Shown here: in pieces, positions 1 through 64,000 of the stretch
Layout of the letters: each line of letters begins with the position of its first letter
Position numbering within the stretch: position 1 is the first letter of the stretch
Assembly: GCA_951406725.2 (NCBI GenBank)
Contig: OX597838.1
Location: 15,066,001-15,130,000, forward strand
Source: Octopus vulgaris
Lineage: Eukaryota
Direction: 5' to 3'
Length of the DNA: 64,000 nt
Notes under the pieces: generated by a model
The model's input: only the letters and a program-made list of their open reading frames with translations
Database searches by the model: none
What the model was told of the DNA's origin: nothing
Program-made: the position numbers and the translations under genes

Positions 1-142
1 TTCCGCCGAGGTCGACTTAGCCTGGCATCTTTTCGAGGTCGATGATATAAGTACCAGTCATATACTAGGGTTGATGTAGCCCCATTCCACCAAATCTCCG
101 GCTCTGGGCTTATAGGAGAAAGGCTCTGTGCTTATAGGAGAA

Positions 143-430
<288 letters not shown>

Positions 431-525
431 GCAATGATTTTAGATTAACTTTTTGTCTATAATAATACAAAGACAATAATTCAACAAGTCGAAGAAAGAA
501 AGAAAGACAGAAAGAAAGAAAGGAA

Positions 526-604
<79 letters not shown>

Positions 605-1127
605 GAAGGAAGAAAGAAATGCTTAAACCAAGTCGGTATACATTATACAGAGCCATTAATAAATGAGCAAGCAATGACGAGGTTCTCTTATAAACGCTGG
701 CTGTTCAAATATTTCTGATAAAGTAGCGTCGTTACAGAGTGTGTTATTGAAGAAAATCTAGAATATGTGTATGTGTGCATGCGGTGTGTGAGTGTGTGTT
801 TGTCAGCTTTTTGTATGAATGTATATATATATATGTATGAAAGTATGAAAGTATGAACGTATGAAGAACGTATGATCGTATGTACATTTGTTTGCTTAAG
901 GCAACCAGCTATAAACACAATTGGCATTAAATATTTAGTTAGCAATAAGCGCTTTGGCAAAATCCATTAGTAGCCGGACGGCGTATGGTTGGTTGTTTTA
1001 TTAACTATATACACCAGATAAAAAGATGGGGGTCTAGAATTCTAGAACAAACGTCGGAAAATAGATAACACGAAAGATAAAAACACCATATTGCGATAGC
1101 GTACCTCAGAGAAACGAAATAGGAAAC

Positions 1128-1735
1128 AAGGCGGCGAGCTGGCAGAATCGTTAGCACGCCGGGCGAAATGCGTAGCCGTATTTCGTCTGCCGTTACGTTC
1201 TGAGTTCAAATTCCGCCGAGGTCGACTTTGCCTTTCATCCTTTCGGGGTCGATAAATTAAGTACTAGTTACGCACTGGGGTCGATGTAATCGACTTAATA
1301 CCTATGTCTGTCATTGTTTGTTCCCTCTGTGTTTTTAGCCCCTTGTGGGTAGTAAAGAAATAAGTATTTCGTCTGCCGTTACGTTCTGAGTTCAAATTCC
1401 GCCGAGGTCGACTTTGCCTTTCATCCTTTCGGGGTCGATAAATTAAGTACCAGTTACGCACTGGGGTCGATGTAATCGACTTAATCCCTTTGTCTGTCCT
1501 TGTTTGTCCCCTCTGTGTTTAGCCCCTTGTGGGTAGTAAAGAAATGGGTATTTCGTCTGCCGTTACGTTCTGAGTTCAAATTCCGCCGAGGTCGACTTTG
1601 CCTTTCATCCTTTCGGGGTCGATAAATTAAGTACCAGTTACGCACTGGGGTCCGATGTAATCGACTTAATCCCTTTGTCTGTCCTTGTTTGTCCCCTCTG
1701 TGTTTAGCCCCTTGTGGGCAATAAAGAAATAAGAA
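1128..1735 (+). mobile_element. Meta-domain-like tRNA-derived SINE, one head plus three tandem ~179-bp units
   Basis: Head AAGGCGGCGAGCTGGCAGAATCGTTAGC, B box GAGTTCAAATTCC, central GACTTTGCCTTTCATCCTTTCGGGGTCGATAAATTAAGTACCAG repeated three times. The family assignment is from recalled similarity. Confidence 0.85.
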
Positions 1736-1934
1736 GCAAAATAGGAACTTGAATACAGCGGCTTGATCTGTTCGTAGACATAGCAGCCAAATATCCCTCA
1801 AATAGCATACGGTGGCCTTTCAAAAGCAAGAATTTAACGTATACACGATCCATTGAGCTGTTGGTAGCTTTTAGAGTCTTTTCTTGACGGTTATGGAAAT
1901 GAGTAGATTATGCGAGGATATTTTTGTCTTTTAT

Positions 1935-2019
1935 CTTTCATTTGCTTCAGTTATTGGACTGCGGCCATGCTGGGGCACCGCCTGGAAAGATTTCGCCGAA
2001 TATATCGATCCCAATAAAC

Positions 2020-2064
<45 letters not shown>

Positions 2065-2263
2065 GTTGTTGTTGTTGTTGTTGTTGTTGTTTTATTTTTT
2101 ATTTTTTTGCAAGTCGGGTATTTTTTCTACCGGTCTCTTTTTTTTTACAGGAAGCACTAATTTACTGGGCATGTAAACACCCCAACACCAGCTGTCAAGC
2201 GGTGGGAGAGACATATATACATATATGTGTGTGTCTGTGTGTCTGTGTGTGTGTCTGTGTGTC

Positions 2264-2325
<62 letters not shown>

Positions 2326-2983
2326 CATATATATCTATATATATACATCTGCATATATATATATATATATATATATATGATACATACATACATGCATACA
2401 TACATACATACATGCATACATACATACACACATACATACATACATATATACATACAACATACGTACATACATACATACACACACACATACATACATACAT
2501 ACATACATACATACATACATACATACATACATACATACATACACACACATACACACACACATACATACATACATACATACATACATACATACATACATAC
2601 ATACATACATACATACATACATACATACATACATACATACATACATACATACATACATACATACATACATAGGCACAGGTGTAGCTAGCTGTATGGTGAA
2701 GAAGTTTGGTTCCCAACCACATGGTTCCGGGTTGTCAGTGAATTTGGTAGACAGAAACTGAAAGAAGCCAGTCGTGTATATACATGTGTGAGTGTGTGTG
2801 TGTGTGTCTTTGTGTCTGTGTTTGTCCCTCCACCACTTCTTGACAACGGGTGTTGGCTTGTTTACGTCCCCCTAAACTAGCGGTTCGGCAAAGAAAACCG
2901 ATATAATAAGTAGCAGGCATTAAATAAAAAGCAAGTACTGGGATCGATTCATTCGACCAAAAGTTCTTCAAGACGGTGCCCCA

Positions 2984-3025
<42 letters not shown>

Positions 3026-3190
3026 AACCGATGGGCTTCTTTCAATTTCCCCCATCCAAGTCAATTTCGAAGGCTTTGGTTGATCCGGGGCTATAGCAGA
3101 AAACACTTGCCCTAGGTATCACGCAGAGAACTGAACCCAGAACCATGGACTTGCGACGCAAACGTCTTACCACCCAGTCATGCCTGCGAC
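1935..3190. mobile_element. Cluster of partial CORE-like SINEs separated by microsatellites (other partial copies at about 7035-7195, 13985-14200, 17330-17560, 17920-18240, 20020-20225, 37824-38110, 55581-55655, 60081-60232)
   Basis: Recognisable head, CORE-like and tail segments of the 4170 family on both strands. Confidence 0.75.
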
Positions 3191-3235
3191 TATATATATT
3201 AATAATTTGTTGGTGGGATGAGATTAAGTGTAATG

Positions 3236-3682
3236 GACTACAGCAAATATTCTACTCAATACCACAGATTTGCCTGTCAGTGTTTGATCTTAACCAGTTG
3301 GGCATGTCCCTTAGTGGCTGACGATATGTGCATCTCTGATCACGAGCAGAAGTAGTGGGGGAGCATCATAGCCGTGTGTTGAAAGGAATTCTTAGAGGTT
3401 TGGATAATTCACCTTTGGAAACATAGGTGTTTCGTTCAACATCCTTAAACAATCCTTATTCAGGAACCTTTTGAGCGGGATGAGCTACTCGACCAGAAAG
3501 AAAATTCTAACTGGGCCCTACCTGCAAGGTCATGCGCTGTTTATCTTGATATGAGATCATCATGTCGCGCACATATGGTTGTGATGCAGCTGCCTGGTGT
3601 ACCCTTATCAGACGGGTAGTCATGATGGGTATATTTTACCCCAGTGTCACTTTGATGGCATGCACTGCTCTCTCACTCAATA

Positions 3683-3737
<55 letters not shown>

Positions 3738-4045
3738 TGATGATGATGATGATGATAAGTACCAGACAGTGGCTCTCATGGCTTCTGATCTTAACTGATT
3801 GGAAGTGTTATCATCTACATTGCTTTGTCTTGGCAAATATTCTGCTCAATCCCACAGATTTGCTTGTAATTTGTTTGACCTTAACCAGTTGAGCATGTCC
3901 TTTGGTGGCTAACGATAAGTGCATCTCTGACCACGAGCAGAAATAGTGGCGGAGGGGAGCATCATAGCCATATGTTGAGAGGAATTCTTTGGTGTTCGAA
4001 TAATTCACCTCTGGTAACATGGTTGTTTCGTTCTACATCGTTGAC
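3236..4045 (+). mobile_element. Non-coding retroelement 3'-end family ending CTCTCTCACTC(AAT)n, two segments
   Basis: The same sequence recurs at 4812-4980, 5011-5433 (+) and 47183-47520 (-). Complete 3' ends always run into (AAT)n and 5' ends are variably truncated. Confidence 0.7.
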
Positions 4046-4169
4046 CCTTTGTGGGCCGGCGGGTTCCCTTGGGACCCCAGCAAATTTTAAAAGTGATGCA
4101 ACTTTTACATTTTTTTAATGAATTTCTATCTCATGACTTTTATTGTCAATAGTTTATGTATTCACATAA

Positions 4170-4585
4170 GGCGTAGGAGTGGCTGTGTGGTAAGTAGCTT
4201 GTTTACCAACCACATGGTTCCGGGTTCAGTCCCACTGCGTGGCACCTTGGGCAAGTGTCTTCTACTATAGCCTCGGGCCGACCAGAGTCTTGTGAGTGGA
4301 TTTGGTAGACGGAAACTGAAAGGAAGCCCGTCGTATATATGTATATATATATGTATGTGTGTGTGTATACGTTTGTGTGTCTGTGTTTGTCCCCCTAGCA
4401 TTGCTTGACAACCAATGCTGGTGTGTTTACGTCCCCGTAAAATAGCGGTTCGGCATAAGAGACCGATAGAATAAGTACTAGGCTTACAAAGAATAAGTCC
4501 TGGGGTCGATTTGCTCGACTAAAGGCCGTGCTCCAGCATGGCCACAGTCAAATGACTGAAACAAATAAAAGAAAAGAGAAAAAGA
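4170..4585 (+). mobile_element. Full-length CORE-like tRNA-derived SINE with internal (TA/TG)n
   Basis: Head GGCG(T/C)AGGAGTGGCTGTGTGGTAAG, B box GGTTCAGTCCC, CORE-like CACCTTGGGCAAGTGTCTT, 3' GTGCTCCAGCATGGCC..CAGTCAAATGACTGAAAC with an A/G-rich tail. Confidence 0.87.
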
Positions 4586-4811
4586 AAGAAACATTTGGAG
4601 TTAAAAATTTCCAGTCATATCGATGTTATAGCATAAAATATGGTCATTGGGGCCAACTGGACCCCATTGGTCTTCTATAAAATTATTTCTTTCTGTTTTT
4701 TTGGGGGTTTTTTTTCAAATATTCTAATGAACTATAAGTCAATTTTCTTTGTATTTGTACTGGTACGAATCGATATACTAAATAATTTTGTTTTATTTTA
4801 TATTTAGTGCA

Positions 4812-5433
4812 AAGTCATGTGCTGTTTATCTTGATATGAAATCACCGTATCGAGCACATATGGTTGTGATGCATTTGCCTAGTGTACCCTTATCAGAAGG
4901 GTAGTCATGATGGGTATACTGGGCTTTGTATATTTTACCCCAGTGTCACGTTGATGGCATGCACTGCTCTCTCACTCAGTAATAATAATGATAATAATAA
5001 TAATAATAATTTGCTTGTCAGTTGTTTGACCTTAACCAGTTGAGCATGTTCCTTAGTGGCTGACGATATGTGCATCTCTGATCACGAGCAGAAGTAGTGG
5101 GGGAGCATCATAGCCATGTGTTGAGAGGGATTCTTTGGGGTTTGAATAGTTCACCTCTGGAAACATGGGTGGTTCTTTCAACATCCTTAAACAACCCTTA
5201 TTCAGGGACCGTTTAAGCGGGATGGGCTACTCAACCTGAAGAAAATTCTAACTGGGCCCCACCTGCAAGGTCATGTGCTGTTTATCTTGATATGAGATCA
5301 CCGTATCGAGCACATATGGTTGTGATGCATGTGCCTAGTGTACCCTTATCAGAAGGGTAGTCATGATGGGTATACTGGGCTTTGTATATTTTACCCCAGT
5401 GTCACGTTGATGGCATGCACTGCTCTCTCACTC
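4812..5433 (+). mobile_element. Two tandem 5'-truncated copies of the (AAT)n-associated family
   Basis: Both end at CTCTCACTC followed by (AAT)n. Confidence 0.72.
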
Positions 5434-5446
5434 AATAATAATAATG

Positions 5447-5503
<57 letters not shown>

Positions 5504-5519
5504 CTTTCTTATTGTAAGC

Positions 5520-6085
5520 GCAAGGCACGAAATTTGGGGAGGGGACTAGTTGCTTACATCAACCCCAGTGTTTCACTGGTACTTAATTTATCGACCCCGA
5601 AAGGATGAAAAGCAAAGTCGACCTCGGCGGTATTTGAACTCAGAACGAGCCAGCCGACGAAATACCTATTTCTTTACTACCCACAAGGGGCCAAACACAG
5701 AGAGGACAAACAAGGACAGAAAAACGGATTAAGTCGATTATATCGACCCCAGTACGTAACTGGTACTTATTTAATCGACCCCGAAAGGATGAAAGGCAAA
5801 GTCCGACCTCGGCGGAATTTGAACTCAGAACGTGGCAGCAGACGAAATACCTTTTTCTTTACTACCCACAAGGGGCTAAACACAGAGAGGGCAAACAAGG
5901 ATAGACAAACGGATTAAGTCGATTATATCGACCCCAGTGCGTAACTGGTACTAAATTTATCGACCCCGAAAGGATGAAAGGCAAAGTCCGACCTCGGCGG
6001 AATTTGAACTCAGAACGTAACGGCAGACAAAATACCGCTAAGCATTTCGCCCGGCGTTTTAACGTTTCTGCCAACTCGCCGCCTT
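5520..6085 (-). mobile_element. Meta-like SINE tandem trimer (3'-most unit is an older variant)
   Basis: Three reverse-complement units of the 1128 family with a single head at about 6040-6085. Confidence 0.85.
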
Positions 6086-6133
6086 GATGATGATGATCAT
6101 GATGATGATCATGATCATGATCATGATGATAGT

Positions 6134-6535
6134 AAGAAGAAGAAAAAGAAGAAGAAGAAGAAGAAGAAGAAGAAGAAGAAGAAGAAGAAGAAGAGGAGGA
6201 GGAGGAGGAAGAGAAGAAGAAGAAGAAAAAGAAGAAGAAGAGGAGGAGGAGGAGGAGGAGGAGGAGGGGGAAGAAGAAGAAGAAGAGGAGGAGGAAGAGG
6301 AGGAAGAAGAAGAAGAAGAAGAAGAAGAAGAAGAAGAAGAAGAAAGAGTAGAAGAAGAAGGAGTAGTAGTAGAAGAAGAAGAAGAAGAAGAAGAAGAAGA
6401 AGAAGAAGAAGAAGAAGAGTAGAAGAAGAAGAAGAAGAAGAAGAAGAAGAAGAAGAAGAAGAAGAAGAAGAAGAAGAAGAAGAAGAAGAAGAAGAAGAAG
6501 AAGAAGAAGAAGAAGAAGAAGAAGAAGAAGAAGAA
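6134..6535. repeat. (GAA/GAG)n tract
   Basis: Direct reading. Confidence 0.97.
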
Positions 6536-6934
6536 TCCCTCCAATTTGGCAAGATTTATCCTCTCACTTGAGAGGAGATTAAACTCTGCACTGCATGCAA
6601 ACGAATCTGTGTCTCCACTGTTTGCAATGACGAGTTATTCTTAATCTTGTTCCTATTTAATCTTGTTCCTGAGTCCTTTTCACAGCTTAGTGTGTTGGCC
6701 ATGAACACGTAACCGTGAAGCACGTTACAATGTGGTATTTACTTACAGCCAAGTGAACACTGAGAACACTAAGAGTTTGGTGCGGTGCTGTTGGGAGTTA
6801 AGTAATTTCGTTACGGACACAGTAATGTAAACCATACAACATAATGGTGCCTTCTTACAACCATGTAGACTGAGCTGCTGACAGCGAAGTGTCTTTGTCA
6901 TAGACGGAGTACAGAGAACTATATACACATATAA

Positions 6935-6983
<49 letters not shown>

Positions 6984-7199
6984 CATACATACATACATAC
7001 ATACATACATACATACATACATACATACATACATACGGGCTCCTTTCAGTTTCCGTATACCAAATCCACTCACAAGACTTTGGTCGGCCCGAGGCCATAG
7101 CAGACGGCACTTGCCCAAGGTGCTATGCAGTGGGACTGAACCCAGAACCATGTGGTTGGTAAGCAAGCTACTCATTATACAGCCACTCCTGCGCCTGTG

Positions 7200-7239
<40 letters not shown>

Positions 7240-7433
7240 CACACATACATACATATATGCATACATACATGCATACATGCATACATACATACATACATAC
7301 ATACATACATAAATACATACATACATACATGCATACATACATACATACATACATACATACATAAATACATACATACAGACACACATACATACATGCATAC
7401 ATACATACATACATACATACATACATACATACA

Positions 7434-7464
<31 letters not shown>

Positions 7465-7953
7465 TATGGTACAACCTTAAGGTGACGAGCTGGTAGAACT
7501 GTTAAGAAGTCGGACAAAATGATTAGCGTCGTTTCTTCCGGATCTTTACGCTCTGATTCCAAAAAAAGCTGATGTCAACTTTTGCCTTTCCTGCCTTCGG
7601 GATCGATAAAATAAGTACCAGTCAAGTACATCGATCCTAGTACTTGCCTGACTCATCAAAATTCTGCGCGTTAGACCCGGCGACGGACAGACCTCTTGTT
7701 CGGTGGAAATGCTCCAACTTCTGTCACTTAAAGGCCATGGAAACTGGATAACCGGCATTTTGAGTGCTAAAGCTCGAGAACAAAAAAAAAACAAAAAAAA
7801 AAACAGTGGTACTAACTTACCGTCAGCACTATTGATAGTTAAGTGTCTTGGATTTGGTCATAGGACAGTGAACAATACTACCCCGTGGTGCACGTTTGCA
7901 GCCTGGTGGGCTACGCCATTTTGAGAATTTGAATAGTGTTTATTGTCAACATG

Positions 7954-8340
7954 TGTGGAGGCGCAATGGCCCAGTGGTTAGGGCAGCGGACTCACGGACA
8001 TAGGATCGCGGTTTCGATTCCCAGACGGGACGTTGTGAGTGTTTATTGAGCGAAAACACCTAAAGCTCCACGAGGCTCCGGCAGGGGATGGTGGTGATCC
8101 CTGCTGTACTCTTTCACCACAACTTTCTCTCACTCTTACTTCCTGTTTCTGTTGTACCTGTATTTCAAAGGGCCGGCCTCGTCACTCGCTGTGTCACGCT
8201 GAATATCCCCGAGAACTACGTTAAGGGTACACGTGTCTGTGGAGTGCTCAGCCACTTACACGTTAATTTCACGAGCAGGCTGTTCCGTTGATTCGGATCA
8301 ACCGGAACCCTCGTCGTCGTAACCGACGGAGTGCTTCCAC
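7954..8340 (+). mobile_element. Full-length tRNA-derived SINE (tRNA-Arg-like head)
   Basis: A box TGGCCCAGTGG, B box GGTTTCGATTCC; 12-bp TSD ATTGTCAACATG (7942-7953 and 8341-8352); near-identical copy at 61150-61538. Confidence 0.9.
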
Positions 8341-8690
8341 ATTGTCAACATGCGATGTTAACGGTATTTTTTTTTTCTGAATCCTCCATTGTATTCTACG
8401 ACAACTGCATAAATAAACCCTTCGGGACGCCCAAACTTTAGTTCCACAAAACTTATTTTATTGAGTCCGAAAGGATGAAAGGCAAAGTTGACATCGGCGG
8501 AATTTGAACTCGGAACGTAAAGACGGACGAATGACCTCTACGCATTTGGCCCGGTGTGCTAACGATTCCGCCTGTTCGCCACCTTAAACTTATTCAATAT
8601 TACGATGCCGTGCATTAGAAATGAACCTGAAACTATTTCTTAATCACTACAGCCAAACCATGAAAGAGAGAGAGGGGGAGGGAGAGAGGG

Positions 8691-8915
8691 AGAGTAAGAA
8701 AGAGAGAGAGAGTAAGAAAGAGAGAGAGAGTAAGAAAGAGAGAGAGAGTAAGAAAGAGAGAGAGAGAGTAAGAAAGAGAGAGAGAGGGGGAAGGGAGAGA
8801 GAGAGGGGGAAGGGAGAGAGAGAGTAAGAAAGAGAGAGAGAGTAAGAAAGAGAGAGAGAGTAAGAAAGAGAGAGAGAGTAAGAAAGAGATAGAGAGTAAG
8901 AAAGAGAGAGAGAGT

Positions 8916-8945
<30 letters not shown>
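8691..8945 (+). repeat. 18-bp purine minisatellite (AGTAAGAAAGAGAGAGAG)n
   Basis: The unit is repeated about ten times, interrupted by a G-rich patch. Confidence 0.9.
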
Positions 8946-8947
<2 letters not shown>

Positions 8948-10221
8948 AATGAGAAAGAGAGACGGTAAAGTGAAAGAATGGGAGTGAGAGAGAAAAATGA
9001 GATACGAATAGATATAATATATACTTGTTAAGACATTGGAATAAAAATGATATATCTATATTTTATACATATATATATTTATATATCAATATATAATACA
9101 TGTGTGTATAAACAAGAGGTAACTTTATGACATTCACATATGTCAGTAAACGTACATGTGTGTGTATATATATTTGTTCTTTTATCTACACTCATTTGGC
9201 TTTGTTCGTGTGTATACGTTTATAAATGGGTTTTATATTTGGATGCGAGTGTTGTAACAGTTTTTACAGGTCAGCTCTGATAGAACGGGGTTTATGATCA
9301 ACAACGTTCCTGTCGTGACATTGTCCCATATATCCTTTCTGTTTTGTTGAGAAAAAAAAAAGACTGTTGGGTGTAATGTGGAGGAGACTTAGCTACTATT
9401 TCTAGCAGATCGAGTGACCACGTAGAGGCCTTACTCGTGTGTCTCTGTATAGATCGATGTCTCGTTCTATGGAGTAGTAAAACCTCAATATACATGTGTA
9501 GAATTACATAGAACTGCTGTACTATCAGAGATACGTATATTTTACAGCATCCAGGGTAGATGGATGGAGACATGGATGATTTTTCACCCTTCATCTTGCG
9601 CCTCTTTTGTTTCAAAACTGTTTCCTGTTATTGTTTGGCTCTAGGTTAGTCCTGACTTCGGCAAACTAATGCTCGAAGGAGTTCCAGCTTTGACCATCCT
9701 GTCTTTTTATGTTCAGCCAGTGTAACTAATAAGTCTTTGCGTTTAGCCCCATGTTATCCCTGCTGAGATATACTTATAACCAAAGACAGTCAGTCCAACC
9801 GTGACCACCCACTCTTTTCAGATATAGTTTATCAGTTTATCTGACATTACATTATCCAGTACACCCTTCATTTTTTCTTTCTAAATAATGTAAGGTGGAG
9901 ATTTGGCTGCTATTTTTAACAAGTCGAATGACCATGTAGAAACTCATATAATGACTCATTTGTTTTTCCTTTTCTTTTTCTTTCTTATTTGGTTGCAAGT
10001 GAAATTTGAGGAAGATTTCTCTGCTATTTCTAACAGGCCAAAAGAGTTCTCTTCACGGGCTCGTATATACTTTTTCTTTCTCTTTTCTTTTTCTTTTTGT
10101 ACGACCGTACGTAGGGTGTTATTTGAGGGAGATTTGCCAGCCATTTCTAGGATCCTAAGAGACCAACAGAACGTGCAGAGACTTCCTCGTTGGTGCTCAC
10201 ATATCCCTCGTTTCCTGACCT

Positions 10222-12153
10222 TTAAAAATGTATGGCGTGTGTGGTGAAATTGTGCACGTCGTTGCAGACTTTGCCACAAATGTTGCACTGCCAAGGATTG
10301 TTGACGTTGTGCAATCCCATGTGTAAATGATAAAGTATTCTGTTAAGAAATATCACATCACAGTGTTTGCACATGGCTACCTGTTCGGCTTTGTTCTTCA
10401 GTTCGTGTAAAATATCCGAGTAGCTACTACTAAATGATGACTCGCTGCCGTTAGACGAACTCACAAACTGTTCTTGTTTACCTTGCTGGCTTTCTAACTC
10501 ATTCACCGGAACCGAATTATGGATGGCTGTTTTCGAAGACATTGCTGTGGAACAGTTTGCTTTGTCTGTTCTCTTCTCCTTTGACCAGCTGTCGTAAAAC
10601 AAGAAAGCCCTATCTTTTGAGCTATTTCCCTCGCCAATATTTCGGCCTCTGTATATATTGTCTTGATGGTCAAACAATTTACCATGCTTTTTATGTGCTT
10701 CTTTGTTCTTCGCAAGAACATTTCTGTCGTATAAAGAATCGTAATAGTGGAAATTCTTTAAAAACGTTGGTTTACTTTGGTAATCGGACTTTTCGATAAA
10801 ACCTACTGAATGAGGTCGCGATGTTATAGAATTCTCAGAGGTAAAATCGTTTGGCACACTTTGACTTCTGTTGACACTTTTAGCACCGAAGGAAGATATG
10901 TACCGTAACTGATCTTCCTTCCAACACTTGGGCTTCTCTTGTACTGAATTATTTGAAGAGGTGCCAACTTGCTTCTGTATCATATTTAGTTTTTCACTAC
11001 CCGGGGATTCATTATGAAATACATGAGATTTATAGACTGTGTTATATTTACTAAAGTAATTTTTCAGAGAGCTGCTCTTGGAATGCTTGTCAAACGATAC
11101 AGTATGATATGAGTCCGACAATCGAGGTTCTATATGGAGGGAATTCTTTTTTATTGGTAACGGACATGGGGTCTCTCCAGTGTCGCTTCCATGTTGAAGC
11201 TGACGCTTTCGTTTGCTCTCAAGCATTTGACTATAAATCCTGGAGGGATCGTTAAATATGGCAGTATTGTGTAGCGCCTGAACGCCACGTCTGTGAGATA
11301 TCAAATGTAAAGTTAGAAAATCTTCGTTTTCGAACGCTGCGCCGCATTCGTCGCATCGCAACCGTGCGGCGCTCCTGCGCGTAGACTGGTAGAGGGCATG
11401 TGACGGAAAATCGAAATGTTGAATAGATGATGCATGTGAACAGTCATTTGCCGATTCGTGATAAGCATGTTGTGACCTGCTACTTGATGCACTTTCTGCA
11501 TGATATGACATCATATGCATGGCCAACGAATCTTGGTCTGCAAACTGAGAATCACACATCAAACAGATAACATGATGTGAGCTGATAAGGTTTGTTGAGG
11601 AATTCATCAAAGAAGGTGATTGTTCTTTGACAATGCTGGTGTCGGTACAGCTGACATTTTGGTGGTCAGTGGCAGATCTTCGAGATATTACACCGTTGTT
11701 ACTCATTGAATCCATTAAAGAACAATCTCTGTTGTTTGTTTCCGGTTCGGTTTTCACGACAACTAATTTTGGTGTCAGAGGAACTGGACTTCCTGTAGTA
11801 GAGCCATCATTGGACAAGACTTCTTGTTTGACTTCTTTAATGCAGTTCTCTATTTCCGATATCGACATATCACCTTGGTCGACAAAACCCAATGTTTCTT
11901 TCGTCGTTGTGGAATGAAGAGCAAGTGTGGAAGATTTGATGTCGTTTGTGTTGCCTATGCTGGACTCAATATCTGCTCGACCATTTCCACCATTGCTTCC
12001 GGTGACTGCAACACGGGATTCGGATCGGCACGATTTTTCTTTAGCGCGTATCATCACATGCATAGCGTATGCATCTCTGTTCATAAATACAGTATTGCAG
12101 TCCTCGCAGGTGAACGGCATCACCGTCATGTCCGCTGTATACAACGGGTCCAT
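10222..12153 (-). CDS. C2H2 zinc-finger protein with C-terminal Ikaros/Hunchback/Pegasus-type dimerisation finger pair (643 aa, single coding exon)
   Basis: Long non-repetitive ORF. ATG at 12153 in AAAATGG context with an in-frame TAG just upstream, so the track's GTG start at 12159 is unlikely. Fingers: CEDC..H (degenerate), CLMC-x12-HMMSYH and CDEC-x12-HLISH. C-terminus CKHCDVIFLNRILYHLHMGLH-NVNNPWQ-CNICGKVCNDVHNFTTHAIH matches the Ikaros-family terminal motif. SUMO-consensus VKQE and VKTE; basic KRKR. Confidence 0.93.
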   Translation of the reverse strand: MDPLYTADMTVMPFTCEDCNTVFMNRDAYAMHVMIRAKEKSCRSESRVAVTGSNGGNGRADIESSIGNTNDIKSSTLALHSTTTKETLGFVDQGDMSISEIENCIKEVKQEVLSNDGSTTGSPVPLTPKLVVVKTEPETNNRDCSLMDSMSNNGVISRRSATDHQNVSCTDTSIVKEQSPSLMNSSTNLISSHHVICLMCDSQFADQDSLAMHMMSYHAESASSSRSQHAYHESANDCSHASSIQHFDFPSHALYQSTRRSAARLRCDECGAAFENEDFLTLHLISHRRGVQALHNTAIFNDPSRIYSQMLESKRKRQLQHGSDTGETPCPLPIKKNSLHIEPRLSDSYHTVSFDKHSKSSSLKNYFSKYNTVYKSHVFHNESPGSEKLNMIQKQVGTSSNNSVQEKPKCWKEDQLRYISSFGAKSVNRSQSVPNDFTSENSITSRPHSVGFIEKSDYQSKPTFLKNFHYYDSLYDRNVLAKNKEAHKKHGKLFDHQDNIYRGRNIGEGNSSKDRAFLFYDSWSKEKRTDKANCSTAMSSKTAIHNSVPVNELESQQGKQEQFVSSSNGSESSFSSSYSDILHELKNKAEQVAMCKHCDVIFLNRILYHLHMGLHNVNNPWQCNICGKVCNDVHNFTTHAIHF

Positions 12154-12351
12154 TTTCACCTATAAACAGTTCCGCTGCTGCAAATGTTTACTTTGACCAC
12201 AGCGGCGAGGATGCGTTAAGATTCACGTTTATTAAAAATGTAACACTTTGCAATAATTGCATTCACTGATCTTCTACGATAGAAAAATATCTGATCAAAC
12301 AGAGAACACAGATAAAATTATAGATTAGTTGCATGTAGATATTACACTCAC

Positions 12352-13050
12352 TCCTGTATGTAACTACAGTGGCTAGAGTTTTTACAGCTATAACGACACA
12401 GACAAAAGCTACAGCCAATGTATATAATGCCAGTAAATATAAACAGTTCCGTTGCTGTAACTCTTATTCTCTTCAATTGCCAAACATTCATTTGCTGCTC
12501 TGATATAAAATCCTTTTTTTCCGAACAGCCGTCTCCTAAATTATTTCTCAAGTTATCCTCGATCTTTAATCAGGTTCTTTTTTTCTTTCTTAGTTTGATA
12601 TGTCTAATAAAAGTTTATTTTTGGTAAAAATTTCCACTGAATATCACAAAGAAGAGAATTTACAATCCGTTGGCATTTATAGCAACGATTATAACAACAA
12701 CCGTCCGTTTTGCAATTGTTAATCAGCTGAAAAAGCAGATTAAGAGGAATGTCGTCTCTCTTGTTTTTCTACACTGTTACTGAATATTCCTCCCTCCATA
12801 GCTTCACTGGTGAAATTTTCATTAATATATCCCAAGTCTGTTGAATTTCCATCGTAGTCTCAGACATATTCTCCATATTCTTTTTAAATAGGTTAACACT
12901 TTCAGATTTTTTTTTATTCTTTACGTGTCGTCTGCTAAATCGAGTCTTCCAATTTTTCGAACTTAAAATGTTTAGCCTTTTATTTTTTTTTATCTTTGTC
13001 TATGTCTTTATTTTATTTATCTATTTATACCATTTCGTGATTAAACAGTG

Positions 13051-13092
<42 letters not shown>

Positions 13093-13363
13093 ATTTTTTG
13101 ATTTTTTTTTTTTCTTAATAACCTTCGATTTGATTTGATTTTTGCTTGCATCCAGAAAAGAAATTATCACTTAAGTAATGGCAACGTCAGCTACTGGTTT
13201 GCTGGTTGAAGTGGCGTGAAGATGCCGGTGGACGATAGCAGTAGGCGTGGTAGTTAAACTGGTGAGTGGAAACAAGTACAAATCCATACCACTTTGGTCA
13301 TCGTCGAACGGTGGGCCATTGCGGCACGTTTAGGAGAATCTGATGAAGTTTTCATAACCAAAT
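12352..13363 (-). other. Candidate 5' UTR exon of the zinc-finger gene, containing uORFs
   Basis: Minus-strand acceptor ttttctatttatatttag|ATTTGG at 13364/13363. Donor GGA|GTGAGT at 12352/12351. A 61-nt candidate intron (12291-12351) has a ctaat branch point and ends tctctgtttgatcag. The region is free of SINEs. Confidence 0.4.
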
Positions 13364-14259
13364 CTAAATATAAATAGAAAATTAAAAATTAACATTTTTA
13401 AAAAATCAATGATAGAAAGTTATATATGCAACAAATCTCTCTCTTTTATTTCTTAATGTATTCATGCATTCACACAGACACACACACGCACACAAGCACC
13501 CCCCACACACACACATTCAAACACACACATACACACACACACACACACACATATGCTTACATATATGAGTCGTGTGTGTGTGTGTGTGTGTGTGTAAAAC
13601 TGAGTTCAGAGAAATAATTCTGAGTAGTCAGTGGCATGAAGTTGGGTTACGAGAACACAGAAAGGTATACTAAATAACATACAAAATAGATACTTGATTT
13701 ACTGAAACTATTTTCGCTTGTAGGGAAGAATAAGCAAAAACCTAGCGGTAATTTGCTACCGATTCCGAATGAGAAGAAGAGATTAAAGCAATCAACAGGG
13801 AGGTAAAAAAACAACCTTTTTTCTGGAGACAGCAGGACAGCTATAAATACGTGTTTCTGCTGCAACAGACGTTATCAGCACAGTGTTGCTTTACATTGAC
13901 ACCAGCCATACATAGAACTTAGTCACATGTACAAAACGAACAGAGAACATTTATGGTCTTGGGTGATTTATATTTTATCTTCTGTATTTTACTTGTTTCA
14001 GGCATTTAACTGTGGACATGCTGGACCACCATCTTGAAGGGTTTTAATCTTGCAAATCGACCCCAGTACTTATTTTTTTAAAGCCTAGTACTTATTCTAT
14101 CGGTCTCTTTTGACGAACCGTTAGCTTACGGGGACGTAAACACACCAACACCGGTTGTCAAGCAGTGGTGGGAGACAAACACAGACAGAAAAACACAAAC
14201 ATATATATATATTTATATATGTGTGTGTGTGTATGTGTGAATATATATATATGGATATT

Positions 14260-14309
<50 letters not shown>

Positions 14310-14564
14310 ACATATACTTATAAACAGGGCAAATTTTAGCCATTTCTCCGCAGACTGGAAAAAAATATGACGAACAACCTTAATCGATTTTCGAACCTTA
14401 TTGGATTCTCATCAGCAGCGTCCACACATTCTGACAGTCTCCAGAGAAACAAGCAGCAAAACTCTTTATATACTCAACAAATGCAGCAGTTACTCTATGA
14501 GGGAGTTTCTAATTTGCATACCGAAAGTGTTTAACACTCATACGCCGGGCTTCTTTCAGTTTCC

Positions 14565-14770
14565 TATTTCTTTATTGCCCACAAGGGGCTAAACATAGAG
14601 GAGACAAACAAGGACAGACAAGGAGATTAGGTCGAATACATCGACCCCAGTGCGTAACTGGTACTTAATTTATCGACCCCGAAAGGATGAAAGGCAAAGT
14701 CGACCTCGCTGGAATTTGAATTCAGAACGTAGCGGCAGACGAAAAACCGCTAAGTCTTTCGCCCGGCATG
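14565..14770 (-). mobile_element. Meta-like SINE nested in a CORE-like SINE head
   Basis: 15-bp TSD CTTCTTTCAGTTTCC (14550-14564 and 14771-14785) taken from the host SINE. Confidence 0.85.
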
Positions 14771-15194
14771 CTTCTTTCAGTTTCCGTTTACCAAATCAAT
14801 CGACTCACAAGACTTTAGTCGGGTTGAGGCTATAATAGAAGACACTTGCGCAAGGTGCCACGCATGTTTAAAACAAAAGTAGGTTAACACATTAGGGATT
14901 AGAACTAGAACCATTTTTTAAACCATCATATCTGTTATTTTAGAAAAACATTAATATTGTTAATTCTGTTGTGTCTGCGAAATTAAGTATTGTTAAGTTT
15001 TCTTAAAAAAAGCCCTAAGCGAGAAGAATCTAATACTGAGGATCACGTCGAAACTGATTCTGTCGAGAAAGGCACGTGAAGCAAGAGTGGTTAAATTTTA
15101 GGATGATCACTGATAAATTGTGTGGTATTGGAAGTTTCGTAAAAACCGAAAAAAGTGAAGAGAAACTGGTAACGTTGCATCTCTTTACTCTTTT

Positions 15195-15337
15195 ACTTGT
15201 TTCTCTCACTGTTTCCTCCTGCATCTTGCAGCTCACCTGCGACGGACCGGCGTCCAATCCAGGTGGGGAACCTATACGCCAAGGAAACCGGGAAACCGGC
15301 CCTATGAGCCAGGCATGGCTCGAGAAGGAACAAACAA
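15195..15337 (+). mobile_element. 3' fragment of another SINE family
   Basis: CCTGCGACGGACCGGCGTCCAATCCAGG..GAAACCGG..GGCTCG with a (AAAC)n-like end, resembling SINE tails recalled from other metazoans. Confidence 0.45.
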
Positions 15338-16075
15338 TATTTAATAAATCGTATGTAGAGTTCGCATTTTGGCTAAGAAAGAAATCAGATTTTTAGATGC
15401 AACTTATAGGAGCAAAAAAATTGTGATTTCAGACACAAATTAGATGCAAACGATATCATTTTTCATTCAAATTTTAAAATGTTAAAGATGCTTTGTGAAT
15501 AAGATTATTCATAGATTTAAAGCATAAATATGGCAATTTAAGCTTATTAATTAGTGCATTTCATTTATGTTTTGCAAAATAGGATTTATTTTTAATTGTT
15601 AAGCCAAGTATTGGTTTCTATGTTGATGGTTTTTTTTCTTGGTACCGAATAGTAAAAATTAATCAATACAAATAATTAATAATTAAAATAATAAATACGA
15701 CTGCTTAGCACAAAATTTAAAATTATACTAAAAAAAATTAATCAAATATATTAAAATTTGATAAATTAATGGAATTGGGCATTAAAAATTTATCGTTGCC
15801 AAATTTATTACATAAAAAATATTTCCACTTTTATTTAAATGATTTTTTAAATGATTATTTGTATTTGAATATCAATGAAAACAAAAACTTCAAAATTTTG
15901 TTTGAGAATGTTACAAATTTTATAAAAATTATTTTTGGTTTTGCTTATTTTTTTTTACATAGATTTTTTTAATTTACTTTTATTCTTCTACCCACCTCCT
16001 ACACATTATGTCTGGCTGCATCCAGAACAACAAAGGGCCGGGCAAGGGCAATGCCAAGCGCAATTGTAAAATTCT

Positions 16076-16570
16076 ACATCATCATCATCATTGTTCGACC
16101 CTGGTCGAGACAATGGAATTTATCATGCTACACCAGACTTCACGGTCCATCATAGCATTACGGAGGTCCTGTTGCTGGATGCCTGTATCCCTGGAGATTA
16201 CATCAGGGTAGGAGAGTGTGCGCCCTCTGGGATTGCGAGTAGATGGCTTCCAGAGGAAAAGAGTAGAAATTACCTCTTTTTCAGCTCTACAACAATGTCC
16301 AGCAAACTGGACTCTCCTACCTTTCACAAGAGATGACGCAGGTGGTAGTTTCCCATATATTTGCATTTTGGTTGGATGACGCTTCCACGAGAGATTTTGA
16401 GCTCTCATAAGGAGGCGAGTGTAGGTTCCATCCAACCGCCTCTTAAGCTTCTTTGAGAATGTCCAGGTTCGACTGTGGCTTTGAAGATTTCAAGTTTGAA
16501 GTCTCTACTTAGATTTGATGACCAGATCTTATGCATGTCATTACAGGCTGACCAGGCCATACCCTTTCTA
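16076..16570 (-). mobile_element. RTE-clade LINE 3' fragment with an internal deletion
   Basis: Peptides AWSACNDMHKIWSSNL..FKATVEP and RRVQFAGHC..DREVW; (GAT)n tail. Confidence 0.85.
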
Positions 16571-16785
16571 CATAACAACATCCGAGTCACCAGCCAGCAA
16601 CCCAGTCGACGGTTGGTTTGTTATGACATCACCAAGCACATCTTAGTCCTGATCTTTCAACAGATTCGTGTTATGCTCCAAGTGTTACTCGAGAATGTAA
16701 ACATTCCTTCTTTGGCCTCAAACAGGTCAACTCATATTTGCTTTCCTGCTTCCTGACTGGGTCTCATTCTTTTCATCCAAACTGC

Positions 16786-17006
16786 TTTACTCTTTACTCT
16801 TTTACTTGTTTCAGTCATTTGACTGTGGCCGTGCTGGAGCACAGCCTTTAATCGAGCAACTCGACCCCGGGACTTATTCTTTTGTAAGCCCAGTACTTAT
16901 TCTATCGGTCTTTTTTGCCGAACCGCTAAGTAACGGGGAATAAACACACCAGTATCGGTTGTCAAGCAATGCTAGGGGGACAAACACAGACACACAAACA
17001 CACACA

Positions 17007-17067
<61 letters not shown>

Positions 17068-17225
17068 GACAGGCTTCTTTTCAGTTTCCGTCTACTAAAT
17101 CCACTCACAAGGCTTTGGTCGGCCCGAGGCTATAGTAGAGGACACTTGTCCAAGGTGCGACGCAGTGGGACTGAACCCGGAACCATGTGGTTGGTTAGCA
17201 AGCTACTTACCACACAGCCACTCCT
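16786..17225 (-). mobile_element. Full-length CORE-like SINE
   Basis: Reverse complement of the 4170 family with a (GTAAAAGA)n tail. Confidence 0.87.
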
Positions 17226-17554
17226 TATTAACATCTTTTCCCTTCGTCATGGGTTTCTCATTGGCATTTTTATATAATTAACATTTTGCCAATTCACAAA
17301 ATTAATTTTTTGATACCATATAGATTATCTTTTATCTTTTACGTGTTTCAGTCACTAGACTGCGGCCATGCTGGGGCACCGCCTTGAAGAATTTTTAGTC
17401 GAATGAATCGATCCCAGTACTTATTTATTTTAAGCCTGGTACTTATCTTATCGGTCCCTTAAGCCGAACCGCTAAGTTACGGGGACATAAATATATTTAC
17501 AACGAGTGTCAAGGGGTAGAGGGGAGAAACACAGTGACGAAGACACGCAGACAA

Positions 17555-17586
<32 letters not shown>

Positions 17587-17836
17587 TTCTTTACTACACA
17601 CAAGGGGATAAACACAGAGGGGACAAACAAGGACAGACAAACGGATCAAGTCGATTACATCGACCCCCAGTGCGTAACTGGTACTTAATTTATCGACCCC
17701 GAAAGGATGAAAGGCGAGCTGGCAGAAACGTTAGCACGCCGGCCGAAATGCGTAGCCGTTATGTTCGCTGGGTTCAAATTCGCCCGAGCGTCTAACGTTT
17801 CTGCCTTTCATCCTTATCGGGGTCGATATATATATA

Positions 17837-17915
<79 letters not shown>

Positions 17916-18045
17916 GAAGAAATCGACCCCAGGACTTATTCTTTGTAAGACTAGTACTTATTCTATCGGGGGACAATCACAGACACACAAACATAAGTAC
18001 ACATACATACATACATACAGCATATATTGTTAAGCGATATATATA

Positions 18046-18083
<38 letters not shown>

Positions 18084-18668
18084 TACGACGGGCTTCTTTC
18101 AGTTTCCGTCTACCAAATCCATTCACAAGGCTTTGGTCGGCCCGAAGCTATAGTAGAAGACACTTGCCTAAGGTGTCACGCAGTGGGACTGAACCCGGAA
18201 CCATGTGGTTGGTAAGCAAGCTACTTACCACTCCTGCGCCTATAAGAAATTCGTGTAGAATTTTCTTCGTAAGGTGAGTTACAATCTAAAGAGAAGGGAT
18301 ACATTTACATATGAATGAAACTAAAAACACGCAGGGGGTTTTTTTTGTGGGGTGGTTGTGTGTGCGTGTTTTTTGCTTTCAATTCCAGCTACGGTACTTT
18401 TAAACATCCACTTCCTGTTTTGTTCTTTCCCAGGTTCAGTTAATGAAAAAACATTAGCACTTTTCTGCCTGCGTTTTCTTGTTGGTGTCATAGATTATGT
18501 ATTTGCTTTGTTCCATAATTAAGATTGTGTTTGCTATATACATTGTTCTCTCAACACATTTTCAATTATTCTAATAACATAAGCCTGATGGAAAAGCAAA
18601 CTGAAATAAACCAATAGGCAGCTGCATGGAGTCCTTTTCAGAGTTCGTTCATAAAATTTATATACGTT

Positions 18669-18880
18669 AAGGCGGTGTGATGGCCGAATTGCTAGTATAC
18701 CGGGCTAAATGCTTAGCAGCATTTCGTCCGTCCCCGTGTTCGGAGCTCAAATTCTGTAGGGGTCGACTTTGCCTGTCATCTTTTTGGGGTCAATAAATTA
18801 AGTACCAGTGAAACATTGGGGTCGATGTAATTCATTCATCCCCACCTCCCCCAAGCTTCCCTTGTGACAAACATTTTGAA
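18669..18880 (+). mobile_element. Old diverged Meta-like SINE (similar relics at about 1-125, 7479-7630, 8455-8586, 20805-21020, 47835-48105, 55700-55850)
   Basis: Degenerate head, B box and CCTTTCATCCTTTCGGGGTCGA-like core. Confidence 0.7.
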
Positions 18881-18900
18881 TAATAATAATAATAATAATA

Positions 18901-18932
<32 letters not shown>

Positions 18933-18964
18933 CATTATTATTATTGTTGTTGTTGTTGTTGTTG

Positions 18965-19005
<41 letters not shown>

Positions 19006-19014
19006 TATTCAATC

Positions 19015-19179
19015 AATTGAACTCGGAATCTTGGGGTTAGTAGCCCGCCCTCTTAACCATTACGCTATATGCCTGTTGGTATATAGTGTAATGGTTAAGA
19101 GCGTGAGCCACTAACCCCAAAATTGCGAGTTCAATTCTAGGCAGTACCTTGATTAAATAACAACAACAACAACAACAAC

Positions 19180-19243
<64 letters not shown>

Positions 19244-19431
19244 TCAGCAAAAAATACTTTAGGAATGAGAACCCAGGGATGGGTTCAAAATTCTACCAGG
19301 ACACCTGATGAAGGCTGGAGAGTAAATCAGCCGAAATGTTGCGGTAACAACAAACAAGATGAGGACACATATCTGTCCAATGTAAATAATGTAAATAATG
19401 TACAAATTTCTTCATCTCAAAAATATTGAAC
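19015..19431 (+). mobile_element. tRNA-headed hammerhead element, copy 1, with inverted duplication of the head
   Basis: Inverted arms 19015-19073 and 19078-19136 around tgtt, extended by mirror (ATT/GTT)n and (AAC/AAT)n tracts. The 3' part aligns with 20530-20682. Confidence 0.72.
19300..19345 (+). ncRNA. Degenerate minimal type I hammerhead ribozyme motif
   Basis: GACAC-CUGAUGA-A-GGCUG..CAGCC-GAAAU-GUU-GCGGU. The core is kept; stem III and the 3' strand of stem I are mutated. Confidence 0.55.
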
Positions 19432-19777
19432 GGTAGCCATAGCTATGTATCAACCAGGGTTAATGAGGGCACTTCACGGAATTTCTTTGTTCTACTAGAC
19501 CTAAAAGCCAAATCTCATTCAAATTCAGATTTCACTCTTCTTAAACAACGTAAAGTATATTAGATGATACTAACCCCCCCAAGCAAAAAGAAAAGGAATG
19601 TGATGGTCACGACTGGATCATACATCTATTGGTTCAAATCTGACCGTCATCTTAACAAAATCATAATTTCTCTCAGATTGTTAACAAGGTAAATAGGTAA
19701 ATAGGTTAACAAGGTAAATAGCTACTAACGAGACACCACACTGGATTTCTGACCCGGAAGCTTTGCCCAGTCATGCG

Positions 19778-19841
<64 letters not shown>

Positions 19842-20332
19842 CTCTCTCTCACACACACACACACACTATCTCTTTCTCTCTCTCACACACACACACACAC
19901 TATCTCTCTCTCTCTCACACACAAACACACACACACACACACACACACACGCATACACACATACCTGTACAGACATACAACGAACATGCATAAGCATATT
20001 GAATACATATTATTCTTACATTCTTTTACATGTTTCAGTCATTTGACTGCGGCCATACTGGAGCGCCAGCTTCAGTCGAGCAAATCGACCCCAGGACTTA
20101 TTCTTTGTATGCCTAGTACTTATTCTATTGGTCTTTCTTGCCGAACCGCTAGTTTCGGGGACATAAACACACGAACATCGGTTGTCAAGTGATAGCATGA
20201 GAGACAAACACAAACAGAAAGACACACACACACACACACACATACATACATACATACATACATACATACATACATACAGACACATACATACATACATACA
20301 TACATACATACATACATACATACATACATACA

Positions 20333-20368
<36 letters not shown>

Positions 20369-20385
20369 TATACACACACATATAT

Positions 20386-20444
20386 TAGTGGTTAAGAGCG
20401 CAGGCTACTAACCCCAAGATTCCGAGTTCGATTCCAGGCAGTGA

Positions 20445-20507
<63 letters not shown>

Positions 20508-20682
20508 TAATAATAATAATAACAACAACAACATCGAAAAATACCTTAGGAATGAGAGCCCAGCTTCGAAATTTCCTCCAAGACACCTGATGAAGGCTGG
20601 AGGGTATATCAGCCGAAACAGTCGTGTTAACAACAAACAAGATGAGGACAAATATCCGTCAAATGTAAATAAAGTAAATAAT
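20386..20682 (+). mobile_element. tRNA-headed, hammerhead-containing short element (Penelope-associated or retrozyme-like SINE), copy 2
   Basis: Head TAGTGGTTAAGAGCGCAGGCTACTAACCCC..GAGTTCGATTCC (part of the A box plus B box), then (AAT)n, then the hammerhead at 20582-20628, then a (TGTAAATAA)n-like tail. Colinear with the copy at 19078-19431. Confidence 0.75.
20582..20628 (+). ncRNA. Minimal type I hammerhead ribozyme motif
   Basis: GACAC-CUGAUGA-A-GGCUGG(loop)UCAGCC-GAAAC-A-GUC^GUGUU. Stem I GACAC/GUGUU, intact catalytic core, 6-bp stem II, vestigial stem III, GUC cleavage triplet. Confidence 0.75.
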
Positions 20683-21567
20683 ATCGATCAAATAAGTACT
20701 AATTGATCACCGAGGGCGATGTAATCGACCACTCCCCCCCAATATTGCTTGCTGCCAAAACTTGAAACCAATATTAAATCTGCTCCATTATTTAAGTTCT
20801 TTGAGACGGCGAGGCGGCAGAATCGGTACTGCGTCGGACAAAGAATTAGCGGCATTTCTTTCGACTTTACATTCTGAGTTTAAATGTTGCCATAGTCGAC
20901 CTTGCCTTTTATCCTTTCGGGGTCGATAAAATAAGTACCAGTTATAAGTACCGGGACGATGTAATCGATTTAACCCCTCCCCCAAAATTGCTGGCCCTGT
21001 GCCAAAATTTGAAGCTATTATTCGTGTTCTTTTTACCGCTTTGTCACGAGAAATGGCCGAGATTTTGGGGTGATAGAGGAACCAGAGTTCTGATCCGAAT
21101 GTTTTATAATACAGTAAGCTCCGCCAAAATCACCCAGAGACACGGCGGTGTCGTTAAGGAGACGGTTTGAGTCTACCAGTCACTTAGGCCACCGCATGAT
21201 TTGAACTCAAAACGTAAGGAGCCGGTACAAATACCTAAAATCATCATTATCTAACGCCCTAACGATTCTACAAGCCTAGCGCCCAAGGCTTGATGAACCT
21301 TTCTTACTTAGCAGAGAGACCTTAAATTATTCTAAAGGGAAGAATTGAGGGGCTAGGATAGTCATGCCGGTCCACAATGTCTTTTAACGTCATTGATCAA
21401 TTCTGGTGTAATTAATCAATTAATTGCTAAGTTAATCAAATAAATATGCTTTAATTATAAAACTAGCAGCTAAGGTTTTGTTATAAACACTAACCAACGT
21501 GGGAGAACTCAACACAATGACACGACGTGCTAAAAGTAGCAGCATAGAATTCTCCAAACCACACCAT

Positions 21568-21620
<53 letters not shown>

Positions 21621-22042
21621 AGGGCACATTAAGCAAAGTGATCATGAAAATAGAAAAATAGGAGGATGGTCACGGTTGGAATACTTTTGCTTAATCAAAA
21701 CTAATCTCAGAACTAAACAACAACAATAATATATAAACATTTTTCAACATTTGTAAAAACAATTTGAGGGAGGAAATAAACAACGCTACCATGGACGGGT
21801 CTCGAACCAGGGACTTTTCGAGCATACCACTGAAACGTGCTACAATTTGAGCATTAGGGTTCTCATGTCTTTTCTTTCCTACCCGGATGATGCTATAACT
21901 GTCTTTCGTCAGTAGTTCACATTTACCCTAAAATTGTCCAATGTGTTTCACCAGGAATTTGCTAGGGAACTTAATTATGCAGAATTATGAATAATTTACC
22001 TTTACAAACGTCTAGCAGAATCTTGTTTACGTTTTGATAAGG

Positions 22043-22113
<71 letters not shown>

Positions 22114-22309
22114 TACTACTAATGCTAGACAGCATGTCATGGGAAGTTAGGGAAACCCTCGATGAGGATTTTCCTTAAGGGTAGCGAAATTCCTTGGTTT
22201 CGTACTTATTTCAAGCTGCCGAAAACAAAAGCCTCGTTATTTAATCACGGAACATAGTTTCACAAGGAGACATATGGATATGACACCGTCTAACCTTTGA
22301 TTTCAAATT

Positions 22310-22915
22310 TTAGCACAAGGCCAGCAAGTTCGGCGTGGCGAGAGTAAGCCGATTACATCGACCCCAGTGCCCAACTGGTGCTCTTTCTACCGACGCCGAA
22401 AGGATGAAAGGCAAAGTTGGCCTCGGCAGAATTTGAACTCAGAACGTAAAGACGTACGAAATGCCGCTAAGCATTTTGCCCGGCGTGCTAACGACTCTTA
22501 TTTCTTTACTACCCACAAGGGGCTAAACATAGAGGGGACAAACAAGCACAGACAAACGGATTAAGTCGATTACATCGACTCCAGTGTGTAACAGGTACTT
22601 AATATATCGACCCAGAAAGAATGAAAGGCAAAGTTGGCCTCGGCGGAATTTGAACTCACAACGTAAAGACGTACGAAATACCTATTTCTTTACTACCCAC
22701 AAGGGGCTAAACACAGAGGGGACAAACAAGGACAGACAAACGGATTAAGTCGATTATATCGACCCCAGTGCGTAACTGGTACTTATTTAATCGACCCCGA
22801 AAGGATGAAAGGCAAAGTCGACCTCGGCGGAATTTGAACTCAGAACGTAACGGCAGACGAAATACCGCAAAGCATTTCACCCGGCGTTCTAACGTTTCTG
22901 CCAGCTCGCCGCCTT
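22310..22915 (-). mobile_element. Meta-like SINE tandem trimer
   Basis: Three units of the same family; the leftmost is the older variant. Confidence 0.85.
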
Positions 22916-23134
22916 ATCTGATTGTATTTATCACCACACTCACGGCTTGACAACAGGTGTTTATTTACGTCCGTGCAAGTTAACAATTAGGCAAGAAAAA
23001 AACAAACAAACGATATAATTAGTACCAGATTCAAAATTTAAGTACTGGAACCGATTTATTTGACTAAATTCTTTAAGACAGTGCCCCAACATAGCCGCAC
23101 TCCATGTGGTTGGTAAGCAGCCACTCCTATAATA

Positions 23135-23366
23135 CCTATTTCTTTACTACCCAGAAGGGGCTAAACATAGAGGGGCAAACAAGGACAGACGAATGAATTA
23201 AGTCGATTATATCGACCCCAGTGCGTAACTGGTACTTAATTTATCGACCCCGAAAGGATGAAAGGCAAAGTCGACCTCGGCGGAATTTGAACTCAGATCG
23301 CAGCGGCGGACGAAATACCGCAAAGCATTTCACCCGGTATGCTAACGATTCTGCCAGCTCGCCGCC
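23135..23366 (-). mobile_element. Meta-like SINE monomer
   Basis: Full unit with head, flanked by a direct repeat CACTCCTATAATA. Confidence 0.85.
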
Positions 23367-23521
23367 ACTCCTATAATATATTTACAAAGACTGAAAGCAT
23401 TGATGTGTCTTTAATTCCATGTTACAAGTGTTTCATAACATGTAGAAAATATGTATGCGATCACCTGTCTGCAATTCATCAAAGATTTTAAAAAATAAGA
23501 TACATACATGTGTGTGTGGGG

Positions 23522-23559
<38 letters not shown>

Positions 23560-23759
23560 ATGTGTTTATGTAATTTCGGCTGTGGTGATAAGTCGATTAC
23601 ATCGACACCGACAGAACAAGTATCAGACTTTAAAAAAAAATGGGGTCCATTTGTTCGACTAGACCCTTCCAGTACTTATTTCATTAACCCGAAAGTTGAT
23701 CTCTGCGGAATTTGAACTCAGAACTTAAGGATGACCACTCGCTATATATATATACTTTC

Positions 23760-23800
<41 letters not shown>

Positions 23801-23928
23801 GTCCGTTTTTATTTTCAGTAAAAAAAAAACATTTACATTAATCTGAAGGGTCGTTCCATACTTTTGTAGAGTCCGACGACAGCTTAGCCGAAACTTCGAA
23901 CTCACTGTCAGTGCTATTATTGTTAAAG

Positions 23929-23989
<61 letters not shown>

Positions 23990-24563
23990 TGTCTGTCTTC
24001 CAGCACCACTTGGAAACCGGTATTAAATTGTACGCGTTCCAGTAACTTAGTGGTTCGACAAAAGACACCGACAGAACAAGTATCAGACTTTTTTAAAAAA
24101 TGGGGTCCATTTGTTCGACTAGACCCTTCCAGGCTTGTTCTAGCATAAAACAAATGACACAACTTATTTAATTAACATATATACACACATGTACACATTC
24201 AGGCATATAAACACACACAGAATACCAGAAATCAAAAGTCTCTCAACGTGGTGGTTCGAGCTGCTGGAAATAGCAGCCAAATTAGACTTAATCAGTTGTA
24301 AGAGAAAAGAACATGTTGGAAAATGTATCCAAGGATTAATTTAGCGTAAGAAACTTTTTAGATGGCCACGTCTGGAATGGCTTTGTCTGTTGAATTACGG
24401 CTGCTCTGAGACTTAAAAAAAATCAACAATTCTGCACATACAGACACACACACACACACACATACATACATACATACATACATACATACATACATACATA
24501 CATACATACATACATACATACTTACAGACATACATACGCATACAGACACACACATACATACAT

Positions 24564-24596
<33 letters not shown>

Positions 24597-24653
24597 TACA
24601 TACACATACATACATACATACATACATACATACATACATACACATACATACAT

Positions 24654-24690
<37 letters not shown>

Positions 24691-24821
24691 TACATACATA
24701 CATACATACATACACACACACATACATACATACATACACACGCACACACACACATCACATTAGCTACATAACTTGCTAACCATACACACACATTCAAATA
24801 TAAACTCGCTTTCTCTCTCTC

Positions 24822-24861
<40 letters not shown>

Positions 24862-25082
24862 CCTCTTTCTCACGTGCACAGACACATACGCACTCATACA
24901 CACACATACACACACACACACTCACACACACAGTTGCTAGTTGACAGGATATTCACAGAAATCCTATACATGCAGATATAAAATCACAAATAGAAGCACA
25001 CCCACAAACGAACACACACACAAACACACACACATACATACATACATATATATATATATATACATACATATATGTATATGTA

Positions 25083-25135
<53 letters not shown>

Positions 25136-25458
25136 GTATATATATACATACATACATACGTACATACATTCATATTTCATGCACATGTATGAATGATGTA
25201 TGTATATGCGTGTGTATACATACATACACACGTGCGCACACACGGCACCCACCAGCACACACACACACACAAACATACACATAAATACATGCATATACAC
25301 GTACAGAAAACACCCACTGAAAAAAGATGAAGTGGTGAACCATCTAAAAGCAGCAGCCAATAGTCCCTCTCGAAAAGAGTATGTTCAAATAATGTGGTTC
25401 TGTGTGCCACTGTGCTAAAGCTACGTAAGGGATGGTCATGATTGGAACGTCGTCATTC

Positions 25459-25502
<44 letters not shown>

Positions 25503-25693
25503 GCTTGTGTGTGTACATATATACATACTGATTTAAAGACATAACGTTCACATACACACACAACACACACAGTCTCACACACACACACATATCTATATAA
25601 TATACATATATATTATATTATTTTCAGACATTTATATATATATATAATATACATACGTGCATAATTATACAATATACATTTACACATGCATGT

Positions 25694-25735
<42 letters not shown>

Positions 25736-25847
25736 TGTATGTGTGTATATGTACGACTACATAAATACGCTCACATAGACAAAAACATTTATACATAGCA
25801 GCATCTATGTATACCTGTATATACATATGTACACTTCATAAATATAA

Positions 25848-25884
<37 letters not shown>

Positions 25885-26020
25885 ATTATGCATGTATGTA
25901 TGTATACATAGCAGAATATAGGAATATGTATACATACATACATAAATACATACATATAATATAATATATATATATATATATATGTATTTATGTATGCATG
26001 CATGTATGTATATATGTATA

Positions 26021-26110
<90 letters not shown>

Positions 26111-26115
<5 letters not shown>

Positions 26116-26683
26116 AACAGCAGAACTCGAAGCAACTCAGAGAAGCTACACAAAGAAAATCGTCTCAATGCAAAATGTCAGCTACTGGGAAAGACTGAAG
26201 GTATTAAACCTCTTCTCCCTGGAGCGGAGGCGGGAGAGATATGCAGTAATATACATCTGGAAAATCCTGGAGGGTCTTGTCCCAAACTTTGGCATTCAAA
26301 GTTACTCCAACCGCAGAACGGGGCGCCGCTGCGTGGTGCCAAGGATTCCAACATCACCATCAAAATACAGGTCCAGATACTGCAACAGCTTGGGTTTCAG
26401 AGGACCACAGCTTTTCAACATCCTCCCTAAATGCCTGAGAGACTTACATGGTGTGGATGTGGGTTTCTTTAAAACTAAACTGGATCTCTTCTTGTTGGGA
26501 GTCCCAGATGAACCTACCTCACGACAGGAGACACGGATGCGGGCAGCAGCATCGAACTCCCTTGTTGATCAAGTGCCACGTATCAGAGGTGGATTCACAA
26601 ACTAGTGTGGCTCATTCAGCGGTGGTGCCCCAGCATGGCCGCGGCCTTCGGGCTAAAACATTTTTAAGGATTTAAGGATTTAA

Positions 26684-26686
<3 letters not shown>
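26111..26686 (+). mobile_element. 5'-truncated CR1/L2-group LINE (ORF2 C-terminus and 3' UTR) inserted in (TA)n
   Basis: Peptide [57 protein letters not shown]; stop at 26605; (TTTAAGGA)3 tail. Confidence 0.88.
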
Positions 26687-26723
<37 letters not shown>

Positions 26724-26862
26724 CTATACATACACATGCGTACGCTTGAATAGTTGCTTACAAACATACATGCATACATATAGATATATGTACATATATC
26801 TATATGTATATATATAAGTATATATAGTATATATATTTACATATATGTATATGTATACATAA

Positions 26863-26910
<48 letters not shown>

Positions 26911-27176
26911 GGAGGGGTATATATGTACACACACTAAGCAGATTATAACAATGTGTGTGTTCAAAGCATATGTGTGTATATATTCCTGCGTTGCACATTT
27001 TCTTTAGCAATTTCTGTCAAGCGTTGATCAGATTTCATTCATTTCTCGTGTTGAGACTACAACACTAACATCGAGGTAGAGTCATCGCAGCTTATTACAA
27101 ACACATGCACTATTATTATATTCACTTCACTCAGCTATATTCATTCAGTTAAAATATATAATAGTCATAGTATATT

Positions 27177-27387
27177 CTTTTACTCTTTTACTTGTTTCAG
27201 TCATTTGACTGCGGCCATGCTGGAGCACCGCCTTTAGTCGAGCAACTCGACCCCGGGACGTATTCTTTTTGTAAGCCCAGTACTTATTCTATCGGTCTCA
27301 TTTTTGCCGAACCGCTACGTGACGGGGACGTAAACACACCAGCATCGGTTGTCAAGCAATGCTAGGGGAACAAACACAGACACACAA

Positions 27388-27448
<61 letters not shown>

Positions 27449-27625
27449 TATATATATACATATATACGACAGGCTTCTTTCAGTTTCCGTCTACCAAATC
27501 CACTCACAAGGCATTGGTCGGCCCGGGGCTATGGCAGAAGACAACTTGCCCAAGATGCCACGCAGTGGGATTGAACCCAGAACCATGTGGTTGGTTGGTT
27601 AGCAAGCTACTTACCACACAGCCAC
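27177..27625 (-). mobile_element. Full-length CORE-like SINE
   Basis: Same family as 4170. Confidence 0.87.
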
Positions 27626-28091
27626 ATATTGCCTCACTTATATTAATGAATACAGTACCACTGATTTCACATTGTCGTAGAGGTAGGAGAAAAGTATTTG
27701 AAAGCTTGTCATTTATACCATTGTTTAATTATTCGGTTGGTGGATTTGCAGAATCTTTATACCATCGGCGAAAAAAATACATTCTGCTGTTTGCTAGTTT
27801 ATAACGGCTCTTTACGTTCGAAGTTCAAAACCCGCAGACGTCGGCTTTACTTTTTGTATCGACAGATTAAAATGCCAATCATTTAAACACAGAGGATGAA
27901 TTAATTGGTTAACCCCCTAAACCCTTAATTGGTGACCTTGGGCTTAAATCAAAAGTAATTGTTATTATACAATCATAATACATTAAAACTGAATTTTAGT
28001 GGGTTCTTTTTTTTTTAATAATGGTTGCAAGACCTCTACTGCAATATAAATACTCTGTCTATTTCTATATACGTGTGTGCGCGCGTGTATG

Positions 28092-28151
<60 letters not shown>

Positions 28152-28270
28152 GAGAGAGAGAAACTCAATATGCACATTGATAGATAGATATGTAACAATT
28201 ATATGTACGCATGTATGTTGTGTATAATAACTATATATATGTGTTTGTATGTATATGTATATGTGTATAT

Positions 28271-28353
<83 letters not shown>

Positions 28354-28385
28354 GGAGAGATGTATTGATATTTACATGTATACAT

Positions 28386-28461
<76 letters not shown>

Positions 28462-28781
28462 ATACATATGTAAAGAAAGGGGCAGGAGAGGGAGATTTAT
28501 GCATATTCACATGCATACATCTACACATATATATACACGCGCTCGTGTATATACATATATAATGTATCTATGTATAATATATATGCGTGTGTACTTATAA
28601 TGTATATATGTATAATGCATATATGTAGACATTATGTACGTATATATATATATACACCCACACACAAACACAGAAACACGTGTACGCATACACATATACA
28701 CAGGTTACCAAACAGACGGACAGACAGACGGGCAGACAGACCAACAGACGGACGGACGGACTGTCCGTGCGAAACACTTAC

Positions 28782-28789
28782 CTCCAACT

Positions 28790-28860
<71 letters not shown>

Positions 28861-29498
28861 AAATCCTCTCGTGGCAACTAAACTACCTTGCAAATGGTGT
28901 TGTTCTGTCTGCGGCGCTTGTTGTGTGTCTGTCTGTGTCTGAATGTCTCTGATGTGCCACCAACCACAGAAGCGTTAACTGCTCAGTTTGGTCGGCTGGA
29001 TGGCTGGCCGGCCGGCTGGTCGGCTGGCTGACTGGATGGCTGGCTGGTTGGTTGGTTGGTTGGTTGGTTGGTTATTGAAGAGGAATAACGAACCGCGATG
29101 ATGTTGATGCTGATAGTAACAATGATGATGATGATGATGATGATGGTGATGTTACTGATGCCGAGTGTGACAGTGATGGTGGTGTAGGTGACGACGGGGA
29201 CGACAGCGCCGTGCAAAATGTTGATATAAACGATGATGATGATGATGATGATGAGGCGGAGGAAGAGGAAATTAACAAAGATGGAGACGTTAGCAGTGTC
29301 GATGTGTATGAACTCTCCTTTCTCCTATAGTTGTTCTTGTTGTTGTTGTGATTGTGGTGCTGGTGATCAGTTGAGCCTGTCAACATGTTTTTGCTGCTGC
29401 AGTTGTTGTAGTTGTTGTTGTTTTTGTTGTTCGGGTGGTGGTCAGGCTCCATCCTGTCGTGACCACAAGTGTCGGCTGTTTGCCGCGTTCAACGAAAA
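28782..29498 (-). other. Candidate exon A (duplicated block) carrying a 126-aa low-complexity ORF MEPDHH (29072-29452)
   Basis: 5' boundary tgtctgctgcag|TTTTCG preceded by ctcac; perfect donor GAG|GTAAGT at 28782/28781; paralogous to the block at 31194-31824. Confidence 0.4.
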
Positions 29499-29611
29499 CT
29501 GCAGCAGACACAGGTGAGTTGTAATGTAGTATGCTGTGTTGTACATCCTGTAGATGTGATAAGACTGATCAGACAGGTAGACAGACAGGTAGACAGGCAG
29601 ACACATAGATG

Positions 29612-29681
<70 letters not shown>

Positions 29682-29715
29682 GAGAGGGGGGAGAGAGAAA
29701 CAGACAGACAGACAG

Positions 29716-29826
<111 letters not shown>

Positions 29827-29863
29827 GAGTGGGAGAGAGACAGAGAGAGAAACAGACAGACAG

Positions 29864-29926
<63 letters not shown>

Positions 29927-30190
29927 TAAGAACAGTGAAAGAGAGGAGAGAGAGAAAGAGAGATAAACAGACAGACAGGCAGGCAGACAGACAGACAGAC
30001 AAGCAGAGAGACAGGCAGACAAGTTAGGAGAGAGAAACCAGTGATCTTAGAGACAGAGAGGAAAAGATGTTTGGAGATGAACAAAAAGATAAAATATGAA
30101 TGAGACACAGAAAGGAGAGTGATAGAGGAAGAGTTCCTGAGACAGACGACATCGATAGATTGATAGACAGATACAAAGAGAGAGAGGGGG

Positions 30191-30240
<50 letters not shown>

Positions 30241-31019
30241 AAAGGGAGGGCGCAGGAGAGAAGAAAATTTAGTGTAGAATGTTAAGAGAGGGTGCAGAAG
30301 TGTTAAGTAAAGTATATAGAAGGGGTGGGAGGTTAAAAAAGCGACGACGAAAGGGAGATTATATATAGATGGTGTATGAGGAGGAGGGTTAAGGTAATCC
30401 AAAGTGAGAGGAGTAAAAAGTGAGGCGGAGAAACAAAATGAGAGAGAGAGAGAGAGGGAGGGAGGGAGAGAGAATCGGGTAGGTAGGTGGAGGGACAATG
30501 AAAGAAATATCGTAAAAGGAGGAAGGGGAGGAGACAACGGGGAGGAGGGAAAGGTAAAGAAAAAGGAAGGCAGGGAGGTTGGGAATGAGGAAGAGGTGGA
30601 GGAGGATACGAGGGTTAGCAATGAGAGGGAAAAGACAGGAGGGGGACATATGAGGATCGGGAAGAGGAAGAGAGTCATAAAGAGCGATTTGCAGTTAAGA
30701 TGTTGGTGGTGGTGGTGGTGGTGGTGGTGGTAGAAGCGTGAGTGAGAAGGGTAGGGGGTGCATTTATGTGCAGACGACACTCGAACAACAAAGCAACGAC
30801 CACCTGAAAGAGGATGAAATAAAGCTCGCCTCTTCCTGCTTCATTTTTATTTTTCTCGCTCTTCTTCTTTCTCTCTCTTTCTCTCTCTTTTCCTCTCTCT
30901 CTTTCTCTCTCCCTCTCTCTGTGTATCTATCTATCTCTATAGATATATCTCTATCTTTTTATCTATCTATCTATCTATCTATCTATATATCTCTCTGTCT
31001 ATTTATCTGCCTGTCTGTA

Positions 31020-31052
<33 letters not shown>

Positions 31053-31067
31053 GTCTGTCTGTCTATA

Positions 31068-31098
<31 letters not shown>

Positions 31099-31193
31099 TT
31101 ATCTGTCTGTCTGTCTATATATCTATCTATCTATCTATCTATCTTTCTATCTATCTATATCTATCTATATCTATCTATCTATCTATCACTTAC

Positions 31194-31232
<39 letters not shown>

Positions 31233-31824
31233 TCTCTATGGCTCTCACACTCTCACTTTACACTCTCACTCTCACTCCCTCCACTCACTATCAATCTCCC
31301 GTTCTCTAACTTTCCTTTTTCTCTCTCTGAAGATCAGTCTCTCAAAGTGATGACATCACTAACGTCGGACTTAGCATGTGGTAATAATGGTGGTGGTGGT
31401 GGTGGTGGTGGTGGCGGCTGCGGCGGCGGTGGTGGTGGTGGTGGTGGTGGTGGTGGTGATAGTGGTGGTGGTGGTGGTGATGGTGGTGGTGGTGATGGTG
31501 GTGGTGGTGGTGGTAGTGAAGGTGGTGAGGAGTATGATGGTGGTAGTTTTGTGGTGGTGACGGTAGTTGTGGTGGTGGTGGTGGTGGTGGTGGTGGTGGT
31601 AGTGGTGCTTGTAGTGGTGATTGTGGCATTGGTTGTAGTGGTGTTTTAGTGGCAGGTACAGAGGTGGCCTACAGTGGGGGTTGTAGTGGTGATCTAAAAG
31701 TGGTAGTGTTGGTAGTGGTATGATGGCGGTGGCAGTAGTGGTGGATACTTGAACTTGTCAAAAGGTTATTGTTAAGGTGGTCAGGCTCCATCACGTCTTA
31801 TCTGTTTGTTGCGTTCAACGAAAA
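31194..31824 (-). other. Candidate exon B (duplicated block) carrying a 40-aa ORF MEPDHL (31669-31791)
   Basis: 5' boundary gtctgttgtag|TTTTCG; overlapping donors GTGAGT/GTAAGT at 31197/31193; shares 16-nt and 17-nt identical blocks with exon A. Confidence 0.35.
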
Positions 31825-31902
31825 CTACAACAGACGCACATACTGTGGCGCACCCGACAGATAAACAGACAGACAGTCAGAAGGACAGACAGATAGACAG
31901 AC

Positions 31903-31987
<85 letters not shown>

Positions 31988-32802
31988 CATTGATTGACAG
32001 TTTGATAGACATGTACTTGGGTATATCGTTACAACATTACTGAAATGTATATTTGAAGCTTTTCTCTGGCATAAATGATTTCCTAAATTGTGAGAAAATT
32101 TATACAGATTTTATAATTGGTAAACGCATATTTTATAAAACGACTCACATTATGACAAGGGGTCCCTTCGTAATGGCACCAAGAAGGATAAAATACAATA
32201 TACGATCTGAACTAATGTTCTCAGGCGTGAAATCAGACCAAGAAATATCTTGTGGTATAATCCAACATTTAGCCTAAGCATTCGCTCATATATTATCAGA
32301 GATTCCTTGGGCCTAATTTGTTTTCATTTTCTGATAAATAATAGAATCCTAAGCCTTTTAATATAAATACGATTATGAGAACCTATTTTTACCGGCACCT
32401 ATAACCGTTTTTATTCTAGAAATTTTTCCAACAACACTAAAATATAGACAACAAAAACACAGTGTCTTCTACTGGTTGTTGTATCGCTTCAAGCAATTCC
32501 TCTCACTTGTTAATGATAATTCTCTTTCTACAGCTTTGAGCTACAGTCTAAACTAACAATAACGACGCTTCCACGAATTACATCAATTTGACCAAGAATC
32601 GCTTTAAAGTTCGCTCTTGCAAACATAAGAATCCCGAAGGAAAATTTTCCACAAGCCTCTCCAAGCAATTTTGATTTTCAGACGAAACAGAATCTGTTGC
32701 GTTTAAAATTCAAGAGTCAATTTTCGATTATGATATTTTATTCAGGTCTACTCTATAAGTTCTATTTAAGCAAGGAACTTTTTTATATTGTTTTAAAATA
32801 AT

Positions 32803-33038
32803 ACCTATTTCTTTATTACCCATGAGGGGCTAAACATAGACGGGACAAACAAGGACAGACATAGGTATTAAGTTGATTACATCGACCCCAGTGCGGAACT
32901 GGTACTTAATTTATCGACCCCGAAAGGATGAAAGGCAAAGTCAACCTCGGCGGAATTTGAACTCACAACGTAACGACAGGCGAAATATCGCTAAGCATTT
33001 CATCCGGCGTGCTAACGATTCTGCCAACTCGCCGCCTT
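32803..33038 (-). mobile_element. Meta-like SINE monomer
   Basis: Full unit; TSD TTAAAATAATACC (32793-32805 and 33037-33049). Confidence 0.87.
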
Positions 33039-34721
33039 AAAATAATACCAGTTTGAATGGACGATCGGAGATGTTAAGTTTCTACAAACATTCTTCGAAA
33101 TTCTTCCTCTGTAATTTTGTGACTAATTTTGTGACTAAAGCAACAAAAACTCACAAAATTTTGGATTCAAACGGCAATGTTCGTTATCCTGTGTCATCTC
33201 TTTTAAAGACACTCTACGTATATTGTACGCTATCTTCCTTTTATAATTTCTTTGAACTCTTCCTTTAAAGAGTGCACTTGTTCGTAACAAGTCACTATTC
33301 GAGGTTATTATTTAGATACGTATTTCGTAACATAACGAGGTCCACCAACAACACTAGGTACAAATGTGAATTTGTAACCAGAGTAGAGACACCTTAGCTT
33401 TCGAAGTAGTTTTTTAAAAGTAGCCTCTTTCTCAAATGTTCACATCTTTTCTGCCCCATGCAACTGTGTCAAATGTACCTGTGTATGCATGTATATATGT
33501 ACGTATGCATACATGTATCGGTGATTTTTGTCTTACTGGTTAAGACAAAAGGGAAGGAAGAGCTCCTTTCGTGACCCTTAGTTTTTCAAGGTCCCTGAAA
33601 GTCATGGGAGGAAACCACCATGAACAGGGAACGTGTCCTGAAAATTTGCAACAGAGTGAACTCTGTAAAGGTATCCTAGGGCCTAGTGGTGCCCTTAAGC
33701 CGAGTGACAGCTTAAATGTACCATCCGAGAACTTACAAAGCAAAGAGCCACAGTTAATACCAGAAGTCATTTTCTCCAACGTTTTCTCGATTCTGTTAAT
33801 ACACCTTCTTGGATTAGTACTTTATAAATCGACCCCAAAAGTAGAAAAGGCAAAGTTGACCTTGGTGCGATTTGAACTCAGAGTTAAGGAAGTCAGAAGA
33901 CATACATTTTGTTGTACGTTGCTACCGACTCAACCAATTAATTCGACTTTAAACCTGGACTGGGATTGATTTCGAGTTATATAGCAAGAACTGCATCAAC
34001 AACAACAGAAATCAATCGACAATCCACCCGTATTTTCATTGTCCTTTTTCTGTAACGGGTACTCATTGATTTTGCATTACTGCTTTTTATTTCCTTTTTA
34101 GAAAATATCTAGTATCCACCCATAACACCACCTCTCAGACTAAAATACCAAGAAACGACAAAAATAAAAAATCTCAACTCTTCAAAAACTTCTTATCTGG
34201 TACCAAAAACAAAGCTAAAAAAAAAAACAAAAAAAAAAAACAGAAAGAAATTGCAACAACATCAGCAACAGCAGCAGCAGAAGATGCAACAGCAACAAGA
34301 GCAACAGCAACAATATATTTTTCTTCCCAAAAACTAGCGAAGTAAAACATCTCATCTCATCTCATTCGGAAATAAGAGAGAAGGAAAAAAGTGGGGTGGG
34401 AGTGATGGAGTAAAAGGGAAAGCTGGCGTAGCAGAGATTACATAAAATTATATTTCAGTGACTCTTTGAATATTTCAAGAGTTCTGCTATATTTTATTCC
34501 ATTCTAAGTATACACAGTTTGTACGACAGTCAACACAATTGAAACACAGATGAACAGAAAGAGAATTTTTAATGGGAATTTACAGAACCGCGTCTCTTTT
34601 TAATTCGTCTTATTCTGAAAACTAGTAAATTATGGAAACTATATATATATATATATATATATATGTGAGTGTGTATGTACATATGTATGTATGTGAATAT
34701 ATATAAATACATATACATATA

Positions 34722-34763
<42 letters not shown>

Positions 34764-34838
34764 GTGTGTGTGTATATTCACGCACACACACATAAAATTA
34801 CATGGTACACACATATATATATATACATATGTATATAC

Positions 34839-34902
<64 letters not shown>

Positions 34903-35282
34903 TCATATATATATATACATCTGCTTATGTATGTACGTAGATATGTAAGTATGTATACACACACATTGTAAAAACTAGTAAATTATGCAAGATAAGTATA
35001 TACACTTATATATATACATGTATATATGCATGTATGTATGTGTGTATATATGTATATGTATATATATACTTGCATATAAATATATGTGCGTATACGTATA
35101 TATATATATACATATATATATATATACATATGCTTATATATATGTATATATGTGTGTGTATATGTATATGTATGTATGTATCAATATATACTGACTCACA
35201 CACTCAAGCATATACCTATATGTATATGTGCATTTGATCTCTAGTGATACTGTGCTCTAGTAAGGAGAGGTTCATACATACG

Positions 35283-35323
<41 letters not shown>

Positions 35324-35418
35324 TTACTCATACACATACACACACATACACGTATATGAATATGTATATGTATATATACAAGTGTGTGTATATACATATA
35401 TATGCATGTGTGTATGTG

Positions 35419-35479
<61 letters not shown>

Positions 35480-35643
35480 TGTATGTATATACTGTCAGCT
35501 GCAAACTAGGTAGCTAAAGAAAGACTAGACTGCTTGACTAATTATAAAAGCTTATATTCCAGGGGCACAGTTTAAAGGTTATATATTTATGGATAAAGCA
35601 AACCCTCTCACCTCATGTATCCGTGTATGTATATTTACGTGAA

Positions 35644-35674
<31 letters not shown>

Positions 35675-35793
35675 TTGTGTGTATGCATACATATATATAT
35701 GTGTATGTGTATATATGTCTGTGTATGTGCATGTATATATATGTATTTATACGTGCATATATGTATATATGTATTTATATATGTATATTTATG

Positions 35794-35824
<31 letters not shown>

Positions 35825-35884
35825 ACACATGTGTATGGACGCCTGAATATGAATACATATCAATGCATAATTTTATACATATGA

Positions 35885-35922
<38 letters not shown>

Positions 35923-36028
35923 CTCGTACTATCGGAATCTGAACTGGTTCAGGTGTCTTTTTCACTAAATAATGATCTATTTGGTAAATTATGTTGTCTG
36001 TAGTTCTTTTTTCACCTCATGTTAGTTT

Positions 36029-36091
<63 letters not shown>

Positions 36092-36158
36092 ATGGCGATG
36101 GTTGTGTCGTCGTTGGAGTTGCAGGTGGTTCTGGTGGTGATCATGGTTAATGTTGTTG

Positions 36159-36190
<32 letters not shown>

Positions 36191-36604
36191 GGTGGTGGTG
36201 GTGGTGATGGTGGTGGTGGTGGTGGTGGTGGTGTTGGTGGTGGTGGAAGTGGTGGTGGTGGTGGTGGTGGTTGTGGTGGTAGTGGTGATGGTGGTGGTGG
36301 TGGTGGTGGTGGTGGTGGTGGCGGTGGTGGTGGCGGTAGTGGTATTGGCGGCGGAGTCGGTAGTGGTGGTGGTGGCGGTGGTGGTGGTGGTGGTGGTGGT
36401 GGTGGTAGTGGTGGTGGCGCTGGCGGCGGCGGTGGTATTGGTCACGGAAGAAAAAGAAAACCCAAAGTGGAGTAATATTTTAAGCAGAATATTCCCATTT
36501 GATAAAAAAGAAAAACTATTTTCGATAAACTTCTAAATGGAAAAATCTAAAATTAAAAATAAACATAGGAAAAAAAAAAACTCGAACAAAACTCTCTTAA
36601 AAAT

Positions 36605-36645
<41 letters not shown>

Positions 36646-37350
36646 AACACACACACACACAGAAAAAAGAAACAAGAAGAACGATCAGATAAGACAAGGA
36701 AATATGTCAGGTAAGATGTTTTAGTGTGTATACAAAAAATCTCTGATAAATTCTGATGGTTAAGGCGTTTGATGAGAAACGGATCTTAAAGCAGAAAGCG
36801 AATTATGTGACATGACTGGGATATGATTGTTTTGGATATATAAGTGAGTCACGACCATAAACTAGGGAACGAATTATGTGGCGGTTAAATGTGTTATGTG
36901 GTGAATCATGTGTCATAAAGCAGAGAGCGAAAATAATGATAATATAATGCAATAATGATGTAATAATATAAGGGTATAATGATATATTAATAATATGGCA
37001 TAATTTAATAATGTGACAATATAATGTAATAATATAATAACATAGTAATGTAATACTATAAAAGTATAATGTTAAGTGAAAATATATGTCATAGATGATA
37101 ATAAAAAAAATTGGCAGGCGTCAGATGTAAAGTTTTAGAAGATCAAGGTGAATTGTGAAAACCAAAAATTACAAAAAAGATGGCGGAAATCAACATAACG
37201 TTAAAAATTGGCGCTACGGGAAAGTTCAAAGCATTTTGGATATTGACAAAATCGTCATGCTTATCGTGTGTGTGCGTGTGTGCGTGCGCACACGCGTTTA
37301 TGTTTGTGTGTGTTTACATTGGCGCGAAAACGCACACACACACACACACA

Positions 37351-37406
<56 letters not shown>

Positions 37407-37515
37407 GAGAGAGAGGGAGAGAGAAAGAGAGAGAGAGAGATGTATATATACCCAATCCCTTACACGAACGTATACTACATACATACACATATATGTATAT
37501 ACAATTATATGTGTA

Positions 37516-37549
<34 letters not shown>

Positions 37550-37639
37550 CACATATATGTATATACAAATATATATATGTGTGTATATATATATATAGAG
37601 AGAGAGAGATGTACATATGCCCAGGCCCTTACACAAACG

Positions 37640-37693
<54 letters not shown>

Positions 37694-37704
37694 CATACAC
37701 ACAT

Positions 37705-37767
<63 letters not shown>

Positions 37768-37770
37768 AAA

Positions 37771-37813
<43 letters not shown>

Positions 37814-38211
37814 TTTATATATCCCAACCACATGGTTCCAGGTTCAGTCCCACTGCGTGGCACCTTGGGCAAGTATCTTCTACTATAGCTTCGGGCCGAC
37901 TAAAGCCTTGTGAGTGGATTTGGTGATTGGAAACTGAAAGAAGCCAGTCATGTGTGTGTTTGTTCTCTTGGTTCATGCTGGTTCATGTCTCCTTATTCTA
38001 GCGGTTCGGCAAAAAGGAACCGATAGAATACGTACAAGACTTACAAAATATAAGTCCTTTAAGACGGTGTTGCAGCATTGTCGCTGTTAAATGACTAAAA
38101 CAATTAAAAGAATGAAAAAATATATAGACATATACGGACACGGACACACATACTAAGTCTGAGTTCCCTACCCACGGAGTTTTGTTTCGTGGGTTTTTCT
38201 CTTTTCCAGAT

Positions 38212-38381
38212 TATTTCGCATGCTTTCAACCAATGTGACATCGAAATCATGTGTAAACGGCTCCTTTCCCCACAAAAAGAAAAATTTGGCTGGTATTTCG
38301 CATGCTTTCAACCAATGTGACATCGAAATCATGTGTAAACGGCTCCTTTCCCCAGAAAAGAAACATTTGACTACTATTTCG
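38212..38381. repeat. Direct tandem duplication, period ~82 bp
   Basis: TATTTCGCATGCTTTCAACCAATGTGACATCG.. at 38212 and 38294. Confidence 0.92.
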
Positions 38382-39192
38382 TGCACGTCCTGCTACCACG
38401 TAACAGGTATTTCGGATCCTTTATCGCAAATAGGTATGTGGTAGCGGGATGTGCTAGAAACAGCTACCAAATTTTTGGAGGTCAGATACGTTGAATGCAC
38501 TCGAAAAAATCTATGAAAAAAGTTAATTTAAAACCGAGGTTACGAACGGGTCTTTTACGAAATATTTACTGTAAATATAAAGTTATTTTCACTTTTAAAT
38601 AATTTTTAAATATGCCCCAAAAATATTTTGTAAGGACATTAAATTATTGTTTGTTTAAAGAAAGCTAAAATATAAATACTTACTGTACAAACAACTTATA
38701 TTTCTGAAATCACATTCACTTAAAAATATTTCTAAATGATTAAAATATTGTGTTTAACAAAAGCGAATGTAAAAACATTTACTGTAAAAAGCAAATCGTA
38801 TTTTTTCGTTGTAAAGCCACTGTGTCTAATCGAAAGGTAAGAGTTTCTTCCCTTTCAGGGTTAAGTTATTTTCGAAATGATTTCCCATTATGCACCGTTT
38901 GGGGTATATATACCCTGAAAACCCCTAATATCCTAACAACCACTTGTCCGATTTACACGATACTTCTTTTATTCCATCCATATTCACATTTCAGGGGCAA
39001 CTTAATTCATAGTACTTTCCTATTATGCGCCAGCTTGGCTGGGTAACATTGCAAGCAAGCAAGCAAGATTCAAGCTCACTTTTAATGTATTATAGATATA
39101 TACCTACATATGGAAAATAAATACAGCTAAACGTATATTATCTCAAGAGTGCGTGAGTGTGTGCTCGTGTGTGTATATGTGTGCTTGTGTTT

Positions 39193-39263
<71 letters not shown>

Positions 39264-39839
39264 TGTGTGTAGCAGTACATTTTAAAAAAGAAACATGCAG
39301 TTTTTGCGTTACCGTTGTAAAAGCATGAGTGGCTTAACGCTTTACTATTCGTTCAGTTATAATTTTTCTAATGAACCTATGTTGCCGACAAAACGAAACG
39401 AGCTCTGACATACTTTTAAAGATGTTACCCATAACATGCTATTCTGCCCTTATGGAACAGTATAGCATGCTTCTTTCAAAAAGGCAAAGCTTTTACGTAG
39501 GTTACAGATTTTCAGAAATTCAAAAATAGGATTTCACATAGATATATGAAAATTTGGGTTTATGGATAACTCTGGTTGATATAGATCTGCTCGATCCCGA
39601 ATTACCCGGGATCAAACGACAACAACGACGACCACCACTACAACGACATGAATCTAATACGAAGAAAAACTGCTGATTGGCCGAATTTGTAGCGTCTCAA
39701 ACAAAAGGGGTTTCCATTGGGGTTTTTTTCCGGTGCGATACGTTCGGAGTTGAATCCCCGTCAAGGTCGACTTTGCCCTTCATCCTTTTACTGCCGATAA
39801 AATGAAATGGCGGTGACGTACTGGGGTCGATGTAATCTG

Positions 39840-40251
39840 TTTCTTTGCTGCCCACAAGGGGCTAAACACAGAGGGGACAAACAAGGACAGACAAACGGAT
39901 TAAGTCGATTATATCGACCCCAGTGTGTAACTGGTACTTAATTTATCGACCCCGAAAGGATGAAAGGCAAAGTCGACCTCGGCTGAATTTGAACTCAGAA
40001 CGCAACGACAGACGCAATACCTATTTCTTTATTACCCACAAGGGGCTAAACACAGAGGGGACAAACAAGGACAGACATAGGTATTAAGTCGATTACATCG
40101 ACCCCAGTGCGCAACTGGTACTTAATTTATCGACCCCGAAAGGATGAAAGGCAAAGTCGACCTCGGCGGAATTTGAACTCAGAACGCAACGACAGACTCA
40201 ATACCGCTAAGCATTTCGCCCGGTGTGCTAACGTTTCTGCCAGCTCGCCGC
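39840..40251 (-). mobile_element. Meta-like SINE dimer inserted antisense into an older copy of the same family
   Basis: 17-bp TSD CTGGGGTCGATGTAATC (39821-39837 and 40252-40268), which is itself SINE sequence. Confidence 0.87.
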
Positions 40252-40388
40252 CTGGGGTCGATGTAATCGTCTTGCCTCTTCCCAGCCTAAGTTAGCCAAT
40301 TATTATCAAAGAGTGACGGGTAGGCAGAATCGTTAATGCGTCGAAGAAAATGCAACCTCTTCACATACTGAGCTTACTATTATTATTT

Positions 40389-41210
40389 AAGGCGGCGAGC
40401 TGGCAGAATCGTTAGCACGCCGGGCGAAATGCTAAGTGGTATTTCGTCTGCCGCTACGTTCTGAGTTCAAATTCCGCCGAGGTCGACTTTGCCTTTCATC
40501 CTTTCAGGGTCGATAAATTAAGTACCAGTTACGCACTGGGGTCGATGTAATCGACTTAATACCTATGTCTGTCCTTGTTTGTCCCCTCTGTGTTTAGCCC
40601 CTTGTGGGTAATAAAGAAATAGGTATTTCGTCTGCCGCTACGTTCTGAGTTCAAATTCCGCCAAGGTCGACTTTGCCTTTCATCCTTTCGGGGTCGATTA
40701 AATAAGTACCATTTACTCACTGGGGTCGATATAATCGACTTAATCTGTTTGTCTGTCCTTGTTTGTCCTCTCTGTGTTTAACCCCTTGTTGGTAGTAAAG
40801 AAATAGGTATTTCGTCCGTCGCTACGTTCTGAGTTCAAATTCCGCCGAGGTCGACTTTGCCTTTCATCCTTTCGGAGTTGATATAAATTAAATACCAGTT
40901 TGGTACTGGGGTCGATGTAATCGACTTGACCCTTCCCCCAAAATTTCCGGCCTTGTGCCTATAGTAGAAAGGATTATTATTATTATTATTATTATTATTA
41001 AGGCAGCAAACTGACAGAACCGTTAGCACGCTGGGCAAAATGCTCAATGTCCTTTTGTCCGTCTTTACGTTCTGAGTTCGAATTCCACCGAGGTCGACTT
41101 TGCCTTTCATTGTTTCGGCGTCGATAAATTAAGTACCAGTTACGCACTGGGGTCGATGTATATCGACTTAATCTCCGCCCGCAAGCTGCTCTTGTGGCAA
41201 AAATCTGAAA
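40389..41210 (+). mobile_element. Meta-like SINE trimer followed by an older monomer
   Basis: Head at 40389, units rejoining at AAAGAAATAG|GTATTTCGTC, (ATT)n spacer, second head at about 41000. Confidence 0.85.
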
Positions 41211-41219
41211 TCATCATCA

Positions 41220-41292
<73 letters not shown>

Positions 41293-42019
41293 TATGACTA
41301 CCACTACTACTACTATTTGATAGTTAATGTTTTTCCAACAGTATTATTATTTATTTTACGAACTGTATTCTAAACCGAAACAAAACAGAAACATCATCTA
41401 GACAAACAGACAGACGGATAGACAGAGTGGAGGGTGTCTTTGCCACTAGAGAAGAGGATGAAGTAAAACCAACAAGAACGACAACAACAACAACGACAAA
41501 AAACCTCACCGAACTTAGCATTCTAGAAACGTGAGCCAAAGATGGATGGATTGAGGCTACAGGAGGAGGAGGAAGAGGCTGAGGAGGAGGAGGAAAGGGA
41601 GGGGGGAAAAGGAGAAGGCGGAGGAGAGGAAAGAGAGAATGGTTTAGTTTAGCAATCTCATTGCACTGATCAACTGAGATCGGGCGCATCAATAATTTAT
41701 ATCGATGAATTATTAAATAGGTTTTATCTGATGAAATTTCCATGAGGTAAGGTTATAAATAAATAATTATCAGGCCTAGCTGACGTTAACCGGTGATTGG
41801 CTGGAAAGTCGATAGTTTTAGTTCTATGTGTACACACACACACACACATGCACACTCACACACACACATACACACAGATACACACACATACACACACACA
41901 TGTATTTACACCGCACACACGTATATACACACATATAAATGACTACATATATGCATATATTCAAATACATACATATGATATACGTGTGTGTGTGTCTCTA
42001 TATACACACATACAGACAT

Positions 42020-42061
<42 letters not shown>

Positions 42062-42197
42062 ACACATACACGCGCATAAAGATGTATTTACACCGCACAC
42101 ACGTATACACACACATATAAATGAGTACACATATGCATATATTCAAATACATACATATGATATGTGTGTGTGTGTGTCTCTATATACACACATACAG

Positions 42198-42228
<31 letters not shown>

Positions 42229-42310
42229 CATTTATAACCTAAGTTAAATATAGAAGTTACAATATTAATGTAATAGCTAATAGTCAGGAGACAATAGATT
42301 CTTTTAGTAA

Positions 42311-42900
<590 letters not shown>

Positions 42901-43027
42901 TAACGACGTTAATAACGATGATTTTTATTATCAGCCACAAGAGCGCAACATATGAGAAACTTCGCGACGACGAAGCACAAAGGGATAGAATTGAGAAACT
43001 CATTAACATATAATAAGACAAGAACCG

Positions 43028-43071
<44 letters not shown>

Positions 43072-43242
43072 CATGTGGGTATGTGTGTGTATGTGTGTGT
43101 GCGTGCGTGTGTGTGTGTGCGTGCGTGTGTGTGTGTGTGTGTATGTGTGTGTGTGTGTGCGTGTGTGTGTGTGTATGTGTGTTTGTGTGTGTGAAGCTTC
43201 TTTTGAAGATAAGGATGAAATATTCACATTATCTTTTGCATC

Positions 43243-43300
<58 letters not shown>

Positions 43301-44077
43301 TGATGATAATAATAATAATAATAATTTAGATCGTCACAACGGCTGGTACATACACACATTGAATGTTAGAACTCGAGTGTTACAAAGATACATGAGAGTG
43401 GGCAAGACCCATTTATACAGAAATTTGAGGGATGGGTTTACAGATAATGTACTCGTTAAAAAATTTGATAAAATCGCAGAATAAATAAATGTAAAAAGTA
43501 TGTTAATATATTCATATAATTAAAACCAGAGAAAATCTAATTTTATAATTATCCTAATAAAACAGTTTTTGGGTAACCCATTCAATCACAGTTGAGAGAA
43601 CTTAGTGACTAGATTGGGCCACGACGCCCGATGACTCTGACTTCTTGCCACTCGTCAAAACACCTATAACCGAGGATCCCGTTTAGCATTCTGATGTCGG
43701 TCTAGATAAGACATCCTACCGTATCTAGCACGAAATGACAGAGCAGACGTTGATAAAATAGTTTTGTAGCTTTTATTAGGGTTAATCTATCACAAAATCG
43801 GAGCTAAACTCCTTCTCAATCAACACCAGTTTTCTCTCTCCTTCTTCGACATCGTTCGTTTAGTAGTTCTGTCAGTTTTTCGTTTATTTTACAAAGAACT
43901 GAACTTCAAATCATCCTTCTTGAAGGAGATTGGCTCTATCCCATTCGTTTTGCTTCTCTTATCTTGATCAGTGTATTCTTTTCCTTCAGGTTTTTTTCTT
44001 TTCTTTCCATTCTTAATGCCTCCAGGAATCTGCCAACCATATTTCTTACCACGTTCACTTCATTATCACAAGACGAT

Positions 44078-44628
44078 CATCATCATTCATCATTGTTCGA
44101 CCGTGGTCGAGACAATGGAATTTACCATGCTACGCCAGACTTCACGGTCCATCATAGCATTACGGAGGTCCTGTTGCTGGATGCCTGTATCTCTGGAGAT
44201 TACATCAGGGTAGGAGAGTGTAGATTGCGAGTAGATGGCTTCCAGAGGAGAAGAGTAGAAATTGCCTCGTTTTCAGCTCTAGAACAATGTCCAGCAAACT
44301 GGACTCTCCTACCTTTCACAAGAGATGACACAGGTGATAGTTTCTCATATATTTGCATTTTGGTTGGATGATGCTTCCACGAGAGATTTTGAGCTCTCAT
44401 AAGGAGGCGAATGTAGGTTCCATCCAACCGCCTCTCAAGCTTCTTTGATAACGTCCAGGTTTCTGAGCCATATAGTAGAATTGGTTCGACTGTGGCTTTG
44501 AAGATTTCAAGTTTGAAGTCTCTACTTAGATTTGATGACCAGAGCTTATGCATGTCATTACAGGCTGACCAGGCCATACCCTTTCTAGTTAGAAAATATT
44601 TTCCAGATGATGATATGTATGACCCAAG
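44078..44628 (-). mobile_element. RTE-clade LINE 3' fragment, same family as 16076
   Basis: LGSYISS..PILLYGSETWTLSKKLERRLDG..FAGHC; (GAT)n tail; 9-bp direct repeat CAAGACGAT (44069-44077 and 44625-44633). Confidence 0.87.
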
Positions 44629-44969
44629 ACGATAGAGTGACGCCGCTGATAAAGAAACCGGTAAGTTTCCTTGTTGGTTCTTGAATCTGAGAACGAGCAG
44701 ATATCCTTGAATAGCATATTCTACAACATACGTATCAGCTGAAAATGAGAGCTTGTATTTCTATAAAGAACACATCCGTCCATATATCGTCAGAAATTAT
44801 ATCGCCGCGCAGTTCGCCTACCCGTATTGTCCTAGGAGGATGACTATGTGCCAAGGTCAACCTTGCCGTGTTCTTTCGTTCCTAATATTCGTTGGATTAG
44901 TTTGTGGGCAAATGTGTACAGACCAACCGATCGGTATGCGATCATTTTTTACAAGCAATGCATAATTCT

Positions 44970-45204
44970 CTCTTCTCCTCCTCCTCCTCCTTTTTCTTCT
45001 TCTTCGTCTTCTTCTTCTTCTTTTTCGTCTTCTTCTTTTTCTTCTTCGTCTTCTTCTTCTTCTTGTCTTCTTCTTCTTCTTCTTATCCTCTTCCTCCTTC
45101 TTCTTCTTCTTCTTCTCCTCCTCCTCCTCCTCCTTCTTCTTCTTCTTTACCTTCTTCTTCTTCTTCTTCTTCTTCTTCTTCTTCTTCTTCTACTTTTTCT
45201 TCTT

Positions 45205-45235
<31 letters not shown>

Positions 45236-45385
45236 TCCTCTTCCTCCTTCTTCTTCTTCTTATCCTCCTCCTCCTCCTCCTCCTTCTTCTTCTTGTCTTC
45301 TTCTTCTTTACCTTCTTCTTCTTCTTCTTTTTCTTCTTTACCTTCTTCTTCTTATTATTCTTATTCTTATTCTTCTTCTTCTTCT
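44970..45385. repeat. (TTC/TCC)n tract
   Basis: Direct reading. Confidence 0.96.
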
Positions 45386-45914
45386 GAGAAGTATACTTTC
45401 TAATTGTCTGGATGATGGCAAAGAAAAGACTTTTTGTAGTTTGTCAAGGCACATGTAGATTATGTTCCTTCTCTCTCTCTCTCTCTCTCTCTCCCATCTC
45501 TCCCCTCTCTCCCCCCTCTCCCCCTTCTCTCCCCTTCTCTCTCTCCCCTCTCTCCCCCCTCTCTCTCTGTCGTCTTACAGCTTCGAGTACAAAAGTAAAT
45601 GAGGCTGATTTTTCTTTTCGTTGCATGTCTAGAGCTCTTCTGTCCGAAATTATGTGTGTAAAAACAAAACTGGTGTTCCATTCAAATGTTTATTGTTATT
45701 TCATCATTTGGCAAAGCTTGAATGTTTGAATGACTATTGTTGTTTTGTTGCCAAAATCTTGCAAGAATTCTCTATATTATTGCCGTTGTTAATAGAAAAG
45801 TTATGTTTTCCTTCTAAAGTGTGTGTCTTCCTGTACAATATTGTTTGGTTTCTCTTTGTTTTATTTTTGTTTTTTTGTATATGGCAGGGGGGGGGGCTAT
45901 TTCTTATAGCCATA

Positions 45915-45978
<64 letters not shown>

Positions 45979-46056
45979 AACAAATAAGAGAAAATAAATT
46001 GATCTAAAAACATTATTTTACCTCCAGACAGACTTTCAAATTGACAAGATTTTTTT

Positions 46057-46087
<31 letters not shown>

Positions 46088-46918
46088 AAGAAGAAGAAGA
46101 AGAAGAAGAAGAAGAAGAAGAAGAAGAGGAAAAAGGAGAAGAAGAAGAAAAAGGAGAAGAAGAAGAAGAAGAAGAAGAAGAAGAAGAAGGAGTAAAAAGA
46201 AGAAGGAGTAAAAAGAAGAAGAAGAAGAAGAAGAAGAAGAAGAAAAAAGAAGGAGAAGGAGAAGAAGAAGAAGAAGAAGAAGAAGAAGAAAGAAGAAGAA
46301 GAAAGAAGAAAGAAGAAGAAGAAGAAGAAGAAGAAGAAGAAGAAGAAGAAGAAGAAAAAGAAGAAAAAGATATATATACCAACATTTTACATGTGTGTGT
46401 GTGTGTGTATACAATATTACCAGTAGAAAGTCTCATACGAGTGACCCAGCTCACATTCTACATAATCAACACCCTATATACAATAACACATCCGACACAA
46501 CATAACCTTGCATTCTTACTCAATAATGTAACCAACGCGTACAGTAAGTACTTCACACGGTCACCGACTTATAGTCTATTATAATCCATACGACACACGC
46601 CGTTTACATAATCATCTCTGAACTACAACAAAAGAAATCACACATTTCATTTGTACATTTGCATCAGAATTGCCTGTCAGTGAAAATAACACAACTCACA
46701 CACCACCTTCGCATTGCATTCAACTTTTTTAATGTAATAATACAGCAAATCATATTATGCATACTCTATACCAACTTTTTGTACTGGACTTACCCGGAAA
46801 TACTTGAATCCTGCGAGAGGTCAGTAGGAGTTCCACGAGAAATGCTGATGAAATCGGTTAATTATATGCAAATTATGCAAATTCATTTTGAGTCATTTTT
46901 AATTCTACATTCGTGATG

Positions 46919-47032
46919 TTTACATTATTTACATGCCCGTGGGCATATGGCGTAGTGGTTAAGAGCGCAGGCTACTAAACCCAAGATTTCGAGTTCGATT
47001 CTAGGCTGTGACCTGAATAATAGTAATAATAA
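46919..47032 (+). mobile_element. 5' (tRNA head) part of the same hammerhead element family
   Basis: ATGCCCGTGGGCAT mini-palindrome, TGGCGTAGTGG A box, GAGTTCGATTC B box, GTGACCTGAATAAT. It is preceded by tttacattatttacat, the reverse complement of the family tail. Confidence 0.7.
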
Positions 47033-47130
47033 TAATTATTATTATTATTAAAATTTTTTTTTTTTTTTCTTCTTTCAAATTTGCTTCCATTTCTTGCCGA
47101 GTGTCTTCCTGACTCCTAGGGCAAAGAAAC

Positions 47131-47182
<52 letters not shown>

Positions 47183-47183
<1 letters not shown>

Positions 47184-47520
47184 GAGTGAGAGAGCAGTTC
47201 ATGCCATCAAAGTGACACTGGGGTAAAATATACGAAGCCCAATATACCCATCATGACTACCCGTCTGATAAGGGTACACCAGGCACATGCATCACAACCA
47301 TATGTGCGCGACATGGTGATCTCATATCAAGATAAACAGCACATGACCTTGCAGGTGGGGCCCAGTTAGAATTTTCTTCAGGTTGAGTAGCCCATCCCGC
47401 TCAAAAGGTCCCTGAATAAGGGTTGTTCAAGGATGTTGAAAGAACCACCCATGTTTCCAGAAGTGAATTATTCAAACCCCAAAGAATCCCTCTCAACACA
47501 TGGCTATGATGCTCCCCCAT
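47183..47520 (-). mobile_element. 5'-truncated copy of the (AAT)n-associated family
   Basis: Reverse complement of about 5100-5433, embedded in (ATT)n on both sides. Confidence 0.75.
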
Positions 47521-47549
47521 GGCTATTATTATTATTATTATTATTATAA

Positions 47550-47835
47550 TTAACAGACAGTGCGACCAAGTCCTAGAGACAAAACGGCCAGATATCGTGA
47601 TCATCCATAAAGATGAACAAGAAGCAAAGATAATAGATGTTGCAATACCAGGCGATTCGGGGGTGACATATAAGGAAACAGAGAAGATTGAGAAATACCA
47701 GCCATTGCGGGATGAAGTAGGAAAGTTATGGGGCAAGAGGAAAGTAATGGTGATACCGGTGGTAATTGGAGCATGAGGAGCAGTTTCCAAGGGCTTTGAA
47801 AAACATATTAAGAATATTGGAGCTGCTGTCAGGCT
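47550..47835 (+). pseudogene. Fragment of the restriction-like endonuclease domain of an R4/Dong-type non-LTR retrotransposon
   Basis: RPDIVII..IIDVAIP..KE.EKIEKYQPL..LW..VIPVVIGA*G is the PD-(D/E)xK RLE motif, with a nonsense codon in the expected GALG. Confidence 0.8.
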
Positions 47836-47930
47836 CGAACTCAGAACGTAAGGACGGACGAAATGCCGCTAAGCATTTTTCCGGCGTGCTAACGATTCTG
47901 CCAGCTCGCTGATAATGGTGATGATGATGT

Positions 47931-47963
<33 letters not shown>

Positions 47964-48524
47964 GGATGATGATGATGATGATAGATGATGATTTCAATGT
48001 TTTTACGCAAGGGCAGCTTGGGGGAGAGGATTAAGTCCATTACATCGACCCCCAGTGTGTAACTGGTACTTATTTAATCGACCCCGAAAGGATGAAAGGC
48101 AAAGCTTTCATTTTTATATTTTCTCGACATCCACTGTTTACAACTCCCTATCAAACCTCTTCAGTGAAGTATACCCATCGCTGCTTTACATAGTTAATAT
48201 ACGGATCGCTGAAAAATCTAATTAGAAATAAAAATAGGATGGCAGAGAAAGGAAAACGGCATTTACCAATGATGCAAATTAATTACTAAGGCTACTTTTC
48301 AATTTGCATTTTATTAACTCCATACTCATCGGTGAAGTATAGCCGTCGTCGTTCTTAACCAAGAAATTTGCGAATGCATCACTACTTGAATAATACTTTT
48401 ATACAAAACTAAACGTACGAGGTAGTTCTAACTGTTGGACTCCACCTCGTTTTACTTTCAAACTTTCTATATTTATCTATCGTTGCAGCAGGCAATGCAT
48501 TTGTTATTATTCCTGTTATAATTT

Positions 48525-49110
48525 AGGCGGCGAGCTGGCAGAGTCGTTAGCACGCCGGGCAAAATGCTTAGCGGTGTTTCGTCTGCCGCTACGTTCTGAG
48601 TTCAAATTCCGCCGGGGTCGACTTTGCCTTTCATCCTTTCGGGTTCGATTAAATAAGTACTAGTTACGCACTGGGGTCGATATAATCGACTTAATCCGTT
48701 TGCCTGTCCTTGTTCGTCCCCCCTGTGTTTAGCCCCTTGTTGGCAGTAAAGAAATAGGTATTTCGTCTGTCTTCATGTTCTGAGTTCAAATGCCGCCGGG
48801 GTCGACTTTGCCTTTCATCCTTTCGGGTTCGATTAAATAAGTACTAGTTACGCACTGGGGTCGATATAATCGACTTAATCCGTTTGCCTGTCCTTGTTCG
48901 TCCCCCCTGTGTTTAGCCCCTTGTTGGCAGTAAAGAAATAGGTATTTCGTCTGTCTTCGTGTTCTGAGTTCAAATGCTGCCGGGGTCGACTTTGCCTTTC
49001 ATCCTTTCGGAGACGATATATTAAGTACCAGTTACGCACTGGAGTCAATGTAATCGACTGGTCCCCTCACCAAAATTTCAGGTCTTGTGCCTATAATAGA
49101 AAGGATTATT
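48525..49110 (+). mobile_element. Meta-like SINE tandem trimer
   Basis: One head and three units. Units 1 and 2 share private variants (GGGTTCGATT, GCCTGTCC); the last has the older tail. Confidence 0.85.
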
Positions 49111-49594
49111 CTTGTTGTAATCATTATTGTTGCTGTTGCGTTATTCTTTTCGTCAGCCCTGATCAAGTAAATCCGATGAACTTCAACATTCCAAATTCAC
49201 AACCATCTCACCTTTCTTTCGTATTTCTTTTAAGCATAACATATCTAGGGCCTCATTTTCTAAGTTATCCTCCTTCCTTTGAGATATGAAGACGTTTAAC
49301 TGGGTGGGTTTTTTTCTACAAAGAGAATGAACCACTTACAAGTTTCGTTTGGCTCGTGTTAGTTCTGGTCGCTGCTGTTATTTAACCCCATGTTAGCCCA
49401 GATCGAGCAGATCTATGATCAAAGTCATTCTAAAGCCGTGATCATCCTGTCTTCATTTTTTTTGCAGAATTACTTCGCACTTACTTTTTAAAACTTATAA
49501 CATACGACATGAGAAGAATAGGGTGCTATTTCTAACAAATTGAACGAACACTTAGACGTCCCTTCGTTCACTCACGTAAGATTAGTTGCTATTG

Positions 49595-49610
<16 letters not shown>

Positions 49611-49626
<16 letters not shown>

Positions 49627-49908
49627 GGTGGTGGTGGTGGTGGTGGTGGTGGTGGTGGTGGTGGTGGTGGTGAGGGTGGTGAGGGTGGTGAGGGTGGTGG
49701 TGGTGAGTGGTGGTGAGGGTGGTGGTAGTGGTGGTGAGGTGGTGGTGAGGGTGGTGGTGGTGGTGGTGGTGGTGGTGGTGGTGGTGGTGGTGGTGGTGGT
49801 GGTGGTGGTGGTGGTGGTGGTGGTGGTGGTGGTGGTGGTGGTGGTGGTGGTGGTGGTGGTGGTGGTGGTGGTGGTGGTGGTGAGGGTGGTGGTGGTGGTG
49901 GTGGTGGT
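49611..49908. repeat. (GGT)n tract (others at about 31388-31640, 36177-36440, 53954-54170)
   Basis: Direct reading. Confidence 0.96.
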
Positions 49909-50204
49909 TGGCCCTAGCTCAGATCTAAAAAGCATTCCTTCCATCTATGGCCATCTCTTTTTTTTACGAGGTGAAACGTTCGGAGATGTCACAATGTACC
50001 TAGGTTGTTGCTGTTGTTGTTGTTGTTTAGTCACAAAAGTTATTCTTGTCGGGCAGACCTACTATCAAAGGCGTTTCAACTATTACCATCCTGTATTATT
50101 TGTGTATCTAGGATTACATTCACCACTATGTCCCTGTTTAAGGTGGTAGATGGGTTTCATTTGAAGAAAATTTAGCTGCTATTTATAGCAGATCGAGCGA
50201 CTAT

Positions 50205-50687
50205 CTATAGGCTTCCTCGTCTGACCTATGTATGATATGGTGGCGAATAGTACAAGCATGATTCGATTGCTATTTTTAGCAGGTCTATAGGACGTTAATA
50301 TCGCAGGCACATCGTCTCATGATCTCGTAGCCAGATCGTGTCGTAGTCTCGCAGACTCGTTGACTCACAGACACGTATTCTCGCAGGCTTGTAGTCCTGG
50401 ATACTTGTGCCTTTATAGAATCATAAGCTCATAGTTTTGTAGTTTTCTATAGACTTCCTCGTCTAACCTATGCATGATATGGTGGCGAATAGGACAAGCA
50501 TGATTCGATTGCTATTTTTAGCAGGTCTGTAGGACAATAATATCGCAGGCACATCGTCTCATGATCTCATAGCCAGATCGTTTAGTAGTCTCGCAGACTC
50601 GTTGACTCAGTGACACGTATTCTCGCAGGCTTATAGTCCTGGACGCTCGTGCCTTTATTGAATCATAAGCTCGCAATTTTGTAGTTT
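50205..50687. repeat. Direct tandem duplication, period 242 bp
   Basis: CTATAG(G/A)CTTCCTCGTCT.. starts at 50205 and 50447, and the copies align throughout with scattered substitutions. Confidence 0.92.
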
Positions 50688-51347
50688 GATAGACTTATAA
50701 CCTTGCAGGTCCTTGGTTTCGTAAGCAAACAGTCTCGTAGGATCGCAGTTTTGTAGCATCGTAGTCACGTAGACTCAAAGATGATAAGTAGTCCCATGGG
50801 CTCGAAAGTACAGAGTGTCATGAGAACCAAGCGACATAGTCACGTAGTCTTATAAATTTTATTATCTCGAAGGTAATGCATACAGTCGTAATAAGTAAAG
50901 TGATGGCTGGTTTCTCCTTGCCTTTCAATACACGCTGCTTGTTGCTTGGTAATTCCCCGTGTGTTCTATTAATGCATCAAAAACAGCCCCCAACAGACTG
51001 GGCAAATAGCAGATATTCTTTTTCGCTAACATTTATCCAAGCTTCTGTTAGCAGTAAGCTCGGTGAAATATTAAAGCCAGAGTAATTTTGTTAGCTAATT
51101 CATAATTCATAATCCTGTCAAAGCAGACATTAATTATTAAATCTTCTATTCTCCTCGAAACGATATTGATGGCCAGTGAAAGTGGAGATAGAAATGGTGG
51201 ATGTACTTGTACGATGTACGCATGCGTGCGTGCGTGTGCGTTTGTTTGTGTGTCAGTGTGTACACGCGTGTGTGTGGTTATATGTGATTGTATGTGAGTC
51301 TGTATGGACCAATGCGAGTGTGTATATATAAATATATATATATATAT

Positions 51348-51408
<61 letters not shown>

Positions 51409-51434
51409 TATACATACATATATATATGTATATG

Positions 51435-51474
<40 letters not shown>

Positions 51475-51720
51475 AGTGTATGTACGTGTGTGTCTCTGTA
51501 AGTACGAGTGAGAGTGTGTGACTGAGAGAGAGAGAGTTTATCAATGTGTGTATATGTATGTTTGTGTGAATGTGCGTATATATGAATATATGTATGTGGT
51601 GTATTTGCGTGAGTACTTTTGTCTGTAGATATGTATACGTGTGTGCCCTGCCGTATATATATATATAGCTCTGTGTTTTTGTATATTTCTTATGTATGTT
51701 GGGTTATGTCTATATTATGA

Positions 51721-51757
<37 letters not shown>

Positions 51758-51797
51758 TGTGTATGTACGTTTTTATGCATGTATTCATACAAATATC

Positions 51798-51829
<32 letters not shown>

Positions 51830-52103
51830 CATACGTACGTACAAAGTGTGTATGTGGTTATTTGCACATTAAGAATATTACAACTTATACACACGTAGAC
51901 ACAAACACAAACGTACGCATACACACATACACACACACATACACACACACACACAAACACACATATATATAGGTGCGTGTGTAAGTGTGTGTGTGTGTGT
52001 TTCCATGTGTAAATGTAGGTGCCCGTATGCATGTATGTAGAGAGAGAGAGAGAGAGAGAGAATAAAGGAGGAAGGGAGAGGAAAGAGAAAGGAACATGTG
52101 TGT

Positions 52104-52156
<53 letters not shown>

Positions 52157-52257
52157 CCTATGTACGTGGTGACTGTGTGTGTGTGTGTCATTATATACCA
52201 GTGCGTGTATGCGTGGGTGTTTACGTACACGTATATAAATGTATGTATATATTTGTA

Positions 52258-52518
<261 letters not shown>

Positions 52519-53374
52519 AGCGCGAGTGTGTGTATTTGTGTGCGTAAACAATATATCTAGAAGCCATTGTCTGTATGACTGTGTAGGTATGACACATGAT
52601 AGCCAGAGGCCGTGTCACTGTGAATGTATTTGTGTGTGAACGTGTATGCGTGTGTCAAAGTATATGCGGGTGTGTAAGTGTATATGTCTGTCGGTGACAA
52701 GCAATATATCTTGGTGCTCGTGCGTATACGCATGGTATGTTTGTGTATGTACGTATGTATGTATGTGTGTATGTATGTATGTATGTATATTTTTGTATGT
52801 ATATGTATGTATGTGTGTATGCATATATATATATATATATATGTATATACTATGTATATACTATGTATATGTATGTATTGTGTATGTATGTTTGTGTAAG
52901 TATGTATGTATATGCATGTATGTTTGTATATGTATATATGTGTGTATGCATATATATATATATATGTATGTTTGTATGTATATGTGTATGCATGTATGTT
53001 TGTGTAAGTATGTATGTATATACATGTATGTTTGTATTACCTGTGTATGTATTTATATGTATATATATGTATGTATATGTATATACGTGTGTATGTATGT
53101 ATATGTTTGTATGTGTGTTTCTATGTTTGTATGTATGAATATGTATATGTGAATATATGTACGTGTGTGTGCGTGTGTGTGCGTGTGTGTGTGTGTCTGT
53201 GTGTGTGTGTGTGTCTGTGTGTGTCTGTGTGTGTGAGTGTGAGTGTGTAACACCTTTACCTCTCTCTGTATGTCTGCATGTCATTCACACAGAGATCATA
53301 TCTACAGATTTTCCTAACGAGTGACGTTTCCTCGTTTCTGCTCCATGACAATGTCAGTTAACGCACAGACATAC

Positions 53375-53775
53375 CAAACAATAAGAACAACAATAACAAT
53401 AACAATAACACTGGCAACAACAACGATGGCTGTCACAACATTTATACCATAACGAGAGCATTTGTAACCTTCCTCAAATATCGTGATATCACGTGCGTGA
53501 GTATATCAGAAAGCGCGAGAAAGTGACAGAGAAGGAACGGAGCTGAAGAGAAAAACGATAATGCAGACCGATTGTAAAGGGAAATTTGAATTTAGGATAG
53601 TTATAAATAACAAAGCGAAGTGGAAATAAAGAGAGAGAGAGAGGAGTGTTAGTGACAAAGTGACGACACGTTGAGCAGGCAACACTCTTAAACGCATCGA
53701 CAAAATGGAACTGCGCAAACGATATACGATCACGTGACCCAATGCAAAGCGCAAAAGGTGACACGAACAGGCGGA
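53375..53775 (-). promoter_or_regulatory. Candidate promoter and first non-coding exon
   Basis: Unique, CpG-richer island among microsatellites. CCAAT at 53739-53743, TCACGTGA E-box at 53730-53737, Inr-like GCAGTT at about 53712 followed by YY1-like CCATTTT, second CACGTG at about 53490, donor TG|GTATGT at 53375/53374. Confidence 0.35.
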
Positions 53776-54272
53776 ACCAAGAAATGCACAATGCCACACA
53801 CAATTGCTTTTCTGATACTGATGTTCTTAGCCTTTTTTTTTTTGCTTTGTTTTTTTTTTTTGTTTTTTTTTTAATATCAATTCTGAATCTGCATAAACCA
53901 CACTGATTATCACCGAGGAGGTAAATAGAAACTGAAAGTGATAAAGAGATTAGTGGTGGTGGTTGTGGTGGTGGTGGTGGTATTGGTGGTGGTGGTGGTG
54001 GTGGTGGTGGTGGTGGCGGCGGTGGCGGTGGCGGTGGTGGTGGTGTTGGTATTGGTGGTCGTGGTGGTGGTGATGGTGGTGGTGGTGATGGTGGTGGTGG
54101 TGATGGTGGTGGTGGTGGTGGTGGTGGTGGTGGTGATGGTGGTGGTGGTGGTGACGGCGGCGGCGGTGGTATCGTTGCTGCTGCCGTTATTCGCTTTTAT
54201 TGCATTTTGCTTTTTGTGAACAATTTGATTCTTGGTATGGGTTTGAACATGCCATCACTGCTTAAAAGTAGT

Positions 54273-54338
54273 CCTTCTTCTTCTTCTTCTTCTTCTTCTT
54301 CTTCTTCTTCTTCTTCTTCTTCTTCTTCTTCTTCTTCT

Positions 54339-54369
<31 letters not shown>

Positions 54370-55097
54370 TTTCTTCTTATTCTTCTTCTTTTTCTTCTTC
54401 TTTTTCTTCTTCTTCTTCTTCTTTTTCTTCTTCTTCTTCTTCTTCTTCTTCTTCTTCTTCTTCTTTCTTCTTCTTCTTCTTTCTTCTTCTTCTTCTTCTT
54501 CTTCTTCTTCTTCTTCTTCTTCTTCTTCTTTTTCTTCTTCTTCTTCTTCTTCTTCTTCTTCTTCTTCTTCTTTTTCTTCTTCTTCTTCTTCTTCTTCTTC
54601 TTCTTCTTCTTTTTCTTCTTCTTCTTTCTTCTTCTTCTTCTTCTTTTTCTTCTTCTTCTTCTTCTTCTTCTTCTTCTTTTTTTTCTTCTTCTTCTTCTTC
54701 TTCTTCTTCTTCTTCTTCTTCTTCTTCTTTTTCTTCTTCTTCTTCTTTTTCTTCTTCTTCTTCTTCTTCTTCTTTTTCTTCTTCTTCTTCTTCTTCTTCT
54801 TCTTCTTCTTCTTCTTCTTCTTCTTCTTCTTCTTCTTCTTCTTCTTCTTCTTCTTTCTTCTTCTTCTTCTTCTTCTTCTTCTTCTTCTTCTTCTTCTTCT
54901 TCTTCTTCTTCTTCTTCTTCTTCTTTTTCTTCTTCTTCTTCTTCTTCTTCTTTTCTTCTTCTTCTTCTTCTTCTTCTTCTTCTTCTTCTTCTTCTTCTTC
55001 TTCTTCTTCTTCTTCTTCTTCTTCTTCTTCTTCTTCTTCTTCTTCTTCTTCTTCTTCTTCTTCTTCTTCTTCTTCTTCTTCTTCTTCTTCCTTTCCA
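54273..55097. repeat. ~820-bp (TTC)n polypyrimidine tract
   Basis: Direct reading; essentially only C and T on the + strand. Confidence 0.97.
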
Positions 55098-55941
55098 ATA
55101 GTGGTCGTGACAAATTAGTGTCTTGTGCTAGAAAGAATAAATTCTACGAACGAGGCGGTTCTTATGTCAGAATATAGTTTATGCCTTTTACTTTACGCCA
55201 AGTCCAACATCATAACTTTCGCCGACATCCTCCAAAGGCAAATGACCAATGCTGTTACATACACAAACGCCCTAGACACACATTAAAGAGCTGTCCATGT
55301 ATCTAGGACAATCCTGCTGTTACCCACATTGTTGATACACACACAAAATACATAAACACCCGAACACACGCACACATCCCAGACTCACATAACTTAAATA
55401 CGCACAAATATTATATACCCATATTACAGCACTGGTTACACAGCTAGGATAGCATTAACGCTGTCGCACGCATGCAAACATCCTAGACTCACGTTACAGT
55501 ACTGCTCCCTGTATGATCAAGTGCACTCTTGCCGTGCTATAACCGCTTGTTCTATGACTAGTCGTTGCTTATCTGAAAATTTGCTCGACTAAAGGTGGTG
55601 CTCCAGCATGGCCACAGTCAAATGACTGAAACGAGTAAAAGAGAGTAAAAGAGTAAGATATATGCTTATGTAAATTGCGATTCTAAACATTAATGGTTTC
55701 CAATTTTGACACAAGGCCAGTAAGTTCGGACGAGAGAGTAAGTCGATTACATCGACCCTAGTTCTCAGCTGCTACCTATTTTTATCAACCCTGAAAGGAT
55801 GAAAAAGTTAAAGTCAACTTCGGCGGCATATGAACTCAGATCGTAAAAGCGTGAAACTGCTATGATATTTTGCGTCTTTGACTGAAGAGGAAAAGTCGGT
55901 TGCGAACATTCCGTGTGTAGAATATTGCTATCTTCATTGCT

Positions 55942-56166
55942 GAGCTGGCAGAAACGTTAGCACGCCAGGCGAAATGCGTAGCCGTATTTCGTCTGCCGTT
56001 ACGTTCTGGGTTCAAATTCCGCCGAGGTCGACTTTGCCTTTCATCCTTTCGGGATCAATAAATTAAGTACTAGTTACGCACTGGGGTCGATGTAATCGAC
56101 TTAATCCGTTTGTCTGTCCTTGTTTGTCCCCTCTGTGTTTAGCCCCTTGTGGGTAGTAAAGAAATA
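55942..56166 (+). mobile_element. Meta-like SINE monomer
   Basis: 13-bp TSD TATCTTCATTGCT (55929-55941 and 56167-56179). Confidence 0.87.
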
Positions 56167-56338
56167 TATCTTCATTGCTATCTTCACTGTTTGAGAAAAA
56201 TATTAGGAATGATCTCGTTTGAGGATTACAAACATCTTTGGCTAGTTTAACCTTGTTGTGTCCACTGATCTGATTGGTTAGCATCTAAGCGCGGTCTGTC
56301 TCTCTACTTATTTCGCGCCAGTGTGTAAACTGACCAAT

Positions 56339-56526
56339 CACGGCTTTCCGATAGGACCTTTCATTTGAGCCGTCTTAACTCCATAAATAGGCTGATTATT
56401 TGATGATTCAGCGTCTTTCGGCTTAAGACTTTTTAAGGTCTTGGTCGGAGACGCTGAATCATCAAATAATCAGCCTATTTATGGAGTTAAGACGGCTCAA
56501 ATGAAAGGTCCTATCCGAAAGCTGTG
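56339..56526. repeat. Long hairpin: 78-bp arms and a self-pairing 32-nt interior
   Basis: 56339-56416 pairs with 56449-56526 (one C:C mismatch, one G:T). Confidence 0.95.
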
Positions 56527-56632
56527 TATTATGTCGTTGGCTAATTTCCCGTCCGTTTAGTTTTCGTCTACTCTGCTTTCGTCTAACTTTTCTCCTCGTT
56601 GCATTCTTTCTCTTCAACCCTTGATACATCCA

Positions 56633-56951
56633 TGTAGCGCAATGCGCATTGTTTGTTTACTTTATTGTAAAAAAATATTCCTTGAATATTCTTGTGCCAC
56701 TCTTAACCCTATCTCCTCTCTTATTCTATATTTATCTCCACTCTTTCTCTCTCTCTCTCTCGTTTTCCCCCTCTTTTCCTCTTACTCTATCTTTTTCAAT
56801 CCCTAATCTACTCTCTCTTTCTCCAGTTTTACCCTCACTTTCCGCCCTCGCTTGCCTCCTTTGCACCTTTCCTCTCTCTGTCTTGCTTACTCTGCTCCTT
56901 CGTTCTTGCTCTCTCTGCCATTTCTCCTCTCTTTCTACTTCTGCTCCTTCG

Positions 56952-57005
<54 letters not shown>

Positions 57006-57415
57006 GTCGCCCCCTCTTTCCCTTTCTCAACACTTCCTCTTCCATACCACATGGCTGGTGCCCGGTGAAAGCGGTGTCGTTCTTTTTCGACCTACCTTTG
57101 ACCAGACTGCTCATGGCTCCTACGTCCGACTCTGTTTCCTCTTTGCGCAATCCCACTCTGTTCGTTCGACAGCTGCAAAGCTCTTTCTGTTATATTTGTG
57201 GTATATGTATAATTATTAATTTTTTTTCTTTGTTTGTATATAGCCGTAAAGCTTCGTACTATCATATATGCATAATTCATTGTCTGTTGTATTTATATAA
57301 TGTCTTGTTTGTTTCTGTCTTAGCACACATTCGCAAGCTTTTTCCCAGTAGCTTAATAAAGGCACTGGCGCCTGCAAAATCGAGCAGTATCAAAGGTAAT
57401 TGGCGTGAAACTACA
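56633..57415 (+). mobile_element. Possible solo LTR
   Basis: TGTAG..CTACA termini and AATAAA at 57355, but no TSD. Confidence 0.25.
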
Positions 57416-57661
57416 ATGACATTTTACGTCTTTGACAGAAGAGGAAAACTCAGCTGTTAATATTCCGTGTATCGTATCGTTCACGTAACTTAGCGGTTCG
57501 GTAAAAGAGGCCAGTAAAAATACCAGACATAAAAAAGAAAGAACTGGTGTCGATTTGTTCGATTAAAATTCTTCAATCGGTGCCCCAGCGTTATGGTATT
57601 CATTCTTGAAGCATATTGACTGCGAAGCAAGCGCCTTAATCGCACGGAAATACATGTACCC

Positions 57662-57754
<93 letters not shown>

Positions 57755-57861
57755 TGTGTGTGTGTGTGTACGTAAAATATGATGTAAATATGTTTTAATA
57801 CGCGTTTAAAGAAACTAGCACTGGCCCAAACGTAAAATGTTACCATTTACGGTAGAACCGA

Positions 57862-58093
57862 ACCTATTTCTTTATTACCCACAAGGGGCTAAACACAGAG
57901 GGGAAAAACAAGGACAGACATAGGTATTAAGTCGATTACATCGACCCCAGTGCGTAACTGGTACTTATTTAATCGACCCCGAAAGGATGAAAGGCAAAGT
58001 CGACCTCGGCGGAATTTGAACTCAGAGCGTAACGGCAGACGAAATACGGCTACGCATTTCGCCCGGCGTGCTAACGGTTCTGCCAGCTCGCCG
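57862..58093 (-). mobile_element. Meta-like SINE monomer
   Basis: Full reverse-complement unit with head. Confidence 0.85.
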
Positions 58094-58751
58094 ACCTAAC
58101 TATTCGATCTCTGGTCAGAAAATATTTCACTACATCGAGATCCGGTATTTTCAGGTGCAAGCCCCTACTCCCACCACTACCACCACTACCAGCCGGAAGT
58201 CAACAACACTGATCAGCCGGCGATCTCCTGTATTGACACCAAAGGTCGGCCGACCGCCGGTTTTTTTGTTGCACTATTACGTTATAGAGATATAAATATC
58301 TATGTATATATGCAGTGTGTATTCTGTATTTACATTATGTATATTTACATTATGTGTCTTTAAATAAGGTGTGTACATTTACGTAAATGTCTGTGAAATT
58401 CTATAGCTGTGATGTCTGTTTGCCTATGTTCTGAACCAATTGTGTGAGCTAGACGTTATTTCCTGGGCCGTTCTTTTTCAAAGGTGATTTTATATTTTTA
58501 CTAAAAGTTTTGCTATTACTCACCTCTTTTCCATTTTACAACAGCCAATATATATAATAATGTTTCTTCTATTTCCACTGTCATTATCTTTCATACTAGT
58601 CACACTACTTTAACACTTAATTATAAGTAATGCAATGATAATATATTGTGTAGGCGTTTGTATAAGTGTGTGTGCGTATTTCTATATGCGCGCGTGTGGG
58701 TGTATGTCACTCAAAAGTAGTTTTTTACATATATATATATATATATATATA

Positions 58752-59161
58752 TCTTTTACTCTTTTACTTGTTTCAGTCCTTTGCCTGCGGCCATGCTGGA
58801 GCACCGCCTTTAGTCGAGCAAATCGACCCCGCGACTTATTCTTTGTAAGCCCAGTACTTATTCTATCGGTCTCTTTTGCCGAACCGCTAAGTGACGGCGA
58901 CGTAAATACACCAGCATCGGTTGTCAAGCAATGCTAGGGGGACAAACACAGACACACAAACATGCACACACACATATATATATATGTATATATATACATA
59001 TATACGACGGGCTTCTTTCAGTTTCCGTCTACCAAATCCACTCATAAGGCTTTGGTCGGCCCGAGGCTATAGTAGAAGACACTTGCCCAAGATGCCACGC
59101 AGTGGTACTGAACCCGGAACCATGTGGTTGGTAAACAAGCTACTTACCACACAGCCACTCC
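58752..59161 (-). mobile_element. Full-length CORE-like SINE
   Basis: Same family as 4170. Confidence 0.87.
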
Positions 59162-59199
59162 TTCAGGAAACTTCTCCGATACACTTTAGTCGTAAGCGA

Positions 59200-59243
<44 letters not shown>

Positions 59244-59640
59244 ACATTTTACTTGTTTCAGTCATTAGACTGGAGTTGAGTGAATCGACTTCAGTACATT
59301 GTTTTTAAGCTTGGTACTATTCTACTGTTCTGTTTTGCCGAATCGCTAAATTATGGGGACGTAAGCACACAAACACTAGTTGTCAAGCGGGGAAGGAGAC
59401 ACACACACAACACACACAACACACAGGCACACACATATGATGGATTTTCCTGCCGTGAACGACAAATGAGGGTTCAGTAAAATAAAGCGTTAATCAACGT
59501 TCAATGGACACAAATGTGTCTCTTGAGGCTTGCTGGTGCCTTGCAAACCTTTTGGCAAATGGAACAAGTTGAGGACTCAGTTTGCTAGAGTGCTTGTCGA
59601 TCATTTACTATGTGTTTTCTTGAGTGGACGGCAAGGCCTG

Positions 59641-59686
<46 letters not shown>

Positions 59687-59689
59687 TAT

Positions 59690-59943
59690 TAAATTAGAGA
59701 TAAAACCACTATTAGGCAAATCATACAATGAAAAACTTAAGCCAAAACATAAGATTAATTAATTTATATTATTTTAAATATATATCAAAATTATTAAAAA
59801 AAGATAATTAGATAATTAATACTAATTATCTTTTTTTAATAATTTTGATATATATTTAAAATAATATAAATTAATTAATCTTATGTTTTGGCTTAAGTTT
59901 TTCATTGTATGATTTGCCTAATAGTGGTTTTATCTCTAATTTA
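59690..59943. repeat. Perfect AT-rich palindrome, 122-bp arms, 10-nt spacer, inside (TA)n
   Basis: 59690-59811 is the exact reverse complement of 59822-59943. Confidence 0.95.
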
Positions 59944-60033
59944 TTATATAATATTTTACTATAAAATTGGATTCAATCCTAAATCTGATTTTTCCCTGTA
60001 AGTTTGGATTTATTCCCTAATATTTTATTATTA

Positions 60034-60083
<50 letters not shown>

Positions 60084-60231
60084 CGGGCTTCTTTCAGTTT
60101 CCGACTACCAAATCCACTCACAAGGCCTTGGTCAGCCCGAGGCTATAGTCGAAGGCACGTACCCAAGATACCACGCAGTGGGATAGAACCCGGAACAATG
60201 TGGTTAGGAAGCAAACTTCTTACCACACAGC

Positions 60232-60370
60232 CTGTGTGCAAAATAACTCAAAAAGAATAGTGAACGGTATTTGATGAAAGTTGCAGGAAAAGTTGGTAAT
60301 GACACAAGGAACAGATGATGAAATTTTGGTAGTGATCCGAGAATTTTTATGGATTCTTGAAGGATTTTTC
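60232..60370 (+). mobile_element. Possible Helentron-associated (HINE/DINE-like) fragment
   Basis: ATAACTCAAAAAG..TGATGAAA..GACACAAGGAACAGATGATGAAATTTTGGTAGTGATCC resembles recalled non-autonomous rolling-circle elements of aquatic animals. No termini are visible. Confidence 0.4.
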
Positions 60371-60832
60371 ATTTGTTATATTTACTTTAAATGAAATATT
60401 ACGTTACGTTCTTTGATTATCTCCCTTGAAAACACGTTTATCGTTTCCACGAAACCTATGGTGGCGTTGCTGAAAATGTTAACGGAAGCTGGGATGGAAT
60501 AGTAAGGCTATTTTAATTGGAAGAATTTCCTCCGTGACTTAAGCGCAGTTGTTTCACTTTTTCCAGGAAAATGTTTTAAAAAGTTACAGAGGCTTAAAGT
60601 TTGATAATTTTCACCCAATCAGGAAACAGGATTTGGAAGCTGTCATTTTGTGCGTGACAGCACATCATGTCAATCGTAAACAAAGCAAATTGGGTAAGGA
60701 GTGGGACATTGAAATTTTTAAAAAAACTTTTTTTTTTTTTTGTTTTGTTAAATCGTAATCTCCGATATCGAAAACATGAATCTGAAAAAGATTTTTTCTT
60801 TATATGAGTTGGTGTGTTGAAGCATATTCTGT

Positions 60833-61068
60833 TGTCTGGGGAGAGTCATTCTCTTTTAGTGCATTATTATTTAACACACTCACCGGTAAAATTTCCACTT
60901 ATTTCTTATTCTTATTTTCTAAAATTTTCGTTGCGTCTTGCAACCTTTTCAATAGTTTTGCAACACGCAACGAAAATTTTAGAAAATAAAAATAAGAAAT
61001 AAGTGGAAATTTTACCGGTGAATGTGTTAAATAATAAGGCACTAAAAGAGAATGACTCTCCCCAGACA
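60833..61068. repeat. Palindrome, ~111-bp arms, 14-nt spacer
   Basis: TGTCTGGGGAGAGTC..TTGCAA pairs with TTGCAA..GACTCTCCCCAGACA, with about four mismatches. Confidence 0.93.
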
Positions 61069-61149
61069 CAACATAATTTTTTTTTTAATTACTGGTTCAA
61101 AAGTTCGAAGAAGTACCGAAACTTGAACACATTTCAATTAAAAGAGAGT

Positions 61150-61538
61150 GGATGGAAGCACTCCGTCGGTTACGACGACGAAGGTTCCGGTTGATCCGAA
61201 TCAACGGAACAGCCTGCTCGTGAAATTAACGTGTAAGTGGCTGAGCACTCCACAGACACGTGTACCCTTAACGTAGTTCTCGGGGATATTCAGCGTGACA
61301 CGGAGAGTGACAAGGCCGGCCCTTTGAAATACAGGTACAACAGAAACAGGAAGTAAGAGTGAGAGAAAGTTGTGGTGAAAGAGTACTGCAGGGATCACCA
61401 CCATCCCCTGCCGGAGCCTCGTGGAGCTTTAGGTGTTTTCGCTCAATAAACACTCACAACGCCCGGTCTGGGAATCGAAACCGCGATCCTATGACCGCGA
61501 ATCCGCTGCCCTAACCACTGGGCCATTGCGCCTCCACT
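61150..61538 (-). mobile_element. Full-length tRNA-derived SINE, same family as 7954-8340
   Basis: Reverse complement of the 7954 copy; 13-bp TSD ATTAAAAGAGAGT (61137-61149 and 61539-61551). Confidence 0.9.
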
Positions 61539-61734
61539 ATTAAAAGAGAGTAATGAATGTCTCACATCATTGTAGAATTTTTTGGCAGACACAACTGTAA
61601 GCCAATGGACCCCTTTTCATTTATCTCGGTTAATATTTTTATATTTTCTTTTCTTGACGTTCTTGATAATGCAACATACATCTGACCATGTGCGAAGAAT
61701 TGTGTTGGGAGATATTAGTCTTTTACTGTCTTGC

Positions 61735-61927
61735 TCTTTTATTTGTTTCGATCATTTGATTGCGGCCATGCTGGAGCACCGCCTTTAGTCGAGAAAAATC
61801 GACCCCCAGGACTTATTCTTTGTAAGCCTAGTACTTATTCTATCGGTCTCTTTTGCCAAACCGCTAAGTTACAGGGACGTAAACACACCACCATCGGCTG
61901 TAAAGCGATGTTGGGGAGACAAACACA

Positions 61928-61998
<71 letters not shown>

Positions 61999-62012
61999 GT
62001 ATATGTATATAT

Positions 62013-62046
<34 letters not shown>

Positions 62047-62206
62047 ACATACATATGACGGGCTTCTTTCAGTTTCCGTCTACCAAATCCACTCCCAAGG
62101 CTTTGGTCGGCCCGAGGCTATAGTAGAAGACACTTGCCCAAGTTGCCACGCAGTGGGACTGAACCCGGAACCATGTGGCTGGTAAGCAAGCTACTTACCA
62201 CACAGC

Positions 62207-62207
<1 letters not shown>
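61735..62207 (-). mobile_element. Full-length CORE-like SINE
   Basis: Same family as 4170, with an expanded internal (CA)n/(TA)n. Confidence 0.87.
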
Positions 62208-62274
<67 letters not shown>

Positions 62275-63315
62275 TCGTCCCCGACGCTTGAGAACTGGCG
62301 TTGGTTTGTTTATGTCACCGTAACATTAACGTTTCTCGGCAGAAGATATCGATACAACAAATATGAGACTTATGAAATCAACTTTGTACCTGTGTCGATT
62401 TGGTCGGCGAAAATCTCCCAGGGTGGTACCTCATTATATAGGCACACGTCCAATAACTTAGATAGGCAAAAAATCAACGAAGACAAAACACAGAGATAAT
62501 TTTCGGACCTGAACAGTCAGGCCTAAGTAACGTCTTAACATACTTTCCAGAGAACAACAGCGAGTCGTAAGTAACGCCATATTTTCTGAGACTTTCTTCA
62601 ACATATTTTTTCAGAATACAACAGTTAGTCACAAATGATGTCAGGGCTTTGTTTTGTGTTTGGTTGTTGTTGTTGTTGTTGTTTTTTTTTTTAATCTTTA
62701 TTCTATTTATTTATCTTTTACATTTTTCATCTGAAAAAGAAAAAAAAATCTCGTATCAAAAACTTGTTCAGAAAACTTATGAATATTTTGACGACTGTCA
62801 TGCAGTATCTCCGCACCAAAATATTTTAGTGAATAAAACATTCGTTTCTCTCCCGATAAAAGCTGGCCTCAAATTGGAACAGTCTGTCGTTTTCTTCCTT
62901 CTTTCATTTTTCTATCATTCTTTCTTTTTTTTTCTCACTCTTCATTCTTTTCCTTCCTTCCTTTTTTCTTTGCTTCGTTTTCTCCTCCATTTTTTACCTT
63001 TAATTCTTCCTCTTATTCTCGCTCTTTCGTCCTCTCTCTCGCTTTTCTTCCTCTCTCTCTCTCTTCCTCTTATTCTCGCTCTTTCGTCCTCTCTCTCGCT
63101 TTTCTTCCCCTCTCTCTCTCTTCCTCTCTCTCTCTCCAGTTTCTCTCTATTTCTTTTCTATCCATTCTTCTCCTTTTCTTGGTTCTTTTTCTCTTTTCTT
63201 TCCTTTTCTCCATTCTTTTTCTATTCTTTCCCTCTTTCATTCGTTTTTTTTCACATAAGTCTTGTGTGTCACTGTATATATGTGTGTGCGTGCATGTGAG
63301 TGCCTGTGTGTATAA

Positions 63316-63394
<79 letters not shown>

Positions 63395-63512
63395 CATGTA
63401 TATCTCACTCTGTTCTTTCCTTCCTTTTTTTTTTTTTCTTTTCCTTCAGTTCATTCATTCTCTCTTTCAACCTTTACACACATCCCAAATTTATTCACCC
63501 TTTTCCTTCTCC

Positions 63513-63543
<31 letters not shown>

Positions 63544-64000
63544 TCACACCCTTACATACAAACATACACACACACACATACACAAACACACACACCCACA
63601 CAAGTTCACTCATTCTCTATTTTTCATTTTCATTTTCTTTTTACCAATTTCTCTGCCGTCTCGCGATATTTTTGAAAAATTTCCTGATTATATAGCTCTT
63701 CAAATATTAATATTGGCATAGGTGTTCCATGAAATGGATGCAGATGTTTCGCAACAGAAGAATAGATAAGTACCAGCTCTGTTTTATTTTCCAAAATGAA
63801 ATACCGTAATCATATTTTCGCTGCCAAAACAATATCTCAAAACTCATTTTTACTCTGTGCGTAGCGTGTGTAGATGTGTTCATATATATATATACATATA
63901 CACACACACATATATGTATAAATATATATATTACATGTACATATATATAAATACATATGTATATATACATATATATACATATATGTAGATATTTACATAT

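Follow-up and report, generated by a model that had tools for sequence, protein, structure and literature searches.

The hammerhead-bearing module under study lies in a window of Octopus vulgaris DNA (the whole 64,000-nt stretch that was analyzed) and was found to match the pLTR and ORF start of an autonomous element of the same genome, which is almost certainly a member of the Penelope-like elements (PLEs). In the reading that we favor, at a probability of roughly 0.6, this element is of Penelope/Poseidon type, its tRNA-Arg-like head would act as an internal Pol III promoter for short transcripts, on which the RT-endonuclease of the element itself would act, and most copies would spread as a built-in SINE. 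On balance, we regard the element as working like a SINE for most of its copies, yet not as a member of the SINE class.

Anatomy of the module in the window

The tRNA-like head, AAT tract and hammerhead core described for this module in an earlier note were all confirmed where that note had placed them (Table 1). The head is tRNA-derived, as had been proposed, but of the A and B boxes then ascribed to it the A box is reduced to a remnant, because the window copy begins at family-head position 13. A second B-box-like motif is likewise present, but it is imperfect and sits in the first codons of the ORF, and the (TGTAAATAA)n stretch that had been taken for a SINE-like tail is instead an in-frame 9-nt repeat within the ORF. 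The ORF frame of the window copy is interrupted by small insertions, and the copy has no tail; by analogy to PMC11167929, its last portion (20641-20682) is likely the zone at which RT starts.

The predicted hammerhead is composed of GACAC (20582-86), CUGAUGA (20587-93), an extra A (20594), a 6-bp stem II that includes one G-U pair (20595-20600 with 20609-20614) and GAAA (20615-18), followed by a stem III that is a palindromic stub disturbed by an extra A at 20620. The 3' strand of the 5-bp stem I (20624-28) follows C20623, after which the cut is predicted.

The module does recur at 19 kb, where the copy previously given as 19078-19431 begins one base earlier and is 84% identical to the window module over its body. 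Its hammerhead core lies at 19305 with a broken stem I, and its inverted arm had been overlooked. A head was also found near 46919, but it begins at 46941, and the bases from 46919 are an inverted 3' stub.

Table 1. Features of the module, its further copies and other repeats in the window.
Feature	Position	Strand	Basis
tRNA-Arg-like head, family-head positions 13-76	20386..20449	+	alignment to family head
A-box remnant of window head	20386-20391	+	
B box of window head	20424-20435	+	
(AAT)n/(AAC)n spacer, length differs between copies	20450..20533	+	
First codons of Penelope ORF, ATG at 20552	20552..20682	+	frame open in natural copy L174
Predicted minimal type I hammerhead motif, predicted cut after 20623	20582..20628	+	motif and architecture as in PMC4209133
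5' arm of predicted stem-loop and 9-nt repeats	20641..20682	+	end zone of tail-less copies
Inverted 5'-joined arm of second copy: head and inverted AAT tract	18904..19074	-	
Second, more diverged pLTR copy: full head and tail	19077..19431	+	
Inverted 3' stub (46919-46934), palindrome center and full head (46941-47016)	46919..47016	+	
Dispersed repeats	5098-5486 / 47131-47519; 22499-22916; 39837-40806; 48525-48941; 7955-8339 / 61153-61537		

Other features of the window include further dispersed repeat families (385-418 nt, 89-97% alike) and a 645-codon open frame with C2H2 zinc-finger-like motifs on the minus strand (10225-12159), which is probably a host gene exon. Another abundant tRNA-like repeat is found on both sides of the module (18673-18880 and 20800-21020), and we take these copies to resemble CORE-type SINEs.

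Family size and sequence

A genome-wide search of the kind proposed in the earlier note returned 2,166 exact matches to the 33-nt ribozyme core compared to none for the reversed control; thus, the core motif is not due to chance. An 18-mer just upstream of the core had 9,606 exact matches genome-wide, which places the family at about 10^4 copies. These are mostly 5'-truncated and diverge from the family majority by ~4-5% at non-CpG sites. Among 103 copies that were not picked by the core, the site after GAAAC was GUU (U in 78%, gap in 20%), such that the GUC cut site noted earlier is real for the window copy but, like the A inside its ACGU palindrome, is a minority or private change. The element was also detected, with the same sharp tail end, in four other sequencing runs (organisms B to E).

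Solo and ORF-linked copies were found to share the same majority sequence and the same polymorphisms, and no diagnostic solo subfamily was detected in this comparison. The AAT tract alone differed, with a median of 35 nt in solo and 25 nt in ORF-linked copies (p = 0.005). An apparently younger age of solo copies (p = 0.001) was discarded, as it stemmed from a biased choice of loci and was not significant after matching (p = 0.07-0.11); a difference in the number of 9-nt repeats similarly vanished after matching.

The module is the pLTR and ORF start of a Penelope-like element

Endonuclease-coding sequence was located directly upstream of the head in 5 of the first 30 core matches, on contig 1. 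When 30 loci were chosen by endonuclease-coding ORF sequence only, without use of head or core, the head or part of it followed the end of the ORF in all 29 readable rows; with so uniform a junction, independent SINE insertions at these sites are very unlikely. The unit is ordered as ORF end, head, (AAT)n, ATG, hammerhead motif, 9-nt repeats, tail and rest of the ORF; the autonomous unit has a length of 2.7 kb, and the ATG is ~100 nt after the first base of the head. Two near-full-length copies, L174 (partial pLTR, ORF, pLTR) and L175 (ORF end, pLTR, ORF, pLTR), carry pLTRs as partial tandems with the hammerhead, and neither was intact when translated. In L174, an ATG ~35 nt ahead of the ribozyme opens a frame that continues across the ribozyme, the 9-nt repeats and the tail and reaches the conserved N-terminal domain. 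The column majority of 43 natural segments gave 835 open codons from the ATG of the pLTR.

The encoded protein matched RVT_1 (E 1.4e-10), with YVDD and a conserved N-terminal motif in one majority frame. The Pfam GIY-YIG model gave no match to the ORF; the C-terminus aligned to the GIY-YIG domain of a Neptune-type element (E 2e-04) and has a visible Y..YxG..R pattern, from which the C-terminal endonuclease is likely of GIY-YIG type. By eye, no zinc-finger-like, Cys-rich linker is present between RT and endonuclease. The presence or absence of this linker separates Neptune/Nematis from Penelope/Poseidon (PMC8557442), and its absence therefore points to the Penelope/Poseidon clade. The closest protein relatives are 51-69% identical (P0001-P0008, P0037-P0044), and full-length relatives keep the ribozyme-encoded residues TPDxG...KR at the N-terminus. 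Of two metagenome scans, one was without matches and the other gave relatives at 25-42% identity only; a PDB sequence search returned no meaningful match. The earlier suggestion that the module is mobilized by a Penelope RT rather than by a LINE is supported, and the comparison to pLTRs of autonomous Penelope elements in the same genome, then advised, identified one that the module matches.

One cluster of the 51-69% identical relatives includes barnacle proteins, which raises the question of horizontal transfer. A young Neptune-type PLE (781 aa, found with PF01541; L091, G000:C16:20834000-20841500) was rejected as the partner, since its 456-nt pLTR, which begins at a TATA box, shares no sequence with the module. 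Many of its copies keep an open RT and GIY-YIG frame of 781 codons. The element also has a 359-codon frame upstream and a hammerhead-like motif (core U3-A8), which was not cleanly parsed.

The hammerhead motif is shared by related families

Judged by its sequence, the motif of the module is a minimal hammerhead as described in PMC4209133. Six related families, taken from the scan that yielded relatives of 25-42% identity (L283 and L091, not cleanly parsed, were left out), carry this core in the corresponding position behind the endonuclease, each with an ACGU palindrome and with U or C at the cut site. Stems I and II were found to pair in 7 of 7 families despite changed sequence, compared to 2 of 42 (stem I) and 16 of 42 (stem II) combinations when strands were swapped between families. 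The covariation anticipated for stems I and II was thus recovered, and orthologous motifs with compensatory stem changes in six families agree with the Penelope-type minimal hammerhead that had been recognized in the window. When the window, the module and a typical copy were scanned with Rfam, a check with hammerhead models having been recommended earlier, neither a hammerhead nor a tRNA was detected. Conservation of the core above its flanks was likewise not seen among family copies, an outcome that is uninformative, as dead copies are expected to decay evenly.

The minimal hammerhead of the schistosome example displays no cleavage as a monomer and low cleavage as a dimer (PMC4209133), and the hammerhead of PAc needs protein and is dispensable for insertion in vitro (PMC11167929). 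The octopus motif would similarly be predicted to cleave weakly, as a dimer or with the help of protein. The three bases 5' of the predicted cut (20621-20623 in the window) are deleted in 24 of 199 copies, plus 5 CpG-decayed ones, compared to 0-5 deletions at other sites with equal or longer microhomology. Copies with the 3-nt deletion have no clear common diagnostic change, and the deletion was on one arm only in 8 of 10 pairs. This deletion may be the scar left when RT crosses a template that has been cut, or may result from slippage, and is only a hint of self-cleavage.

Most insertions are inverted pairs

Copies were anchored from the first 100 core matches listed, all on contig 1. The 5'-end classifier used for these copies misfiles a few that are ORF-linked (e.g., L088). 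An inverted arm was found on the 5' side, head-to-head, in 63 of the 100. In 56 rows scored for the tail, which represent 53 distinct pairs, 49 pairs have the ~30-nt tail on a single arm, 4 have no tail, and none has a tail on both arms. The outer junctions share a direct repeat of at least 8 nt in 34 of 51 distinct pairs, compared to 4.5% of shuffled pairings; therefore, one insertion comprises both arms. The target duplications are 8-15 nt long, and the two-arm insertions would fit a staggered cut through both strands, with priming from each end. The short unit was seen by eye as head-to-tail repeats at only ~4 of the 100 anchored loci, and with copies mostly inverted head-to-head the notion of a retrozyme hybrid is not supported. 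Extensive truncation at the 5' end and inversion are usual among PLEs (PMC8557442).

The tRNA-Arg-like head and its 5' edge

The family head aligned to a genomic tRNA-Arg(ACG) gene, the one isoacceptor used for comparison, with a score of 69, compared to 25.8 +/- 4.5 (maximum 44) for 2,000 shuffles. The head keeps the A and B boxes and does not keep the acceptor and T stems; ARAGORN reported no tRNA at the default score and only noise at a lowered score. Most of the 119-194 nt between the stop codon and the ribozyme is filled by the head; of 9 copies, none has TATA in this interval and 1 has CCAAT. No B box was found in the 400 nt before the ribozyme of the six relatives, and these have CCAAT in 5 of 6 and TATA in 2 of 6 (plus L283).

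Exact counts of five 18-mers genome-wide were 9,606 at +97, 5,660 at +30, 1,200 at -35, 951 at -143 and 618 at -391. If the five are assumed to be equally mutable, copy number falls 4.7-fold across the 5' edge of the head, with a loss per nucleotide ~10 times that within the ORF. Where the head is intact at +1 to +4, 62 of 74 heads (a count that includes both arms of some pairs) stop there and 12 continue into the ORF; of the 62, 27 go on as an inverted head. An imperfect hairpin lies exactly across this edge, at -7 kcal/mol as DNA in two of three copies and -3 in the third.

The 16 nt before the head in ORF-linked copies (e.g., L118) resemble the reverse complement of the first 17 nt of the head, perhaps a trace of an inversion event through which the element acquired its head. 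In addition, a cluster of more than 20 tRNA-Arg(ACG) matches, several ~206 nt apart, is present at 211.88-211.97 Mb (G000:C2).

In the reading that we favor, Pol III would transcribe from the internal promoter in the head, and the resulting RNAs, with starts at about -7 to +1 of the head, would serve as templates for the RT-endonuclease that the element itself encodes. The endonuclease would cut both target strands, and RT would be primed from both ends at two start sites on the RNA, at the tail end and ~30 nt before it, as shown in vitro for PAc. At the 5' end of the RNA the RT would run off, and the cDNA would fold back on the palindrome at the edge of the head or be joined to the other arm.

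The main rival to a Pol III start is a hairpin-induced stop of the RT at the same edge. By this view, the copies would be ordinary pLTR fragments, with the head as a captured passenger, the RNA a Pol II read-through product, and the 5' ends due to RT arrest or cDNA fold-back at the hairpin. The hairpin of ORF-linked copies could alone explain the step in 5' ends, and the continuation of 27 of the 62 copies as inverted heads, the lack of a solo subfamily and the truncation and inversion normal for PLEs (PMC8557442) are in keeping with it. Penelope of D. virilis also has a TATA-less internal promoter like that of LINEs (PMC2377424). However, stopping of ~84% of copies at a modest hairpin would handicap an autonomous element, and a mere passenger does not readily account for A and B boxes kept while the acceptor and T stems were not, for the lack of another promoter motif between stop codon and ribozyme, or for the lack of a shared T4 in the unit. 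We consider this explanation unlikely, although it survives best of the alternatives.

Terminators and transcription

No T4 site common to more than 2 of ~30 copies was found anywhere along the unit. Synonymous shuffles of the ORF gave a mean of 2.9 T4 and P(0)=0.02; the young Neptune-type element of this genome contains 9 T4 runs within 2,346 nt, and 17 related families average 2.4 T4 per kb. These values, together with the closeness of the ATG to the start of the head, favor the possibility that Pol III transcription from the head of the upstream pLTR extends over all 2.7 kb of the autonomous element and its ORF. This would extend rather than exclude the explanation that we favor. Yet T4 is also absent from the ORF in 3 of 11 long relatives, one with a TATA box before the ribozyme, which makes its absence weak evidence, and these proteins are low in Phe throughout the family (2.0-2.6% in seven relatives). 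In addition, uncapped Pol III RNA is poorly translated. We therefore hold transcription of the whole element by Pol III to be doubtful. For Pol III-driven LTR elements, autonomous partners must use Pol II according to Kojima (PMC10886601), which also argues against it.

Three unstranded 2026 RNA-seq runs had equal signal on both strands, with a depth that follows DNA copy number. The reads were mostly less than 95% alike to the element, and 74-79% ran on into unlike flank. There was no pile-up of starts or ends, including at the predicted cut site, in these libraries, a type unable to show short Pol III RNAs. The signal fits read-through from host transcripts.

The weakest alternative, a separate non-autonomous SINE/retrozyme family that borrowed a Penelope 3' end, was essentially the non-coding family of the earlier note and recalls Schistosoma Sm-alpha in its head and ribozyme (PMC6765202), and ~80% of head-bearing copies are without ORF sequence, but as a distinct family it is largely refuted and highly improbable, for the head is integral to the autonomous element, both classes of copy share one majority sequence without diagnostic differences, and head-to-tail arrays are few.

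Relation to known elements

The element is most readily compared to PAc (Poseidon_Ac) of Anolis carolinensis, which similarly has RT followed by a GIY-YIG-type endonuclease, a hammerhead that overlaps the ORF start with its cut site downstream of the ATG, an optional 30-40-nt tail between two RT start sites, and inverted 5'-truncated arms (PMC11167929). The octopus element differs in that its pLTR begins with a tRNA-Arg-like head; none is described for PAc in the available parts of that report, and the six related families are also without one. The minimal hammerheads known from metazoan PLEs (Cervera and de la Pena 2014, PMC4209133) resemble the window motif in having a short stem I and a long stem II, an unpaired base that lies between 9 and 10.1, a G10.1-C11.1 pair and a palindromic 15.2-16.2, and resemble the octopus family in forming pairs on opposite strands 100-700 bp apart, whereas the GUU cut site sets the octopus family apart.

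TRIMp3 elements (Cassandra, Helenus and Ajax) also have a small-RNA-derived Pol III promoter in the terminal repeat and a tRNA-like part that does not fold as a tRNA (Kojima 2024, PMC10886601). By contrast to the octopus element, they are non-autonomous LTR elements with PBS and PPT; the octopus repeat belongs to a protein-coding PLE, a case deemed unlikely for LTR partners (PMC10886601). Sm-alpha of Schistosoma is similar to the module in having a Pol III-type promoter beside a type I hammerhead in a short unit (PMC6765202). Sm-alpha/Sj-alpha and the animal non-LTR retrozymes are, however, tandem and non-coding with canonical hammerheads (PMC6765202, PMC7229834), whereas the module occurs mostly as inverted pairs and is part of an ORF-bearing element.

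Like tRNA-derived SINEs (SINE2), the module has a tRNA head, a microsatellite and a 3' part recognized by RT in trans. It differs from SINE2 in that its partner is a PLE and not a LINE, it has no A-rich or tandem-repeat 3' tail, its insertions are inverted and two-armed, and its head is also found in the autonomous partner. The octopus repeats OK, OR1 and OR2 are among the SINE2 elements.

Full-text searches of the literature (including PMC6962438 and PMC8967140, as far as their text was available) returned no tRNA-headed pLTR or PLE-dependent SINE; the element may be named in Repbase, Dfam or octopus repeat libraries. The accessible parts of PMC5786205 and PMC10886601 make no mention of Penelope. 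PMC13282606 lists 190 Penelope-like families and many unclassified SINEs, with no mention of a hammerhead in its text and one supplement. In octopus genomes, some repeats that are listed as unclassified SINEs may be pLTRs of Penelope elements.

The SINEs described to date rely on LINEs, and terminal repeats with a Pol III promoter are known from non-autonomous LTR elements. A tRNA head in a Penelope pLTR joins three topics that are normally handled separately: the heads of SINEs, the hammerheads of PLEs and ribozyme repeats that, like Sm-alpha, are driven by Pol III. The 270-nt unit is a compact substrate for recognition by a PLE RT in trans, the deletion hotspot at the cut site offers a genome-level approach to whether the ribozyme cuts in vivo, and the element allows one to ask whether Pol III can drive a protein-coding retroelement. 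We raise only tentatively, as a proposition that is probably too strong, that an autonomous, protein-coding Penelope-like element has replaced its Pol II promoter with one that derives from a tRNA and is used by Pol III, is without a Pol III terminator over 2.7 kb, and sheds its pLTR as a hammerhead SINE, such that master and SINE are one. If true, this would provide a direct route for the origin of Sm-alpha-like ribozyme repeats.
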